Below are positions 1-64,000 of a stretch of 64,000 bases of DNA, piece by piece. The translations under genes and the position numbers were made by a program. Origin of the DNA: Leucoraja ocellata (lineage: Eukaryota). The number at the start of each line of letters is the position of its first letter. Position 1 is the stretch's first letter. The DNA lies in contig JAWMAR010000098.1 in NCBI GenBank assembly GCA_036785375.1, positions 4,154,001 to 4,218,000 on the forward strand. Direction: 5' to 3'. The notes beneath the pieces were generated by a model, which was not told where the DNA came from, did not search any database, and saw only the letters and a list, made by a program, of their open reading frames with translations.

Positions 1-33
1 ACACATGTTCTCCATCTCGATCTACATACCAGC

Positions 34-141
34 TTCCCTAATGACCTTAATTTTGCTCCTTTACTGTGAATGTTTGCTTGGATTTGACTGGTAAATGCCA
101 ACGTTTCTGAATGTTGAATCAGCATTCAGACCCTGTATCGA
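34..141 (+). repeat. 108-bp direct duplication, copy 1 (copy 2 at 1211-1318)
   Basis: ttccctaatgacc...ccctgtatcga occurs twice with one mismatch (agcattcag vs agctttcag). Confidence 0.95.
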
Positions 142-360
142 CCAAAACCTGGTTTGGGATCTGCAAATCATTGATTGCCCATCTCTGGGGAAAAGGGAGG
201 CAACGGTGGAGAAACAGGGCGAGGGTTCCTTTCAAAAAAATTGTTTTATTATTTTTATTATTTTTTTTATCATTTCAATTGTTTCAATTCGATTATTATG
301 AAATTTTATTTGAAACAACTTACTTCGCGTTTAATAGTGCTTGAAAGTTTCTGCATTCAG

Positions 361-748
361 TGCTTTATGAAGAGGTTGGGCAGGTGTGGACTTTATTCCT
401 TGCAGTGCAGGAGGGTGAGGGGTGATCATATGGAGATGTATAAAGTTATAAGGAAATAAATAAGATGAATGGACAGTCTTTTTCCCAGTGGAGGGGGTGT
501 CAAGAATCAGAGGACGGAGGTTTAAGGTGAAAGGGGGAATATTTAATAGGAATCTGAGAGGCAACATTATTACTCATGGATGAATGGAAGGAGCTGCCGC
601 ATGAGGTAGTTGAGGCGGGTACTGTAACAGCATTTAAAGAACACTTGGACAGGTACTTGGATAGGAAAGGTTTTGAGGGACGTGGGCAAATGTGGCATGT
701 GGACCCGAGATAGGACTTGTGGGTCGGCAAGGATGAATTGGGCCAAAG
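361..748 (+). mobile_element. Degraded CR1/HER1-type LINE 3' fragment
   Basis: Translates to RLGRCGLYSLQCRRVRGDHMEMYKVIR, matching the CR1 ORF2 C-terminal motif L(Y/F)SLExRRxRGDLIExYKI; CR1-type 3' UTR follows. Confidence 0.9.
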
Positions 749-1210
749 ACAACAAGAATGGTATTTTCTAGTGTGTTTGTGATTCATGCTGCCATGTGGG
801 TTTTTCAGTGATGTAAATACCAGCTACCTTCACCGCACCTCAAGACATCACCGCACTGATGGATTCTCCAGTACACCATTACACTGATAGTTGCGCAGGC
901 CACACTCATGGAGCTTGCGGCAATTTACATCAGCAGAATAGGTCCTCTGCATCTTAACTACTTAGTAAGTACAGGTGATGGTGGACAGAAATTGCAAGTA
1001 GCAGATTATACCAAGAAGACTTTAGTCAATCTCAAACTTTGTTCAAATGTTTGTATAACTATAAAGAGGAGACAGAATATCATTGACAAGCCTTTATCCA
1101 AAATACGCACATAAGGAAGGGGTGTTATATATAAAATATGTAAAATGCCTTTCCCATCATCGCCTGAATGATTGACAGGAAATAATAATAATAATAATAA
1201 TGTTATTATG

Positions 1211-1318
1211 TTCCCTAATGACCTTAATTTTGCTCCTTTACTGTGAATGTTTGCTTGGATTTGACTGGTAAATGCCAACGTTTCTGAATGTTGAATCAGC
1301 TTTCAGACCCTGTATCGA
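1211..1318 (+). repeat. 108-bp direct duplication, copy 2, preceded by an (AAT)n microsatellite at about 1179-1201
   Basis: Near-identical to 34-141. Confidence 0.95.
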
Positions 1319-1330
1319 AATATCATAACT

Positions 1331-2085
1331 ATGTCAATATTTGAAGTAGGATGGCATCACTCCCTGAGCAGACTAGACAAAGTTGTCCCAAGAGTGACAA
1401 ACCTCCCATTATTGGAGACGCAACCACTATTCCTTCTCACTTCCAAACCTCTAACCAGGTCCCAATGTCCCCAGTTACAGTATACACCCAAAATCAATTC
1501 TCTCTCGCTCCTGAATGCTGATCTTACTCCAGACCAACTGATCAACTTCAAAACCCAGTCATAATCATTCCCCCCATGAACCCAAAACCTTATCCTCATC
1601 CGCTAATCTTCCCAACAACTAATCGTGCCTTGGACCCTCCTATCGCACTCCTGACTTTCCAATCATGTATCTGACCTCCAATCGGTTTCCCAAAAGAGAA
1701 TCCTGCTCCAAACCTCCAAACACTCTACCAATGGTCCAAACATGTTCTCAATACTTCAGTCTTGCACCTGATCACGCATGAAATTCCCAAACCCTGATTT
1801 CGAAGTCCATGATGTTGAAGGCACTGTTGTCCACTCTACACCATAGCTCCTACACAAATCCAAGAGGCACCTGAACCATCAGGTTCATATGGCCATTGAT
1901 ACCTCCTTCTCTGACCTGGCCTCTATCCCAGGAGGAACAGTTTCACCAAGTGAAATACACAAAGCTCTTTTAACCACACCAGCTGCCTTGGACTGGAGAT
2001 CTGCAGAAACTTTCAGCAGAAAGACCACAGCCAAAAAAGCTGCTAATGCACTACTCCGCCACCATCTAAAGCAACCCAGAATTTC
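1331..2085 (+). pseudogene. Fossil reading frame, possibly the 3' part of an L1/Tx1-type ORF2
   Basis: ORFs starting at 1331 and 1889 are in the same frame (558 nt apart), separated by a few stops; C/A-rich strand bias unlike the flanks; PWTLLSHS*LSNHVSDLQ loosely resembles the pre-zinc-finger region of Tx1 ORF2. Confidence 0.35.
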
Positions 2086-3227
2086 TTGGCTATTTTTAAA
2101 GGGAAGTTTATTTCTTTTATGGTAAGTTAAGAGGATAAGCGCGCTGTTCTTTGTTATTAAGCCTAGAATGACTCCGTTTTAACTGATAGAATAAAAAACA
2201 CCTCCTAGCTGGGAAGTAGTCTTTTTCTTACCAATAAAATTCTATGCCAGTAATAAATGTTAACCAGGCAGAATTTATATTTTAATTCATTAATTTTGAG
2301 ACGCTGCACATGGTCTTCAAAATACTCTTGTCAACTATTAAGTAATCCCATCTGTTCATAGGATCTTTGGGGATAATGGCATACAGGTAGTGAAAGTGTC
2401 TGAAAGAGTCAAAGCATCAACAGAAATGGACCAAAAGTTCAAGATTAAACAAAACAAAATGGAAGATTGTGGTAAATAAATATTTACGGTTAAATCTGAA
2501 CTAGTCTGTTTTATTATTACCAATCGTTATTTAGTTGTACAAAATTGATGCATCTTTTGAAGATTTTTTTAATAATGATTATACCTAATTTTTCCGAACA
2601 CTAAAATAGTCAGAAAAATGGCAAATAAAAACAGAACCAAAAAAGTGAATAAATAATTCCCGATTCCAGAGAATATTATTATTTACTCCCAAAATCATGA
2701 AAACCCTTCAAGATATACTGAACATTAAAAGGGAATTTAGGTTAAATTATTTTTCGACTCCCTCAAGGGAAGAGTTAAAACAATTAGTTCCATGACTGAG
2801 CAGATTTTGTTTTTTAATTAAGCAAATGTTCTTTCGGAAAATGGGTTAATTACGGGACTGGCTCATGTACCAGAGTACAGCACAGCAAAGCGGTAGGTTG
2901 AGGATTTGCAACTATGATTCCTTCCTCAGCCAGCTTCCGAGGTCGGGAATGATGGTGAGATGTGGCGAGATTTTTAAAAATATGAAGGAAAAAGTGCAAC
3001 AAACCAAACTGCTTTGTGTGGCTTTGAGTCATTAATCTTGGGATGATATTCATAAGGATTCAGTAGAAGGGAATGCCACAGCACAGATCTAAATAACCAC
3101 ATTTATTTCTTAGCACAGAAAACACATTTAAAACACACTCTGGTCATTGCATCATATTAATGCATGAAAATGTTTAGTGTGTCTGTTGCATTGTTAATTT
3201 TTTTTGAAATGTTTTTGTTCACTTAAT

Positions 3228-3553
3228 GGGCATGGATTTATTGGCCATGCTTATTTATCTGTGCATTAAGTGGATGCTGGGGCTTTTCAATGGACAGAGA
3301 GCCAACCACACTGAAGCGATGTATTCAGCCAGTGAAGTCAGACACACCCGGACTGGTATCATTGAACCAGATGTTTTTTTTAAGTGACAATCCAATATAT
3401 TTTCATGGTCACTGAAACTAGCTGTTTTAATTCCAAATTTATTTAATTACTTGGATTTAAATTCCCCAGATGCTTTGTTCGGTTTTAAGCTCATGTCAGT
3501 CAATCAATAGTCAAGGCCTGGATAATTGCTCACAACTTAACCATCTTACTACC
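3228..3553 (-). mobile_element. Old, diverged chondrichthyan SINE-like repeat (same family at about 58290-58575)
   Basis: Shared block gacaatccaat..atggtcact..ctagctgtttta.ttcca; resembles an abundant ancient shark SINE (recalled from memory). Confidence 0.6.
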
Positions 3554-4629
3554 TCACTCCCATGCCAATTTTTGTGCAAAACCACGATTCACTACAGCCC
3601 GGAACAGTAGTTTTTATTATTTCTGCTGCTAAGTAGTCATAAAAAGTGATTAATTAGTGTACAAATTAATCATACAATCACTTGAAACTGCGACAAAGTG
3701 CTTTCTATAACTGAACATGGCATGTGAGGTACCTTCTGTCTAACTTGCTAATTCATGACTGGGATTTAGCTAACAGCGAGTTGACAGAACTGCACATCAA
3801 CCTCAGCTAAATATTTGTATTTAACTCCAGAGTCTCTTCCAGCTTGGATTTAGAGAGTGTGCTGGGACATTTTCCCACTGCGACACCTTCCATGCTGATT
3901 TGATCACTCCTACAGATGTATAAAATCCATCTCTGAACTGGCCAGAGCTATTCCCTGCCCATAAAATGAGAAGAAAGAAACTAAATGAAGTCTAAGTCAT
4001 GCTCCCCGGCTGGACAAGAAATGCCAAATAGTTTAATCTCGCTAAAACACTGCAAACTCTTTTCCCAAGGCATTCATAAACATTCAGAAACTTTCAAATT
4101 CTTTTAAAACTAGAAAAGCAAGAAAATATATATATTTTAATTAATACTTTTAAAACCAACCAAGGTATCTAAAACAGCAAGACATTGTAGATTTTTTATA
4201 TATAAAAGGTTGGAAAGATGTTATAAAGATATTTTTTAATTACCAGCCATAGAAAGATTTTTTGTAAATCATTCTAATTACATGAATTACTCACATCCGT
4301 TCCCTTCCTATAAAATCATCTGGGACACACTGCTTCTCCCTCCGAAAATATGGTACAGGATCTTGGGGCAAGTTCTCTCCAAAGATGTGGGCCATTAGCC
4401 CAAATTCTCACTCAATTGGTGAACTCAAGTGTTGAGTCCAGAGTTGGAACACAGCCAGTGATGAACTGCTGACAGCAGTGTCTGCATTTCCACATCGGAG
4501 CAGGCATGCACGGAAATCCCAAAGTCACAGTCAATTTTGCAGCACAATGACAATTAACACCACTAACGTTTCCATCATTATTACCCAGAGAAATATGGGC
4601 CAATTCCGACTCAAATGGTATAAATGTGC

Positions 4630-4743
4630 ATGGACAGGAACGTGGATAGTAAAGGTTTAGAAGAATATGGGTCAAATGTGGGCAAATGAAACTAGCATGG
4701 ACAAGTTGGGCTGAAGGGCCTGTTTCCGTGGTGTACGCCTCTG
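4630..4743 (+). mobile_element. Short CR1 3' tail
   Basis: ggatagtaaaggtttag...gttgggctgaagggcctgtttcc, same tail type as the copy at 56945-57482. Confidence 0.8.
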
Positions 4744-4813
4744 GCTCAATGAAGAGTTGAGTGCTACTGATACTTAGTCATCAATATTCACCGAAAGATA
4801 TTAGATTTATATA

Positions 4814-5366
4814 TGCGTACAGTTTTGGTCTCCTAATCTGAGGAAGGACATTTTTGCCATAGAGGGAGTACAGAGAAGGTTCACCAGACTGATTCCTGGG
4901 ATGTCAGGACTTTCATATGAAGAAAGACTGGATAGACTCGGCTTGTACTCACTAGAATTTAGAAGATTGAGGGGGGATCTTATAGAAACTTACAAAATTC
5001 TTAAGGGGTTGAACAGGCTAAATGCAAGAAGATTGTTCCCGATGTTGGGGAAGTCCAGAACAAGGGGTCACAGTTTAAGGATAAAGGGGAAATCTTTTAG
5101 GACTGAGATGAGAAAAACATTTTTTACACAGAGAGTGGTGAATCTCTGGAATTCTCTGCCACAGAATGTAGTTGAGGCCAGTTCATTGGCTATATTTAAG
5201 AGGGAGTTAGATGTGGCCCTCGTGGCTAAAGGGATCAGGGGGTATTGAGAGAAAGCAGGTACAGGACACTGAGTTGGATGATCAGCCATGATCATATTGA
5301 ATGGCGGTGCAGGCTAGAAGGGCCGAATGGCCTACTCCTGCACCTATTTTCTATGTTTCTATGTTT
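4814..5366 (+). mobile_element. Young 5'-truncated CR1/HER1-type LINE
   Basis: ORF 4901-5248 (SYEERLDRLGLYSLEFRRLRGDLIETYKI...FFTQRVVNLWNSLP); 3' UTR ends in (TTTCTATG)n. Confidence 0.97.
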
Positions 5367-5613
5367 CCTGTTCCGCTGGAAGTAGTGTGGATAGGTGGAG
5401 GAGGTTGGAGATGTGGCTAAAGGTTGGTGGGGGGTGGCAGGCCCATGAGACAACATTCAGGAGATGTTTTGCAGCATGCATTTTGGAGTCACTTTGATTC
5501 TATCATGTCCTTGATTTATTTCTAGACTCCGCTACCTGACCACATGATGACATGCACAGCTCAAATTTGCATTGCAAGCATGACATCTGATGAATTCTAG
5601 CGTGTGGGCTCCA

Positions 5614-5878
5614 GGAACTGCAGATGCTAGTTTAAATAAAAAAACACAAAATGTTGCAGTAATTCAGCAGGTCAGGCAGCATTCCTGGAGGACAGAGATA
5701 GGTGACGTTTCGTTTCAGAAACCATCTTCAGACTGATTGTAGTAGTGGGAGAAAGCTGTAAAAGAGAGGTTGGGGTGGGTCAACACACAACACTGCAGTA
5801 ACTCAGCGGGAAAGGCAGTATGTCAGGAGAGTAGTAACATTTCTGTTTGAGACCCTTCTTCAGTTCTCCAGATTCCAG
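5614..5878 (-). mobile_element. Penelope-terminus-like repeat, two partial units, with hammerhead-like motif
   Basis: acacaaaatg..agtaa.tcagc..g.caggcagcat...ggtgacgtttcg...cttcagac unit that recurs through the window. Confidence 0.7.
5700..5733 (-). ncRNA. Minimal type-I hammerhead ribozyme-like motif (best-preserved core in the window)
   Basis: Minus strand reads GT-CTGAAGA-TG-GTTT-CTG-AAAC-GAAA-CG-TC-AC: CUGANGA, stem II, GAAA, palindromic mini stem III and a GUC site. Confidence 0.6.
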
Positions 5879-5984
5879 ACATTCAGCCTCATCTTTACAC
5901 AATGCCATGTCTTGACCTCAGTTATCTTCAGCAAACATTCTTCGTCCATTCACCCCTTCAACAAATGTGCCACTATTCTACCAC

Positions 5985-6102
5985 GGGGAGATCGCAGGAG
6001 AATGGGGCTAGGAAGGAGAGATAGATCTGCCATGATTGAATGGCGGAGTAGACTTGATGGGCCAAATGGCCTAATTCTACTCCTATCACATGACCTTATG
6101 AC
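5985..6102 (+). mobile_element. CR1 3' tail
   Basis: gccatgattgaatggcggagtagacttgatgggccaaatggcctaattct, same subfamily as 30428-30862 and 62822-63180. Confidence 0.85.
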
Positions 6103-6621
6103 TATTCCAACCCATCTCCCTGTCCTTCTATGTTTATCCATCTGTCCTGCCACCACACTCCTTCCAAATAACAAACCATTTGCCCCAGGGTTGAAGCTCC
6201 CTCCTGCCAAGCAGCTTCAAATTCTCAAATGTGGTCGTTAGAAAAGGCCGCATCGTGTAGAGGTCTAGAAAGAACTAATTTCCTGTTGATTATTGATAAG
6301 TCCACTGTGAATTGTTATTGCAGAATAATAATTGCCATCTATCATTGTGCAAAGATTTATTTAACCAGCTGAGCACAACATATTAACTGTGACTCAAACA
6401 TTTAAAATTCTCCATGTGTAATGTTCACTGTGAGAACACATCTGCATTTAAATAGTCCATTAGCGCTTTTGCAAGTAGTTTACAGATTTCCCACACTAGA
6501 TTCTACTCTATCCAGCTATATTCTCCATATACAACACCATGACCTTCTCCAGGCCCTGATTCTGGCCCAGATTCCAGGCTCAGACTTTACAGCGCATTGT
6601 TATCCAACAGCCATGACTTGA

Positions 6622-6930
6622 TAGACACAAAATGCCGGAGTAACTCAATGGGTCAGGCAGCATCTCTGGAGAAAATGGATATGTGATGCTTCGGGTCGGG
6701 TCGCTTCTTCAGACTGTTTGTAGAATTTAGAGTTGGGGGAAAAATAGTGGAAGTGAAGAAAGAAAAATAAGGACAAATTAAAGCCGGCAATAGATGACCT
6801 CAGGCAAGGAGGTTCCCTGATAGGCTATTTGTTGGCTGGTGATGATGTGAGACCAAGAGAAATATATAGATGTGAACTGTGGAACCAATTAACAAACTTT
6901 TACTGGACAAGGGGGGGGGGGAACGAGGGG
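6622..6930 (-). mobile_element. Penelope-terminus-like repeat with purine-rich extension, running into the gap
   Basis: agacacaaaatgccggagtaactc...cttcttcagact unit with a degenerate hammerhead core. Confidence 0.7.
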
Positions 6931-7195
6931 NNNNNNNNNNNNNNNNNNNNNNNNNNNNNNNNNNNNNNNNNNNNNNNNNNNNNNNNNNNNNNNNNNNNNN
7001 NNNNNNNNNNNNNNNNNNNNNNNNNNNNNNNNNNNNNNNNNNNNNNNNNNNNNNNNNNNNNNNNNNNNNNNNNNNNNNNNNNNNNNNNNNNNNNNNNNNN
7101 NNNNNNNNNNNNNNNNNNNNNNNNNNNNNNNNNNNNNNNNNNNNNNNNNNNNNNNNNNNNNNNNNNNNNNNNNNNNNNNNNNNNNNNNNNNNNNN
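6931..7195. other. Assembly gap
   Basis: Run of N flanked by G-runs. Confidence 1.
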
Positions 7196-7263
7196 GGGGG
7201 GGAGAGGTGGGATAGGGCGGCGAGTGGGAGAGGGGGAAGGGATGTGTATTGCGGAAGTTACAG

Positions 7264-7548
7264 TTACAGCGCTTTCATCTCCCGAGACCCGAGTTCAATC
7301 CCGACTACAGGTGCTGTCTGTACAGAGTTCGCACGTTCTCCCCGTGACCACATGGGTTTACTCCAAGATCTTTGGTTTCCACCCACACTCCAAAGACGTA
7401 CAGATATGTAGGTTAATTGGCTTGGTGTATGTGTAATTGTCCCTAGTGTGTGCAGGATGGTGTTAATGTGTGTGGGGATTGATGGTCGGTGCGGACTTGG
7501 TGGGCCGAAGGGCCTGTTTCCGCGCTGTTTCACTAAACTAAACCTAAA
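7264..7548 (+). mobile_element. HE1/V-SINE-type tRNA-derived SINE lacking its 5' end
   Basis: B-box gagttcaatcc, V-domain-like core tgggttt.ctcc..ggtttcc.cccacactccaaagac, CR1-like tail and (TAAAC)n. Confidence 0.93.
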
Positions 7549-9901
7549 ATTGAATAATCCAATAATCCATGATTTGTAGTTGAAGTTTCTAGACACACCA
7601 TAGATGAAGGGAAACAATAGCTGCTCACAATGTGCAATTTACATGTGGTCAGGTATCCCATCAACTTCAATTGGAAAATACTGTGGATAGGAAGAGCACC
7701 ATGATGCACAGATTGCACCTTTGTAAAAGTACACAATAAACACTACCACCTTCTGACAAAGAAGGTACCACAGCTGGATAAATATTCGCATTCTGTCACA
7801 TATACTTCTCATTTCAGGTTGTTGAACCTCATCAACCTGAAATTTAACTTCACTTCTCCACAGCGCTTCTCTATTTCTTTAAATGTCTCCTCATCTGCTG
7901 AGTACTCAGCATTTTCGTTTTTTAATCTCGGTTTAAGCCTTTTCAGAGAGAAATGAGTTGTTAAATTTGTTTTTAAAAAAAGAGCAGGAGCAGTCGGCAA
8001 TTGGTTTCACACCTGGCACTATTGTGAAAGAAAGCCAGTGTGTAAAATAAGCTGCCAATTTATGTTTTTAGCTCCTGGCATTAAAGGTTAAAATTGTCTC
8101 TGTTTTCTCTTGCTTTATGTCATTTCTTTCTCATCGGTTTATTCGTGCCTGAGTTATTATTTTATACCTTCATTCATCAGTTTTCTATCACACATTTTGC
8201 CATTTAAAATTAATGTTTGCTCTAAGTCCTAATCTTCACGCACACACTTGCTGTCATCCAAGGGAGATAATGGCCAGCCAATGATCTCAGAGCCTCGTGG
8301 CAATGCTGCTGCTGCCGGGATGGTCACTAGAAGCCGTGTGAAAGAAGTTATCAATTTTATTTTATTACGAGAAACTGGCCCCTGCATTGTCTGTGGCTAT
8401 TTGAACTTCTGCAACAAACTAAAATGTACTGACAATATTATCCATCAGAGCAAGAAATGCATAACATAATATGTTGCACGTTTCCTGTATGCATTGCAAA
8501 ATTTCGAAACATTTTATTCCAACCATCAGCTAGTCAAAAATTCATTTGTTTCCCCTCCTTTCATTATTGACCAAGTCATTCCTCAATGTATGTACCCCAC
8601 TGTAATTTTCTTTCAAAGCCTCAACCTCTGTTTAGACTATGATGGAAGAACAGGAGGCAGCAACAATTGAGAGGGGGTGAAAGTTGCATTCGATTTAGAT
8701 CCATTTCCTATTTTAAATTGCAACATTTCTTCTCACACAATAGAAAAAAATCAGTATTTCCAACCAGACCACCAAGTCTATGATGTTTCCTGCAAGTAAT
8801 TTCTTGGGAGAGTCAGCAGACTTTGATACTGTGCCACAGGAGCTGGAAACTTAAACCTTGTCCTTTGATCAAATGAGGGGTAACATATCCATTTCCATTG
8901 CAATCATGAAGTAAATCAGAAGCTAAAGAGTGCTCGAACATATCGCGATTAACACTTCAGGGTTCAGATGACAGTTATAACCACTTGTGCTTTGCAGATT
9001 CAATTGACAATTCACTTACTCATGTCAAAATATTATGCTTTCCTTCCATATTTCAAGGAATTAAGAAAAATAGGGCTGCCAATAAAATTTCTAATCTGTT
9101 AGTGCGTTTGCATATTATAAACTTGGCAGTTACACATTAACCTATGAAATCACTTCTCAGTCAGATTAAATTCTGACTTGAGGGTGTAACAGATATTTAT
9201 TGTGTGAAAAGTATGTTCAATCTAGTCCTGGGCGAGATGTAACTTTTGATTTGATTGTTGAAAGGTATTTTAATTTGCGATCTGGAGTTTAAAATAAAAT
9301 GAATAATGTATCTAATGAACTAGAACACTGGTTAAGCATTTGCTATTCTCAAGGTTAATTAGAATAATTCTTCTGAGCAGTTTAGTTGGTGAGTTGATGA
9401 TAAAGGCTTTGTTCCCTTATTTAATATTTCTGATTAATTTTAATAAACTTATCAGCTTCTTTATCCATCTCACAGCTAAGATTCGGAATCACTAACGCTT
9501 CCTCACCACTGCTACTTTTAAATGATCTGAAGTATCCAAGATCATATGGCCCAAATTGAATGGTAGAATCCAATTACTATCCTCTTCCACTGGATGGTCT
9601 TGTGTCATTATCATATCTTTAGGAATAATTGCACATAAATGTACAACTTCCTTGCGATTACATTGCATATAGTAATTAGAAGGATGAATTTAATTTCAAG
9701 TTACTAGATATCACAATTTTAATGTTCAACTGATATTTTGGGCTGGAAGATTTCCATTGACAAATTTGCTCCACATATTTTGAAGGTTTTCCATTGTCAT
9801 TTTTCCCAAAATAAAATGTCTTCAAATGGCATCAACACTAGTGCAGCATGTCTGCAGTGAGATTTGCAGCCTACATGGTCTGAAAAATGCCAGTTCCTAT
9901 T

Positions 9902-10013
9902 AGGGTCTCGACCTGAAACTTCACCCATTCTTTCTCTCCAGAGATGCTGCCTGTCCCACTGAGTTACTCCAGCATTTTGTGTTGTATGCAAGATTCCAGC
10001 ACCTGCAGTTCCT
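9902..10013 (+). mobile_element. Penelope-terminus-like repeat, partial
   Basis: agggtctcgacctgaaacttcacccattc...gagttactccagcattttgtgt; lacks the CTGAAGA segment. Confidence 0.75.
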
Positions 10014-10825
10014 TTTATCTACTCAATAACTAGGCATTACCAAACACATTTTGCCAGAAATTGCACAATTTAAAGAGGCAACACTCAAGCCGCCTTCTGA
10101 CCTCCTAACCAACATCACATGTGTCATTACTACCTAGAATATGGACATCAGGATCACTATCAGCTTTCCGGGTGTAGGATTATTCCAGGTTGCCACACCA
10201 TAAGTTGTTGCACACTGCTACATTAGGGAAGTTAGACAAACTGCATACTTAAGGAGTGGAGATTTCATCTACTTTGCCTGCAGCCCAGGGGCATAGTTAG
10301 ATAGCCAGGTATTTTCTTGCATTTCAGGTTTCTTGAAAGTACATGCATTTGAGATTGTACTCATATCCATAGGGAAACTTCCTCAGCAACCAGGAGTGTA
10401 ACCGCATCAACCAAGTGCATGCCTACTGTAGACATTAATCTTTACTACTTCTCAAGGACTCCTTGACCCGCCCATCCTTCATCACTTCCCTAACTGCAGC
10501 ATTTATTTATTATGTTGCAACATTCCTCAGTAGTTGGAAGAGTGTTGCTTGTAGAGTGGTCTCCCCCTTCAAAACCTGAACACATAAAATCATACATGCT
10601 GTACTCCATGTTGAGACAGTAAGAATTTGCAGAACATCAGCTGAGATGGCCACACTGAAACTAAAAATGTGATTATCAACATAACATTGGCATCACAGAG
10701 AAAAGTCAACAAAGCTTCTCTGTCATCCTCAGAACTGCAATTCTCACATTCTGTGTGCTTTTTACAACCAGGATTGAGATGGTCCACAATTCTGTACAGG
10801 CAACAATTGAACATCATAGAAGATA

Positions 10826-10916
10826 TACACAAAATGCTGGAGTAACTCAGCGAGATAGGCAGCATCTCTGGAGGGAAGGAATGGGTGAGGTTTCGGGTCA
10901 AGACCCTTCTTCAGAC
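10826..10916 (-). mobile_element. Penelope-terminus-like repeat with hammerhead-like motif
   Basis: Minus strand 10916-10883: GT-CTGAAGA-A-GGGTC-TT-GACCC-GAAA-CC-TC-ACCC. Confidence 0.8.
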
Positions 10917-12332
10917 CACGCGAAGGTTGCAATCTCCCAACCCAGTTGTTAATAAAGGCTTTTTTTTTTCCCCCAAGTGTTCTCCAAGCACTGAGATTAA
11001 TTGGTAACCAAAATAATCCACCCAAAATAAACAGCTGGCTGCCAAGGCGAAAGAAATGTTCACCAAATGCACAGATCAGTATGGTGTTTGTCTTCATATC
11101 AAATATGCCTAAGTTCCCTTCATATTATACTATTTATAATATTCCATTTTAGTCATAAACAAAATTGCAAATTTCATGAAAAATAATATTTCCAAATAGG
11201 AGATTTTCAATCAAAGCTCTTCTTTTATTCAACTGAATATTAGACAAATTACATTCAGATTTTCTTCTACAAGAACATGGCGAAAGGAAAATCTATTCAG
11301 TCAAGAAGATCTTTCTCAGAAAAGTGAGATAATTGCAATTATTAAATGTTTCTGCAGAGGTCACTGAAAATGAAATGGTTCAGGAACAATTCTTTCCAAT
11401 CTGAAAGACTTTCCTGGCTACAGGAACATGGGGCTTGTTTCTTGTTTTGAACTACATGGCTAACTGTGAGGATATCCTGCCGCTTCTGTGACAAACCCAT
11501 ATCTCTCCTCCTCTGCCTTTTCCTCCTCTCCTCCAATAAAGTCTTCCAGGGAAGTGATGTTAAGTCATGTAGAGTCCTCTCTCTCACCCATACAGCTCCA
11601 TCTTCGGGGGATCCCAGATCAGAATGAGTTCCAGAGCAACCAGCATTTACAAACATCACAATGCATGTCCCTGCTCTTGGCTCCAAGTAGCTTTAAGTGG
11701 TACCAGTCACTCGTGGTTTTGTTCGCTGTTGAGGCACTCAGCCAATGAATAGAGTGGTTAACACAGGCTCTACATAGCAATCACACAAATATGCTGGAAG
11801 GAAGAAGTTGCTGTCGGTATTAATGCAGCTGGCACAGGTTCATTGCACTCTGTGATCCCATTATCCATTCTCAAGAGCTAACCAATTTAAATCCTATGAT
11901 TCTGGCCATTGTTCCAATGGAAACTATTTGTAAAATGCAAATATAAGAACTTTTTTTTTGTCTTTAAGAATTTAACAGTAGTTTATCTGACTATTAAACT
12001 TGCCATATTTTAGAATGGGTATACTTCTCTTTTATCTTCAGCTCCTATACTAATTTCCATTGCCTTTGCATTCCTCCTACTTCTTACAATGGTACTAACA
12101 TGAAAATTATCGTAATTAGGAGGGAAAGGAATCTACAACTAATATGATGGCCTATAGGCTCCCTGAATGCCTATTTCATGTTTCATGTTATCTTGCTGTG
12201 CTTTATGACTGCTGCCAGATCAATTTCCCTCGTGGTATAAATGAAGTTCTATCGTATCGTATTGTATAGGATTCATCTACTAACGGTCTGATTGTTTGTA
12301 TATGGACACTAAATCTGAAGGTAAAAAAGTTC

Positions 12333-12618
12333 TTCTAAAACCGAGATGAGAAGAACTTTTTTCACACAGAGAGTGGTGAATCTCTGGAACTCTCTGCCGC
12401 AGAGGGTAGTTGAGGTCAGTTCATTGGCTATATTTAAGAGGGAGTTAGATGTGGCCCTTGTGGCTAAGGGGATTAGGGGTTATGGAGAGAAGGCAGGTAC
12501 GGGATACTGAGTTGGATGATCAGCCATGATCATATTGAATGGCGGTGCAGGCTCGAAGGGCCGAATGGCCTACTCCTGCACCTAATTTCTATGTTTCTAT
12601 GTTTCTATGTTTCTATGT
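12333..12618 (+). mobile_element. Young CR1 3' fragment
   Basis: Highly similar to 5100-5366; ends in about four TTTCTATG units. Confidence 0.95.
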
Positions 12619-12671
12619 AATTTAGATGCAGTTGTTTGCAAATATTTGCAAAAATTCCAAACTATTGCAAA

Positions 12672-12780
12672 TTGTTTACAGCTCTCAACTTGCATGCAAG
12701 ATACAAAAAGATTGATTTTTGCCAGGCATGGATAATCAGTCCAGCTTATCTTAACTTTATCCTTCCTTTGTTGTAGACAG
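12672..12780 (+). repeat. Left arm of a ~109-bp inverted repeat (partner at 13885-13993)
   Basis: Reverse complement of 13885-13993 with about 10 differences, counted by eye. Confidence 0.93.
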
Positions 12781-13682
12781 CCCCAGTGACCTGGTTCAAT
12801 TCTGACCTCAGCTGCTGTCCATGTAGAGTTGTATGGATTTGAGTATAGGAGCAGGGAGGTTCTACTGCAATCTTCCTGCATCTACTGCAGTTGTTCTAAA
12901 GACATTCTTGCCGTAGAGGGAGTACAGAGAAGGTTCACCAGATTGATTCCTGGGATATCAGGACTTTCATATGAAGAAAGACTGGATAGACTCGGCTTGT
13001 ACTCGCTAGAATTTAGAAGATTGAGGGGGGATCTTATAGAAACTTACAAAATTCTTAAGGGGTTGGACAGGCTAGATACAGGAAGATTGTTCCTGATGTT
13101 GGAGAAGTCCAGAAGAAGGGGTCATAGTTTAAGGATAAGAGGGAAATCTTTTAGGACCGAGATGAGAAAAACATTTTTCACACAGAGAGTGGTGAATCTC
13201 TGGAATTCTCTGCCACATAAGGTAGTTGAGGCCAGTTCATTGGCTATATTTAAGAGGGAGTTGGCTCTTGTGGCTAAAGGTATCAGGGGGTATGGAGAGA
13301 AGGCAGGTACAGGATACCGAGTTGGATGATCAGCCATGATCAAATTGAATGGCGGTACAGGCTCGAAGGGCCGAATGGCCTACTCCTGCACCTATTTTCT
13401 ATGTTTCTATGTTTCTATGTACTTTCTCTCTGTGGCTGTAAAGGGTTTCCCATATGTGCTCTGGTTTCCTCCAACATCCCAAAGGTGTGCCGGTTGGTTG
13501 GTCAATTGTCCATTGTCAATTGTCCCTTTGTATACAAATGGGTGGAAGAATCCAGCAGGATTGACGGGAAGGTGGGAGGAATAGGTTTACAGGGAAAATT
13601 ATTGGGAGAATGGGATTGTTATGATGATCCGGCACAGATGCAATGGGTCAAAATGGCCTTTAATTGTTGTACGGAAGTATGG
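12777..13682 (+). mobile_element. Old V-SINE-type element split by a CR1 insertion
   Basis: Head (ctggttcaattctgacctc..tgctgtc) at 12777-12834; body and tail (gggtttcc..gctctggtttcctccaacatcccaaag) resume at 13421. Confidence 0.75.
12835..13420 (+). mobile_element. Young CR1 fragment with an internal deletion and filler
   Basis: ORF 12829-13329 encodes the CR1 RT C-terminus; tail (TTTCTATG)n. Confidence 0.96.
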
Positions 13683-13884
13683 AAAGATGAAATGTGTTCT
13701 CGTGCTGTAAGATAACTTGACTCATAACATTCACTACAATTCAATACTTTTGAAGTACAGGAAATGACCCCTGGAATTTGTTTAATGATTGGGGTAAAAA
13801 ATCAAATCAATTTGCACTAAATTATTTACGAAAATATTACTAATAGAGATATTATGTTTCTGAGAGGGCAAGGTTTTCTCTTTA

Positions 13885-13993
13885 CTGTCTACAACAAAGG
13901 AAGGGGAAAGTTAAGATGAGCTAGGACGATTATGCATGCATGGTAAAAATCAATATTTTTGTATCTCGCATGCAAGTTGAGAGCTGTAAACAA
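13885..13993 (-). repeat. Right arm of the ~109-bp inverted repeat
   Basis: Complementary to 12672-12780. Confidence 0.93.
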
Positions 13994-16900
13994 ATCCATT
14001 CTGGAGAAGAATCAGGTCAGAGTACAAAAGTGGATGTGGGTACCTTCGTTAACGTACGGGTGTTGTGGTGGAATCTCACCATCAAATTATCATTCTGACT
14101 TCTCTGGAATTTAAAAAAAACTTTTGTGAAGTTTCATTACAGTTCGGAAGAAATACGACATAAGTGTCCCATTCACCACAGGTGCTGATATGCTGCGCTG
14201 ATACAGCAGGGGTATAGGAATCATTATCGGTATATTACTGCGTGATCCTACTAAAACTCTCAATGTGTTCGAATACCTCCATTTGCCATCTGTGAAACAA
14301 AGCAGGCATCTTTTTTTAAGTGAGACTATAAAAGCGAGTAAAGTCACAAGTACTTGGAATAGATACTGTCCAATCACACATGGTTAATGGTTTAGTTGAG
14401 TTTGTTAGGATTCCTTTAGAAAACAAAGAACGAGCTTCCATTTTAAACAGGCTTGGAATCATCTCAATACTCCAGAGGGCATTTCAATCAATCATATGCC
14501 AGCAGCAGTGCATGCATTTATTTAAGAAGTTAGGAATATTAGAACAACGGAACCTGGCAAATCTGCCATAATACACTGGCCAGTTTTACAGTGGTTATTC
14601 TTGGCAAATAAAAATGCGGCAATGGATGAAGATATGGTACTTTCTCCTTGTGTTCATCGGCATCATTCATTCTTACACTGGATTTTAAAAAATAAAAGCT
14701 ATCTTTTAAGATCGCAAAAGCAGGTTAACGGGCAGATTTATGGCACTCAATAATCTACATGATCAGTTAAACAGTAACCTCAGAATTGCATCCAGGAGAA
14801 CCTCTCTTCCCTGTATGGCAGAATGCAAGTCCCATAGTGATTGACCTTTATGTATTAATAAAATCAACTACCAGCAGCCATGTAACTATCGGGTGGTTCT
14901 CAGAGAATGCCAAGCTTATGTCCACACATCTGCCATACACATGTGGACTCACTGTGTGTCAAGATTCTTAAATGTTAACTGTTTGCACTATCGTTGGATT
15001 TATTCGATATTTCACTGACACCGAGCAAATATCTTATCAAATTCTTGTCTGCAAGCTGAAGAAAGAAACAGAATTTGTAATCTGGGCCAATTAAGATATA
15101 TTAATAAGTTTGTTGAATTTGGAATATTGGCTGTCTTGATGTTTTGATCCAAATATCAATATCAGCAAGAAGATGAATGATTTCCAACATTCCTGGGGGG
15201 AAAGAGTGGTTGAGGAATACATCCTTCTTTCTGCGTGGTTGTTAATCCATTAATGTGTTTGTGGCATTGCAGTGATTGCGGCTGTGATCCATGGTGCTCT
15301 GGTATAAGGCGACATGTGCCTGATAGTGTGTGGAGCAGCGAAGACTAGCTCACGGATTGTGAAAATGTTTCACTGTTTCAGAATGCTCGCAGATGAAAGA
15401 TGGACACGATTAAAAGGTGAAGTCTCTTGCCATTTACAGATTTTGCGGGACGTGTTATTTATTTGCTAATTATAAAAGCAGCAATTGGTAAAATACATTT
15501 TACAGGTAGATAAGACATGTGCTAATGATTCCCAACCAACCTACCACTAATGATATAAAGGATAAAGTGATCAGAAACATAGCATTATTGGCACACTGGA
15601 TAACATGAGTTTGTATTGTCCAGTATATTTCCATTGTTTATTTTATTTGTTGCATCATGTAGATTACAAGCATCAGAATACTTGTTTCTTTATCAATAGT
15701 TGCAGTATTATCTGCCACATACCTTTGCTGGATAAATGTCACTGGCTTTTGGCCAGATTATCTAGTTTGAGTGTCATTGGGGGAAAAGCAAAAGACATGA
15801 TCTATCTTGCACTGGTGAGTTATGGCTGGTGCTGGCAGATCATGAAGCAGCACTGATGGTGGTCAAAGAGATGCCCGGTGTCCAAATGATCCCAGCCTGC
15901 CAACTATAGGATATGAGCTTTCAGTCTGGAAGAGAACAAAATGAGAGAAGGAAAACAAATAAAATAAGATAAATCTCCACAATTTAAGTACACATTCCTT
16001 ATCTGCAAGCCCTCTGAAACATATTAACAAATACATACTCTTAAAAAATCTCTATCAAAGGATAAAGAGCAATACAGCAAAGGTTTAACGTTGAGTACCC
16101 TGTTAATCCTCATCTGCTAAAGTATACAAAGTACATCAGTTATAAAGCTGACTAGCTTGCACAGATAGAACAGGTGTGTTCCAAAAGAAGATCAGTTTTT
16201 TAAAAAGTTGTGGGATATGCATTTTTAGTTATTTCAATGCAATTATGAACTAGAAAACTTTCTGTGATTTTATCTTTCAACTCAACTAACAACAATGCCT
16301 GAAGAAGAACATGTATGGGCTTTAATCCGACTGAAAAGCTGGAGTGATTTTAGGTAGATTCAATCCCCAAAATGGACCCTTGCAAAAATCTGGCTTCCAC
16401 AGTATGCAGCCTTGGCTAATTCACACTGCCATACTCAAAATTGCTTCTGCCAGCTTGCTTTGTTCAATATTGTTTTTGTTTTCATTTTAATTAAGAAATA
16501 TGGTTGCAGTCCCAGATCTGAAGGGAAACACAGTAACACAGATCTGTTTTAACTGAGCAATTCTTCGAGAAAAAGTGTTAATGAAGAATTTCACTATAGC
16601 CTTCATTATAGTAGCATTATGCTTTCGTTATCTTGAATAAAAGAAATATTATTGTTAAAAAAAAAACAATTTAAGAGGATTTAAGTTTCATGAATAAAGT
16701 TAGTCAAATTTAATATATATTGCAATTAAAATATATTATTCTGTTTAAGTGATTTTGAGCAGATATCATACTGATTTCTAGTTTACAAACTGATTCTCAA
16801 AACCAGCCAAAGCAAAGCAGGCATTCAAAATATTTCAAACATTATCATAAGCTGCACCTAATAATTACCAAGTATTTATAATCAAATGAAGTCTCCCTGT

Positions 16901-19896
16901 TTCATGAACAGGGGATTACATTAAGTTTATTAATAGAAAAGATTCATTTTGTATACAGATTTGAATCTCTAAACCATTGCAAATTGCAAAGTTGAAGCTT
17001 TCTATAAATTAAGTGTGTGCAGAGGAGATGATATTCAATAAAATACTTTAACCCCAGATCCAAAAATCAAATATACTTGACATTTTTCAACAATACAAAT
17101 GCAGTGTTCACATCTGCAATAGCAAATAAAAGGGTTAAAACATTTTAAAGCAAATCATTTCTGCCAATGCACTAGCCTCCATCTCTCTTCAACCCATGTT
17201 TTATCACTGAAAATGTTTCCATAGTTTTACCAACATAAAACTTGTTTTGATCATCAGAATATAAATTTGATATTTTTAGAATTATTTTTTCTGCAAATTA
17301 TTCTTACTACTTTTTAAATTCTATCTCCTTGTAAAACCAGATCATTAAACAATCTGAAACTATCATAAATGATATAGTTCTACATTGTTTTTAACACCTA
17401 TTGCATGTGAATCCTATGAATTATGAAACTTCAGTATTTTATCCTGAATTTTATTTCCCTATTCAATAATTTCAGTGATGTCAGACCACAGACATCATTA
17501 AAACCTACATTTTCAGTAATTTTTCTACCTATTTTTAAACTCAGACAGATCATGCCTCTATTGAGAAGAAAACAATTTGAACCTCAGAATTCCAGTGCAT
17601 TAAATTAAGCTACCGAATTTCCTAAAGATAGTTCTTAAATCGACAACAAAATAGACTGAACGTGGGTACTAAACTGTATGTGGTGAGGTCGGGGATTCTC
17701 TATTTCAAAGGATGTTGTGGGGGAGTGGAGTCAGGAGCAAGGATTCATTTACCCACGAAAATATTTTGGAAAAATAACCCATAAAATACTTCCTCACAGT
17801 ACTAAATACTCTATTGATTGCTTCCCAAGTAAACGAGTAACAATTTATTTTTTTAACCCACTCATGAGGGGTAAATAAATAATTAAATGTGTTCTCACAT
17901 ATCTCAGTTCCACAACTATATACACATCTACATGTAACATTGTGAGCAACTACTTTCCACCGTGTGTCATCTGTTAAGGCTTCTTTTTAAATGAAGGATA
18001 GGAAATGTATAAAATGTAAGGTAGGATTAAACTAATTTGATTCTTTTCACTTTTAACATGCAGTCTGCAACAGTATTTAATAAATTCTGTTTCAATAACT
18101 ATGTTTAAAGTTAATTTAGAACCAAGCTGGCACGCAGCCATAATCTGTTTCTTATATAATTTGCGTTATGATACAATGATATTCAATGCACACAAATTAA
18201 ATAACTATAGCTCCTAGAACAATTCCAATCTTAATGCAGAAAAAGAATGACGCAGGCTATTTCATATTTTCACGCAAGTAATTTGCTATCTTTAATAGTA
18301 ACCAATCCCTTGATTACAGTTAGTAATAAGATTTTCCTACAAAGTTTTTCTCAATGTTTTAAAGCTTGTTCCCAGTTTAACATAATTTGATATTGTTCTA
18401 TTATTTGAATGATATTGCAAAAACTAAAATATAATTTCAAACTAATCAGAAATAATATGTAATAAAATTGGTTCCATTGATTTTTATAAAATCTTTGGCA
18501 ATATTGATTTTTCTATTCAAAATTTTTTTTCGTGAATTTCTGAAGCTTAATTTTCATGATTTTACTGCCATGCAATTAGTTGAGTAACAAGTAGGCAAAT
18601 TTAGGAAATATATTAGGTTTTGCTGAACTGTATATGAAAATGTTTGCAATAAGGTTGTAAATGACAACAAAGATTCAGGTGGCAGGGAATTTTGTGCAGT
18701 AATATTTACTACTTAACTATCATTGGGATGATAAATTGTGAAGAAAAAGTTAAAAAAAAACAGTATTGTCTAGCAATTCATCATGTCAGTAGCACTCATA
18801 TTATATTTGTATCAGAGCATATTCTGCATCCGAAATTCATTCTATTGACAATAATGTCTGTAGACTGTGTTAGGTCCACCCGACTGCGATGAAATTTCCA
18901 ATTATCCATTTGTTGCAAAGTTAAAAGAAAAGTTGCATTCTGAAGGGCCAGCTTTAGTGATAGAAAAAGTGACGAGTCATCAGCTTTCTGCTTTAATGAA
19001 CCATCTACCTCCACATCGACTAGTGAGTGCAATTAAAAGCAGAAACCTGGAACTTGCTCTGATTTGTCCTGCTCATTCACGGGCCTTGTTAAACCGATAC
19101 CTTGCCAATAGACTTCCCATTCAAAGTGCACAAGGGCATGAATTTGCAACATTCACATACTAGTTTCTCACTGAAGTGACAGCCAAACAATTTATCTGGC
19201 CCTGAACACTAAAAGGTTTTTGCATACCCATTTCTTCAAATGAACAAAACAGTATTTCTTTTGGTTTTTGCTTTCTATTTCTTTTAATCTTTTATTTTTG
19301 GAATATAATTTCACATTGAATAAAGTATTCTTAAGGGATTAAAGGTAAATTAAAATGACAAAGACGGACAGGCATTCTGATCATACAAGTTTGTCTTCAT
19401 TTTACATGAAGTTTGGATAAATATTGAGTAATTTTATGTTTTGAGCATATTATTCAAAAATACATTTCCTTTTGAATATGTGTTCAGTTGCTAAAAGCCT
19501 AAGAAGGAGCATTGATTGTAATCTAATTCATTCTTCCTGCCTTGGACTCTGATTGGCACCTGAGGATCCTTTAAGGCCGTTAGGATATGAAGTAAAGGTT
19601 TAGCCTCTCCTGTTCCAACATCATTGATGTGCAAAAGCACAACAACAAAAAAGGACTTTAAAAAGGGAGCAAATTGATGTCAATGAATGGACAGGAATTC
19701 CGGGGGAAGTTTTAGGTATTATAAAAGTTATACGTGGTTTTTTAGCATTAATTACAAATCTAAACCATTTCCTATTTTATTATATTTCAGCGCTAGTCCA
19801 TAACTAATGGCCAGCAATTTATTTTAACATTTTATGCACCGCAAGGCAATCAGAAATGCAAGATTCAGGCAAACACTAACAGATTACAAAAAAAAA

Positions 19897-19988
19897 GATG
19901 CAAAGTGCTGGAGTAATTCAATGGGTCAGGCAGTATCTGTGGAGAACATGGATAGGTGATGTTTTGTGTCAGGACACTTCGTCAGACT
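19897..19988 (-). mobile_element. Penelope-terminus-like repeat with a variant hammerhead stem II
   Basis: Minus strand GT-CTGACGA-A-GTGTC-CT-GACAC-AAAA-CA-TC-ACCT. Confidence 0.75.
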
Positions 19989-20274
19989 CAATGTATATAC
20001 GGGTTTGATAACAAAATTGGGATTGTTACTGCGTGAGCGGAGTGTTGTGCGTTCAGAGAGAGGGAGATTGAATTGGGTAAGGGGGGGGTGGAGACATTAA
20101 GATGTGTCATGCCGCGTTGGCAGTAGGAAATAAAAAAGTCCAGGGAGGATAGAAGACCGGCAGGGGGAGTTATGAAGATAGAAGAGCTTGGCACTGGGAG
20201 GTGAGAAATTTCTTTCATCAACATGAGTGGAGATACTTTTGAAGCAGGATGCAGTTTTGGACTCCAAATTTGAT

Positions 20275-20461
20275 TGTGTGCAGTTTTGGTCTCCAAATTT
20301 GAGGAAGGACATTCCTGCTATTGAGGGAGTGCAGCGCAGGTTCGCGAGGTTTATTCTCAGGATTGCAGGACTATTATATGTTGAAAGAATGGAGTGACTG
20401 GGCTTGTATACTCTGGAATTTAGAAGGATGAGAGGATATCTTATTGAAATATATAAGATTA
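20275..20461 (+). mobile_element. CR1 fragment, 5' part (interrupted by a Helitron)
   Basis: CVQFWSPNLRKDI...LYTLEFRRMRGYLIEIYKI; the frame resumes at 22406. Confidence 0.93.
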
Positions 20462-20769
20462 CTAGACTAAGTGGGACCCGTTGGGTCCCAGCATCACACA
20501 GAAGGGCTGGTCATCCAACACAATATTCCACCTCTCCACCAATTCTAATATTGGTGGCCAGTTGGGGGGGGGGGGGGCTTTCTGGAGCACTAGTATGGGT
20601 GTTGTGGGCTGAAGGGACTGGTTTCCAGAGGGCTAGTATGCAAATTGTGTGCCAAATGGATTCTTGGGCTGGCGTCTCAGTCAATCAAGCCTGTTGTGCT
20701 GGCAACTCACTCACTCACGGCTGGTGGGCTGGTAGTTGACTCACGGCTAATCCTTGAAATTCTATTTCG

Positions 20770-20888
20770 AGCAGGGTATAAGGCCACCAAATTCAAGTGC
20801 AGTTTCTTACCACTTCTAGCAGGGTGCAAGGCCACCAAATTCAAGTGCAGTTTCATACCATTTGAAGTAGGGTGCAAAGCCACTAAAG
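20770..20888. repeat. Tandem repeat of about 50 bp, 2-3 copies, inside the Helitron
   Basis: gcagggtg.aaggccaccaaattcaagtgcagtttc repeated. Confidence 0.9.
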
Positions 20889-21067
20889 ACAGCGAGTCAT
20901 GACCTCTCCCTCCTCCATCTTGCAGAGACTGAGCCACACCCACATTTTCGGGTTTTATAACCCCATGCAGAGGGGGACTGAGTAAGATGGCCAAAAATCA
21001 CAGCCGTAAGTGGCAGCGTTTTATCTAAAATCAATATACAGTGCAAACAGGAAGTAAGTGCATTTAC

Positions 21068-21570
21068 AGTAGTGCCTTTTAACTTCAAGCCAAAGCACCC
21101 AAGCCACCATTTGCAGTAAGTAGTGCATTTCAACTTCATGCCATCATTTGCAGTAAGTACTGCCTTTCAACTTCAAGCAAATGCACCCAAGCCACCATTT
21201 GCAGTAAGTAATGCCTTTTAACTTCAAGCCATTGCATCCAAGCCACCATTTGCAGTAAGTAGTGCCTTTCAACTTCATGCCACCATTTGCAGTAAGTGGT
21301 GCCTTTCAACTTCAAGCCACACCCAAGCCACCATTAGCAGTAAGAGGTGCCTTTCAATTTCAAGTCAAAGCTCCCAAGCCACCATTTGCAGTAAGTAGTG
21401 CCTTTCAACTTCAGGCCAAAGCAACCAATCCACCATTTGCAGTAAGTAGTGCCTTTCAATTTCATGCCACCATTTGCAGTAAGTGGTGTCTTTCAACTTC
21501 AAGCCACACCCAAGCCACCATTTGCAGTAAGTATTGCCTTTCAATTTCAAGACACACCCAAGCCAAGCCA
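21068..21570. repeat. Minisatellite, about 10 copies of 37-52 bp, inside the Helitron
   Basis: Core gccaccatttgcagtaagtagtgcctttcaacttca. Confidence 0.95.
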
Positions 21571-21614
21571 ACCGGGGGGGGGGGGGGAGCTTTCTGGAGC
21601 GCTAGTATGAACCA

Positions 21615-22047
21615 TTTTAGAACCAATGGACATTTTTTTGCAAGCTTTAGAACCAATAGAGACACATTTTGCAAGTTTTAGAACCAATAGACATTTTTTG
21701 CAAGCTTTAGAACCAATGGACATTTTTTTGCAAGCTTTAGAACCAATAGACATTTTTTGCAAGCTTTAAAACCAATAGGCATTTTTTTTGCAAGCTTTAG
21801 AACCAATAGACATTTTTTGCAAGCTTTAGAACTAATAGACACTTTTTTTGCAAGCTTTAGAACCAATAGACATTTTTTGCAAGCTTTAGAACCAATAGAG
21901 CCAATTTTTGCAAGCTTTAGAACCAATAGACATTTTTTGAAAGCTTTAGAACCAATAGACATTTTTTTCAAGCTTTAGAACCAATAGAGACACTTTTTGC
22001 AAGCTTTAGAACCAATAGACACATTCTGCAAGCATTTTAGAACCACT
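21615..22047. repeat. Minisatellite, about 15 copies of 29-31 bp, inside the Helitron
   Basis: Unit ttttgcaagctttagaaccaatagaca. Confidence 0.97.
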
Positions 22048-22405
22048 AAGGGCACTTACATTTGAGTCGACATGTGTTCAGTGTTATTCACAGCTCAGAG
22101 AAACGTGACCCTCTGCCTTCCTCCATCTTGAAGAGACTGTGTGGCACACCACTTCCTGGTTTTATAGTCCCTTCCCCCTGCCACCAGCGGGGGCAGCAGA
22201 GAGAATGGGGAATTTTGTAAAAACATTAATATCTCTGTCATTTTTAATCGACGGGAAAAATCCTCAGCACACATGCAGCGGACCATTTGCAGTCTCTGAG
22301 CAAGGTGGCTAAAAAATGGCGGACGTAGGTGGCAGCATTCTCTCGGAAATCACAGCAAAGATGGCCAAAACTGGTCAAGAACAGACTTTTAGTAATATAG
22401 ATAGA

Positions 22406-22759
22406 TAAAGGGATTGGACAAGCTAGAGGCAGGAAACATGTTCCCAATGTTGGGGTGTCCAGGACCAGAGGCCAAAGTTTAAGAATAGGGGTAGGCCATT
22501 TAGAACGGAGATGAGGAACAACTTTTTCGCCCAGAGAGTTGTGAATCTGTGGAATTCTCTGCCACCAAAGGCAGTGGAGGCCAATTTTCTGGATGCTTTC
22601 AAGAGAGAGTAAGATAGAGCTCTTAAAGATAGCGGAGTCAAGAGACATGTGGAGAAGGCAGGATGGGGTACTGATTGTGGATGATCAGCCATGATCACAA
22701 TGAATGGCAGTGCTGGCTCGAAGGGCCGAATTGCCTACTTCTGCCCCTATTGTCTATTG
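22406..22759 (+). mobile_element. CR1 fragment, 3' part
   Basis: Continues the frame from 20461; ends cctattgtctattg. Confidence 0.94.
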
Positions 22760-23095
22760 ATGGACCAAAAATGTCTAGTGTACTACATGTTAGATACTAA
22801 CCTGATGAATCCGAATTTGCTATATTATAAAAATAAAGTTTTAGGAATGAACAATCGTAGGAGGGGTAATAGAAGAACATTTGGATAGAGGCAGAAATGG
22901 ACTCACCAAAGCAGAATAAATTGCCAACCATATAATTAAGCACCAGAATATAAAAGATACTGAAGAAAAAATACTTGTTATAAGTTTAATCAAACATAAC
23001 TTATGTATGGTGAAACTATCTTTGCATGTTTAATGCCTATAATGTGAGAATGAAGGACATAGTCAGTTCATTCCCATCAGATTCCTGTTGGGTCA

Positions 23096-23362
23096 GTTTA
23101 GATTAGTTTGGTTCAGAGATACAGCGCAGAAGCAGGCCCTTCAGCCCACCGAATCAGCACCGACCAGTGATCCCTGCACATTAACACTATCCAACACACA
23201 CTAAGGACAATTTACATTTATACCAAGCCAATTAACCTGCAAACCTGTACGTCTTTGGATTGTGAGAGGAAATCGACGATCTTGGAGAAAACCCACGCAG
23301 TCACGGGGAGAACTTACAAACTCCATACAGACAGCACCCGTAGTCAGGATCGAACCCAGGTC
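23096..23362 (-). mobile_element. HE1/V-SINE-type SINE
   Basis: Reverse complement of the SINE body, from the tail to the B-box (ggatcgaaccc). Confidence 0.93.
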
Positions 23363-24062
23363 ACGTTTGGATTCAATTAATTTGTCGTGGCATCACTAAA
23401 AAAAATCTGTTTTACCACATTGATTTATTGCACACGAGAGGGGCCATTTCACCACTGGGTTTAGAGGTCTAGCAAAGGTAAACAGTCCCAAAATGGAGTT
23501 TCTTTCATGGAGAAGGCAAAATCTGAAGCCCACCTCACCTCCACATTCAAGGTGTTTAAGGATTACTGCAGATGGATGATAAATGCTCAAACTTGATTGC
23601 ATACACTCTGTATGATGGTCAGTCTTACAAACGAGACAATAGAATATGACATGAGAATTGCTTCCATGGGGTGGTATATTGCTTTAACCATCTATCAAGT
23701 GGCTGAGGTAAATCTGGTCGCCTAATGGACACTATTTTGAAGGTTTGGGGTATTATTACATTTTAATCTAAAATTAGAATGAGTGGCTTTCAAACTAATT
23801 AGGCTTGCTACTGATAATAACTCACAAAGGAATCTGTAGAGTGTGTTACAGTTTCAGTACATCACAAATGTTTTACGGGATTCATATGAAAGCTGCTTAC
23901 CATGGGGGTCATTGTGCTGAACCAAATCCATGCATCAGGCTTGCCCCAACCCCCAACCCCCAGCCCTCTCCTATGGCCACAATAACCTTTTGTGGAAGCT
24001 AATCTACAAGCTAGAGTGTTCTGCATGTGCCAATCAGATATCATGTCCTAAGGAATCCTTTG

Positions 24063-24369
24063 GGGTGGCAAGGTGGCGCAGCGGTAGAGTTGCTGCTTTC
24101 CAGCGCCAGAGAGCTGGGTTCAATCCTGACTACGGGTGCTGTCTGTACGGAGTTTTTACATTCTCCCTGTGACCACGTGGGTTTTCACCAGGTGCTCCGG
24201 TTTCCTCCCAAAGTTCCAAAGACGTGCAACTTGGTAGGTTAATTGGCTTTGATAAAATTGTAATTCGTCTCTAGTGTGTAGGAGAGTGCGAGCGCGCGGG
24301 GATCGCTGGTCGGTGGGGCTGATGGGCATGTTTCCACGCTGTATCTCTAAACTAAACTAAACTGAACTA
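24063..24369 (+). mobile_element. Full-length HE1/V-SINE-type SINE
   Basis: A-box tggcgcagcgg, B-box ggttcaatcc, V-domain core and (TAAAC)n tail. Confidence 0.96.
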
Positions 24370-24573
24370 GAGCGCCCTATCTAACCTCCCCTTCACTCTC
24401 ACCACCAGACAATCCTGATGCTCAACTCTAGCTCTTCATAAGTCTGATATCAGTCACATGTAAACCAGGTTCAAATAAATATACTTCAATTAAAACATAA
24501 TGAGTAATTAAAATGTAAATTAATTTAAAACATTATTGCTAATTAAAATATCAACAAAATGAAAATGGCTCAC

Positions 24574-24726
24574 CTTTCCCATCCAGGCCAGCAAATGTAA
24601 AACAAGGAGCCAGATACGAAGTGTATCCAGCGCCAAGAACCTCCATCGACCGCATGGTGACTCTCAGGATAGAGCAAGAGGTCAAATGTCCCAACGCCTG
24701 TCCTCCAGCATGGTCTCACTTCTTCA
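24574..24726 (-). other. Candidate 153-nt exon of an unidentified gene
   Basis: Acceptor ctctcatgcttgtacattgcag|, donor AAG|gtgagc, length divisible by 3, open in phase 2-2, more GC-rich than its flanks. Confidence 0.4.
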
Positions 24727-25182
24727 CTGCAATGTACAAGCATGAGAGTCACGTAGATGCTGACCCATGAGGGTTTCCTTACCGCAAGTTCTCCTCCAAC
24801 CCACAAGTAACTGCGTGCATTTCAGGCCAATCCATCTCAATCAACTCAATGTGAACTGTGGGCGCAGATAAAGCACAGGGGCACAACGCAGTTGGTTGAA
24901 GTTGTATAAAGTCACGTAAAGAAAGTTGAACTATTTATTTCACAAAATGCTGTGTAACTATTTTTTTTGGATTCAATTCTTAATCTGTGATATGATAGGC
25001 TTTTTCTGTCAAACATAAGTTAAAGATCGACTGGGTGAATTTACCAACTAACTCGATAAGGAACTCTAGTTTAAATGCAAACAGATTCAAGATTTGAACG
25101 TATTATTGGTGAACTTACAGGACCAAACGCAACTTTATGTTATTGGAGTTCTCTTTTAATTAAAGGCATTTGTAAGTCCAAC

Positions 25183-25475
25183 ACCATGGTGCAGCTGGTA
25201 GAGCTGCTTGCTCACAGCAACAGAGAGTAGGGTTTGATCCTGATCTCGGGTGCTGTCTGTGTGGAGTTTACGTGGGGTTTCTCCCTGTAACAGCATGTGT
25301 TTCATCCGGTTTTCTCCCACATCCCAAATACACACGGTGAATCGGTAAATTGCCCTTAATGTGTAGGAAATGGATGGGAAAGTGGGATAACATAGAATCG
25401 GTGTGAACATCTGATCAATGATCAGCATGGATTCAGTAGGCCAAAGGTCCTGTTTCCATGTTGTATCACTAAATT
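25183..25475 (+). mobile_element. Older V-SINE-type SINE
   Basis: tggtgcagctggtagagctgct head, ggtttgatcc B-box, gtcctgtttccatgttgtatc tail. Confidence 0.88.
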
Positions 25476-25669
25476 CAGTAACAAATAAAAAATTCTGAGC
25501 AATAATGCAGCTATTAGAATATGACAGCCAGTCTCTTACTTGGATGGAGCTCAAATTGTTGACACTTTCTGTATTGTATGAGTGTGACGCACTGGATTTA
25601 TTCCAGTCCAGGATTATCTGGAGCAAGACAATTCATGGCAACAGTTCACACCATAAATATTAAAATAAA

Positions 25670-26020
25670 TAGAATCAGTCATACATTGTGGAAACAGGCA
25701 GTTCAGCTCAACTTGCCCAAACCGACCAACATGTCCCGTCTACACTAATCCCACTTGCCTATGTTTGGCCCATATCCCTCTAAACTTGTCCAATCCATGT
25801 ACCTGTCTATTTGATTCCTAAATGTTGTGATAGACCCTGCCTCAACCATCTCCTCTGGCAGCTCCTTCCATAAACCCACCACCCTTTGCGTGAAAAAGTT
25901 ATCCCTCAGATTCCTATAATAAATCTTTGCACCGTAAACCTATGCCCTCTGGTTCTCGATTTTGGTTCTCTCTGGGCAAGAGACTCTGTGTGTCCACCTG
26001 ATCTATTCCTCCCATAGTTT
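25670..26020 (-). mobile_element. CR1 3' fragment
   Basis: Reverse complement is similar to 57140-57480. Confidence 0.9.
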
Positions 26021-26108
26021 TTTTTACAAAACTAAATTTCTAACTGAGAATTAAAGTGCAGCATAACAAAAAGAAAGATTTCATTTAACTAAAAGTGATT
26101 ACTTCATT

Positions 26109-27350
26109 TCCATATACTATTAAAACTCTGTGTATGTGTGTGTATTTGTGGGTGTATGTCAGATTCGGCCTTTGATTCCTTGGTCTGCCAGCACCACACA
26201 CTGAATCTCCGTAATTTTTTCCATTTCGCTAGCTAATTCACTTTTACATTCACTCATGCACTCCTCAAAACATTTGGACATTTCAGTTCGGTAACAACAC
26301 CCTCCCCCCTCCCCCCCTACCCCACTCTCCCCCCCCCCCCCCTCCCCTCCCTTCCCCTTCCCCTCCCTCCCCCCCTCCCCGTACTCGCGGTCTGAAGCAC
26401 GTTCGGGGACCATACCCAACGGGTCTGCACTTGNNNNNNNNNNNNNNNNNNNNNNNNNNNNNNNNNNNNNNNNNNNNNNNNNNNNNNNNNNNNNNNNNNN
26501 NNNNNNNNNNNNNNNNNNNNNNNNNNNNNNNNNNNNNNNNNNNNNNNNNNNNNNNNNNNNNNNNNNNNNNNNNNNNNNNNNNNNNNNNNNNNNNNNNNNN
26601 NNNNNNNNNNNNNNNNNNNNNNNNNNNNNNNNNNNNNNTTCCTCAAAAAATAGATGCAAAAACGCAAAGATTTTTACATATTTCAGTAGGGATTTAACTT
26701 ATGATTTCAGAAATGCACTCCTCTCTAGATTTGGTCAATTATTTCCCCAGATTTTGAATAAAATTGTTCACACAACATCAAAAATTAAAAAAAACAAACT
26801 GCTGCATGAGTCACAGTGCCACCTCACTGATCCAATCACAATGGATCTCATTTACATATATGACATCACAACGGGACAGGGGTGGGGGATTGGATCCTTC
26901 ACGTGGTCCCACTAAAATCAAACTGCTGCATGAGTCACGGTGTCATCTCACAGATGTACAATTACATCACAATGGGACAGGGGTGGGAGATCTCTCCCCC
27001 TCCCTGACATTTAAAAAAAATTAAGGTTGCCCAGCTGCTGACCTCACAATGCCTTTGCACCTGGCCCAACTGCCTCCAGGCCCCGCTCGGCCCTACCACC
27101 CTCCCCCCTCCCAGCCTGGCTGCTGGGCCCGCCCGGCTTCGCCCGCTGACCTCTCAATGCCTTTGCACCTGGCCCAACTGCCTCATGGCCCCATCCGGCC
27201 CTGCTCCCCACCTGGCCCCACCCGTCATTGACAGCTTAGATCAGACCCGCTGTGTGTGTGTGCGTGGTGGGGGGTTGGGGGGGAGGGGGGGGGTACTCCC
27301 CTGAAACCGCACATTGGGGAACAGACCCAACGGGTCTGCACTTGGTCTAG
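26109..27350 (+). mobile_element. Second non-autonomous Helitron family, probably two tandem units spanning a gap
   Basis: Starts TCCATATACTATTAAAACTCT; 3' end CAGACCC-AAC-GGGTCTG-cacttggt-CTAG|T at 27322-27351; the same terminal hairpin at 26411-26433 runs into the gap; internal duplications at 26795-26990 and 27036-27230. Confidence 0.8.
26434..26638. other. Assembly gap
   Basis: Run of N. Confidence 1.
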
Positions 27351-28010
27351 TAGAATATTAAGTTAAATACTTTTGGATCAAATACCTTTCTTTGTATGAT
27401 ATTGATGCACCTTGATTACCCAATTTCTGAATGAACATAGAGATGGCTTATTTTGCAAAGTGAGAAACCAGACCCATCCACTCCCGTACGTGAAAGTCCA
27501 TTCACTAATTGTACACAGCAGAGAGAAAGCTGTGCAGTTTTAATGGCGCTACTAGGCTGAGAATCATATGTGCATGATCAATTACATTGACAGCAGGTGA
27601 TCAAGTGCTCAGCTGACCCATTAATTTCCAGTTAAAGTTGCATTGATAAGAAAATAAGCTCAAGTCTCTGAAAACCATAAATGCCGGTGGACTTGAATAA
27701 GACAGTATGGCACAGTGGTGCAGCTATTAGTGCTACTGCCACAGAGATTCACAATAATGTTTGGGCATGTTTGAGGGCATAACCGTGGGATGGAGAGTTA
27801 TAAGGAGAGGGTGGGTTGGAATTAATAGATTGTTCATCTGGAATGCCATGTGGTAATCAACTGTATCTTTGGCATGTGCATCTTTGGAGTGGATGCATGA
27901 GCCCAATGTAAATCATGGCTGAGAAATGGACTCACTGTCAGAGGTTGCACCTACTGGTAAAGGAGAGGAAAGAAAGCAGTATGGATCCTAAGGTGGTATA
28001 AAAACATTTA

Positions 28011-28217
28011 ATTCTTTCTTTTCTTTTTCTTTTCTTCTTTCTTTCCCTTTTTTCCTTTTTCTTTTTTTCCGATCTAGTTATTAGTTTATAAAATGTTAAA
28101 ACTGAAGCAGTACGAATATTGTATAACTGTTATGTCGATTATTTTCTCTTTGTACAATTGCTTCTAATAAATATAAATAATAAAAAACTAAAAAATAGAA
28201 ATAAAAATAAAAATAAA
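28011..28217 (+). mobile_element. Probable L1/Tx1-type 3' UTR fragment with a decayed poly(A) tail
   Basis: Pyrimidine tract, AATAAA, A-rich tail and an approximate TSD (taaaaacattta / taaaccattta). Confidence 0.5.
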
Positions 28218-28277
28218 CCATTTATTTTGGTTTCTGCTTCAGATTTGTCCTTTGCCATTCCAGCTATATAGAGAATG

Positions 28278-28486
28278 TCACAAAGTGCTGGAGTAACTCA
28301 ACATGTCAGGTAGCATCTCTGGGGTACATGGATATGTGTGTTTTCATTTGAGATGAGACTGAAGAACGGTCTCGAACCGAAACTTCATCTATCCCAGTTC
28401 TCCAGAGATGCTGCCCGACCTGCCGAGTTACTCCTGCACTTATAATATTTTTTGTGTATTAACCAGCATCTGCAGTTCTTTGTTTC
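28278..28486. mobile_element. Fold-back pair of Penelope-terminus-like repeats
   Basis: aagtgctggagtaactc... and ...gagttactcctgcactt form inverted arms; plus-strand CTGAAGA..GAAA at 28359-28382. Confidence 0.78.
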
Positions 28487-29180
28487 TATATAGAGAGTGA
28501 GAATGTCCAAACTTTCCAAAGTACTTCCTGGACAATATTTCAGAGGCATCGTAACCATGGCTCTACATAAAAAAATATTATTGAAATTACTTTATGAATT
28601 CTTCTCGTCGTAAATAATATATTTGGAAAAACATCCTACCACAGGTGGGTTGATTTGAAAAAAATATTACAATCAATGCTTCTTAGGATTTTAGCAACTG
28701 ATCACATTTTCGAAAGGATTTTTTTCCCTGAATAATATGATTAAAACATAAAATTACTCAACATTTATCCAAACCATGTAAAATGAAGACAAATTTGCAC
28801 GATTATTCTGATCAGAATATCTGTCAATTTTTGTATTTTTTCTTTACCTTATCCCATAAGAGAATATGACCATATTAAATGATATGCAAAATTGAAGAAC
28901 ACCAAATAAATGTCTGTATAACAAACTATAGTTCAATCATTCATTCTGTTTTCAGCTGTTATAAAATGGTGCATCACTTGATACTGTGTTATATAGACAC
29001 CTCAGAAAACAACTGGAATTCATTGAATGGTGGAAAATATTTATATTTTATTAAAATTATTTACTCAAACAAAAGTTTTGATGAAGTTATCGGCTAATTA
29101 AAATGAATATGATTTGTATATGTTTGAAATAAGATGCTATTTACTTGCTTATATATAATTTGCAGAAATTTATCCATATA

Positions 29181-29732
29181 CAATAGACAATAGACAATAG
29201 GTGCAGGAGTAGGCCATTCGGCCCTTCGAGCCAGCCATTCACTGTGATCATGGCTGATCATCCCAAATCAGTACCTCGTTCATGCCTTCTCCCCATATCC
29301 CCTGACTCCACTATCTTTTAGAGCCCTATCTAGCTCTCTCTTGAAAGTATCCAGAGAACCGGCCTCCACCGCCCTCTGAGGCAGAGAATTCCACAGACTC
29401 ACAACTTTCTGTGAGAAAAAGTGTTTCCTCGTCTCCGTTCTAAATGGCTTACCCCTCATTCGTAAACTGTGGCCCCTGATTCTGGACTCCCCCAACATCG
29501 GGAACATGTTTCCTGCCTCTAGCATGTCCAAACCCTTAACAATCTTATATGTTTCAATAAGATCCCCTCTCATCCTTCTAAACTCCAGAGTGTACAAGCC
29601 CAGCCGCTCCATTCTCTCAGCATATGACAGTCCCGCCACCCCGTAAATTAACCTTGTAAACCTATGCTGCACTCCCTCAATAGCAAGAATATCCTTCCTC
29701 AAATTAAGGGACCAAAACTGCACACAATACTC
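29181..29732 (-). mobile_element. CR1 fragment
   Basis: ORF 29280-29723 encodes the CR1 RT C-terminus; tail (GTCTATT)n. Confidence 0.96.
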
Positions 29733-30427
29733 TAGTGTGTGCTCAAATACTCAAAGTACTCAAGCCTTTTTAATAATTATAAAGTTGATATGAAATTCTT
29801 CAGCAGATCCACTATCATTGTGAAATATTTTGTTACCTCAAATCTGTTTTCAAAACACTAAGCAGATGTTAAAATTTCATATTTCTTCAGCTAGTTACAT
29901 TTAACAAATTTACTTCAATGGAGATCGGGAAAATGTGCAAATTTAATATTGGACAATTTGTCAGAAAAGTAATGCAGTTTGTAATTGCCTCAAATAATAA
30001 AAAGCCTAACTCATCTGCAAATAAAACTTGCTTTAAAATAACAAACATATGTTATCAATGCAACTATAATCTTAACCCAATCAAGTGTTTTACTTTGGGA
30101 TATTCAAATGGAAAGATAAATGATTTCGCTCTAAGGGGAAAATCTTCATCTTTTCTCACCAGCACTGAAGGCATGTTCAGGTATCAGCCACACACTGGAC
30201 ATATCCTCATCCTCAGTCAACCCTGGAGCCAAATGGATAACCAGTGACCATAACTCTTGCATCAGTTTTAGAACTTGTGACCAAAGGCAAATTTCTTCTT
30301 GTGAATTATTTTCTGACGCTTGTTTTTTATTTTGTTATATTACAGTTGTTGTCACTGCCAACGTTATCTATATCATCTGCAGAGGGAAAAGCTGGTGAGT
30401 TGCTCCTTACATCCACTACATATCATT

Positions 30428-30862
30428 CATGATGAGCTTTTGATGGCACTGGGCCTGTGCTCTCTGGAGTTTAGAAGAATGAGGAGGGACCTCATTGAAA
30501 CATATTGAATAGTGAAATAGAGTGGATATGGAGAGAATGTTACCACTAGTGCGAGAGTCTAGGACTAGATGTCATAGCCTCAGAATTAAAGAAAGTTTCT
30601 TTAGGAAAGAGATGAGGAGGAATTTCCAATCAGAGGGTGGTGAATCTGTGGAATGTATTGCCACAGAAAGCTGTGGAGGCAAAGTCAATGGATATTTTTA
30701 AGCCAGAGATAGATAGATCCTTGATTAGTACGAGTATCAGGGGTTATGGGGAGAAGGCAGGAGAATGGGGTTAGAAGGGAGAGATAGTTCACCCATGATA
30801 GAAACAGTGGCAAAGTAGAGTTGATGAGCCGAATGGCCTAATTCTGCTCCTATCACTTATGA
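30428..30862 (+). mobile_element. CR1 fragment
   Basis: LGLCSLEFRRMRRDLIETY followed by a CR1 3' UTR. Confidence 0.92.
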
Positions 30863-31568
30863 TCAGCTGGTGTGTCCAGCAGGACTGACCTGGTATCACT
30901 TAACTTGTGCTTCCCTGTTCATAATTATGAAGATTCATCACGGAATACACCACTCACTGAAAGGGATCAATCGTGACCACATTTGCGAAAAGAAACAGAG
31001 GCTTGATGAGAGAGTTACTAGATTTCCAATGTGCGTTATTTAAATTTACCACTCGCTTACAACAAGGAACTGGGACTTTCACAGCAGATAAGGGACTTTG
31101 AATTTACCAGTAAACTTGAACATATTTGACTGATATTGCAATCTAAACTTTCTCTAGAACTTGGAATTATTAGTTTCACTAGCTCCTAAAGTAGTAACGA
31201 TAGAAACCAAATGGGAAGTTAGTGCAAAATTTAATAGAAATTGGCAACATTGGTGACAAGATAATCAACTGGTTGGGGAAGGGGATCGATGAGGGGACAG
31301 ATGAGGTGCCAGAGGACTATCCTTAAGATCAATGGAGCAACACCATAATTTCAGGAGGAGCCTAGAATTCTTCCTGAATAGTTAATCACAGCACCATTGG
31401 AGAAAGCAATAACTCTATCGATAAGCAGCTGATGGCAATGACAACCATAAGAGTAGTTTCACCAAAAATTGAATAGAAAGTAGACTATCAATATAATCTA
31501 AAAATTAATCTAAACATTAGTTTGTTTGTATGCAGAGGTGATTGTATTGTAGCTCGGGCGGCAATTTG

Positions 31569-31681
31569 GAATCATACAGCATAGAAACAAGACCCTTGGC
31601 ACAACTCATCCACATTGATGTCACATCAAGCTAGTCCCATTTATTCACGTTTGGCCCAGATCCCAGTAAACCTTTCTTATT
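31569..31681 (-). mobile_element. Short CR1 3' tail
   Basis: catacagcatagaaacaagaccctt...ctagtcccattt..tttggccc. Confidence 0.75.
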
Positions 31682-31897
31682 GAAGGTAGAAACAAAATGC
31701 TGGAGTAACTCAGCGGGACAGGCAGCATCTCTGGAGAGAAGGAATGGGTGACGTTTCAGGTCGAGGCCCTTCTTCGGACGTTCGAGTTTGAAGAAGGGTC
31801 TTCCGACTCTGGTCTTGACCCGAAAGGTCAACCATTGCTTCTCTCCAGAGATGCTGCCTGTCCTGCTGAGTTACTCCTGCATTTTGTCTTTACCTTC
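31682..31897. mobile_element. Fold-back pair of Penelope-terminus-like repeats (~216-bp imperfect palindrome)
   Basis: gaaggtagaaacaaaatgctggagtaactcagc... pairs with ...gctgagttactcctgcattttgtctttaccttc; each arm has a degenerate hammerhead core. Confidence 0.88.
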
Positions 31898-32171
31898 CTA
31901 TTCATACACCTGAACAAATATCATTTAGGGTGTATGAGAAAGTAATATGCAAAGTCTACAATTTCAGAAAATGGGAGGAAGCCCTTTAAGAGGAGCATTT
32001 ATTTTCTAATACAACACACTAACGTGTTCATCTTTGCCACACATCTTTGAAGATGGCATCTTCAACACATATTAGCACTTCCATGAAAAATAGTTAACAC
32101 GAGCTATGCATGGTGATTGCAAAGTTTAACAAGAAATAACCGTAAAAAGTATCGTCAACAGAATTATATGT

Positions 32172-34025
32172 ATTAGTATTGGTTCATTATTGCCACACAT
32201 ACCATGACACAATGTAAAACTTTGTTTTGCGTGTGATCTAGGAAATCATGTTGTACATGAATACATCAGGCAGTGGTTCTTGGTTGGTTCTTGGTTTCTT
32301 GGTCCTCCAAAATATTCCAAATGGAATTTAAACTGGAGGTAGTGTAAAAGAGAAAGTAAACAGAGTGGGAAATATTGAGCTACAGAAAAAGTGCAGATAA
32401 AAAAGTGGTGGCTCAACGCGGAGGATCGTAAGATCAGAAAGTCATACTGGGCATGCGAGAGATTCATTCAAGAGTCTGATAACAGCAGGAAAGAAGCTAT
32501 TCTTGAATCTAGTGTGTGTGCTTTTGTATCTTCTGCCTGATGGGACAGGGGAAAGAGAGAATGAGCAGAGAGTGAGTGGTTCTTGTTTATGTTGGTTGCT
32601 TCACTGAGATAGTGTGAATTGTAAATGGAGTTGATGGGAGTGGTTAGGTTGGTTTGTGTGATGAACTAGGCTACATTCATAATTCTGCAAATTCTTGCAA
32701 TCTGGGGCAGAGCAGTTAGCATGCATCATCACAGGGTGCTGTCTATAGTGCATCTGTAGACATTGGTAAGAGTCTTTGGAGATATTCATTAATCTTCTGA
32801 GAAAGCAGAGGTGTTGGTGTGTTTTCTTGCCTCTCGCATCTATGTGGTTGGATCAGGACAAATCCTTAGTGAAATTTACACCTCGGATCTTCAAGCTCTC
32901 GGCCATCTCTGCTTCAGTACTAATGTTGCAGTCTTGGTCATGTACTCTACCCTGCTTCACGAGGTCAATCACCTTCATTTCCCTGAGATTGAGGGAGAGG
33001 TTGTTTGCTTGGCTCAATACTACTAAGATCTCAATCTCCTTCCTGTACTCCACCTCATCATTCTTTGAGAACCGATCAACATCAGTGGTGTCATCTGCAA
33101 ACTTGAAAAGGGAGTTGGAGCAGAATTGAGCTCTTAGTCATGAGTATATAGGGAGTAAGGGAAGAACACAACTTCCTGGGGCACAGGTGTTGAGAATTAT
33201 TGGATAGATTGTTTGTTGCCTATCCTTACTGATTATGGTCCATAGATCAGGAAGTCAATGATCCAGTTTAGTTTAGTTTAGTTTAGTTTAGTTTAGTTTA
33301 GTTTAGTTTAGTTTAGTTTAGTTAAGTTTAGAGATAGAGAATGGACAAGCACATTTACTTGAGGAACATTTTTTTAAAAATGTTTTATACCAAGCCTACA
33401 AACCTGTACATCTTTGGCGTTTGGGAGGAAGCCGAAGATCTCGGAGAAAACCCGCACAGGTCATGGAGAGAACATACAAACTCCGTACAGACAAGCACCC
33501 ATAGGCAGGATCGAACCCAGGTCTCTGGTGCTGTAAAGCAGTAGCTCTACTGCTGCGCCACCGTGCCACCAGTAGCAGAGGGAGCTGCTGAAACCTAGGC
33601 TAAGGTGTTTGGAGATGCGTTTAGATGGAATTATGGTGTTGAATGTGGATCTATAGTCGGCAAATGTGCGTCTGATGTATGCATATTTGTTATCCTGATG
33701 TTCCAGGGATGAGTGTAGTAACAGGGAAATTGTGTCTGTCTTGGTATATGTGAATCGCAGCTGATCAAGGCTGCCTGGGGGGCTGCAGTTGATGTGTGCC
33801 ATGACCAGTCTGTCAAAGCACTTCATGATGGTGGATATCAAAGCCACCAGGCAGTAGGGGATCTACTTAAGAAGGTGGGAACCTCAGAATGGTGTAGGGA
33901 GAGGTTAAATCTGGGGACTCCACCCAGGCCATTTGTTTTGTGTGAGTTCACTCTCAGGAGGGCCAATATAATGTCTGTGATGGTAATCATGGGTACAGGC
34001 ACACGCAAGGCTGTCAGGGCATGTA
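32172..34025 (-). mobile_element. Degraded Rex1/Babar-type LINE (RT domain to 3' UTR), interrupted by a SINE
   Basis: Minus-strand peptides ALISTIMKCFDRLV, FADYRSTFNTIIP, WIIDFL, FKFADDTT and NNLSLN occur in the order expected for a Rex1 RT. Confidence 0.88.
33266..33570 (-). mobile_element. HE1/V-SINE-type SINE with an expanded (TAAAC)n tail (33266-33330), nested in Rex1
   Basis: A- and B-boxes on the minus strand; about 13 pentamers; ccagt on both sides. Confidence 0.95.
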
Positions 34026-36867
34026 GTGTCATTCCATACATATGTCACGAATATACTATATTTAGGTTATTCTACTGATAATTGGTATAACATTTAGTTG
34101 ATCTGAACAATGCTTCAAAAGATTGGCATATGGATAATGTTTGAGATAATTTTCATATTTACCATCATCTTGAAACAACGCTACTCAATCATTACATCAG
34201 GCAGAAGGGTGATCATATATCTCAATATCATTGTGCTTTCTACCAAAAAAAAATCAACAGAAATATCAGGGAAGGATTAAAATTATTAACGTATTCTCCC
34301 ATCAATTTCCCCAAACATTAGCAAATCATAATCACATTTTATGATCTTGCATTTCAGACTACTATGGGATTGCATTAGCAAAGAAATTCAAGGTTTAATT
34401 GGAAAAGATATGAGAATTTAGGCAAACCTATTAAACATAAAAGGCAAATGTGAGAAGTGATTATTGTAGTTAATTAGAAAATGTAAAACAGATTTACATT
34501 CACAAACATATACTGATGTAAGAATTGTCAAATTCTGCAACCAAATGATTTTGATTGAAACATAATAAATTGATTACTAGATTATCATTAACAATTATGC
34601 TTCAGAACAGTGTGAAACAAAATTAGGCAAGATTTCATTGTCCTACTCAAAAAACAATGGAGGTTTTTTTTAATACAAGAATATTGGCTGATTGGACCTT
34701 GTTTAAATTATTACAAATTAATTTACCTGCCAAAAGAGCTTCATAAAACTGATATTGCTTTATATATCCAGGGGATATAGAGCCAACTTACTCTATATTG
34801 TATAAAAACCAAATCCCTATATTTTTGTTTTTTTTTATGTGGAAAAGCCCGTCCAGGCATTTTTTAATTAACACACCCAGCATTTACTCTAAGCATGATT
34901 CACCTTTTTTTTTTAATCACAGAGAGGCAAAGTGCATGCCACAATGACCCTGAACAATCATGTAATCAATTTTAAAAATATTCACAAGTGCCTTTTAGGA
35001 TACCGTAGATGGATAATAATATGCAACACCACTAATGCTCAAAGGATAGGTCCGTGAGAATAAAATGAAATTAGGGAAAATGTGATGTTATTGGAGCGCT
35101 GTTCACATCTAGACCAGGGATTGGGATAAGGACGAAGTTAATTGCATTTCCAGATGACAAACCGCTCACCTCAGAACTGAATGGCTCTTTATGAAAGCTA
35201 TCAGTAATAAACTGTAAATCTCAGCTATGATTGCAAATAAAGGTCATGCCCCTTGTGCTGCTGATGTCCCTGTCTTATTATATTCCCCAGATCCTTTCCA
35301 GTCCTTAAGGTGCCTAAGCTCAAAAAAGCAATCAACACTGAAAATATTTTTTCCCCCCTTTTTTCTCGTGACACCCATCCCCATACTTTGATAATCATAA
35401 ACGTCTCATCTACAAAACAACAGGAATTTTGATCCTTGGGAGAAAATCACTGCTTAACCCTCACACGCCAAGCTGGTAAAAGATTCCGTCAAAAGCAGCT
35501 TCCCGGCTAAATTGAAATGCATAGTTCATGTACCCCATGCCTCGTTCAACTGATTTTAAAAACGCTTTCAGTTTTCCAATTTGAATCATTTAACACAGGG
35601 AATAGAATCACACCAATGTGGTATTCAACGTGCGTTTGTAGTGCAAGTTATAGAATAAGTTACAGGTAGTTTTGTTGCAATATAATTTTATTATGCAGTA
35701 AATCTGATAGGTTTTCGGGGGTCTTACAGCTCTTGATTGATGCATTGTCTTCTTCTGGAATCACAACGAGAAGCAACTTAGTAAATGGACCTTCCCGCGA
35801 CCGCTTTGTGCAGACCACGGCTGTAAATTATTGGAGTAACATCCAACATTGTACCCGTGATGAATTTTGGCAGGATAGTTATAAAAACTTCATATGTCAA
35901 AAAGAGAGGGGGAGGCAATCAGATAAGAGGAATGGGAAAGTGGGGGGGTGGGGGGGTGCTGTGGAAAGCGCTATAGCAATCACAGGTGCATAAGATGTGT
36001 CCAATGTCGAAACCCGCTCGAAAACGCTTACCTGAAATGCGACGCTTTCCTGTTTCGATTTTCTTTTTTAATGTCCCCCCCACCCCCCCCCCCCGTCTAT
36101 AATGAGGCCCTGTTTTTTTTGCCAAAATTACCATGTAAATCAAAGTGATGTGTAAGATGCAATTTGTAAATCTAACAATTGATTACAAATTCTGTTGCAG
36201 GCTTTTCCTACCTCCACAAATCAAAGGTTAATTACTTATTTGGATAGTGGATTATTATTTAAATTAGAGAGGTTGTGTTAGTACATATATTAATGGAAAA
36301 ATAAATGTGAGGGTGTCCAGGGTGTTATTTTATCGTTACAAATCATAGGATATAACACTAGGTTTTTATCTTCTTTAGCCCTTCTCACTTTTAAAACTGT
36401 GCATCCAAATCAATGTAATGTCACTGTACAGTGCAAAAGTGTTTTCAAAAATAGTATTTCCATTAACAAAACTATTTTGTGCTTGACTTTGTGATTTCTA
36501 GGTTGAAATTATTTTTTTAACAGAGGTTGCTATCTTCCTCATAATAGACCCTTCTGTAATAGCTAATGAAGGTAATGAAATATGACATGCAGTTTGGCCC
36601 TTGACCATGGATTGCTCCCCCTCCCTCAGTATCTTGAACAAAGCCAAAACAGATGTAGCTACTTTGTGGTTTAGCATTGACGTATGCTGTTAGACCAGGT
36701 CATTAGGTTCCCAGATATTAAAATCTGCACTCTGCAAATGTGCAATTCTCTGATTTAACAAGAGACTGTCCCGAATGTTTCTCAATACAGAGGAAAATCA
36801 AGTTAATGACATGTCATGGCAGAATCGAGAGGCCACTAATGATGTTCAATTCCAAAGGTTCGTTATT

Positions 36868-37205
36868 AACAGGATAGATACGGAGAGACGATATCTTCTA
36901 GCTGGAGAGTTTGGAACTAGGAGGTATGGTCTCTGGATAAGGGGTCAGTCATTTAGGTACGAGATGAGGAGAAATTTCTTTATGATGAGAGTGATAAATC
37001 TTTTTGAATTCTCCAGCTCAAAAACAGCGGATGTTCAGTCACTGGGTATATTCAAGGGCGAGACAGATAGATTTTTTGGACACTGTGGTATTGCGAGGAC
37101 AAGGATATTCAGCAGAAAAACGGGCTCGAGCCACAGGTTCAGCAATGATCGTACAGTGATGGAGCGGCTCAAAGGCCATGTGGACCACTGCTGCTCCTGT
37201 TTTTA
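36868..37205 (+). mobile_element. Old CR1 3' fragment
   Basis: GEFGTRRYGLWIRGQSFRYEMRRNFFMMRVINL. Confidence 0.85.
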
Positions 37206-40200
37206 GATTCAAACACAGTTGTCCTGTCGACTCAAAATTGCTTGAGTGCGTGCTGCATCGACAATAAAAGATATCATTAAGAAACGATTACAGTACTTCC
37301 CTGATAATATGCAAGACGTGATTAAAAAAAACCCACAGAAGCTTCCATGTTTTAGCACCTTTTCATTTCTTTCAGCAATGAAGCTCAGATGTGCTATTAT
37401 ACACTGGGATGCGAATGAAATAACATGGTCTTACATGCTATTGTCCATGCAGCTATGTGGGATTCTGCATTCGCTTGTTCTCTCGCCATGTACACGACAC
37501 ATCTCATAAATAAATTATGATAAGACATTGCATGGTAAACCATCAATTTACATTTTACTAATTTAAACCGTACACCAAAGAGCAAATGGATACTTGCTTA
37601 AAGAATTTAATGCTGCTCTATGGATGACCACAAGGCAGATATAAGACAGATAGAGGAGTGTGAGACGTATAAATTATTTCATGTTTCTGTCACCTCCTCA
37701 GCTCCCGGTGCACAAGGCCACATTAAATTTATTCTTTCAAGTGCTTTTTGAGCCCTAGAAAGGCCAGAAATGAAATAATCAATCTATTAAATAAATCATT
37801 CCATGTGTTAGTGATTGACATTATTGCAAGAACATTGGAAAAAATCAGGATTTATTCTTTTTTGAAACTGTTTATAGCTAAAGAGATGATTTACTGATCC
37901 TAAAATGATGCATTATGAATGAAACCATAAGCAGGTTGAAAGGCATAGTGTAAATATGTGCAAGCATTTTTAAGTTGCCCTGATATATACAGCATTTCTG
38001 CAACAAAAATACCTTGGTGCTGGCACAATAGTAACTAAATGTCGACTCATGGAATATGCCAACTTTTCTGCTTCCAGAATTTTTAAAGCTTTATTTCAAT
38101 TGTGGTCACTCTTATCTTAAAGTTATTTTTTTGTCTGCTGCAAAGAATGTTGTATAAATAAGCTATTGAAATTTCCATCAGTCCCAGAATAGCAGAAAGC
38201 TTTTCAGTCAGTTTTACTTAATGGAACAGTTGAACATTGCGACTGTGTTATTAGAAACACAAGCTCTCGACCAAATTACATATTTTAGTGTTTGAATTAA
38301 TTGTATTAATCATAACCACACTAAATATCGTGCATCCGGTGGCTGTCTTTTGAGGTAGTTTTAGCTTTTTACTGAAATATTCAGTAGGAAACAGTAATAT
38401 TAAGTTTACATTTTGAGAGTGATCCAGGAATCAGTAGTTATTCTTTTCCACAAATTCACCTCCAAACGGAAAAAAAATCTAATTTAACTGGATTTTACTG
38501 TTCAATGTGTAATGAAAATAAAAATGATCGTGTTTATTAATTTTAACATTTTATTCTCCACTGTTTTGAAATTATTGGTCACAGCAAATAAGACGAGATT
38601 GCTTTTTTGTAACGAGTGTAGTCTCTTGCCATTAAAGCATCACAATGGTAATAATGAGAACCCAAACCCCCACAAGCAGGCCTCAATCCCCAGAATTAAA
38701 CATATTTCTGGCTGCTCAAATGTCAGTCTCACATCATTTGTAAAATACGCTGAAGGTTCAGGTTACATTCCAATACCAACATTTTCCTTTTCTACTATTA
38801 AATGTTCCTTATTGAACGTCGAACCATCCTTTGCCTGAATAATTTCAGAAAACAAAATCATTTTTGCTTTCCTATGGACATATCTGATATATTTGATTAT
38901 GGCCTGGTTTTGAATTCTGCATTCAGATCAGAATGAAGTAATGAAATAACACTGCTGTGCAAGATGTAAAAATAAGTAAATACATTGTCCCAAGGCCTGC
39001 AGCATAAGGAGCTGTACTATCAAAATATTAATTTTGTGATATATCGTTTAATGAAGTTCAAATGCAAAACATTACAGTTTAGCACATGAAGAACAAGAAA
39101 AAAATGTGGAATGTAGTCCTGTGGGAATTATATTTGATAAATATTTGTAACCAACAACCATCCTTCCTTTTTTGGGCTCGCACTGATGCTATATGAAATC
39201 AGACAGATATGTGGTGGTATTGAGATGAAAAATATATTTATTCTCTACTGATGTTGCTTCTTTTACATGTTTAAGCTGTGGTTTACTGCATTTTTGAGTA
39301 GAAAATTGCCTGGGATTTAATGCCTCTGACCTGTAACCTGCACAACACACAATCTGCATCCATCCTAATAGAAGCGTACATGATATTCTGGGAAGATATT
39401 CATTGTAAGCTTATGAGGAAAGTGAAGCTGTACAAACCCTTTAATAGCTACATATCAGAATGGAAACTTTGCTAACAGTGTAATGCATAACTGCATATTG
39501 CTAAGTGCCACAGTGGATAAACAACACAACGAAAAAGCTGATATCAAAACGTACCTCTGCGGTACATCCTGTCCGCAGAATTTAAACCCTACTTCAATTA
39601 TCAAATCAATTGTCACGTATAATCTGATTTCTGAAATTTATATAATTTTAACTCTTAACCTTCATCTATTGTTTTATATTTGAAAGCATAACGGTTGTTT
39701 TTAGGAATCTCAGAATACACCTCTACAACAAGGTTACTCTACAGCATTAGTAGCCTCGAGCAAACATCAGAGATAGTGTTAATCTGCATCTCACTGTGTA
39801 ACATGGAGCCGTATGTGAAAAGAAAATGGTACAAACTTGTTCCTTTGAAGGGAATACTGTTTTGCCATGAACCTCCTAAGCACATATCTGCATAAATAAA
39901 TATATAAAATATATTTTGTGTTAATTCATTGCTTCTTCGTACAATTTGATATTGCATAATGACCAACGAGAGTAGGAGAAAAGGTTTAGAAATCAAATCA
40001 TGAAAACAGCCCTGAGGGTGGCACAAACTATTTCTAATTGTTTGCTTATTGACACCAATTTATCACGGGGCACTTACTGAATAAAGGTTTCTGCAATACA
40101 TGACACTTCGTTATGTCAGTTTTTACCTCGTGTTACAGCCCACATTTGAAAGAAGTGCTGAAAACTCTCAGACCAGAAATGAGCAGCCTATTAAGATTTG

Positions 40201-43200
40201 AAAAGCTGTCATCTAAACTGAAAAGACTTGCGTCAGCCACAGAGGATATATTTTAACTGCCTGTCCACAAAACTTTAATAATGCTGTCTTGCTCTAATGT
40301 GTGCGAGAAAGACAATTTTACTTCTTCTATTAACCTGAAGTGATTACAATAGCTTGATGGTGTTGCCTTATTTCATGGAATATTAAGTTCAAATTCTACT
40401 CACTGCAAGAACGATAAAAGTAACTCGTTCCTATATGCCCCCCAAATAGCCTCAAGTGACACAAATATTTTATTCTCCTTGCAAGTCTGCTGTAATCTAG
40501 GCCTATACAAGGAATGAGTTTTGTCAGATTAGCTTTAATAAATTTGGAACTGTGCATTTGTTTATTACTTGCATTTTCATATCAGATACCATATCTAATT
40601 CTTTTTTTGGCCAGCCACATATCAATGTTGTAAATATCTTACTTCATAATAGGGCATTACTTCAAATGAAAAGGACAGATACCACTTGTGTCATTGCATA
40701 GATTCATATCCAGTTCACAGTACCATAGCTTAGGATGCAGTGCATTTGCATTTTATTGGTAGCGTCACTGTGAACTATACGAATACCGTTTTCACTGAGG
40801 AAGTCGTATATAATAGATAAAATAAAGCTTCATGTTATTCATCATATGATAGAATGAAACTGTCATACGCACAAGCAAAACTATATTGTTCCAGTGATCC
40901 TATGTGTAATAAAATGATGATTCAATATTTCTTTAATCTGTTACAAACATGCTTTGTTTCACAAGGCTAAATAGTTATTCAGTCTTTACAGAAAATGATA
41001 ACATTATTTGTACGAAATTCAAAATTCAACTATTATTATACCTCTGTTAAAAACTCTAATTAGTCGGTCTCATTATTACTAATCTCCTTAGAAAAATACT
41101 AACATTTGCAACACACAAAGTCTGTAGCAACGTGCTTTAAGCAAACAATTCACAGAAACAGACAGACAGACAACACAAGCATACATTCCACCAGTTTTGT
41201 TTAATGCTGGAAAAATAATTCATAGACTGTATTTCAATTACTAAACAAAATGAATTGGCAAAAAATTAAGGGGAAAATCGAACAAATATAAGATTAATAT
41301 AGAATTATGAAAATGACTGAAATACACAATGAAAGAGATAGAATAAGTGGTGGAATTCTTTGATGTCTGAATTCCAATTATACCCCTGACTGAGTTCAAA
41401 GAAAAAAAATGAATAAGGTATATGTTAGAAGGCACTAGATGCATCTTTGGTCTCAGCACTGCGCCCTCTTTATGGTCATTCCCTTACGATTCCCGTGATG
41501 GAATTCTTCCTCCAAATTCTCATATTTGATTCACTGGTTGACAAATAAAGACAAATGCTTTATCAGCTGTCATTTTCTCTTCGCAGACCATTCACTGAAT
41601 TCATGAGGAAAAAAAATAAATGGAATGAATGAGACTGTCGCATGCAAGCTGCAGAATTTCCCTGCTAATTCAAACGTGTGCAACAAAACATGAGCTTTTG
41701 AATACAATGCAATCTGCTGCATCGACTAAGAAAGTCTTGCAGCTTCACCCACTGAAATAAAACATATATTTACACTAGAATTAGAAAATACATCTTTCTA
41801 TCAACAGCCCATTTTACATCTATTTAAAATCAAATTGAGCTAATAAATGTCTGATGAAATAAAATTGATAACCTTAAAAAATAAAAATGCAACAAAGTAA
41901 TAATTTCATAAATATGGCCCATATTACATGATAAATATTAAAGATTTCAAAAGAAATATTTCAGCAGTCATCGATTGTATTTAATTTTTTTATACTCTGT
42001 CGCTCTTTATTAGATTTTTTTTTAAATATCATTCAAAATATAAATTTGTATGCAATATTAAATCTCAAGTGAATCTGGAGCTGACAGATAATGACCACCT
42101 TTAGATGGCTTTTTCTTAACCTTTTTGTTAAATTTTCATCAAAGGATTTTTTCTGTTTTTGCCATTTAATTACAGTTTAATGCCACACTTATTAATAGAA
42201 GCAAAAAATGCAAATGCACCAAAAGGATATATTTGTGTTGCATTCATTTATATCCTGCAAGACACAAATGTCAATCCCTCCATTTTGTAAGTTCCTTCTC
42301 TAGTGCAAATTAAATAAACTATTATTTTATGTATTTTTTATTCAAAACAAGAGTCCATCTGTATATTTATTAAGATTCAAGGTAATTGTTATGTTACATT
42401 TAAAAGAAACTTGCATCAAGTAGCAATGAAGTGTATCAGATTGGCATTTCACACAAAAGGTGATTACAGCAGCCAAGTTTGGTAAGCAGTAGAAATAAAA
42501 CAATATAAAATTGATAACATGAGCATGCATTTTACCTCAGACCGAAAGCAAGGCATGCTATAGAAATAATTTGTTGTTGAACAGGCCAATTTCTATTCAT
42601 ATTAAGAATTGCCACAGAAAACTAACTGTAGGACTATCTAGAATGTCTTACTTCAATGTGGAGACCAGAACATTAAAACGAGAACCGTAAGAAATAAATC
42701 ATGTTCTAACGAATGGAAAAGTAAAATCCTTTTTTTGACTGCATCTTACAGCACCCATGCTGCACAGGCACTGTTTGAAATGATACGTGAACCAAAACAA
42801 AATTAACAGGAGCCTCAAACGTGAAACAATTATTCATTTTCTTATCTGATATTACATATTTTAGTGCGTTTATTTAGGAATAAATCAGTACATTAGGTGA
42901 ATGTGAAAAATGTTAATCTAAATTCTACAAACCTACGTGTCACGACAAGCGTGTATGCTGCATTGAGCATAACAAGACGAAAGGGGTTATTGACACACTG
43001 TTGTCTCAAACCACTCTGAATACATTTCACATTTCATCAGTTTTGTCTTTTCTGCCACGGGTGAAGGCGATCAGAGCAGACACCCATTAGATTTTTCATA
43101 CAATTTTTTCGACACGTTGGCAGGATGATGGCAATTTTGAAATCTTACCAAATGAGAAAATGTCAAAAATTGAACTGACATCAATAGGCGTCAAGGAGAC

Positions 43201-46200
43201 AAAGCGATCTAAAAATATAAAGCTTGCTTAATTCAAAAGTAATCAACATTTTGTTTTACAACTAAGGAAAAACGAGAGCTTATTTTGAAAGGAAAGAGTT
43301 CATTCTTTAATTACCGGAACACACAAAATTAACCGAGCTTTCCTTTGTTTCATTTCCATGTGAGAAATATGAAGCTTCAAGGACTGTACATCCAAGCTCA
43401 ATTTTAACAAAAACACTTGCATAAAGCACCAGACATAAAAAGCATTCAACTGTGGGTCAAGCCTATGAAAAATATGAAATTTCATTAAAAAAAATTGAAA
43501 AGTAGAGTGTCATTTATGTGTTACACTGAAAACCACTTCTATAAAATAGAGGGGCAGTAGTAACGAAAATGACATAGATTTTGAAAAGCAGCTCAATTAA
43601 TTGAAGCCTGTAAAAAAAATTGCATGAAAAATCTTTTTGAAGAGTTAATTTTTAAGAAAGTCTGCTCTACGAACCTGTCCCTGCACTTAAAAATTATCGA
43701 CCAATATACATATGCATCTAAGCATGCAACTACAAAATCTTTCAAGGATAATAGTCAAAAGATTCCTTTGTTTGCAGGAGTCAAATTTAAAATCCCTCTA
43801 TATTTTTGCTCTTTTAGAATCGCAACCAAAAAAAAACATTTAAAATCATGCAAACATGCCACTACAGTCACCAGATTTTAAGAACACTAAAAAATTACAA
43901 TTATATCATTAGATTCCAATAAAAACCATCCTTTGTCTAAAAAGCTATCATTTTACACAATAGTGAGATACGTACAGCCTTAAAATCAAATGGTTTGATA
44001 AAGCAAAGACGATAGACTGCATTGCCATCTACAGGCAATACTGCATAAAAGCAGCCATTTCAAATTATAAACTCAAGTGTTTAAAATTAAATATTCTTTG
44101 TTTAAGAAATAAGGGTATGAGAAACAAACTGATAAGATATCAAATTTCTTCTGAGTATATTTTGTTATTTGGCTCTGAAATACTGAACCAAAATAATGTG
44201 TTTTGCTTCGCTTGAACCCTCTTGTCTTGGAAGTACAAAGCACGGAACGCCATTGTTTCATAAATAAAATTACTTTTGCATCTGCAATCGACACAGTCTT
44301 ACTATTTAGCGCATGTGATGCATTACCCAAGCGCACCGATTCATCTGAATTGTAAAAAGCTCATTCTGCAAAAATTTTAGCTTCTCAGATTCAAAGATGG
44401 AATAATAATTAAATCCAAATTTCCAGACCCATCGAAGGATCTTATGAATGCATGGTAACTTTCAATGAGAAAACCCAGGGTTAACAGAGTTAAATAATAA
44501 TACTGTAACTGAGGAAGCCAAAAATGTTGTAGGAAGAGAAATCTGGAAGGTATTGAGCCGGGGTTGGCTGAGCCAGACTAGTAGTCAGTATTAATTTCCT
44601 TTCAGTTATTTTTACGTAGTACCATTTTTGTAGTCAAGAAAAGGCCTACCCTGCGCTATTTCATGGTAATACAGAAATCGCGGTCATGGAAAGGAGAGTG
44701 ACTACCAGTGTATAATATGCACTAAGTTTAATAAAACTCAAAAGCTATAGTATACATTAATGATCCAGGAAGTCACCTCTTCTGCTACATCCATCATCTA
44801 CCCAAGAAAATGAAGTCTTTGACAGCATTATGGAATTACTTCTGATCTTGTCAGTAATTTTCAGTTTATAATTAATATAATAAAAATCTGCATGAAAACT
44901 GTGCACACTAAGGCTTGTGACTTTTTTTACAGTCATATTAACAGAAAATTACTGTACACTCCATAAATCGTCCACAGATAAGGCCCTCTTCAACATATAC
45001 TAAACATGCAAATCCATGGAATAAAGCTCCTGGAATGGTGGATTTCAGGTGGCATTATATTAAAACATCCAATTAAATGAAATATTCAACCAAAATGTAT
45101 GTTTCATTAATGCAAAGCTAACGAGTGCATTTGATTATTTTTGTAAATAAGCATGCATTAAAAGGTTTGCTGCAAATATGTAGCATGTTACAAAGGACAA
45201 GGGTAGAATGTGTACTTAAGTTCCTTCACATTTGTACTGCATTTACAACTTTATTTCTATTCATTATGTTTGAACAATTCTACATTTTCTCTTTTCCATG
45301 TTGTAACATCACAATTTCTGATGAGATATCATGGTGTAATATTAATCTTCAATTCCCTGTTCTTAGTTTATTCTGCAGTTACAATAATAATGAATGTTTC
45401 CATGATTGACCTTTAGTAAATAATTTGTGGCAATTCAGTTTTTATTACCAGAGTAAAAATTAGAACAAATAATTAGCAATTCATACAGGAGTTGCAGCTT
45501 ATATCCAATCCCTTTCTCATAGATAACATTGAAATCATATTTTTAGTAAAGACCCAGGAATAAGGCGTTAAAATAAAGCAACATCTAGCTTCTAAATTAT
45601 TGAGCAAATTATCAATGTAAAGTGTCTACTTTGAATCAAACATTAACTAAAACATCTACTTTAGCCAAAGAGAATATGAGCAAATACTGCTCAGTTTTAT
45701 GCACATATGTGCTATTTAGTAAAAATGGTACTGCCAATTTTTTTTTTAACTGCAACATTTAAAGTACTGATTAGAATTTATTGGAAATGTCAGTAACTTA
45801 AATAATAGATTAAATTTATAAAGAAAGTAATGATGACTATTAATATTTTGTTAATAACAAGTCAATGCTTGGTTTAACCTTAAAAGGAAACCACTAAAAT
45901 CTTTTGTTAAATGCAAACTTTCTAAAATACTGCATTTAAGTTAATGCTTCCCCATTTGGGTCCTGATTAAAATAGGGATGCGATATAAGAGATAAGTTGG
46001 TGATATAAGTTGCTAAATTTCAGTTAGTTTGTGTTAATTCAGAATTCTGATCTGCTTTATAATATTTTTTTCTTTTTTATTATCTGTGCTGTATTTCCAC
46101 GGGAAAATGTGGATAAAAATGGCCATCATCGTATATGGGGTCACAATGAAAACAAAATTATAAAATGTGTAGATTATAATGCATAACAATTACCCAAGAA

Positions 46201-48685
46201 TAAAAATTCATTATATAACATTTTGTGCTAAATGTTTATGTATGTACTAAGGTTGAAAGAAACTATTTAATCAGTAATGGGCTTCAATTAACTCACTGAA
46301 GTCAAATCATTTGTCCCAATAATGAGGCTCAGGTGTACATCTAACTTTAGCTATTTATTGCTGTACAATGATGAGATTGAGAATGAAATCACCTCTGCCT
46401 TGATAAATAATAACGGTTTCACAGATATTTCTTCACGTTTTGACATTGGGTTGTGAGCGATGGAAGGTTTAGTCTGAATTATTTTTAGTCTGAAAAAAAA
46501 TCTTCATAAATACAGAAACGCAAATGGAGATATCGAGAGCCAAAGACACATCTGTAAATAATAGAAAAAGCACAAGAACTGATCAAGGGGAATTTACATC
46601 GAATGTGTATGATACTGAACCATTGTGATGCAGTTATCATTGCTTTAATATTGAGAGCATTTCTTTAAAGCATTTTATCTGGGAAAAAAAAAATACAAAT
46701 CTACTTTTAAACAGTGTTTTTTTACATGCAGTTATATCGTTAACTTCACAGAGCCAAACATTAAATCGATACCCTGAAGAAAATGAATAAAATACATGGT
46801 AGAAAGTAATTCACCATGTTGTATTTTAGACACCCAAATTGCCAATGATCAAAACCTGAAAGTAACAGAGAAGTAAGAAATAACCACTATGGATTTATGA
46901 TTACTGAAGATCAATATCAGTTTTTGATCAGTAAATTACTGATACAATCAGTGGTGTATTTCCCTTTCCATAATACATATAAATTATAGGATGTGACATT
47001 TATCTTATTTGTACATTGCATTGTGTGAATTTTATTTTATATGTATTAACTTAACTTATTAATTCAATCTAAAATGAATTTCTAGTTAACTGATAATAAA
47101 ATGTAAACTGCTATCCCCAGAAAGAATAATCTACTTCCATAAAGTAATAATGGGGACGAAAGATCTGGCAACTCCAAGACATTTATTAAGCGTATATCAC
47201 TTTTCAAAGACCAAAATATTGTTCTTCTATGTTCTGATGTGACCCGGGAATTTTTTGAAAAAATTCTAAAATTACTATCTGAAGTTCTGATAAAGACACA
47301 CTCTCATCATCGACACCTCGGGCAAGGCCATCTAATAGGGACAAATTGCCAATGACTGCCCAAGCAACTACCACAGACTGCTGATTTGTGGATTGATACT
47401 GATGTTTAATGATCCCCTTGGGTGGATCAATAGTAATAATCCTCTTTTCTGCCTTTCTTTCTTATTGGCACTACAGACTAGGGTTTCGGTGGGAGCTCTG
47501 TAGCAATTGCAAGCTTATAGGGGCAGCAAAGCAAGCGTTCTACAAGTTAAAACACCAGGTAGAGAACAAACAGCATCTCACTGCTTTACAGACGCAAAGT
47601 TTTATTTTACTCGACATGACTTGTATAAAAGCGGATGAATGTCTGGGATGAAATCCATGAAAAACAAAGGTTAATGTGCTTTTTCTTTCCTTCAATATTT
47701 CTGAATTACAGCATTGTTCAATAGTAGGCCATGTGCTTCAATGAAAATTTGATTTAAAAATTAAAAAGTAGAATAATTTTTAATAAAAGAGCAGTTGATT
47801 CAACATTTAAATTAAATTCTGTGAAGTATTAATAAACTGGCAATTGCAAAACTTGGCTGATAGGTCACATCATCAGCACTCTGAATGCAAACACAACTCA
47901 GTTTAAGTCATCCCTGATTTGACTTCAGCTTTGTTAAATGTAAAGCTATATATTTCCCTGTATTGATAAATAAAAATAACAAGTAATAATAAATAGAAAT
48001 ATTTGTGCATCATATTTTTAACCAGGCATCTTTTGTTCACAAATTCTGCTGTGGATTCAATAAATTTAGGCAATAAATGTCTGATTGTCAAGCTGTGCTT
48101 CATGTTTAATGATCATAAAATTCCATGCAAATAAAATCAGGTTAAAAAATGAAGCTGCAGTGAAAACAAATAAAACTGAAAAGCACTATCATTTTTTCAA
48201 AAAAATCATCCCGAATAAAGAATGCATTCTGACAGCCCCTGGCACTAATCAACCTTGTACAGTAAATCAGAAGTCCTTGCCTGCTTACTTGCATAAGCGA
48301 TCACATTCAATTCATTACATCATTATGTCATATCCATACTAATCTCTGCCCTCACACCTCCGTGGCTTTGACATGCAAATGAGCTAGAAAAGCACACATT
48401 AAAAAACACTGCAATCATGTCATGATTCTGAGCTTGAAGCCCTTCTCTGCACACAGGGCTGGTGATCAGAAGAAACAACAGCAATCTGTTGAGGATCAGA
48501 CGCTGAGGCAAGGAGGAGGGGAGGTGGATACACACATACACGTGTCACAAACGCAGCCTGTGTGCCTGCTTTGCATATTCACATGATTTCCATGCTCATC
48601 TGCTTTGGCAGTCAAGTACAAGTTTTTTAAAGTCTCGCACTACGAGGCCATAAATAAAACGAGGAAAAGGATAGAACTGCCTTAC

Positions 48686-48793
48686 CTCAGCTTGTTTGCC
48701 TTGTGCTCTTGCCTTGGAATTCCCTGTGGCTGCTTTGAATTTTGAGCTCCATCCTTCAAGGTTTTGCTATCCCCTCCTCTCTCTGAGTTGTGA
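48686..48793 (-). CDS. Candidate 108-nt cassette exon (phase 2-2), HNSERGGDSKTLKDGAQNSKQPQGIPRQEHKANKL; gene not recognised
   Basis: Strong acceptor gtctttttatttttttatataccag|, strong donor GAG|gtaagg, purine-rich body; only one frame is open and it is the symmetric one. Confidence 0.6.
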
Positions 48794-49566
48794 CTGGTAT
48801 ATAAAAAAATAAAAAGACAACTACATGTTAAGCCAGCAGGCAAGACATCATGAAGCCTTGGATAGGGGGAGGGAAGAGAGGAGGGGTGGGTCACAGTTAA
48901 ACGCTTTACAAAGGAAAACCTGAAGGCTTTCGTAACTTGTAAGAGTCACTTTTCCAGACGTTGCTCTAAGGAGTTGGTGGTTAGGGGCTAGAACCACATT
49001 GCAGGCATGTGCCTGGGATTAAAAGCAGTGCAAATGTCTTCCATATATTCAAACTCGGATTTGCTTCGTGTAAAAATAACTCAGTAATAGTCTAGGACAC
49101 AAATTCGGATGAAATTGTCATTCGAAAAGGTCCAGTCTGGACTGATTGAACACTTTATAAGAGAAACATAATTTTAATCACATGTCTGCTGACTCTTTTC
49201 TGGGTAACAGAATTTGATGAAAACATTCATGACAGAGGGTGCAGCTACATCAGAACACACCAGCCCCAGAAAATAAATGCAACCTCACATTGTATCGAGA
49301 ATAAATGCTGCTTAAATGATAAAACATAATTCTGAACCGAATTATGGAAGAGCCAATTCAATTACACAACCGTTTTTTACAAGAGGGCAACCATATTGAA
49401 AGCAAGTCACATTTTTTTTTTTAAACTCGTCAATTTAAGAAAGCATAAACGAGCCACAGAAAACTTGTTTTGAAAAAAAAACACAAAGTTCTTAAAAGGT
49501 TTTAAATCTCATCCACATGTCTGATGGGGTGGGGGAGAAGTAAGGAATAATGATAACTGATGCCCT

Positions 49567-49657
49567 TTATTTCCTTCCATGTTGTTGTACTTCTTTTATC
49601 TCCCGTGCCCAGAACAGGATCACATGGTCCTGCAGATATAGAGCAAGGGGGAGGAGG
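49567..49657 (-). other. Candidate exon after a strong acceptor, possibly terminal or poison
   Basis: gtgtgtctgttttcttttctctttctccaccag| with UG-rich upstream sequence; the phase-2 frame ends ...VQQHGRK*; no clear donor. Confidence 0.3.
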
Positions 49658-52600
49658 CTGGTGGAGAAAGAGAAAAGAAAACAGACACACTCGTCCACGC
49701 ACCCATACACGCAGATACACATGCACAAAGAGAAAAAAAAAGACAACATTTGCATGCTGGACTGATCTGACAGAATCTTCAGCTTGCTTTTGCCTGGTTT
49801 TAGCCTGAAGATGCATGACCCTGCTGTGGCGTGCAGCAGCCGTGGAGGTGACCCCATGCTAACCAGCCTGTTAGAACTAATAAGGTACACCCATAAACGA
49901 CACCACTGACATTACGGACTCCTGCAGAATTTGTCTATTTATGCACTAGTGGGGTCTAAATTTGCTGCTTCTCGCTGTATTATGTATCGTTACACTTCCA
50001 AGATAATTTTTGGTTTTTTCAGACACTTACAATACGCTTCTGTCGGATAATTATCAACAGCATCAAATAGGGAGATTGCAAATGGCTGGCTGTAATGGAG
50101 GACAGTCCAGAGATGTGCGGAGATAATTTTATTTCTACTAATTTCAACACAAATGGCTTCAGAACAGCAATTTCTCCACTGACAGCACGTCAGCAACCAT
50201 TTATATTACATATTATTTTCCCCTCACTCCCCTCGCTCTGCTGAAATCCTCCATTTTGTGATCACTTGTGATCATCGCAGCTTCCTATTTGCATGCTACG
50301 AGATGGTGGCAAGCAGGGGGAAGAAAAAGACAGTATGTAGAGTGAATGTCAAAGCCCACTTCTGGCATTTGCTCATTTAAATTCAATCATGCAACCTTGC
50401 AGGAGCTGAAAAATAGATGGCCTGCATTATGAATTTCTGATCAGCCGACTGATAGGTTATGGGAGAGGACAGTAATCCTATTGAACAGCCTTTTTCCAAG
50501 CTGGGGAGTAAGACAGCTGCCCTTCTGAGATTGTTTTTTTTTTCTTTACCCTCCTATTATTTTAGCATTTCCCCCCCCCCATATTCTGCTGAATGTGACA
50601 TGTATTAGAACCGCTCACATTTGCATCTGGAGCTTCATTTGATGTACTAACATTAATCATGAACCATTTTAAAATGGACTACATGGTCTTTATTTGTTTA
50701 CACTTTAAAAGCCTCAATATATTTCAAACTCGACAATATTCTTCATGGTCTTATTGTTAAACTAAGTACTCATAAATGCTAATAAATGATTGAAGATTCA
50801 GATCATTTGAATCGTAATAATTTTTAAATAACAAGGCAAAAGTTCATTAAAAATATAACATGAAAATGAAATATGCGGTCAAACATATGTTCTCAAAAGT
50901 ATAATAATAATTGGAGTATGTGGAAGAAACGGGAAAGACTACCAGCTCATAATTTTCATTTATTTGATATGTAACACAGTGATACAAGTCTACTCTTAAA
51001 TCTTAGTGCTAAGCTTAGCCTATTCAGTGTGTCTTACTTATATTCAGCTATTAGACAAAGGATTAAGGCATCTCTATAAATCCTAAAACACACAAATAAA
51101 GTAGATTAAAATTCAAAAAGCTATAAAGCCATTAATGGAAAACAGAAATATTTCAATCAAATTATCTTTTTTTTATCACTAGGAACAAAGTAAAATGCAT
51201 TAAATTAAAAATAAATGATAGTCATGGCTTAGTATATCTTTAATATAAATAATGAAATCAGTCTCCATGCAGTTGTCTTTTGTTCACATTACACTTTATA
51301 ACGGCATACCTTCGGGATTTTTCATTTTAAAATATCTGAATTTTTTTTTAAAAGTATTATTAAAACTGCTTTCAACTCTGTGGAAAATTCCATGTCATGC
51401 GAACAAAATCTGATCAGGCCAATAATTATTTGTGCTATTTGCAGGATGTAAATGGAAGAAGCGTTAAAAGATGTGTACAACCACTGCATTCCTGCTTTAG
51501 GCTTGGCGCCACAGCAAATGGATGTTTGAATCAGCTGGAATAACCATAATATTCCCTTCCCCAACGCAAGTGCAGAGAGCGGGCGAATCATCTGCCCAAG
51601 CCACGTGACCTCTCCTTGCACCATCTGGTCAAGTGGAAATGTAACTTCTGGACAACAGCAAGTTTACGGCATGCTCTGCTTCAAAGTTAAATAGGGTAGC
51701 AAAATATATCTGAACCATCTTCTGTCCTCTTAGAGACCAGAAATAATATGGTCTCCTAATACATTTTATGGCTTTACGGACTATAATTTAATGCAGTAAC
51801 GGGAGAAAAAAAATATCATAACAATGAATAACATACAGTGAATAAGGACATATAAAGCATGCTGGTTCCTTCTGGTAGTTTAATCATGACCTGTTCGTTC
51901 TTTTCCTGTGGCAATTTCCAACCCTACCTAGGAGGGAATGTGCTGCTTGGCAAAAGGCTGCTGCGTGCCCTGTAGTTTATTGTCCTAGTGGCCTTTAATT
52001 TGTGTATAAGAATAGACAGTGAATAATGGCAGGCTACTTGGTCAGAGAAGGCATCACAAGCAAGCATTATTCCGTCGTCACCTGACATTTCGACTTGCAC
52101 ACTTCCGGCAGGGGTCCCGTCTGGATACCAGCAAATGATGGTAATTTTTCACTCCTTAACAGAGAATTGCTGAGCCAATTGCAGTACCCTCCCGCTGCCT
52201 CTATTGAGATCATTCTCTCTGGGCAAGTTTGACAATGGATTTTTAAAAACCTCATCTTTCCACTATTATTGGAACGAAGAAGGAAAGCGGGAAAGGCCAT
52301 CAGCGTTTCTCAGGACATTTAGCTGTCCGCTCCCTTTAACCTTACATCCCATATTCCGAGGCAAACAAGAAACTAACTGTAAATGCAGCGCCTAAGTTCT
52401 GCACCTGCATGCTCAGCTCATTACCATAAGCTAAAAAGTATGGCATAGACTGGGATCAAATAGAAGGAATACCACTGCTGCTATCCAGATGGAGATGGTT
52501 TACATTTGACATAAGGTCAATGGTTTCTAAAACAGAAAAACTCTTGCTTGTAACATTCCTGCTAACTCCACTATTTCATTCAGAACAAAGGGAATCCATT

Positions 52601-55600
52601 ATGCATAAAAAACATTGCCACAGTACATTAAATTCTCTTAGAATATTGAACTCAAGGCACTGCAACACCAGATTTAACAGGTCAGCCTGCAGAAAGATTT
52701 TGCTGAACAAAAGTCGATGCACCGAGCCTCCGTCAGCAGCGTGCACTCCAGCACTACAGCCATGTTTGCACTTCATATTTCCACATTTACATGCTGCTCA
52801 AATCGGCCGCGGACGAGATATAAAGAACTTTCACAGATCGGCCCAGTGCACAAATGAAGTCATTTTGTCTCAGCTCAGCTGGGATTTTAAGTGGTCGAGG
52901 GATGTGAGGTGTTAACACTCAGGCCATCGTTACACTTGCGGGCACGGCACCAAGCGTTACACCAGGAGACTACTTGATAGCATGCATCTTTCTTAACAAG
53001 ATGCAAAATAAGAAACACATTTGCCTGTTATTAAACCCCACTCATAAGTGGTTGCAGGGCTCCTTTTTTTGCTAAATATCGGGAGGACCCAGGGGGATTG
53101 GTGTATGGTAACTGGAGATGCATTTCAGACAGGGAGCCTTTTAAACCTGCAGTGAAGGAATCTGAAGCATCAGACCATGAACATCAGTTTTAAATGCTTT
53201 TTCCTTGCCAAAGGAGTAAACACTTAGTAAAAGAGGGGGAAAAATGAGAGCGCTGACATGGATTGGATAAATACACTGGATGGATTGAGGACATTACGCA
53301 CTGTTTCAAATCTGGCTGTGCATTAAAGGCTAACACTTCTTTTAAGATGGCACACAAGTCCACTTTATGCAATATGGAAAAGATTAAGGATATTAATTCA
53401 TCTACCACCTAATCAATTATAGGTTATGTACTAGACTTCTGTTCCTACACAGTATTCATCATCAAATTTACACTGGCCTGTCTGTGTTGTTCCACAGAAT
53501 TCTAATACACTGGCACATAAGGTCCACAATGGTAATATGATATATTTAAAAAGCTTTCTTACGCTGCTCAAGCTTGCAAGCAGTCCATCTTACATTGGTA
53601 CTCCTTAAGCACCTTTCCTTTGACATGGTTGATTACTGAAGCACTTTGGAACCACTTTAGAATCTTTGCGCCAATTAAGTAAAACAAAACTATGGATAGC
53701 CAGCAATCTACATGGTAATTTAACGCATTTCTCACCAATTTCCTAAAATTCACTAACTGGGCATAAATCTAGAGTGTATTGCAATAGCAACACGAGCAAT
53801 TTATTCATTCCAGGTGTGTGGCTGTTTTATTTATGGCACAGCATCTTTTCTGTCTGGACTTTCAACATGAGAACTTCTACTTTGTAGCCAGCTGCAGACG
53901 ATTGCTGTGAACAGCAACACTGTGAATTAGAAAACCTTCACTACGACACTGCAATCAGTTTCCTTCAACCTGCATCCTGCGTCCTGCCTCAGTTTCCAAG
54001 GCACATCGCTGTTATCTTTCTCTACCTCTGAAAAAATGGTTTCCAGTGGAAACAAAATGCAGCACAGTGACATACAATTTATTTTGTATAAACAGCAACA
54101 AAAACTTACGCTTATATGTTTAATCACCTGAACCATGGTTTACCTGTGGCATAGCACACCGAGTAGACCAGTGAAAGTATATTAGAGCTGGCTTCACTAT
54201 GACTAAGCCTGTACAAATAATCATAGCCAATTATCACCGATATACCTGCACACTATTTAGGTACTGAGCAAGCTAACAGCATGTTTTAACAAGGCTAATT
54301 ATTAGGACGTTTTAACTTTCAGCGCTCCAAATTCCCTCTTTACCAGATACTTCCCGTTTCACTAAATGTGTTGATGAGCGTACGGCCAAAGCAGTATTCA
54401 ATACGTTGACTGTTTGTGGCTATTTTCTTCTATGACAATCCATTTGCGTGGGGGTCTCCAGATAAAATATTAAATTTCTTGGGCCATTTTGCTATTTGCT
54501 TTAAATGATTCTTTTTCAGTGGTTCTCTGAATATGAAGGAACTTTAAACCAGTGATTAAGATAATTACCATACAATGCATATTTATCGTGATCCTACATA
54601 CTTTTATCATCAATTTAGGTTACCTTGAAAACCCATAGACCCTAAAATGCCTTTTTTAAGTGATTTTGCTCCTGTCTGGTTGACACATTTACCATAGTAA
54701 TCAGATGGAATAATCATTTCTGGCTAACACCTTAACTGCAAGATGAAGCCTAAAATTCCTATTTTCATGCATAAATATTCCACATTAGCACACAAAGCCA
54801 ATAATGCCACCCAGTGTACAGTTGAGCCACTATGCATTCTGAATTTCACATACATTTGTCTTATAAGCAGAGAGTAGTTATGTTACTTCCATCAATGTGC
54901 CTCAAAATAATAGCTAATGCATAACTACTCTTAATGGTAAGTATAAAATATAAAAGACTGTTGAAATATATGATAATGAGATTTGGCCGTATTCTCTAAA
55001 ATACTAGCTACTAAAAGACAGCAGTAAAATCATTAAATCACAATATGTATGATATGAAGTTTAAACTGAAAGATACAAACAAAAATTATAGTCATTACAT
55101 TAGCCAGGGAGAACAGCACTAATGCTTTTTTAATGCAATATTTAAATTACTCCTGGCTAATGCAGGGTATTCTGTTCATTTCTATTCCTGCCAAGGGTTC
55201 AAGGTGGGGAGGGGGTGGGGGTGGAAATTAAAGTAAATTCTTTATAATCAAGGTACAACTGCCCTAAGCTGCAAGTAGCACTCATCTAAATAGCCTCTGC
55301 CCCTATTATGCCTCTCTTTTATTCTCTGGACTATTGAATTAAATATACAAAAACTCCATCATACAGCAATATAATTTCTGTGTCTGGATGAGGAAGGATT
55401 CTGGGTAATTGGTTGGTTGCAGTTCACTCATTGTTCACAGCTGACATCGAGAGATTCATAGAGCGTCGAGAGAGATTTTCCCCTTTGCGCTTATTTCACC
55501 CTCGGAGAAAAGTCATTTGTCTGATTTATTTATGATGCAATGAAGGTATGCTGAATGGATCAGGATAACCTAACACTGGTCAAACTCTCTGTCAGTAAAG

Positions 55601-56944
55601 ATAAAGCACACGTATACTCCAATGGGCACACTGTTTTTTAACTATCCCCATACCTCAAACTGCATGGCCCTTGTGTTATTGTTTTGTGTGCAAGTTTCAC
55701 CTTATAAAACATAAGCCAAATGGATTTGTGCAGTCCTGTACATTCCGGTTGTGTGGCGTTGCATTTGTTTAAATTATAAATGTGAGCAGTAGATATTCAA
55801 TTCCATCCTTTTTTGTCAGATTTATAATTTTGCACACCAGTCAGCAAGTGTAGATTATTAAAGTAATTACTGCCCTTTTTCTGCGCTGCCCCAAATAGCC
55901 TTTAACACTCCAGGTTAACTGCTTTCCGTTATAATGCAAACATTATTTTCATAGTCTATCAGGCACAGTTCCCAAAGCATGAGAAGGAGTGATTATTTGT
56001 AGGCAAGACTAGCCCCTGCAGGCAAAATCTACCATTGCAATCACAGAGACATCAAATGCTTTGATATTCTGTTTTTGTAGGAAAAGTCTACAGAGAGGAG
56101 TGGGGGAGGAGGTATTGTTTATCAAAGCAAATGCTTCATAAACTAATTTCATTTTCAGCAAAAGAATATACTGCATCCTGTAAAACTAGTGGAATTTAAA
56201 ATAGCCCATGCGATGAATGACAAAAAGAAGCCATAATGCAACTTTCATCAAAGTCTCAATTCACTCTCCTAATTGAATAAGTTGCTGTCCCACTTGACAA
56301 AGGATCAAAATTACATTTCCTTACCACTGTTCGATTGAGGGGGGGAAAAAATTGTTTTAGATCTTATGTCACCCAACAAAATAATGTAATCAATAAAAAT
56401 ATCGAACAAACGCCTGGACAGCGCTTGTTTTGCAAAACGAGGAAATGGAAGTGATGTTTTGCCTTTATTTAATTGCCAGGACTTATTCCCTTCTCATAGC
56501 TAATTCTTGTCCCTTGAAATGCTGTGGATATAACCAGAAGCAATTCATGAAATCTTGCTCTGTCAGTATAGCGCAGCAATCATGGCTATTTTTGCAGGGC
56601 ACATTTCATTTCAGCTGCAGCGGAAAATCATTTACAAAAATAACAAAAAGATTGCTCTGTGAATATATGCAGCCTTATTTCCAGAGCAGAGCAATACAGC
56701 ATTACACAACTAGTTATTTTCAACCCTAAATGATCATTGCAAGGCATTGACAGATCTGCATGTCATCTGCATCAGGGCAACATTGCAAAAAGGAAAACAC
56801 TGTTTCGAAAATAAAATAAATCCACAACAAAAAAAATGCAAGCATGCTTATTAAAAAATACATCTCAGCAACATTTTAGCAGTTTGAACATTTAAGTCTA
56901 CTGTGGCTTTCCTCAATAAATTTTTGTCACTTATAAGATATATG

Positions 56945-57482
56945 TATTATGTTCAGTTCCACGCACCAGGTTATAGGAAAGATGGTGTCAAGCTGAAAAT
57001 GTACAGAGAAGATTTACGAGGATGTTGCCAGGACTGGAAGGTCTGCACTATCGGGAGGGGTTGAGTAGGCTGGGACTCTATTCCTTGGAGCGCAGGAGGA
57101 TGAGGGGTGATCTTATAGAGGTGTATAAAATCATGAGAGGAATAGATCAGGTAAATGCTCAGAGTCTCTTGCCCAGAGTAGATGAATCGAGGACCAGAGG
57201 ACAAAGGTTTATGGTGAAGTGGAAAAGATTTAATAGGAATCTGAGGGGCAACTTTTTCACATAAAGGGTGGTGGGTGTATGGAACAAGCTGCCAGAGGAG
57301 GTAATTGAGGCTGGGACTGTACCAACGTTTAAGAAACAGTTAGACACGTACATGGATAGGACGGGTTTGGAAGGATTATGGACATAGCGCAGGTATCGGG
57401 GACTAGTGTAGCTGGGTCGGTGTGGGCAGGTTGGGCCAAAGGGCCTGTTTCCACGATGTATCACTCTATGACTCTATGACTA
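56945..57482 (+). mobile_element. CR1/HER1-type LINE fragment
   Basis: ORF 57022-57264 (LGLYSLERRRMRGDLIEVYKIMRG); tail gggcctgtttcc..(CTCTATGA)n, shared with the SINEs. Confidence 0.95.
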
Positions 57483-58289
57483 TCCAAACACTTAAAGGTT
57501 TAATGCATTTATTGCTCTTTGCAGGCACACAAATCTGGAAGAAAAAGTATAATTGTTACATTTTGTAACTTTTTATACCAAACTAGTCGTCTCTTTACTT
57601 CAAGAAGATGTATGATCTAAGGAGTTGGTTCTTATGCATTTCTATACTTGTCCAATAAACACAATCATGCACACAATTTGCTATAATTAAGAAGTACTAG
57701 AGGTCTTTATTGATGGGGAATCAACTCCTTGAGATGCCATTAGGTGTGTTTTGCATACTTGAATCATTCATCTCAGGACAGGAGTGCTGAAGCAGTTAGT
57801 GCTGCTGACTCGTAGTATCCGAACTCTGGGTTCAATCCTGGAGTTTGCTTGTTCTTAGTCTGACCAATATAAATTAGTATTCAGTATAGCTCAGGTGACA
57901 AAAGAACCACAGAAGTGTTTTCATAGGCATGTGAGTATTGGAGTCAAAGAGGGAAGGGAAATGGGACTGAGGTGCTTTGATCTGCTCGATTCCTCATGTA
58001 ACAAATTGGCTGAATGGACTCCACCCGGATCTTTTTATGTCAAGGCCTGTGGATTATTTTTAGTTGCGTGCTTCCAAACATATGATGAAGGAGCAGCAAC
58101 TCACGGTTTGCAGGGCGGGATTGTCAGATTTTCTTGATGTGTGGCCTGAAATGAGGACATGACCATTAATAATATTGGCCTTGGCATTTGCTGGAAGTAG
58201 AGACATAAATCCAATTTAAATAAATATGGAGTAAAAAGTAATGGTTTCCAAAGGTACCTCAATAAAAGGAAAAGCACTGAGAGGAGAGT

Positions 58290-58575
58290 AATTAGCATTG
58301 GCACTGGTGACACCAGTACTGAAGACCCATCTCTAATTACCTCTGAACTCAGAGGGCTGCTTAACCAATGGAGGTTAGTTAAAAGTTAGCCATGTTACTG
58401 AGGTGCAAGTGTCACACATTAGCCAGTCCACGCAAGAAAGTCTGACGTCTTTTCATTGAAGAATAAAATGGGCTTTTATGACAATCCAATAATTTAATAG
58501 TCACTATTACTGACACCAGCTGTTTTACTTCCACAATATTTCATTAGCCAAATTTAAGTGAAGATAAATTTCAAC
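58290..58575 (-). mobile_element. Old SINE-like repeat, same family as 3228-3553
   Basis: cccatctctaattacctctgaact...gacaatccaat..gtcactattactgacaccagctgtttt. Confidence 0.55.
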
Positions 58576-58778
58576 GTGCATGGAGTTTAGACAGATTTTC
58601 ACGAGCCGGCCACTGTCATAGCGTTGGAGGTAACTGAATGTGTAGCGTTCTATTATCGAGTGACTTTATTGCACTGAAATGTCAACCAACAGCCACAGAC
58701 AGCAAGAGAAAGTCGGAACACCGACCCTTGACATTCACTCGCATTACCATTGCCAAGACCCCACTATCAGTGTCTCTC

Positions 58779-58976
58779 AGTTTAGTTTAGAGATTGGTTT
58801 GGCCCACCAACAATTTACAGAAGCCAATTAACCTACAAACCTGCAGATCCTTGGGATGTGGAAAACCCAGGCAGTCACAGAGAGAATGTACAAACTCTAC
58901 ACAGAGAGCACCCACAGTCAGGATCAAACCCAGGGCTCTGACGCTGTAAGGCAGCACCTCTACCGATGAGCCACCC
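58779..58976 (-). mobile_element. Internally deleted V-SINE-type SINE
   Basis: Tail gtttagtttagaga, core ccaattaacctacaaacctg, B-box ggatcaaaccc. Confidence 0.88.
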
Positions 58977-59244
58977 TCTGACCAGAAGCTCAACTGGCCA
59001 CAAATACTGCAGCTGTGAGAGCAGGCTGGAGATGGTGCTGCCGGTGGCCTCTCCTGACCCATTGCTCTTCCACCATGTACAAAGCACAGTTCAGGAGCAC
59101 GATAGAATACTTTTCACTTCCCTGGTTGGGTACATTGCCACCAGTCCACAAGAAGCTCGATGCCATCAAGAACATGGCAGCTCCTGAAACATTGTAAATA
59201 TTTGTTCCATCCATCACCAGCAGCGCAGTACCGCACAGTACCAC

Positions 59245-59547
59245 CTCTGCCTCACAGTGTCAAAGACCCGGGTTCGATCCTGACCTTGGGTGCTGTCTGT
59301 GTGGAGTTAGCATGTTCTTCCTGTGATCATGTGGATTTCCTCCAGGTGTTCCAATGGTAATGGCAGTGATTGCCAAGGCATGCAGGTTTGTATGTTCATT
59401 GGCTGCTGTAAAATGAAATTACCCCAGATGAGGTGGATGCGAAAGTGGGTTAACATAGAACTATGTGAATGGGTAATTGATGGGTCAGCATGGGCGTGGT
59501 GGGCCAAAGCACCCGTTTCCATGCTGCATTTTTAAACTAAACTAAAC
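59245..59547 (+). mobile_element. V-SINE-type SINE
   Basis: gacccgggttcgatcc B-box; (TAAAC)n tail. Confidence 0.9.
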
Positions 59548-60302
59548 CAGCAAACAACGTCTGCAATGAGAATCATCCACGATATGCGTTGCAGTCCAGG
59601 CCACTCTGACATCATCTCCAAATTCTTCAGCTCAATCCTCATTTCCTTAAGTCGCAGGTCATCCCAATCTAGAAATATGTTGCCAGTACATCACCGCCAC
59701 TCCATCAAGACTGCTGTACATATTTGAGGAGGTTTCTGGACCAGGTAAGTAGTTAGAAGTAGATCAAATCTGTGCTAGTGCTTTCCACGAGCCTTTACAA
59801 TGTACAATTGTTTATAATGATGCACAGTGAAAAATTATGTATGTGTTGTTGATACCAGAGAGATGAGCAAATAGACCTGTCTTCAATCACATTGTGTGAC
59901 CCTGGTACTACTCCTTGAACTATAGCAGTGCTTATTGCCATTCACCCTTTATCTTGCACAACTAAATCAAAGTAGAATTTGTGTACCCCATCAAAAACTG
60001 TCTGCTTATTAAAGACGAGTCCATTAAACAAGTTAGAAAATATCACTATTTTATTCGTAATAAGCACATCAGCGAACAGATGAACAATCTCTGAAGCTAC
60101 GGTAGGTGTCCTCATAAATATTGCTTCCCATGTGCCTTTAGAAACCAACCCTACAGGTTTTGCAGGTTCAGGTCTTGCTAGAACTTCAGAGTTGTCATTT
60201 CAAAATTCCATCAGAGTTTTAAAACACCATTCGGAAGAGTCTTATCTGTTTCAGCAGCCACCTTGCTCAGCGAGAAACAAAACTAGTCAAGATATACAGG
60301 CG

Positions 60303-60457
60303 AAGACGTACAGGTTTGTAGGTTAAGTGTATAATTGTTGGTATAAGTGTAAATTGTCCCTAGTGTGTGTGGGATAGTGTTAGTGTGCGGGGATCGCTGG
60401 TTGGCACGGACCCGGTGGGCCAAAGGGCCTGTTTCCACGCTGTGTCTCTAAACTAAA
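60303..60457 (+). mobile_element. 3' half of an HE1/V-SINE-type SINE
   Basis: aagacgtacaggtttgtaggttaa...gggcctgtttccacgctgtgtctctaaactaaa. Confidence 0.92.
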
Positions 60458-60589
60458 TATACTGTAGGGGTATAAAAAGCAATAACAAGCATGTCCTCCA
60501 CTACATCAACTCCAGATGGCACAAGAAATTCAAATTAATCCTTCTGACTGAAGGGTGATGAGAAAAGGCCCTTTCCTGGTAACCATGCC

Positions 60590-60810
60590 TTTGGCTATAA
60601 GATCGAAGCTTTTGAAATTCCCTCTTTAAATTGGCTCACCTCTTATTGCTCTTCTCACACAGTCTACAAAGGCCACCTGTCTGACCAGGCCTTTGGTCAT
60701 CATCTCCAACATCTCCTTCCATCTCCTGCCTACCTCTGTTTATGTGAACCAGCTTGGGACATTGTTACCATGTTAAAGTTGCTTTATAAATGGAAACAGC
60801 TGTTGATGTT
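60590..60810 (+). mobile_element. Old L2-type 3' end
   Basis: tgtgaa..gcttgggaca..gttaaag..gctttataaatg..tgttgatgtt resembles an L2 tail. Confidence 0.5.
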
Positions 60811-61124
60811 GCACAGAATTTTTCACGATTTTTTTTCTATAAATAATATCACAAATCATTTTAAACAAATAAATTGCCTGTTTTTGTGAGAAAACTTAAA
60901 ACACAGATCAGTAGTAGTGAAAATATAAGATCTTACATTGATGTAACTCAGATGCAAATGACTTAAGAATTATGAGGTCAGCTTAATACAGAAAAATCCC
61001 TTTCATATTTTACACACTTTCATACACCTTTTATCTACCCGCATCGATTAGTCAGCATTGGATTATAAGTCTAGTATGCTATTGCTGGGACAATTTTGCA
61101 GCCATATTATGCAGGTGCCTGCTC

Positions 61125-61240
61125 ACCGTGCTCCCTTCAGGCAAGAGATACAGAACTTTGAAAGCACACACCCACCAGAGTCAGAGCAGCTTCTTATGTC
61201 TGTTACCAAGCTTCTGAATTATCCTTCCATAAGCTAGATT
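61125..61240 (+). mobile_element. Rex1-type 3' fragment (probably resumes at about 62032-62120 after the CR1)
   Basis: ccttcaggcaagagatacagaactttgaaagcacac..accaga..agcagcttctt..tgtta.ca.gctt.tgaa is complementary to the tail at about 32465-32545. Confidence 0.65.
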
Positions 61241-61245
61241 CATTG

Positions 61246-62031
61246 AAACATAGAAAATAGGTGCAGGAGTAGGCCATTCGGCCCTTCGAGCCTGCACCGC
61301 ATTTCAATATGATCATGGCTGATCATCCAACTCAGTATCCTGTACCTGCCTTCTCTCCATACCCCCTGATCCCTTTAGCCACAAGGACCACATCTAACTC
61401 CCTCTTAAATATAGCCAATGAACTGGCCTCAACTACTTTCTGTGGCAGAGAATTCCACAGATTCACCACTCTCTGTGTGAAAAAAAAAAGTATCATCTCG
61501 GTCTTAAAAGACTTCCCCCTTATCCTTAAACTGTGACCCCTTGTTCTGAACTTCCCCAACATCGGGAACAATCTTCCTGCATCTAGCCTGTCCAACCCCT
61601 TAAGAATTTTGTAAGTTTCTCTAAGATCCCCCCTCAATCTTCTAAATTCTAGCGAGTACAAGCAGAGTCTATCCAGTCTTTCTTCATATGAAAGTCCTGC
61701 CATCCCAGGAATTAATCTGGTGAACTTTCTCTGTACTCCCTCTCTGGCAAGAATGTCTTTCCTCAGATTAGGAGACCAAAACTGTACGCAATACTCCAGA
61801 TGTGGTCTCACCAAGACCCTGTACAACTGCAGTAGAACCTCCCTGCTCCTATACTCAAATCCTTTTGCTATGAATGCTAACATACCATTCGCTTTCTTCA
61901 CTGCCTGCTGCACCTGCATGCCTACTTTCAATGACTGGTGTACCATGACACCCAGGTCTCGTTGCATCTCCCCTTTTCCTAATCGGCCACCATTCAGATA
62001 ACAGCCTACTTTCCTGTTCTTGCCACCAAAG
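61246..62031 (-). mobile_element. Longest young CR1/HER1-type fragment; intact 211-aa RT C-terminal frame
   Basis: ORF 61332-61967 (QRDLGV..VKKANGML..LYRVLVRPHLEYCVQFWSP..RRLRGDL..RVVNLWNSLP). Confidence 0.98.
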
Positions 62032-62385
62032 TCCTGTCCGATTCACCTCTACCCCATTGTAGACGCTGCCTATGGAGCTGTTACACTACCAAGCTGAGAG
62101 CTATATTCTGCAATCTGGGTTTTTTTAAGTATTGAATGAATTAATCGGGATGAAACCCATTCAGTCCCAGTGAGCTTCTTATTTTGACCTTAAGTTTCCA
62201 GAGTTGTCAATGTAGATGACCCAATTGTCTTCTTTAACTATTCCACTTATTCTAAAACATTTCCCATTGATTAGAAGATATAAAAAAGTACTCCCACTAT
62301 TTTAACAAGGTGAGGAAAAATAATGGCAAAAAATAGAAAGGCAGAGTATTTTAAAATGGTGGGGGATTGGAACCTGTGTGTTCTT

Positions 62386-62696
62386 AGTTTTGTTTTGTTT
62401 TAGAGACACAACGCGGAAACAGGCCATTCAGCCCACCGGGTCCACACCGACCAATTATCCCCAAACAATAACACTATCCTACACACATACTAGAGACAGT
62501 TTACACATACACCAAGCCAATTAACCTACAAGCCTGTACGTCTTTGGAGTGTGGGAGGAAACCGAAGATCTCAGAGAAAACTCACGCGGTCACGTGGAGA
62601 AAATACAAACTCCGCACCGACATCACCCGGGGACGTGATCGAACCCGGGTCTCCGGCACTGCAAGCGCTATAAAGCAGCAACTCTCCCGCTGCACC
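62386..62696 (-). mobile_element. Near full-length HE1/V-SINE-type SINE
   Basis: Reverse complement of the consensus seen at 24063 and 63819. Confidence 0.94.
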
Positions 62697-62821
62697 CCAG
62701 ATGTCGTCCAAGTATGCATAAAAAATTAACTCGCAGTTACAGCAGCCAATGAGAAAGAGTATGTTTATTGCAAAAGGAAATTGGTACAATAGGTAAAGAT
62801 GTCCGACTGCGATTCTGTGTC

Positions 62822-63180
62822 GAATAGTGAAAGGCTTGGATAGAATGGCTGTAGAGAGGACATTTCCACTAGTGGGAGCATCTGGGGCCAGAGGTCAGAG
62901 CCTCAGAATAAAAGGACGTCCCTTTAGGAAGATGGGGAGGAATTTCTTTAATCAGAAGGTGGTGAATCTGTGGAATTCATTGCCACAGAAGGCTGTGGAG
63001 TGCTGTCAATGAATATTTTTTAAGGCAGAGATACGCAGATTCTTGATTGGTACGGGTGTCAGAAACTTTGGGGAGAAGGCGTGCGAATGGGGTTGAGAGG
63101 GAGAGATAGATCAACCACAATTGAATGGCGGAGCAGATTGATGGGCTGAATGGCCTAATACTGCTCCTACCACTTATGAA
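62822..63180 (+). mobile_element. CR1 3' fragment
   Basis: KGLDRMAVERTFPLVG..FFNQKVVNLWNSLPQ plus tail. Confidence 0.92.
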
Positions 63181-63189
63181 CATGTCACC

Positions 63190-63810
63190 TGGAATATAGT
63201 ATCCAATTTGTTCTCCACACCTAGAGATGGATACATTTCTGATCGAGCGAAATGAAGGTGTGCTAGATTGGATACCTGAGATGTGGCAAGTATCTTCTGA
63301 GAGATTAGGGAGATAGAACCCATAGAGTTAAGAAAATGAGAGGTAATCTCCTTAAAACATACAAAGGCTTGACAGTGCAGATACAGGTATGATGTTTCCT
63401 GGATAGGTGACATTTCGGGTCGGAACCCATTTTCCTTGGGAAGGGGAGTTAAAGTATTTAGCAATCGGGAGAATTCCTCTATCCATTCCCATACTGACCT
63501 TTCTATCCTGAGCTTCCTCCAGTGTCAGAGTGAGGCCACATGAAAATGGGAGAAACAGCACACCATATTTCACTTGGGTAGCTTACAACTCAGCAGGTTG
63601 AAGTATCCTGACTGAAGAATCTACTAGTCAGGACCACAGACTTAAAACAAAGACATCCAGGACTGATATGAGAAGAATGTTTTTCACCCAGATGGGAGTG
63701 AGCATTTAAATCCCCTCTACCCCAGTCAGCAGTGATGGTCCAGACAAAATATATTTGTTCCAAATATGGGTAGATTTTAATCATTAAGGTGTGTAGGGTT
63801 AGTGCAGGGT
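63190..63810 (+). mobile_element. Very old CR1 fragment interrupted by a Penelope piece
   Basis: agaaaatgagaggtaatctc..aaacatacaa before 63400 and gactgatatgagaagaatgtttttcacccaga after 63610. Confidence 0.6.
63401..63606. mobile_element. Rearranged Penelope-like fragment (GIY-YIG C-terminus plus partial terminal repeat)
   Basis: Plus strand HSHTDLSILSFLQCQSEAT*KWEKQHTIFHLGSLQ; minus strand LPIAKYFNSPS; the ggataggtgacatttcgggtc terminus motif is adjacent. Confidence 0.75.
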
Positions 63811-63818
63811 ATTCGAGC

Positions 63819-64000
63819 GGGCGGCACGGTGGCGCAGCGGTAGAGTTGCTGCCTTACAGCGAATGCAGCGTCGGAGACCCGGGTTCGATCTCGACTACGG
63901 GTGCTGTCTGTACGGAGTTTGTACGTTCTCCTCGTGACCTGCATGGGTTTTCTCCGAGATCTTCGGTTTCCTCCTACACTCCAAAGACATACAGGTTTGT
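63819..64000 (+). mobile_element. Young HE1/V-SINE-type SINE, cut by the window end
   Basis: A-box tggcgcagcgg (63830-63840), B-box ggttcgatc, CpGs intact. Confidence 0.96.

What the first reader, a model, noticed from the sequence alone, without database searches (positions are those of the whole stretch)
5700..5733. Dispersed repeat family carrying a minimal hammerhead ribozyme motif
Seen: at least eight loci (about 5.7, 6.7, 9.9, 10.9, 19.97, 28.37, 31.77 and 63.41 kb) share all or part of GT-CTGA(A/C)GA-A-GGGTC-NN-GACCC-GAAA-CG-TC-AC, followed by an ~60-nt conserved tail. Established: CUGANGA / stem II / GAAA / UH is the hammerhead core, and Penelope-like elements carry minimal type-I hammerheads with a palindromic stem III in their terminal repeats, thought to act as dimers. 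Inference: these ~90-nt units are Penelope termini spreading as short non-autonomous, retrozyme-like elements. This copy is the only one here with all core nucleotides intact.
Basis: partly seen in the sequence, partly recalled or inferred. Interest (0 to 1): 0.7.

Follow-up and report, generated by a model that had tools for sequence, protein, structure and literature searches.

The report
Penelope retrotransposon ends with decayed hammerheads
This is the clipped end piece of a Penelope-type jumping gene that is extremely common in this genome and carries a known kind of tiny RNA motif predicted to cut itself, but the copy flagged here has a broken stem and is likely dead, so the site is ordinary.

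Summary
The repeat is real: 11 copies in the window, 83,194 core-intact copies in the genome against 0 in the control, about 1.7 million by extrapolation. It is the pseudo-LTR and ORF start of a Penelope-like element (PLE), likely Neptune clade. It lies just behind the GIY-YIG endonuclease in 28 of 30 loci and in front of the ORF in a near-full-length partial tandem. Short copies show PLE footprints: 9-16 bp target-site duplications, inverted pairs, a tail on one arm only. The family has the published minimal hammerhead. The flagged copy keeps the core and ACGU palindrome but has a broken stem II; no window copy passes a full descriptor, and it is not the only core-intact copy. Ends do not pile up at the cleavage site, so 'retrozyme' is not supported. 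Open: many copies start 0-8 nt before the core; elsewhere, 66-nt arrays keep only the hammerhead's substrate half (22,706 junctions). The scan already reported this family on other DNA of this genome.

The parts
5700..5733 (-). Minimal type-I hammerhead motif: stem I GU 5733-5732, CUGAAGA 5731-5725, extra nucleotide 5724, eroded stem II 5723-5712, GAAA 5711-5708, palindrome ACGU 5708-5705, predicted cut between 5704 and 5703
   Evidence: stem II broken at pair 2, fails descriptor
5641..5699 (-). Conserved ~60-nt segment: predicted hairpin and likely start of the element's ORF (ATG at 5682-5680), ending at the first common 3' end of insertions
   Evidence: ORF runs on from this segment in L207; hairpin 84% paired; 3' ends at +86 to +97 in 18 of 27 TSD-defined copies
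5612..5640 (-). Optional PLE 'tail' (about 35 nt) up to the second common 3' end
   Evidence: 3' ends at +124 to +130 in 7 of 27 TSD-defined copies; alignment to own subfamily
5736..5782 (-). About 47 nt of the 3' UTR of the old subfamily; the copy is 5'-truncated here
   Evidence: the same UTR follows the endonuclease ORF on the same strand in 6 of 30 loci
5779..5864 (-). Second, more decayed copy directly upstream (direct pair); core letters present, stem II and palindrome broken
   Evidence: (26% from nearest subfamily)
6616..6885 (-). Copy with about 170 nt of 3' UTR; A15.1 changed
9902..10014 (+). Copy cut inside the hammerhead (no CUGANGA), with tail
10816..10916 (-). Younger solo copy starting at the hammerhead edge; core and stem II intact, palindrome broken (G16.2 changed)
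   Evidence: (9% from subfamily)
19890..19989 (-). Solo copy starting at the hammerhead edge; G12 changed
28264..28496 (.). Inverted pair (28275-28485), tail on the + arm only, flanked by an 11-bp target-site duplication (28264-28274 and 28486-28496)
31680..31900 (.). Inverted pair; U4 changed on the - arm, C3 changed and an internal duplication on the + arm; no TSD or tail found
63400..63607 (.). Partial hammerhead copy (63400-63434, -) beside inverted remnants of the PLE endonuclease ORF (63437-63468, -; 63472-63607, +)
   Evidence: tblastn E 6e-5 and blastn to endonuclease-bearing loci

Best explanation
The motif is a decayed copy of the terminal repeat of a Penelope-like retrotransposon, likely of the Neptune clade, whose family carries a minimal hammerhead predicted to cut only as a dimer, and this copy is likely inactive. 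Shown: the unit follows the RT-zinc-linker-GIY-YIG ORF, precedes it in a partial tandem, and occurs as short inserts with target-site duplications, inverted pairs and a one-sided tail. Inferred: the element's protein nicks both target strands, starts reverse transcription at two internal sites about 95 and 130 nt past the core, and mostly stops early, very often 0-8 nt in front of the core. The template would be RNA that is not cut at the hammerhead. Why copying stops at that edge is not shown. My preferred guess (about 40%) is that the element's transcript starts there, at an Initiator-like TCAGT, so priming at the 5' copy of the repeat runs off the RNA end. After insertion the copies appear to decay neutrally.
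For: Unit on the same strand about 80-120 nt behind the endonuclease in 28 of 30 loci (my count). RT motifs KPADKG, QGxAMG and YIDD, a CX4CX2C linker and LIYCIRC..YIGET. Pfam RVT_1 above its cut-off for one of four fragments. 148 homologues at E<=1e-20 among proteins of 787-2245 aa; most listed ones are 800-950 aa with RVT_1, some also with GIY-YIG. Partial tandem in L207. The flagged copy's own subfamily UTR is linked to the endonuclease in 6 of 30 loci, 4 independent. An endonuclease remnant lies in the window. TSD in 27 of 158 isolated copies against 2.3% of shuffled pairs and in 22 of 59 inverted pairs against 2.2%. Tail on one arm in 40 of 57 pairs, on both in 1, on neither in 16. 152 of 400 copies lack the hammerhead end, 46 lack the hairpin end. 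Starts at the cut site 10 of 309, no more than the 2.4 per position around it. CpG sites 62-84% conserved against 84-96% elsewhere. The same footprints are published (PMC3846280, PMC11167929, 10.1101/2021.04.23.441226).
Against: GIY-YIG scores stay below Pfam's cut-off (13.8-21 bits against 22.6). No uninterrupted full ORF was found among the loci examined (longest PLE frame 578 codons), so current activity is not shown. The clade rests on the linker motif, shared with Nematis; no tree with named references was built. 104 of 400 copies start at the hammerhead edge with no element sequence upstream, more than simple random truncation predicts. Their 5' joints spread over about 6 nt with no extra G, which does not confirm a capped start. 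The core is slightly better kept than the tail (88-96% against 84-94%), though copies were selected for matching the core end.
Confidence: 0.88

Rival explanations
1. The ~95/130-nt units are a dedicated non-autonomous, retrozyme-like element transcribed from short masters, processed by its hammerhead and mobilised in trans.
For: 104 of 400 copies are the bare unit; 21 of 27 TSD-defined inserts begin 0-8 nt before the core; very high copy number; tandem 66-nt derivatives exist elsewhere in the genome; vertebrate retrozymes are proposed to derive from PLE repeats (10.64898/2026.07.22.740005).
Against: No sequence of its own: bare and UTR-bearing copies carry the same hammerhead and tail variants. 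Graded series of upstream lengths, 32 to 300 nt. No enrichment of ends at the cut site in DNA and no read pile-up in three RNA runs of relatives. Published retrozymes are tandem 170-400-nt units with canonical hammerheads (PMC7229834). Only 36 of 400 copies are downstream members of direct tandems.
Confidence: 0.08
2. The 5.7-kb copy is a working or host-co-opted ribozyme, perhaps as a dimer with the direct copy about 130 nt upstream.
For: It keeps every core letter and the ACGU palindrome; a weak alternative stem II of four pairs with a two-base insert can be drawn; a second copy lies at 5779-5864 in the same orientation.
Against: Stem II has no predicted stability in the family register; the copy is 15% from its subfamily; the neighbour has lost stem II and the palindrome; folding z-score +0.8 for the motif; even intact minimal hammerheads cut poorly in vitro (PMC4209133).
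Confidence: 0.03
3. The repeat is a tRNA-derived SINE read on the opposite strand, and the hammerhead is a chance reading of its B-box region.
For: By eye the opposite strand has A-box-like and B-box-like stretches about 50 nt apart (consensus recalled, no call).
Against: Truncation polarity is the wrong way round (152 against 46 of 400); the sense strand is continuous with the PLE ORF; ARAGORN finds nothing in the window.
Confidence: 0.01

Closest known systems
Minimal hammerheads of metazoan PLE pseudo-LTRs, including Xena, Poseidon and Neptune of fishes (Cervera and de la Pena 2014, PMC4209133; read: abstract, results, discussion, start of methods; supplements not read)
   Same: CUGANGA, one extra base before stem II, G10.1-C11.1, GAAA, palindromic 15.2-16.2 with no loop III; mostly dispersed single motifs attributed to truncated PLEs.
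   Different: 83,194 core-intact copies by my pattern against about 4,000 (coelacanth) and 9,000 (Xenopus) by their descriptor, a different method; stem I here is only 2 bp and stem II 4 bp; no cartilaginous fish is named in the parts read.
Insertion units of endonuclease-bearing PLEs (PMC3846280 and 10.1101/2021.04.23.441226, passages read; PMC11167929, main text read)
   Same: Partial tandems, inverted 5' copy, 30-40-nt tail on one end, 8-10-bp TSD, repeat overlapping the ORF start, two internal reverse-transcription starts, no reads ending at the cut site.
   Different: TSDs here run 9-16 bp; most copies are only 95-130 nt; strong 5' stop zone at the front edge of the hammerhead, not described in the passages read.
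Metazoan non-LTR retrozymes (PMC7229834, passages read; 10.64898/2026.07.22.740005, main text read, supplements closed)
   Same: Type-I hammerhead, link to PLE repeats, found in a chondrichthyan in the 2026 preprint.
   Different: Retrozymes are tandem units each with a complete hammerhead; the window copies are single or inverted, and the genome's 66-nt arrays lack CUGANGA and stem II in every internal unit shown.

Membership tests
Endonuclease-bearing Penelope-like element | [quoted passage not shown] | tested here: met
   RT motifs and RVT_1 above cut-off in one fragment; endonuclease motif, Pfam below cut-off; 148 full-length homologues
Endonuclease-bearing Penelope-like element | Pseudo-LTR from a partial tandem, overlapping the ORF start | tested here: met
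   L207: truncated endonuclease end, UTR, unit, then ORF
Endonuclease-bearing Penelope-like element | Inverted 5' copy, one-sided 30-40-nt tail, short TSD | tested here: met
   138 of 400 copies in inverted pairs; tail on one arm in 40 of 57 pairs, TSD in 22 of 59
Neptune clade | CX2-5CxxC zinc-finger linker between RT and endonuclease (shared with Nematis) | tested here: met
   CNRRKCYTC and variants; definition from 10.1101/2021.04.23.441226
Neptune clade | RT phylogeny with named references | not tested
   no named Neptune or Nematis reference sequences were returned by the tools
Minimal type-I hammerhead (family level) | Core CUGANGA / GAAA / UH with stems I and II and a palindromic 15.2-16.2 | tested here: met
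   all three main subfamily majorities; 83,194 genome matches against 0
Minimal type-I hammerhead (family level) | Compensatory covariation in the stems | tested here: inconclusive
   85% of cells paired against 31-50% for slid partners, but no measure exceeds shuffles (69-258 of 500); subfamily changes are U-A to U-G
Minimal type-I hammerhead (5.7-kb copy) | Stable stem II | tested here: not met
   G-A mismatch at pair 2, 0 kcal/mol; fails descriptor
Minimal type-I hammerhead | Self-cleavage as a dimer | not testable with these tools
   needs an in vitro assay; ordinary RNA-seq of relatives shows no end pile-up, a weak test
Non-LTR retrozyme | Tandem units each with a complete hammerhead | tested here: not met
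   0 descriptor hits in the window; 36 of 400 in direct tandems; 66-nt array units lack the core
Non-LTR retrozyme | Discrete linear or circular RNA monomers bounded by the cut site | not testable with these tools
   no small-RNA, RNase R or cyclic-phosphate library was laid; DNA ends show no cut-site bias

The most novel reading that the evidence does not exclude
Outside the window this family has spawned 66-nt tandem arrays (22,706 exact junctions) whose units keep only the substrate half of the hammerhead (GAAACGUC, cut site, stem I strand) plus the reverse-transcription start hairpin. They would be core-less retrozymes: cut in trans by the tens of thousands of intact hammerheads through the shared ACGU palindrome, and pasted by the PLE protein, often into resident repeats. 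Together with the sharp front-edge stop zone, this would give a dense natural record of how PLE RNA is primed and where it begins.
Probability: 0.1. Interest if true: 0.65.

Novelty: new member of a known kind. Interest (0 to 1): 0.25.

Why it matters
The kind is known, so the locus itself matters little. The family is useful as material: more than 80,000 core-intact minimal hammerheads and an estimated 4% of the genome give large numbers for open questions on PLE replication, namely whether the hammerhead ever cuts the template (ends say mostly not), where the RNA starts, and how two-armed insertions form. If the half-hammerhead arrays are cut in trans, they would be a ribozyme parasite without its own catalytic core.

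Tried and rejected
Rfam scan of the window and of an intact copy: no hammerhead hit, uninformative for a motif without stem III. Monomer folding: no hammerhead fold or significant z-score for six of eight sequences; the two at z about -2.4 are a tail-bearing copy and an array dimer. First pair count used misplaced brackets and was redone. Intron idea (pyrimidine tract and CAG just before the core, as in the Drosophila element): 37 pattern matches, the 10 examined were UTR ends of another subfamily, not spliced copies; no GT..AG joint among the 15 of 98 joints shown; several TSD-defined inserts keep the CAG and UTR bases; not supported. Cap-derived extra G at 5' joints: not seen. RNA look-up: no RNA holder listed; raw reads of two related organisms cover the unit on both strands with no pile-up at the cut site, which fragmented poly(A) libraries could hardly show. 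PDB sequence search: nothing. tRNA/SINE reading rejected. Lunse et al. 2017 was not held; only its citation in PMC6765202 was seen. Five literature searches gave no paper on this family in cartilaginous fish or on half-hammerhead arrays; subscription papers, Repbase/Dfam and the closed supplements of the 2026 preprint were not seen and may hold it. No host gene was looked for beyond an ORF list.

Full report
Observation. On the minus strand 5733-5700 reads as a type-I minimal hammerhead: GU, CUGAAGA, one extra base, 12 nt for stem II, GAAA, CG, UC, then ACC. A profile built from eight window copies finds 11 members at E<0.05: a direct pair at 5633-5864, inverted pairs at 28.3 and 31.7 kb, single copies at 6.6, 9.9, 10.9 and 19.9 kb and a fragment at 63.4 kb. 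The window lies in a 3.44-Gb animal genome, G000; that it is a cartilaginous fish is my recollection from its other repeats and the scan's notes, not tested. One 31-nt variant occurs 19,489 times and a looser core-intact pattern 83,194 times, both against 0 for the reversed pattern. In 80 stretches of 10 kb chosen by round coordinates on contigs over 1.4 Mb there are 400 hits against 0 on reversed sequence, covering 4.2% of bases; extrapolated, about 1.7 million copies.

The flagged copy. Four of 11 window copies keep all invariant core letters; only this one also keeps the ACGU palindrome. Its stem II has a G-A mismatch at the second pair and no predicted stability, whereas the three subfamily majorities give -3.4 to -3.7 kcal/mol. 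My descriptor finds no complete minimal hammerhead in the window, 24 in the 800-kb sample and none in its reversed control. The copy belongs to the oldest subfamily (mean divergence 22%), is 15% from its majority, carries about 47 nt of upstream UTR and the optional tail.

What it is. Upstream of several intact cores lies a GIY-YIG-type frame. Searching the genome with it gives 150 scored matches out of 162,112 candidates; of the 30 loci fetched, 28 have the unit on the same strand about 80-120 nt after the endonuclease (my count). Further upstream are the PLE RT motifs and a CX4CX2C linker. Pfam RVT_1 passes its cut-off for one of four fragments; GIY-YIG stays below cut-off. The 148 homologues at E<=1e-20 among longer proteins are mostly 800-950-aa single ORFs with RVT_1, some also with GIY-YIG. 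Locus L207 shows the classic partial tandem: a truncated endonuclease end, UTR, the unit, then the ORF, whose likely first ATG lies in the unit's hairpin. The flagged copy's own UTR is followed upstream by the endonuclease on the same strand in 6 of 30 loci, 4 of them independent, and the window holds an endonuclease remnant at 63437-63607. The linker marks Neptune or Nematis (10.1101/2021.04.23.441226, passages); Neptune is inferred, without a tree.

Insertion footprints. Of 400 sampled copies, 138 are in inverted pairs, 104 are single and start at the hammerhead edge, 67 are cut inside the unit, 55 carry upstream element sequence (32 to 300 nt, the limit searched) and 36 are downstream members of direct tandems. 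152 lack the hammerhead end and 46 the hairpin end, the polarity of target-primed copying from the hammerhead-sense RNA. Exact direct repeats of 9 bp or more flank 27 of 158 isolated copies (shuffled pairs 2.3%); their 3' ends fall at +86 to +97 (18) and +124 to +130 (7), two elsewhere; 21 of 27 start 0-8 nt before the core. Among inverted pairs 22 of 59 have such a repeat (control 2.2%), and the tail is on one arm in 40 of 57, both in 1, neither in 16. The window pair at 28275-28485 has an 11-bp duplication and a one-sided tail. These match published PLE features (PMC3846280 passages; PMC11167929 main text).

The hammerhead. All three main subfamily majorities keep the core, the extra base, G10.1-C11.1 and the palindrome described in PMC4209133. 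On 61 copies (the 20 closest to each majority plus the flagged one) stems I, II and the downstream hairpin are 82%, 88% and 84% paired, against 31-50% overall for slid partners, but no covariation measure beats the shuffles; subfamily differences are U-A to U-G. CpG sites decay fastest, as expected without selection. Copy starts at the cut site number 10 of 309, about 2 per position like their surroundings, against 158 at the front edge. Raw RNA reads from two related organisms cover the unit on both strands with no place where many molecules begin or end; this is a weak test. It agrees with the anole element, where uncut RNA is the main template and the hammerhead needs the protein.

How it likely works. 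Shown: anatomy, linkage and footprints. Inferred from the published PLE model: the protein nicks both strands, primes at two internal sites that define the tail, and one or two short cDNAs are joined to the target or to each other. Unexplained: the stop zone at the front edge. All UTR types seen end in CAGT (81 of 113 pyrimidine-rich upstreams end in TCAGT), an Initiator-like word (consensus recalled; an Initiator-like TCACT is noted in a rotifer repeat). A transcript starting there and primed at its 5' repeat would give 95- and 130-nt inserts without any separate master. Joints spread over about 6 nt and show no extra G, and in Drosophila the start lies 46 bp upstream of the intron that abuts the hammerhead, so this is a guess. 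The splice-acceptor alternative found no support.

Side finding. A 66-nt tandem unit beginning at GAAACGUC, first seen in L060, has 22,706 exact junctions in the genome. There are 3 arrays in the 800-kb sample, none in the window, and 50 segments (some overlapping) of 1-10 junctions in 200 kb picked for being array-rich; 10 of the 50 start with a recognisable hammerhead head, and these heads differ from each other as resident repeats of several subfamilies would. Many arrays end at the family's first 3' end site, and some alternate with a longer block holding an inverted piece of another subfamily. RNA reads of a relative lie across internal units, and the two small pile-ups are not at cut sites. 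A plain reading is a tandem duplication that multiplied the priming site; trans-cleavage is possible on paper but rests on a 2-bp stem I and a 4-bp stem III.

Verdict. New member of a known kind: PLE pseudo-LTR with minimal hammerhead; the flagged copy is likely dead; not a retrozyme by the tested criteria. The scan's earlier notes on this genome reach the same reading; I opened them after my own tests and count them as no support. The eight notes listed for a word look-up on the arrays did not describe them (86 fit, 8 shown). Interest 0.25.

Noticed in passing
L060:250-730; L115-L134; L225-L244 (G000:C1 about 20.1-20.7 Mb): 66-nt tandem arrays of the substrate half of the hammerhead plus hairpin, 22,706 exact junctions genome-wide, regionally clustered, often joined to resident repeats, sometimes alternating with a longer block; none in the window.
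   Followed up: partly
family-wide, e.g. window 5732-5737 and L207:1406-1411: Otherwise unrelated subfamily UTRs all end in a pyrimidine tract and CAGT just before the core; only GT is explained by stem I. Could be an Initiator or a splice acceptor.
   Followed up: partly
window 5641-5690 and L207:1458-1530: The hairpin's 5' arm is also complementary to a stretch of the optional tail, so two alternative pairings are predicted, possibly tied to the two priming sites.
   Followed up: no
window 12790-13329 (+), 29280-29750 (-), 61332-62042 (-); also 5276-5363 and about 6000-6100: Fragments of a LINE reverse transcriptase C-terminus and its 3' end, CR1-like by my recollection.
   Followed up: no
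window 7276-7542, 23112-23362, 24073-24361, 62399-62656, 63829-64000: Another dispersed repeat of about 250-300 nt shared with loci L010 and L030, likely a SINE; not identified.
   Followed up: no
L067:780-1790: A short stretch reading like a protein-kinase N-terminal exon followed by a long GC-rich tandem repeat, upstream of a truncated PLE.
   Followed up: no
L004/L005, L001/L007, L016/L017, L028/L029 and other pairs: Many fetched loci come as near-identical pairs on one contig, suggesting duplicated segments or retained haplotypes; genome counts may be inflated by this.
   Followed up: no
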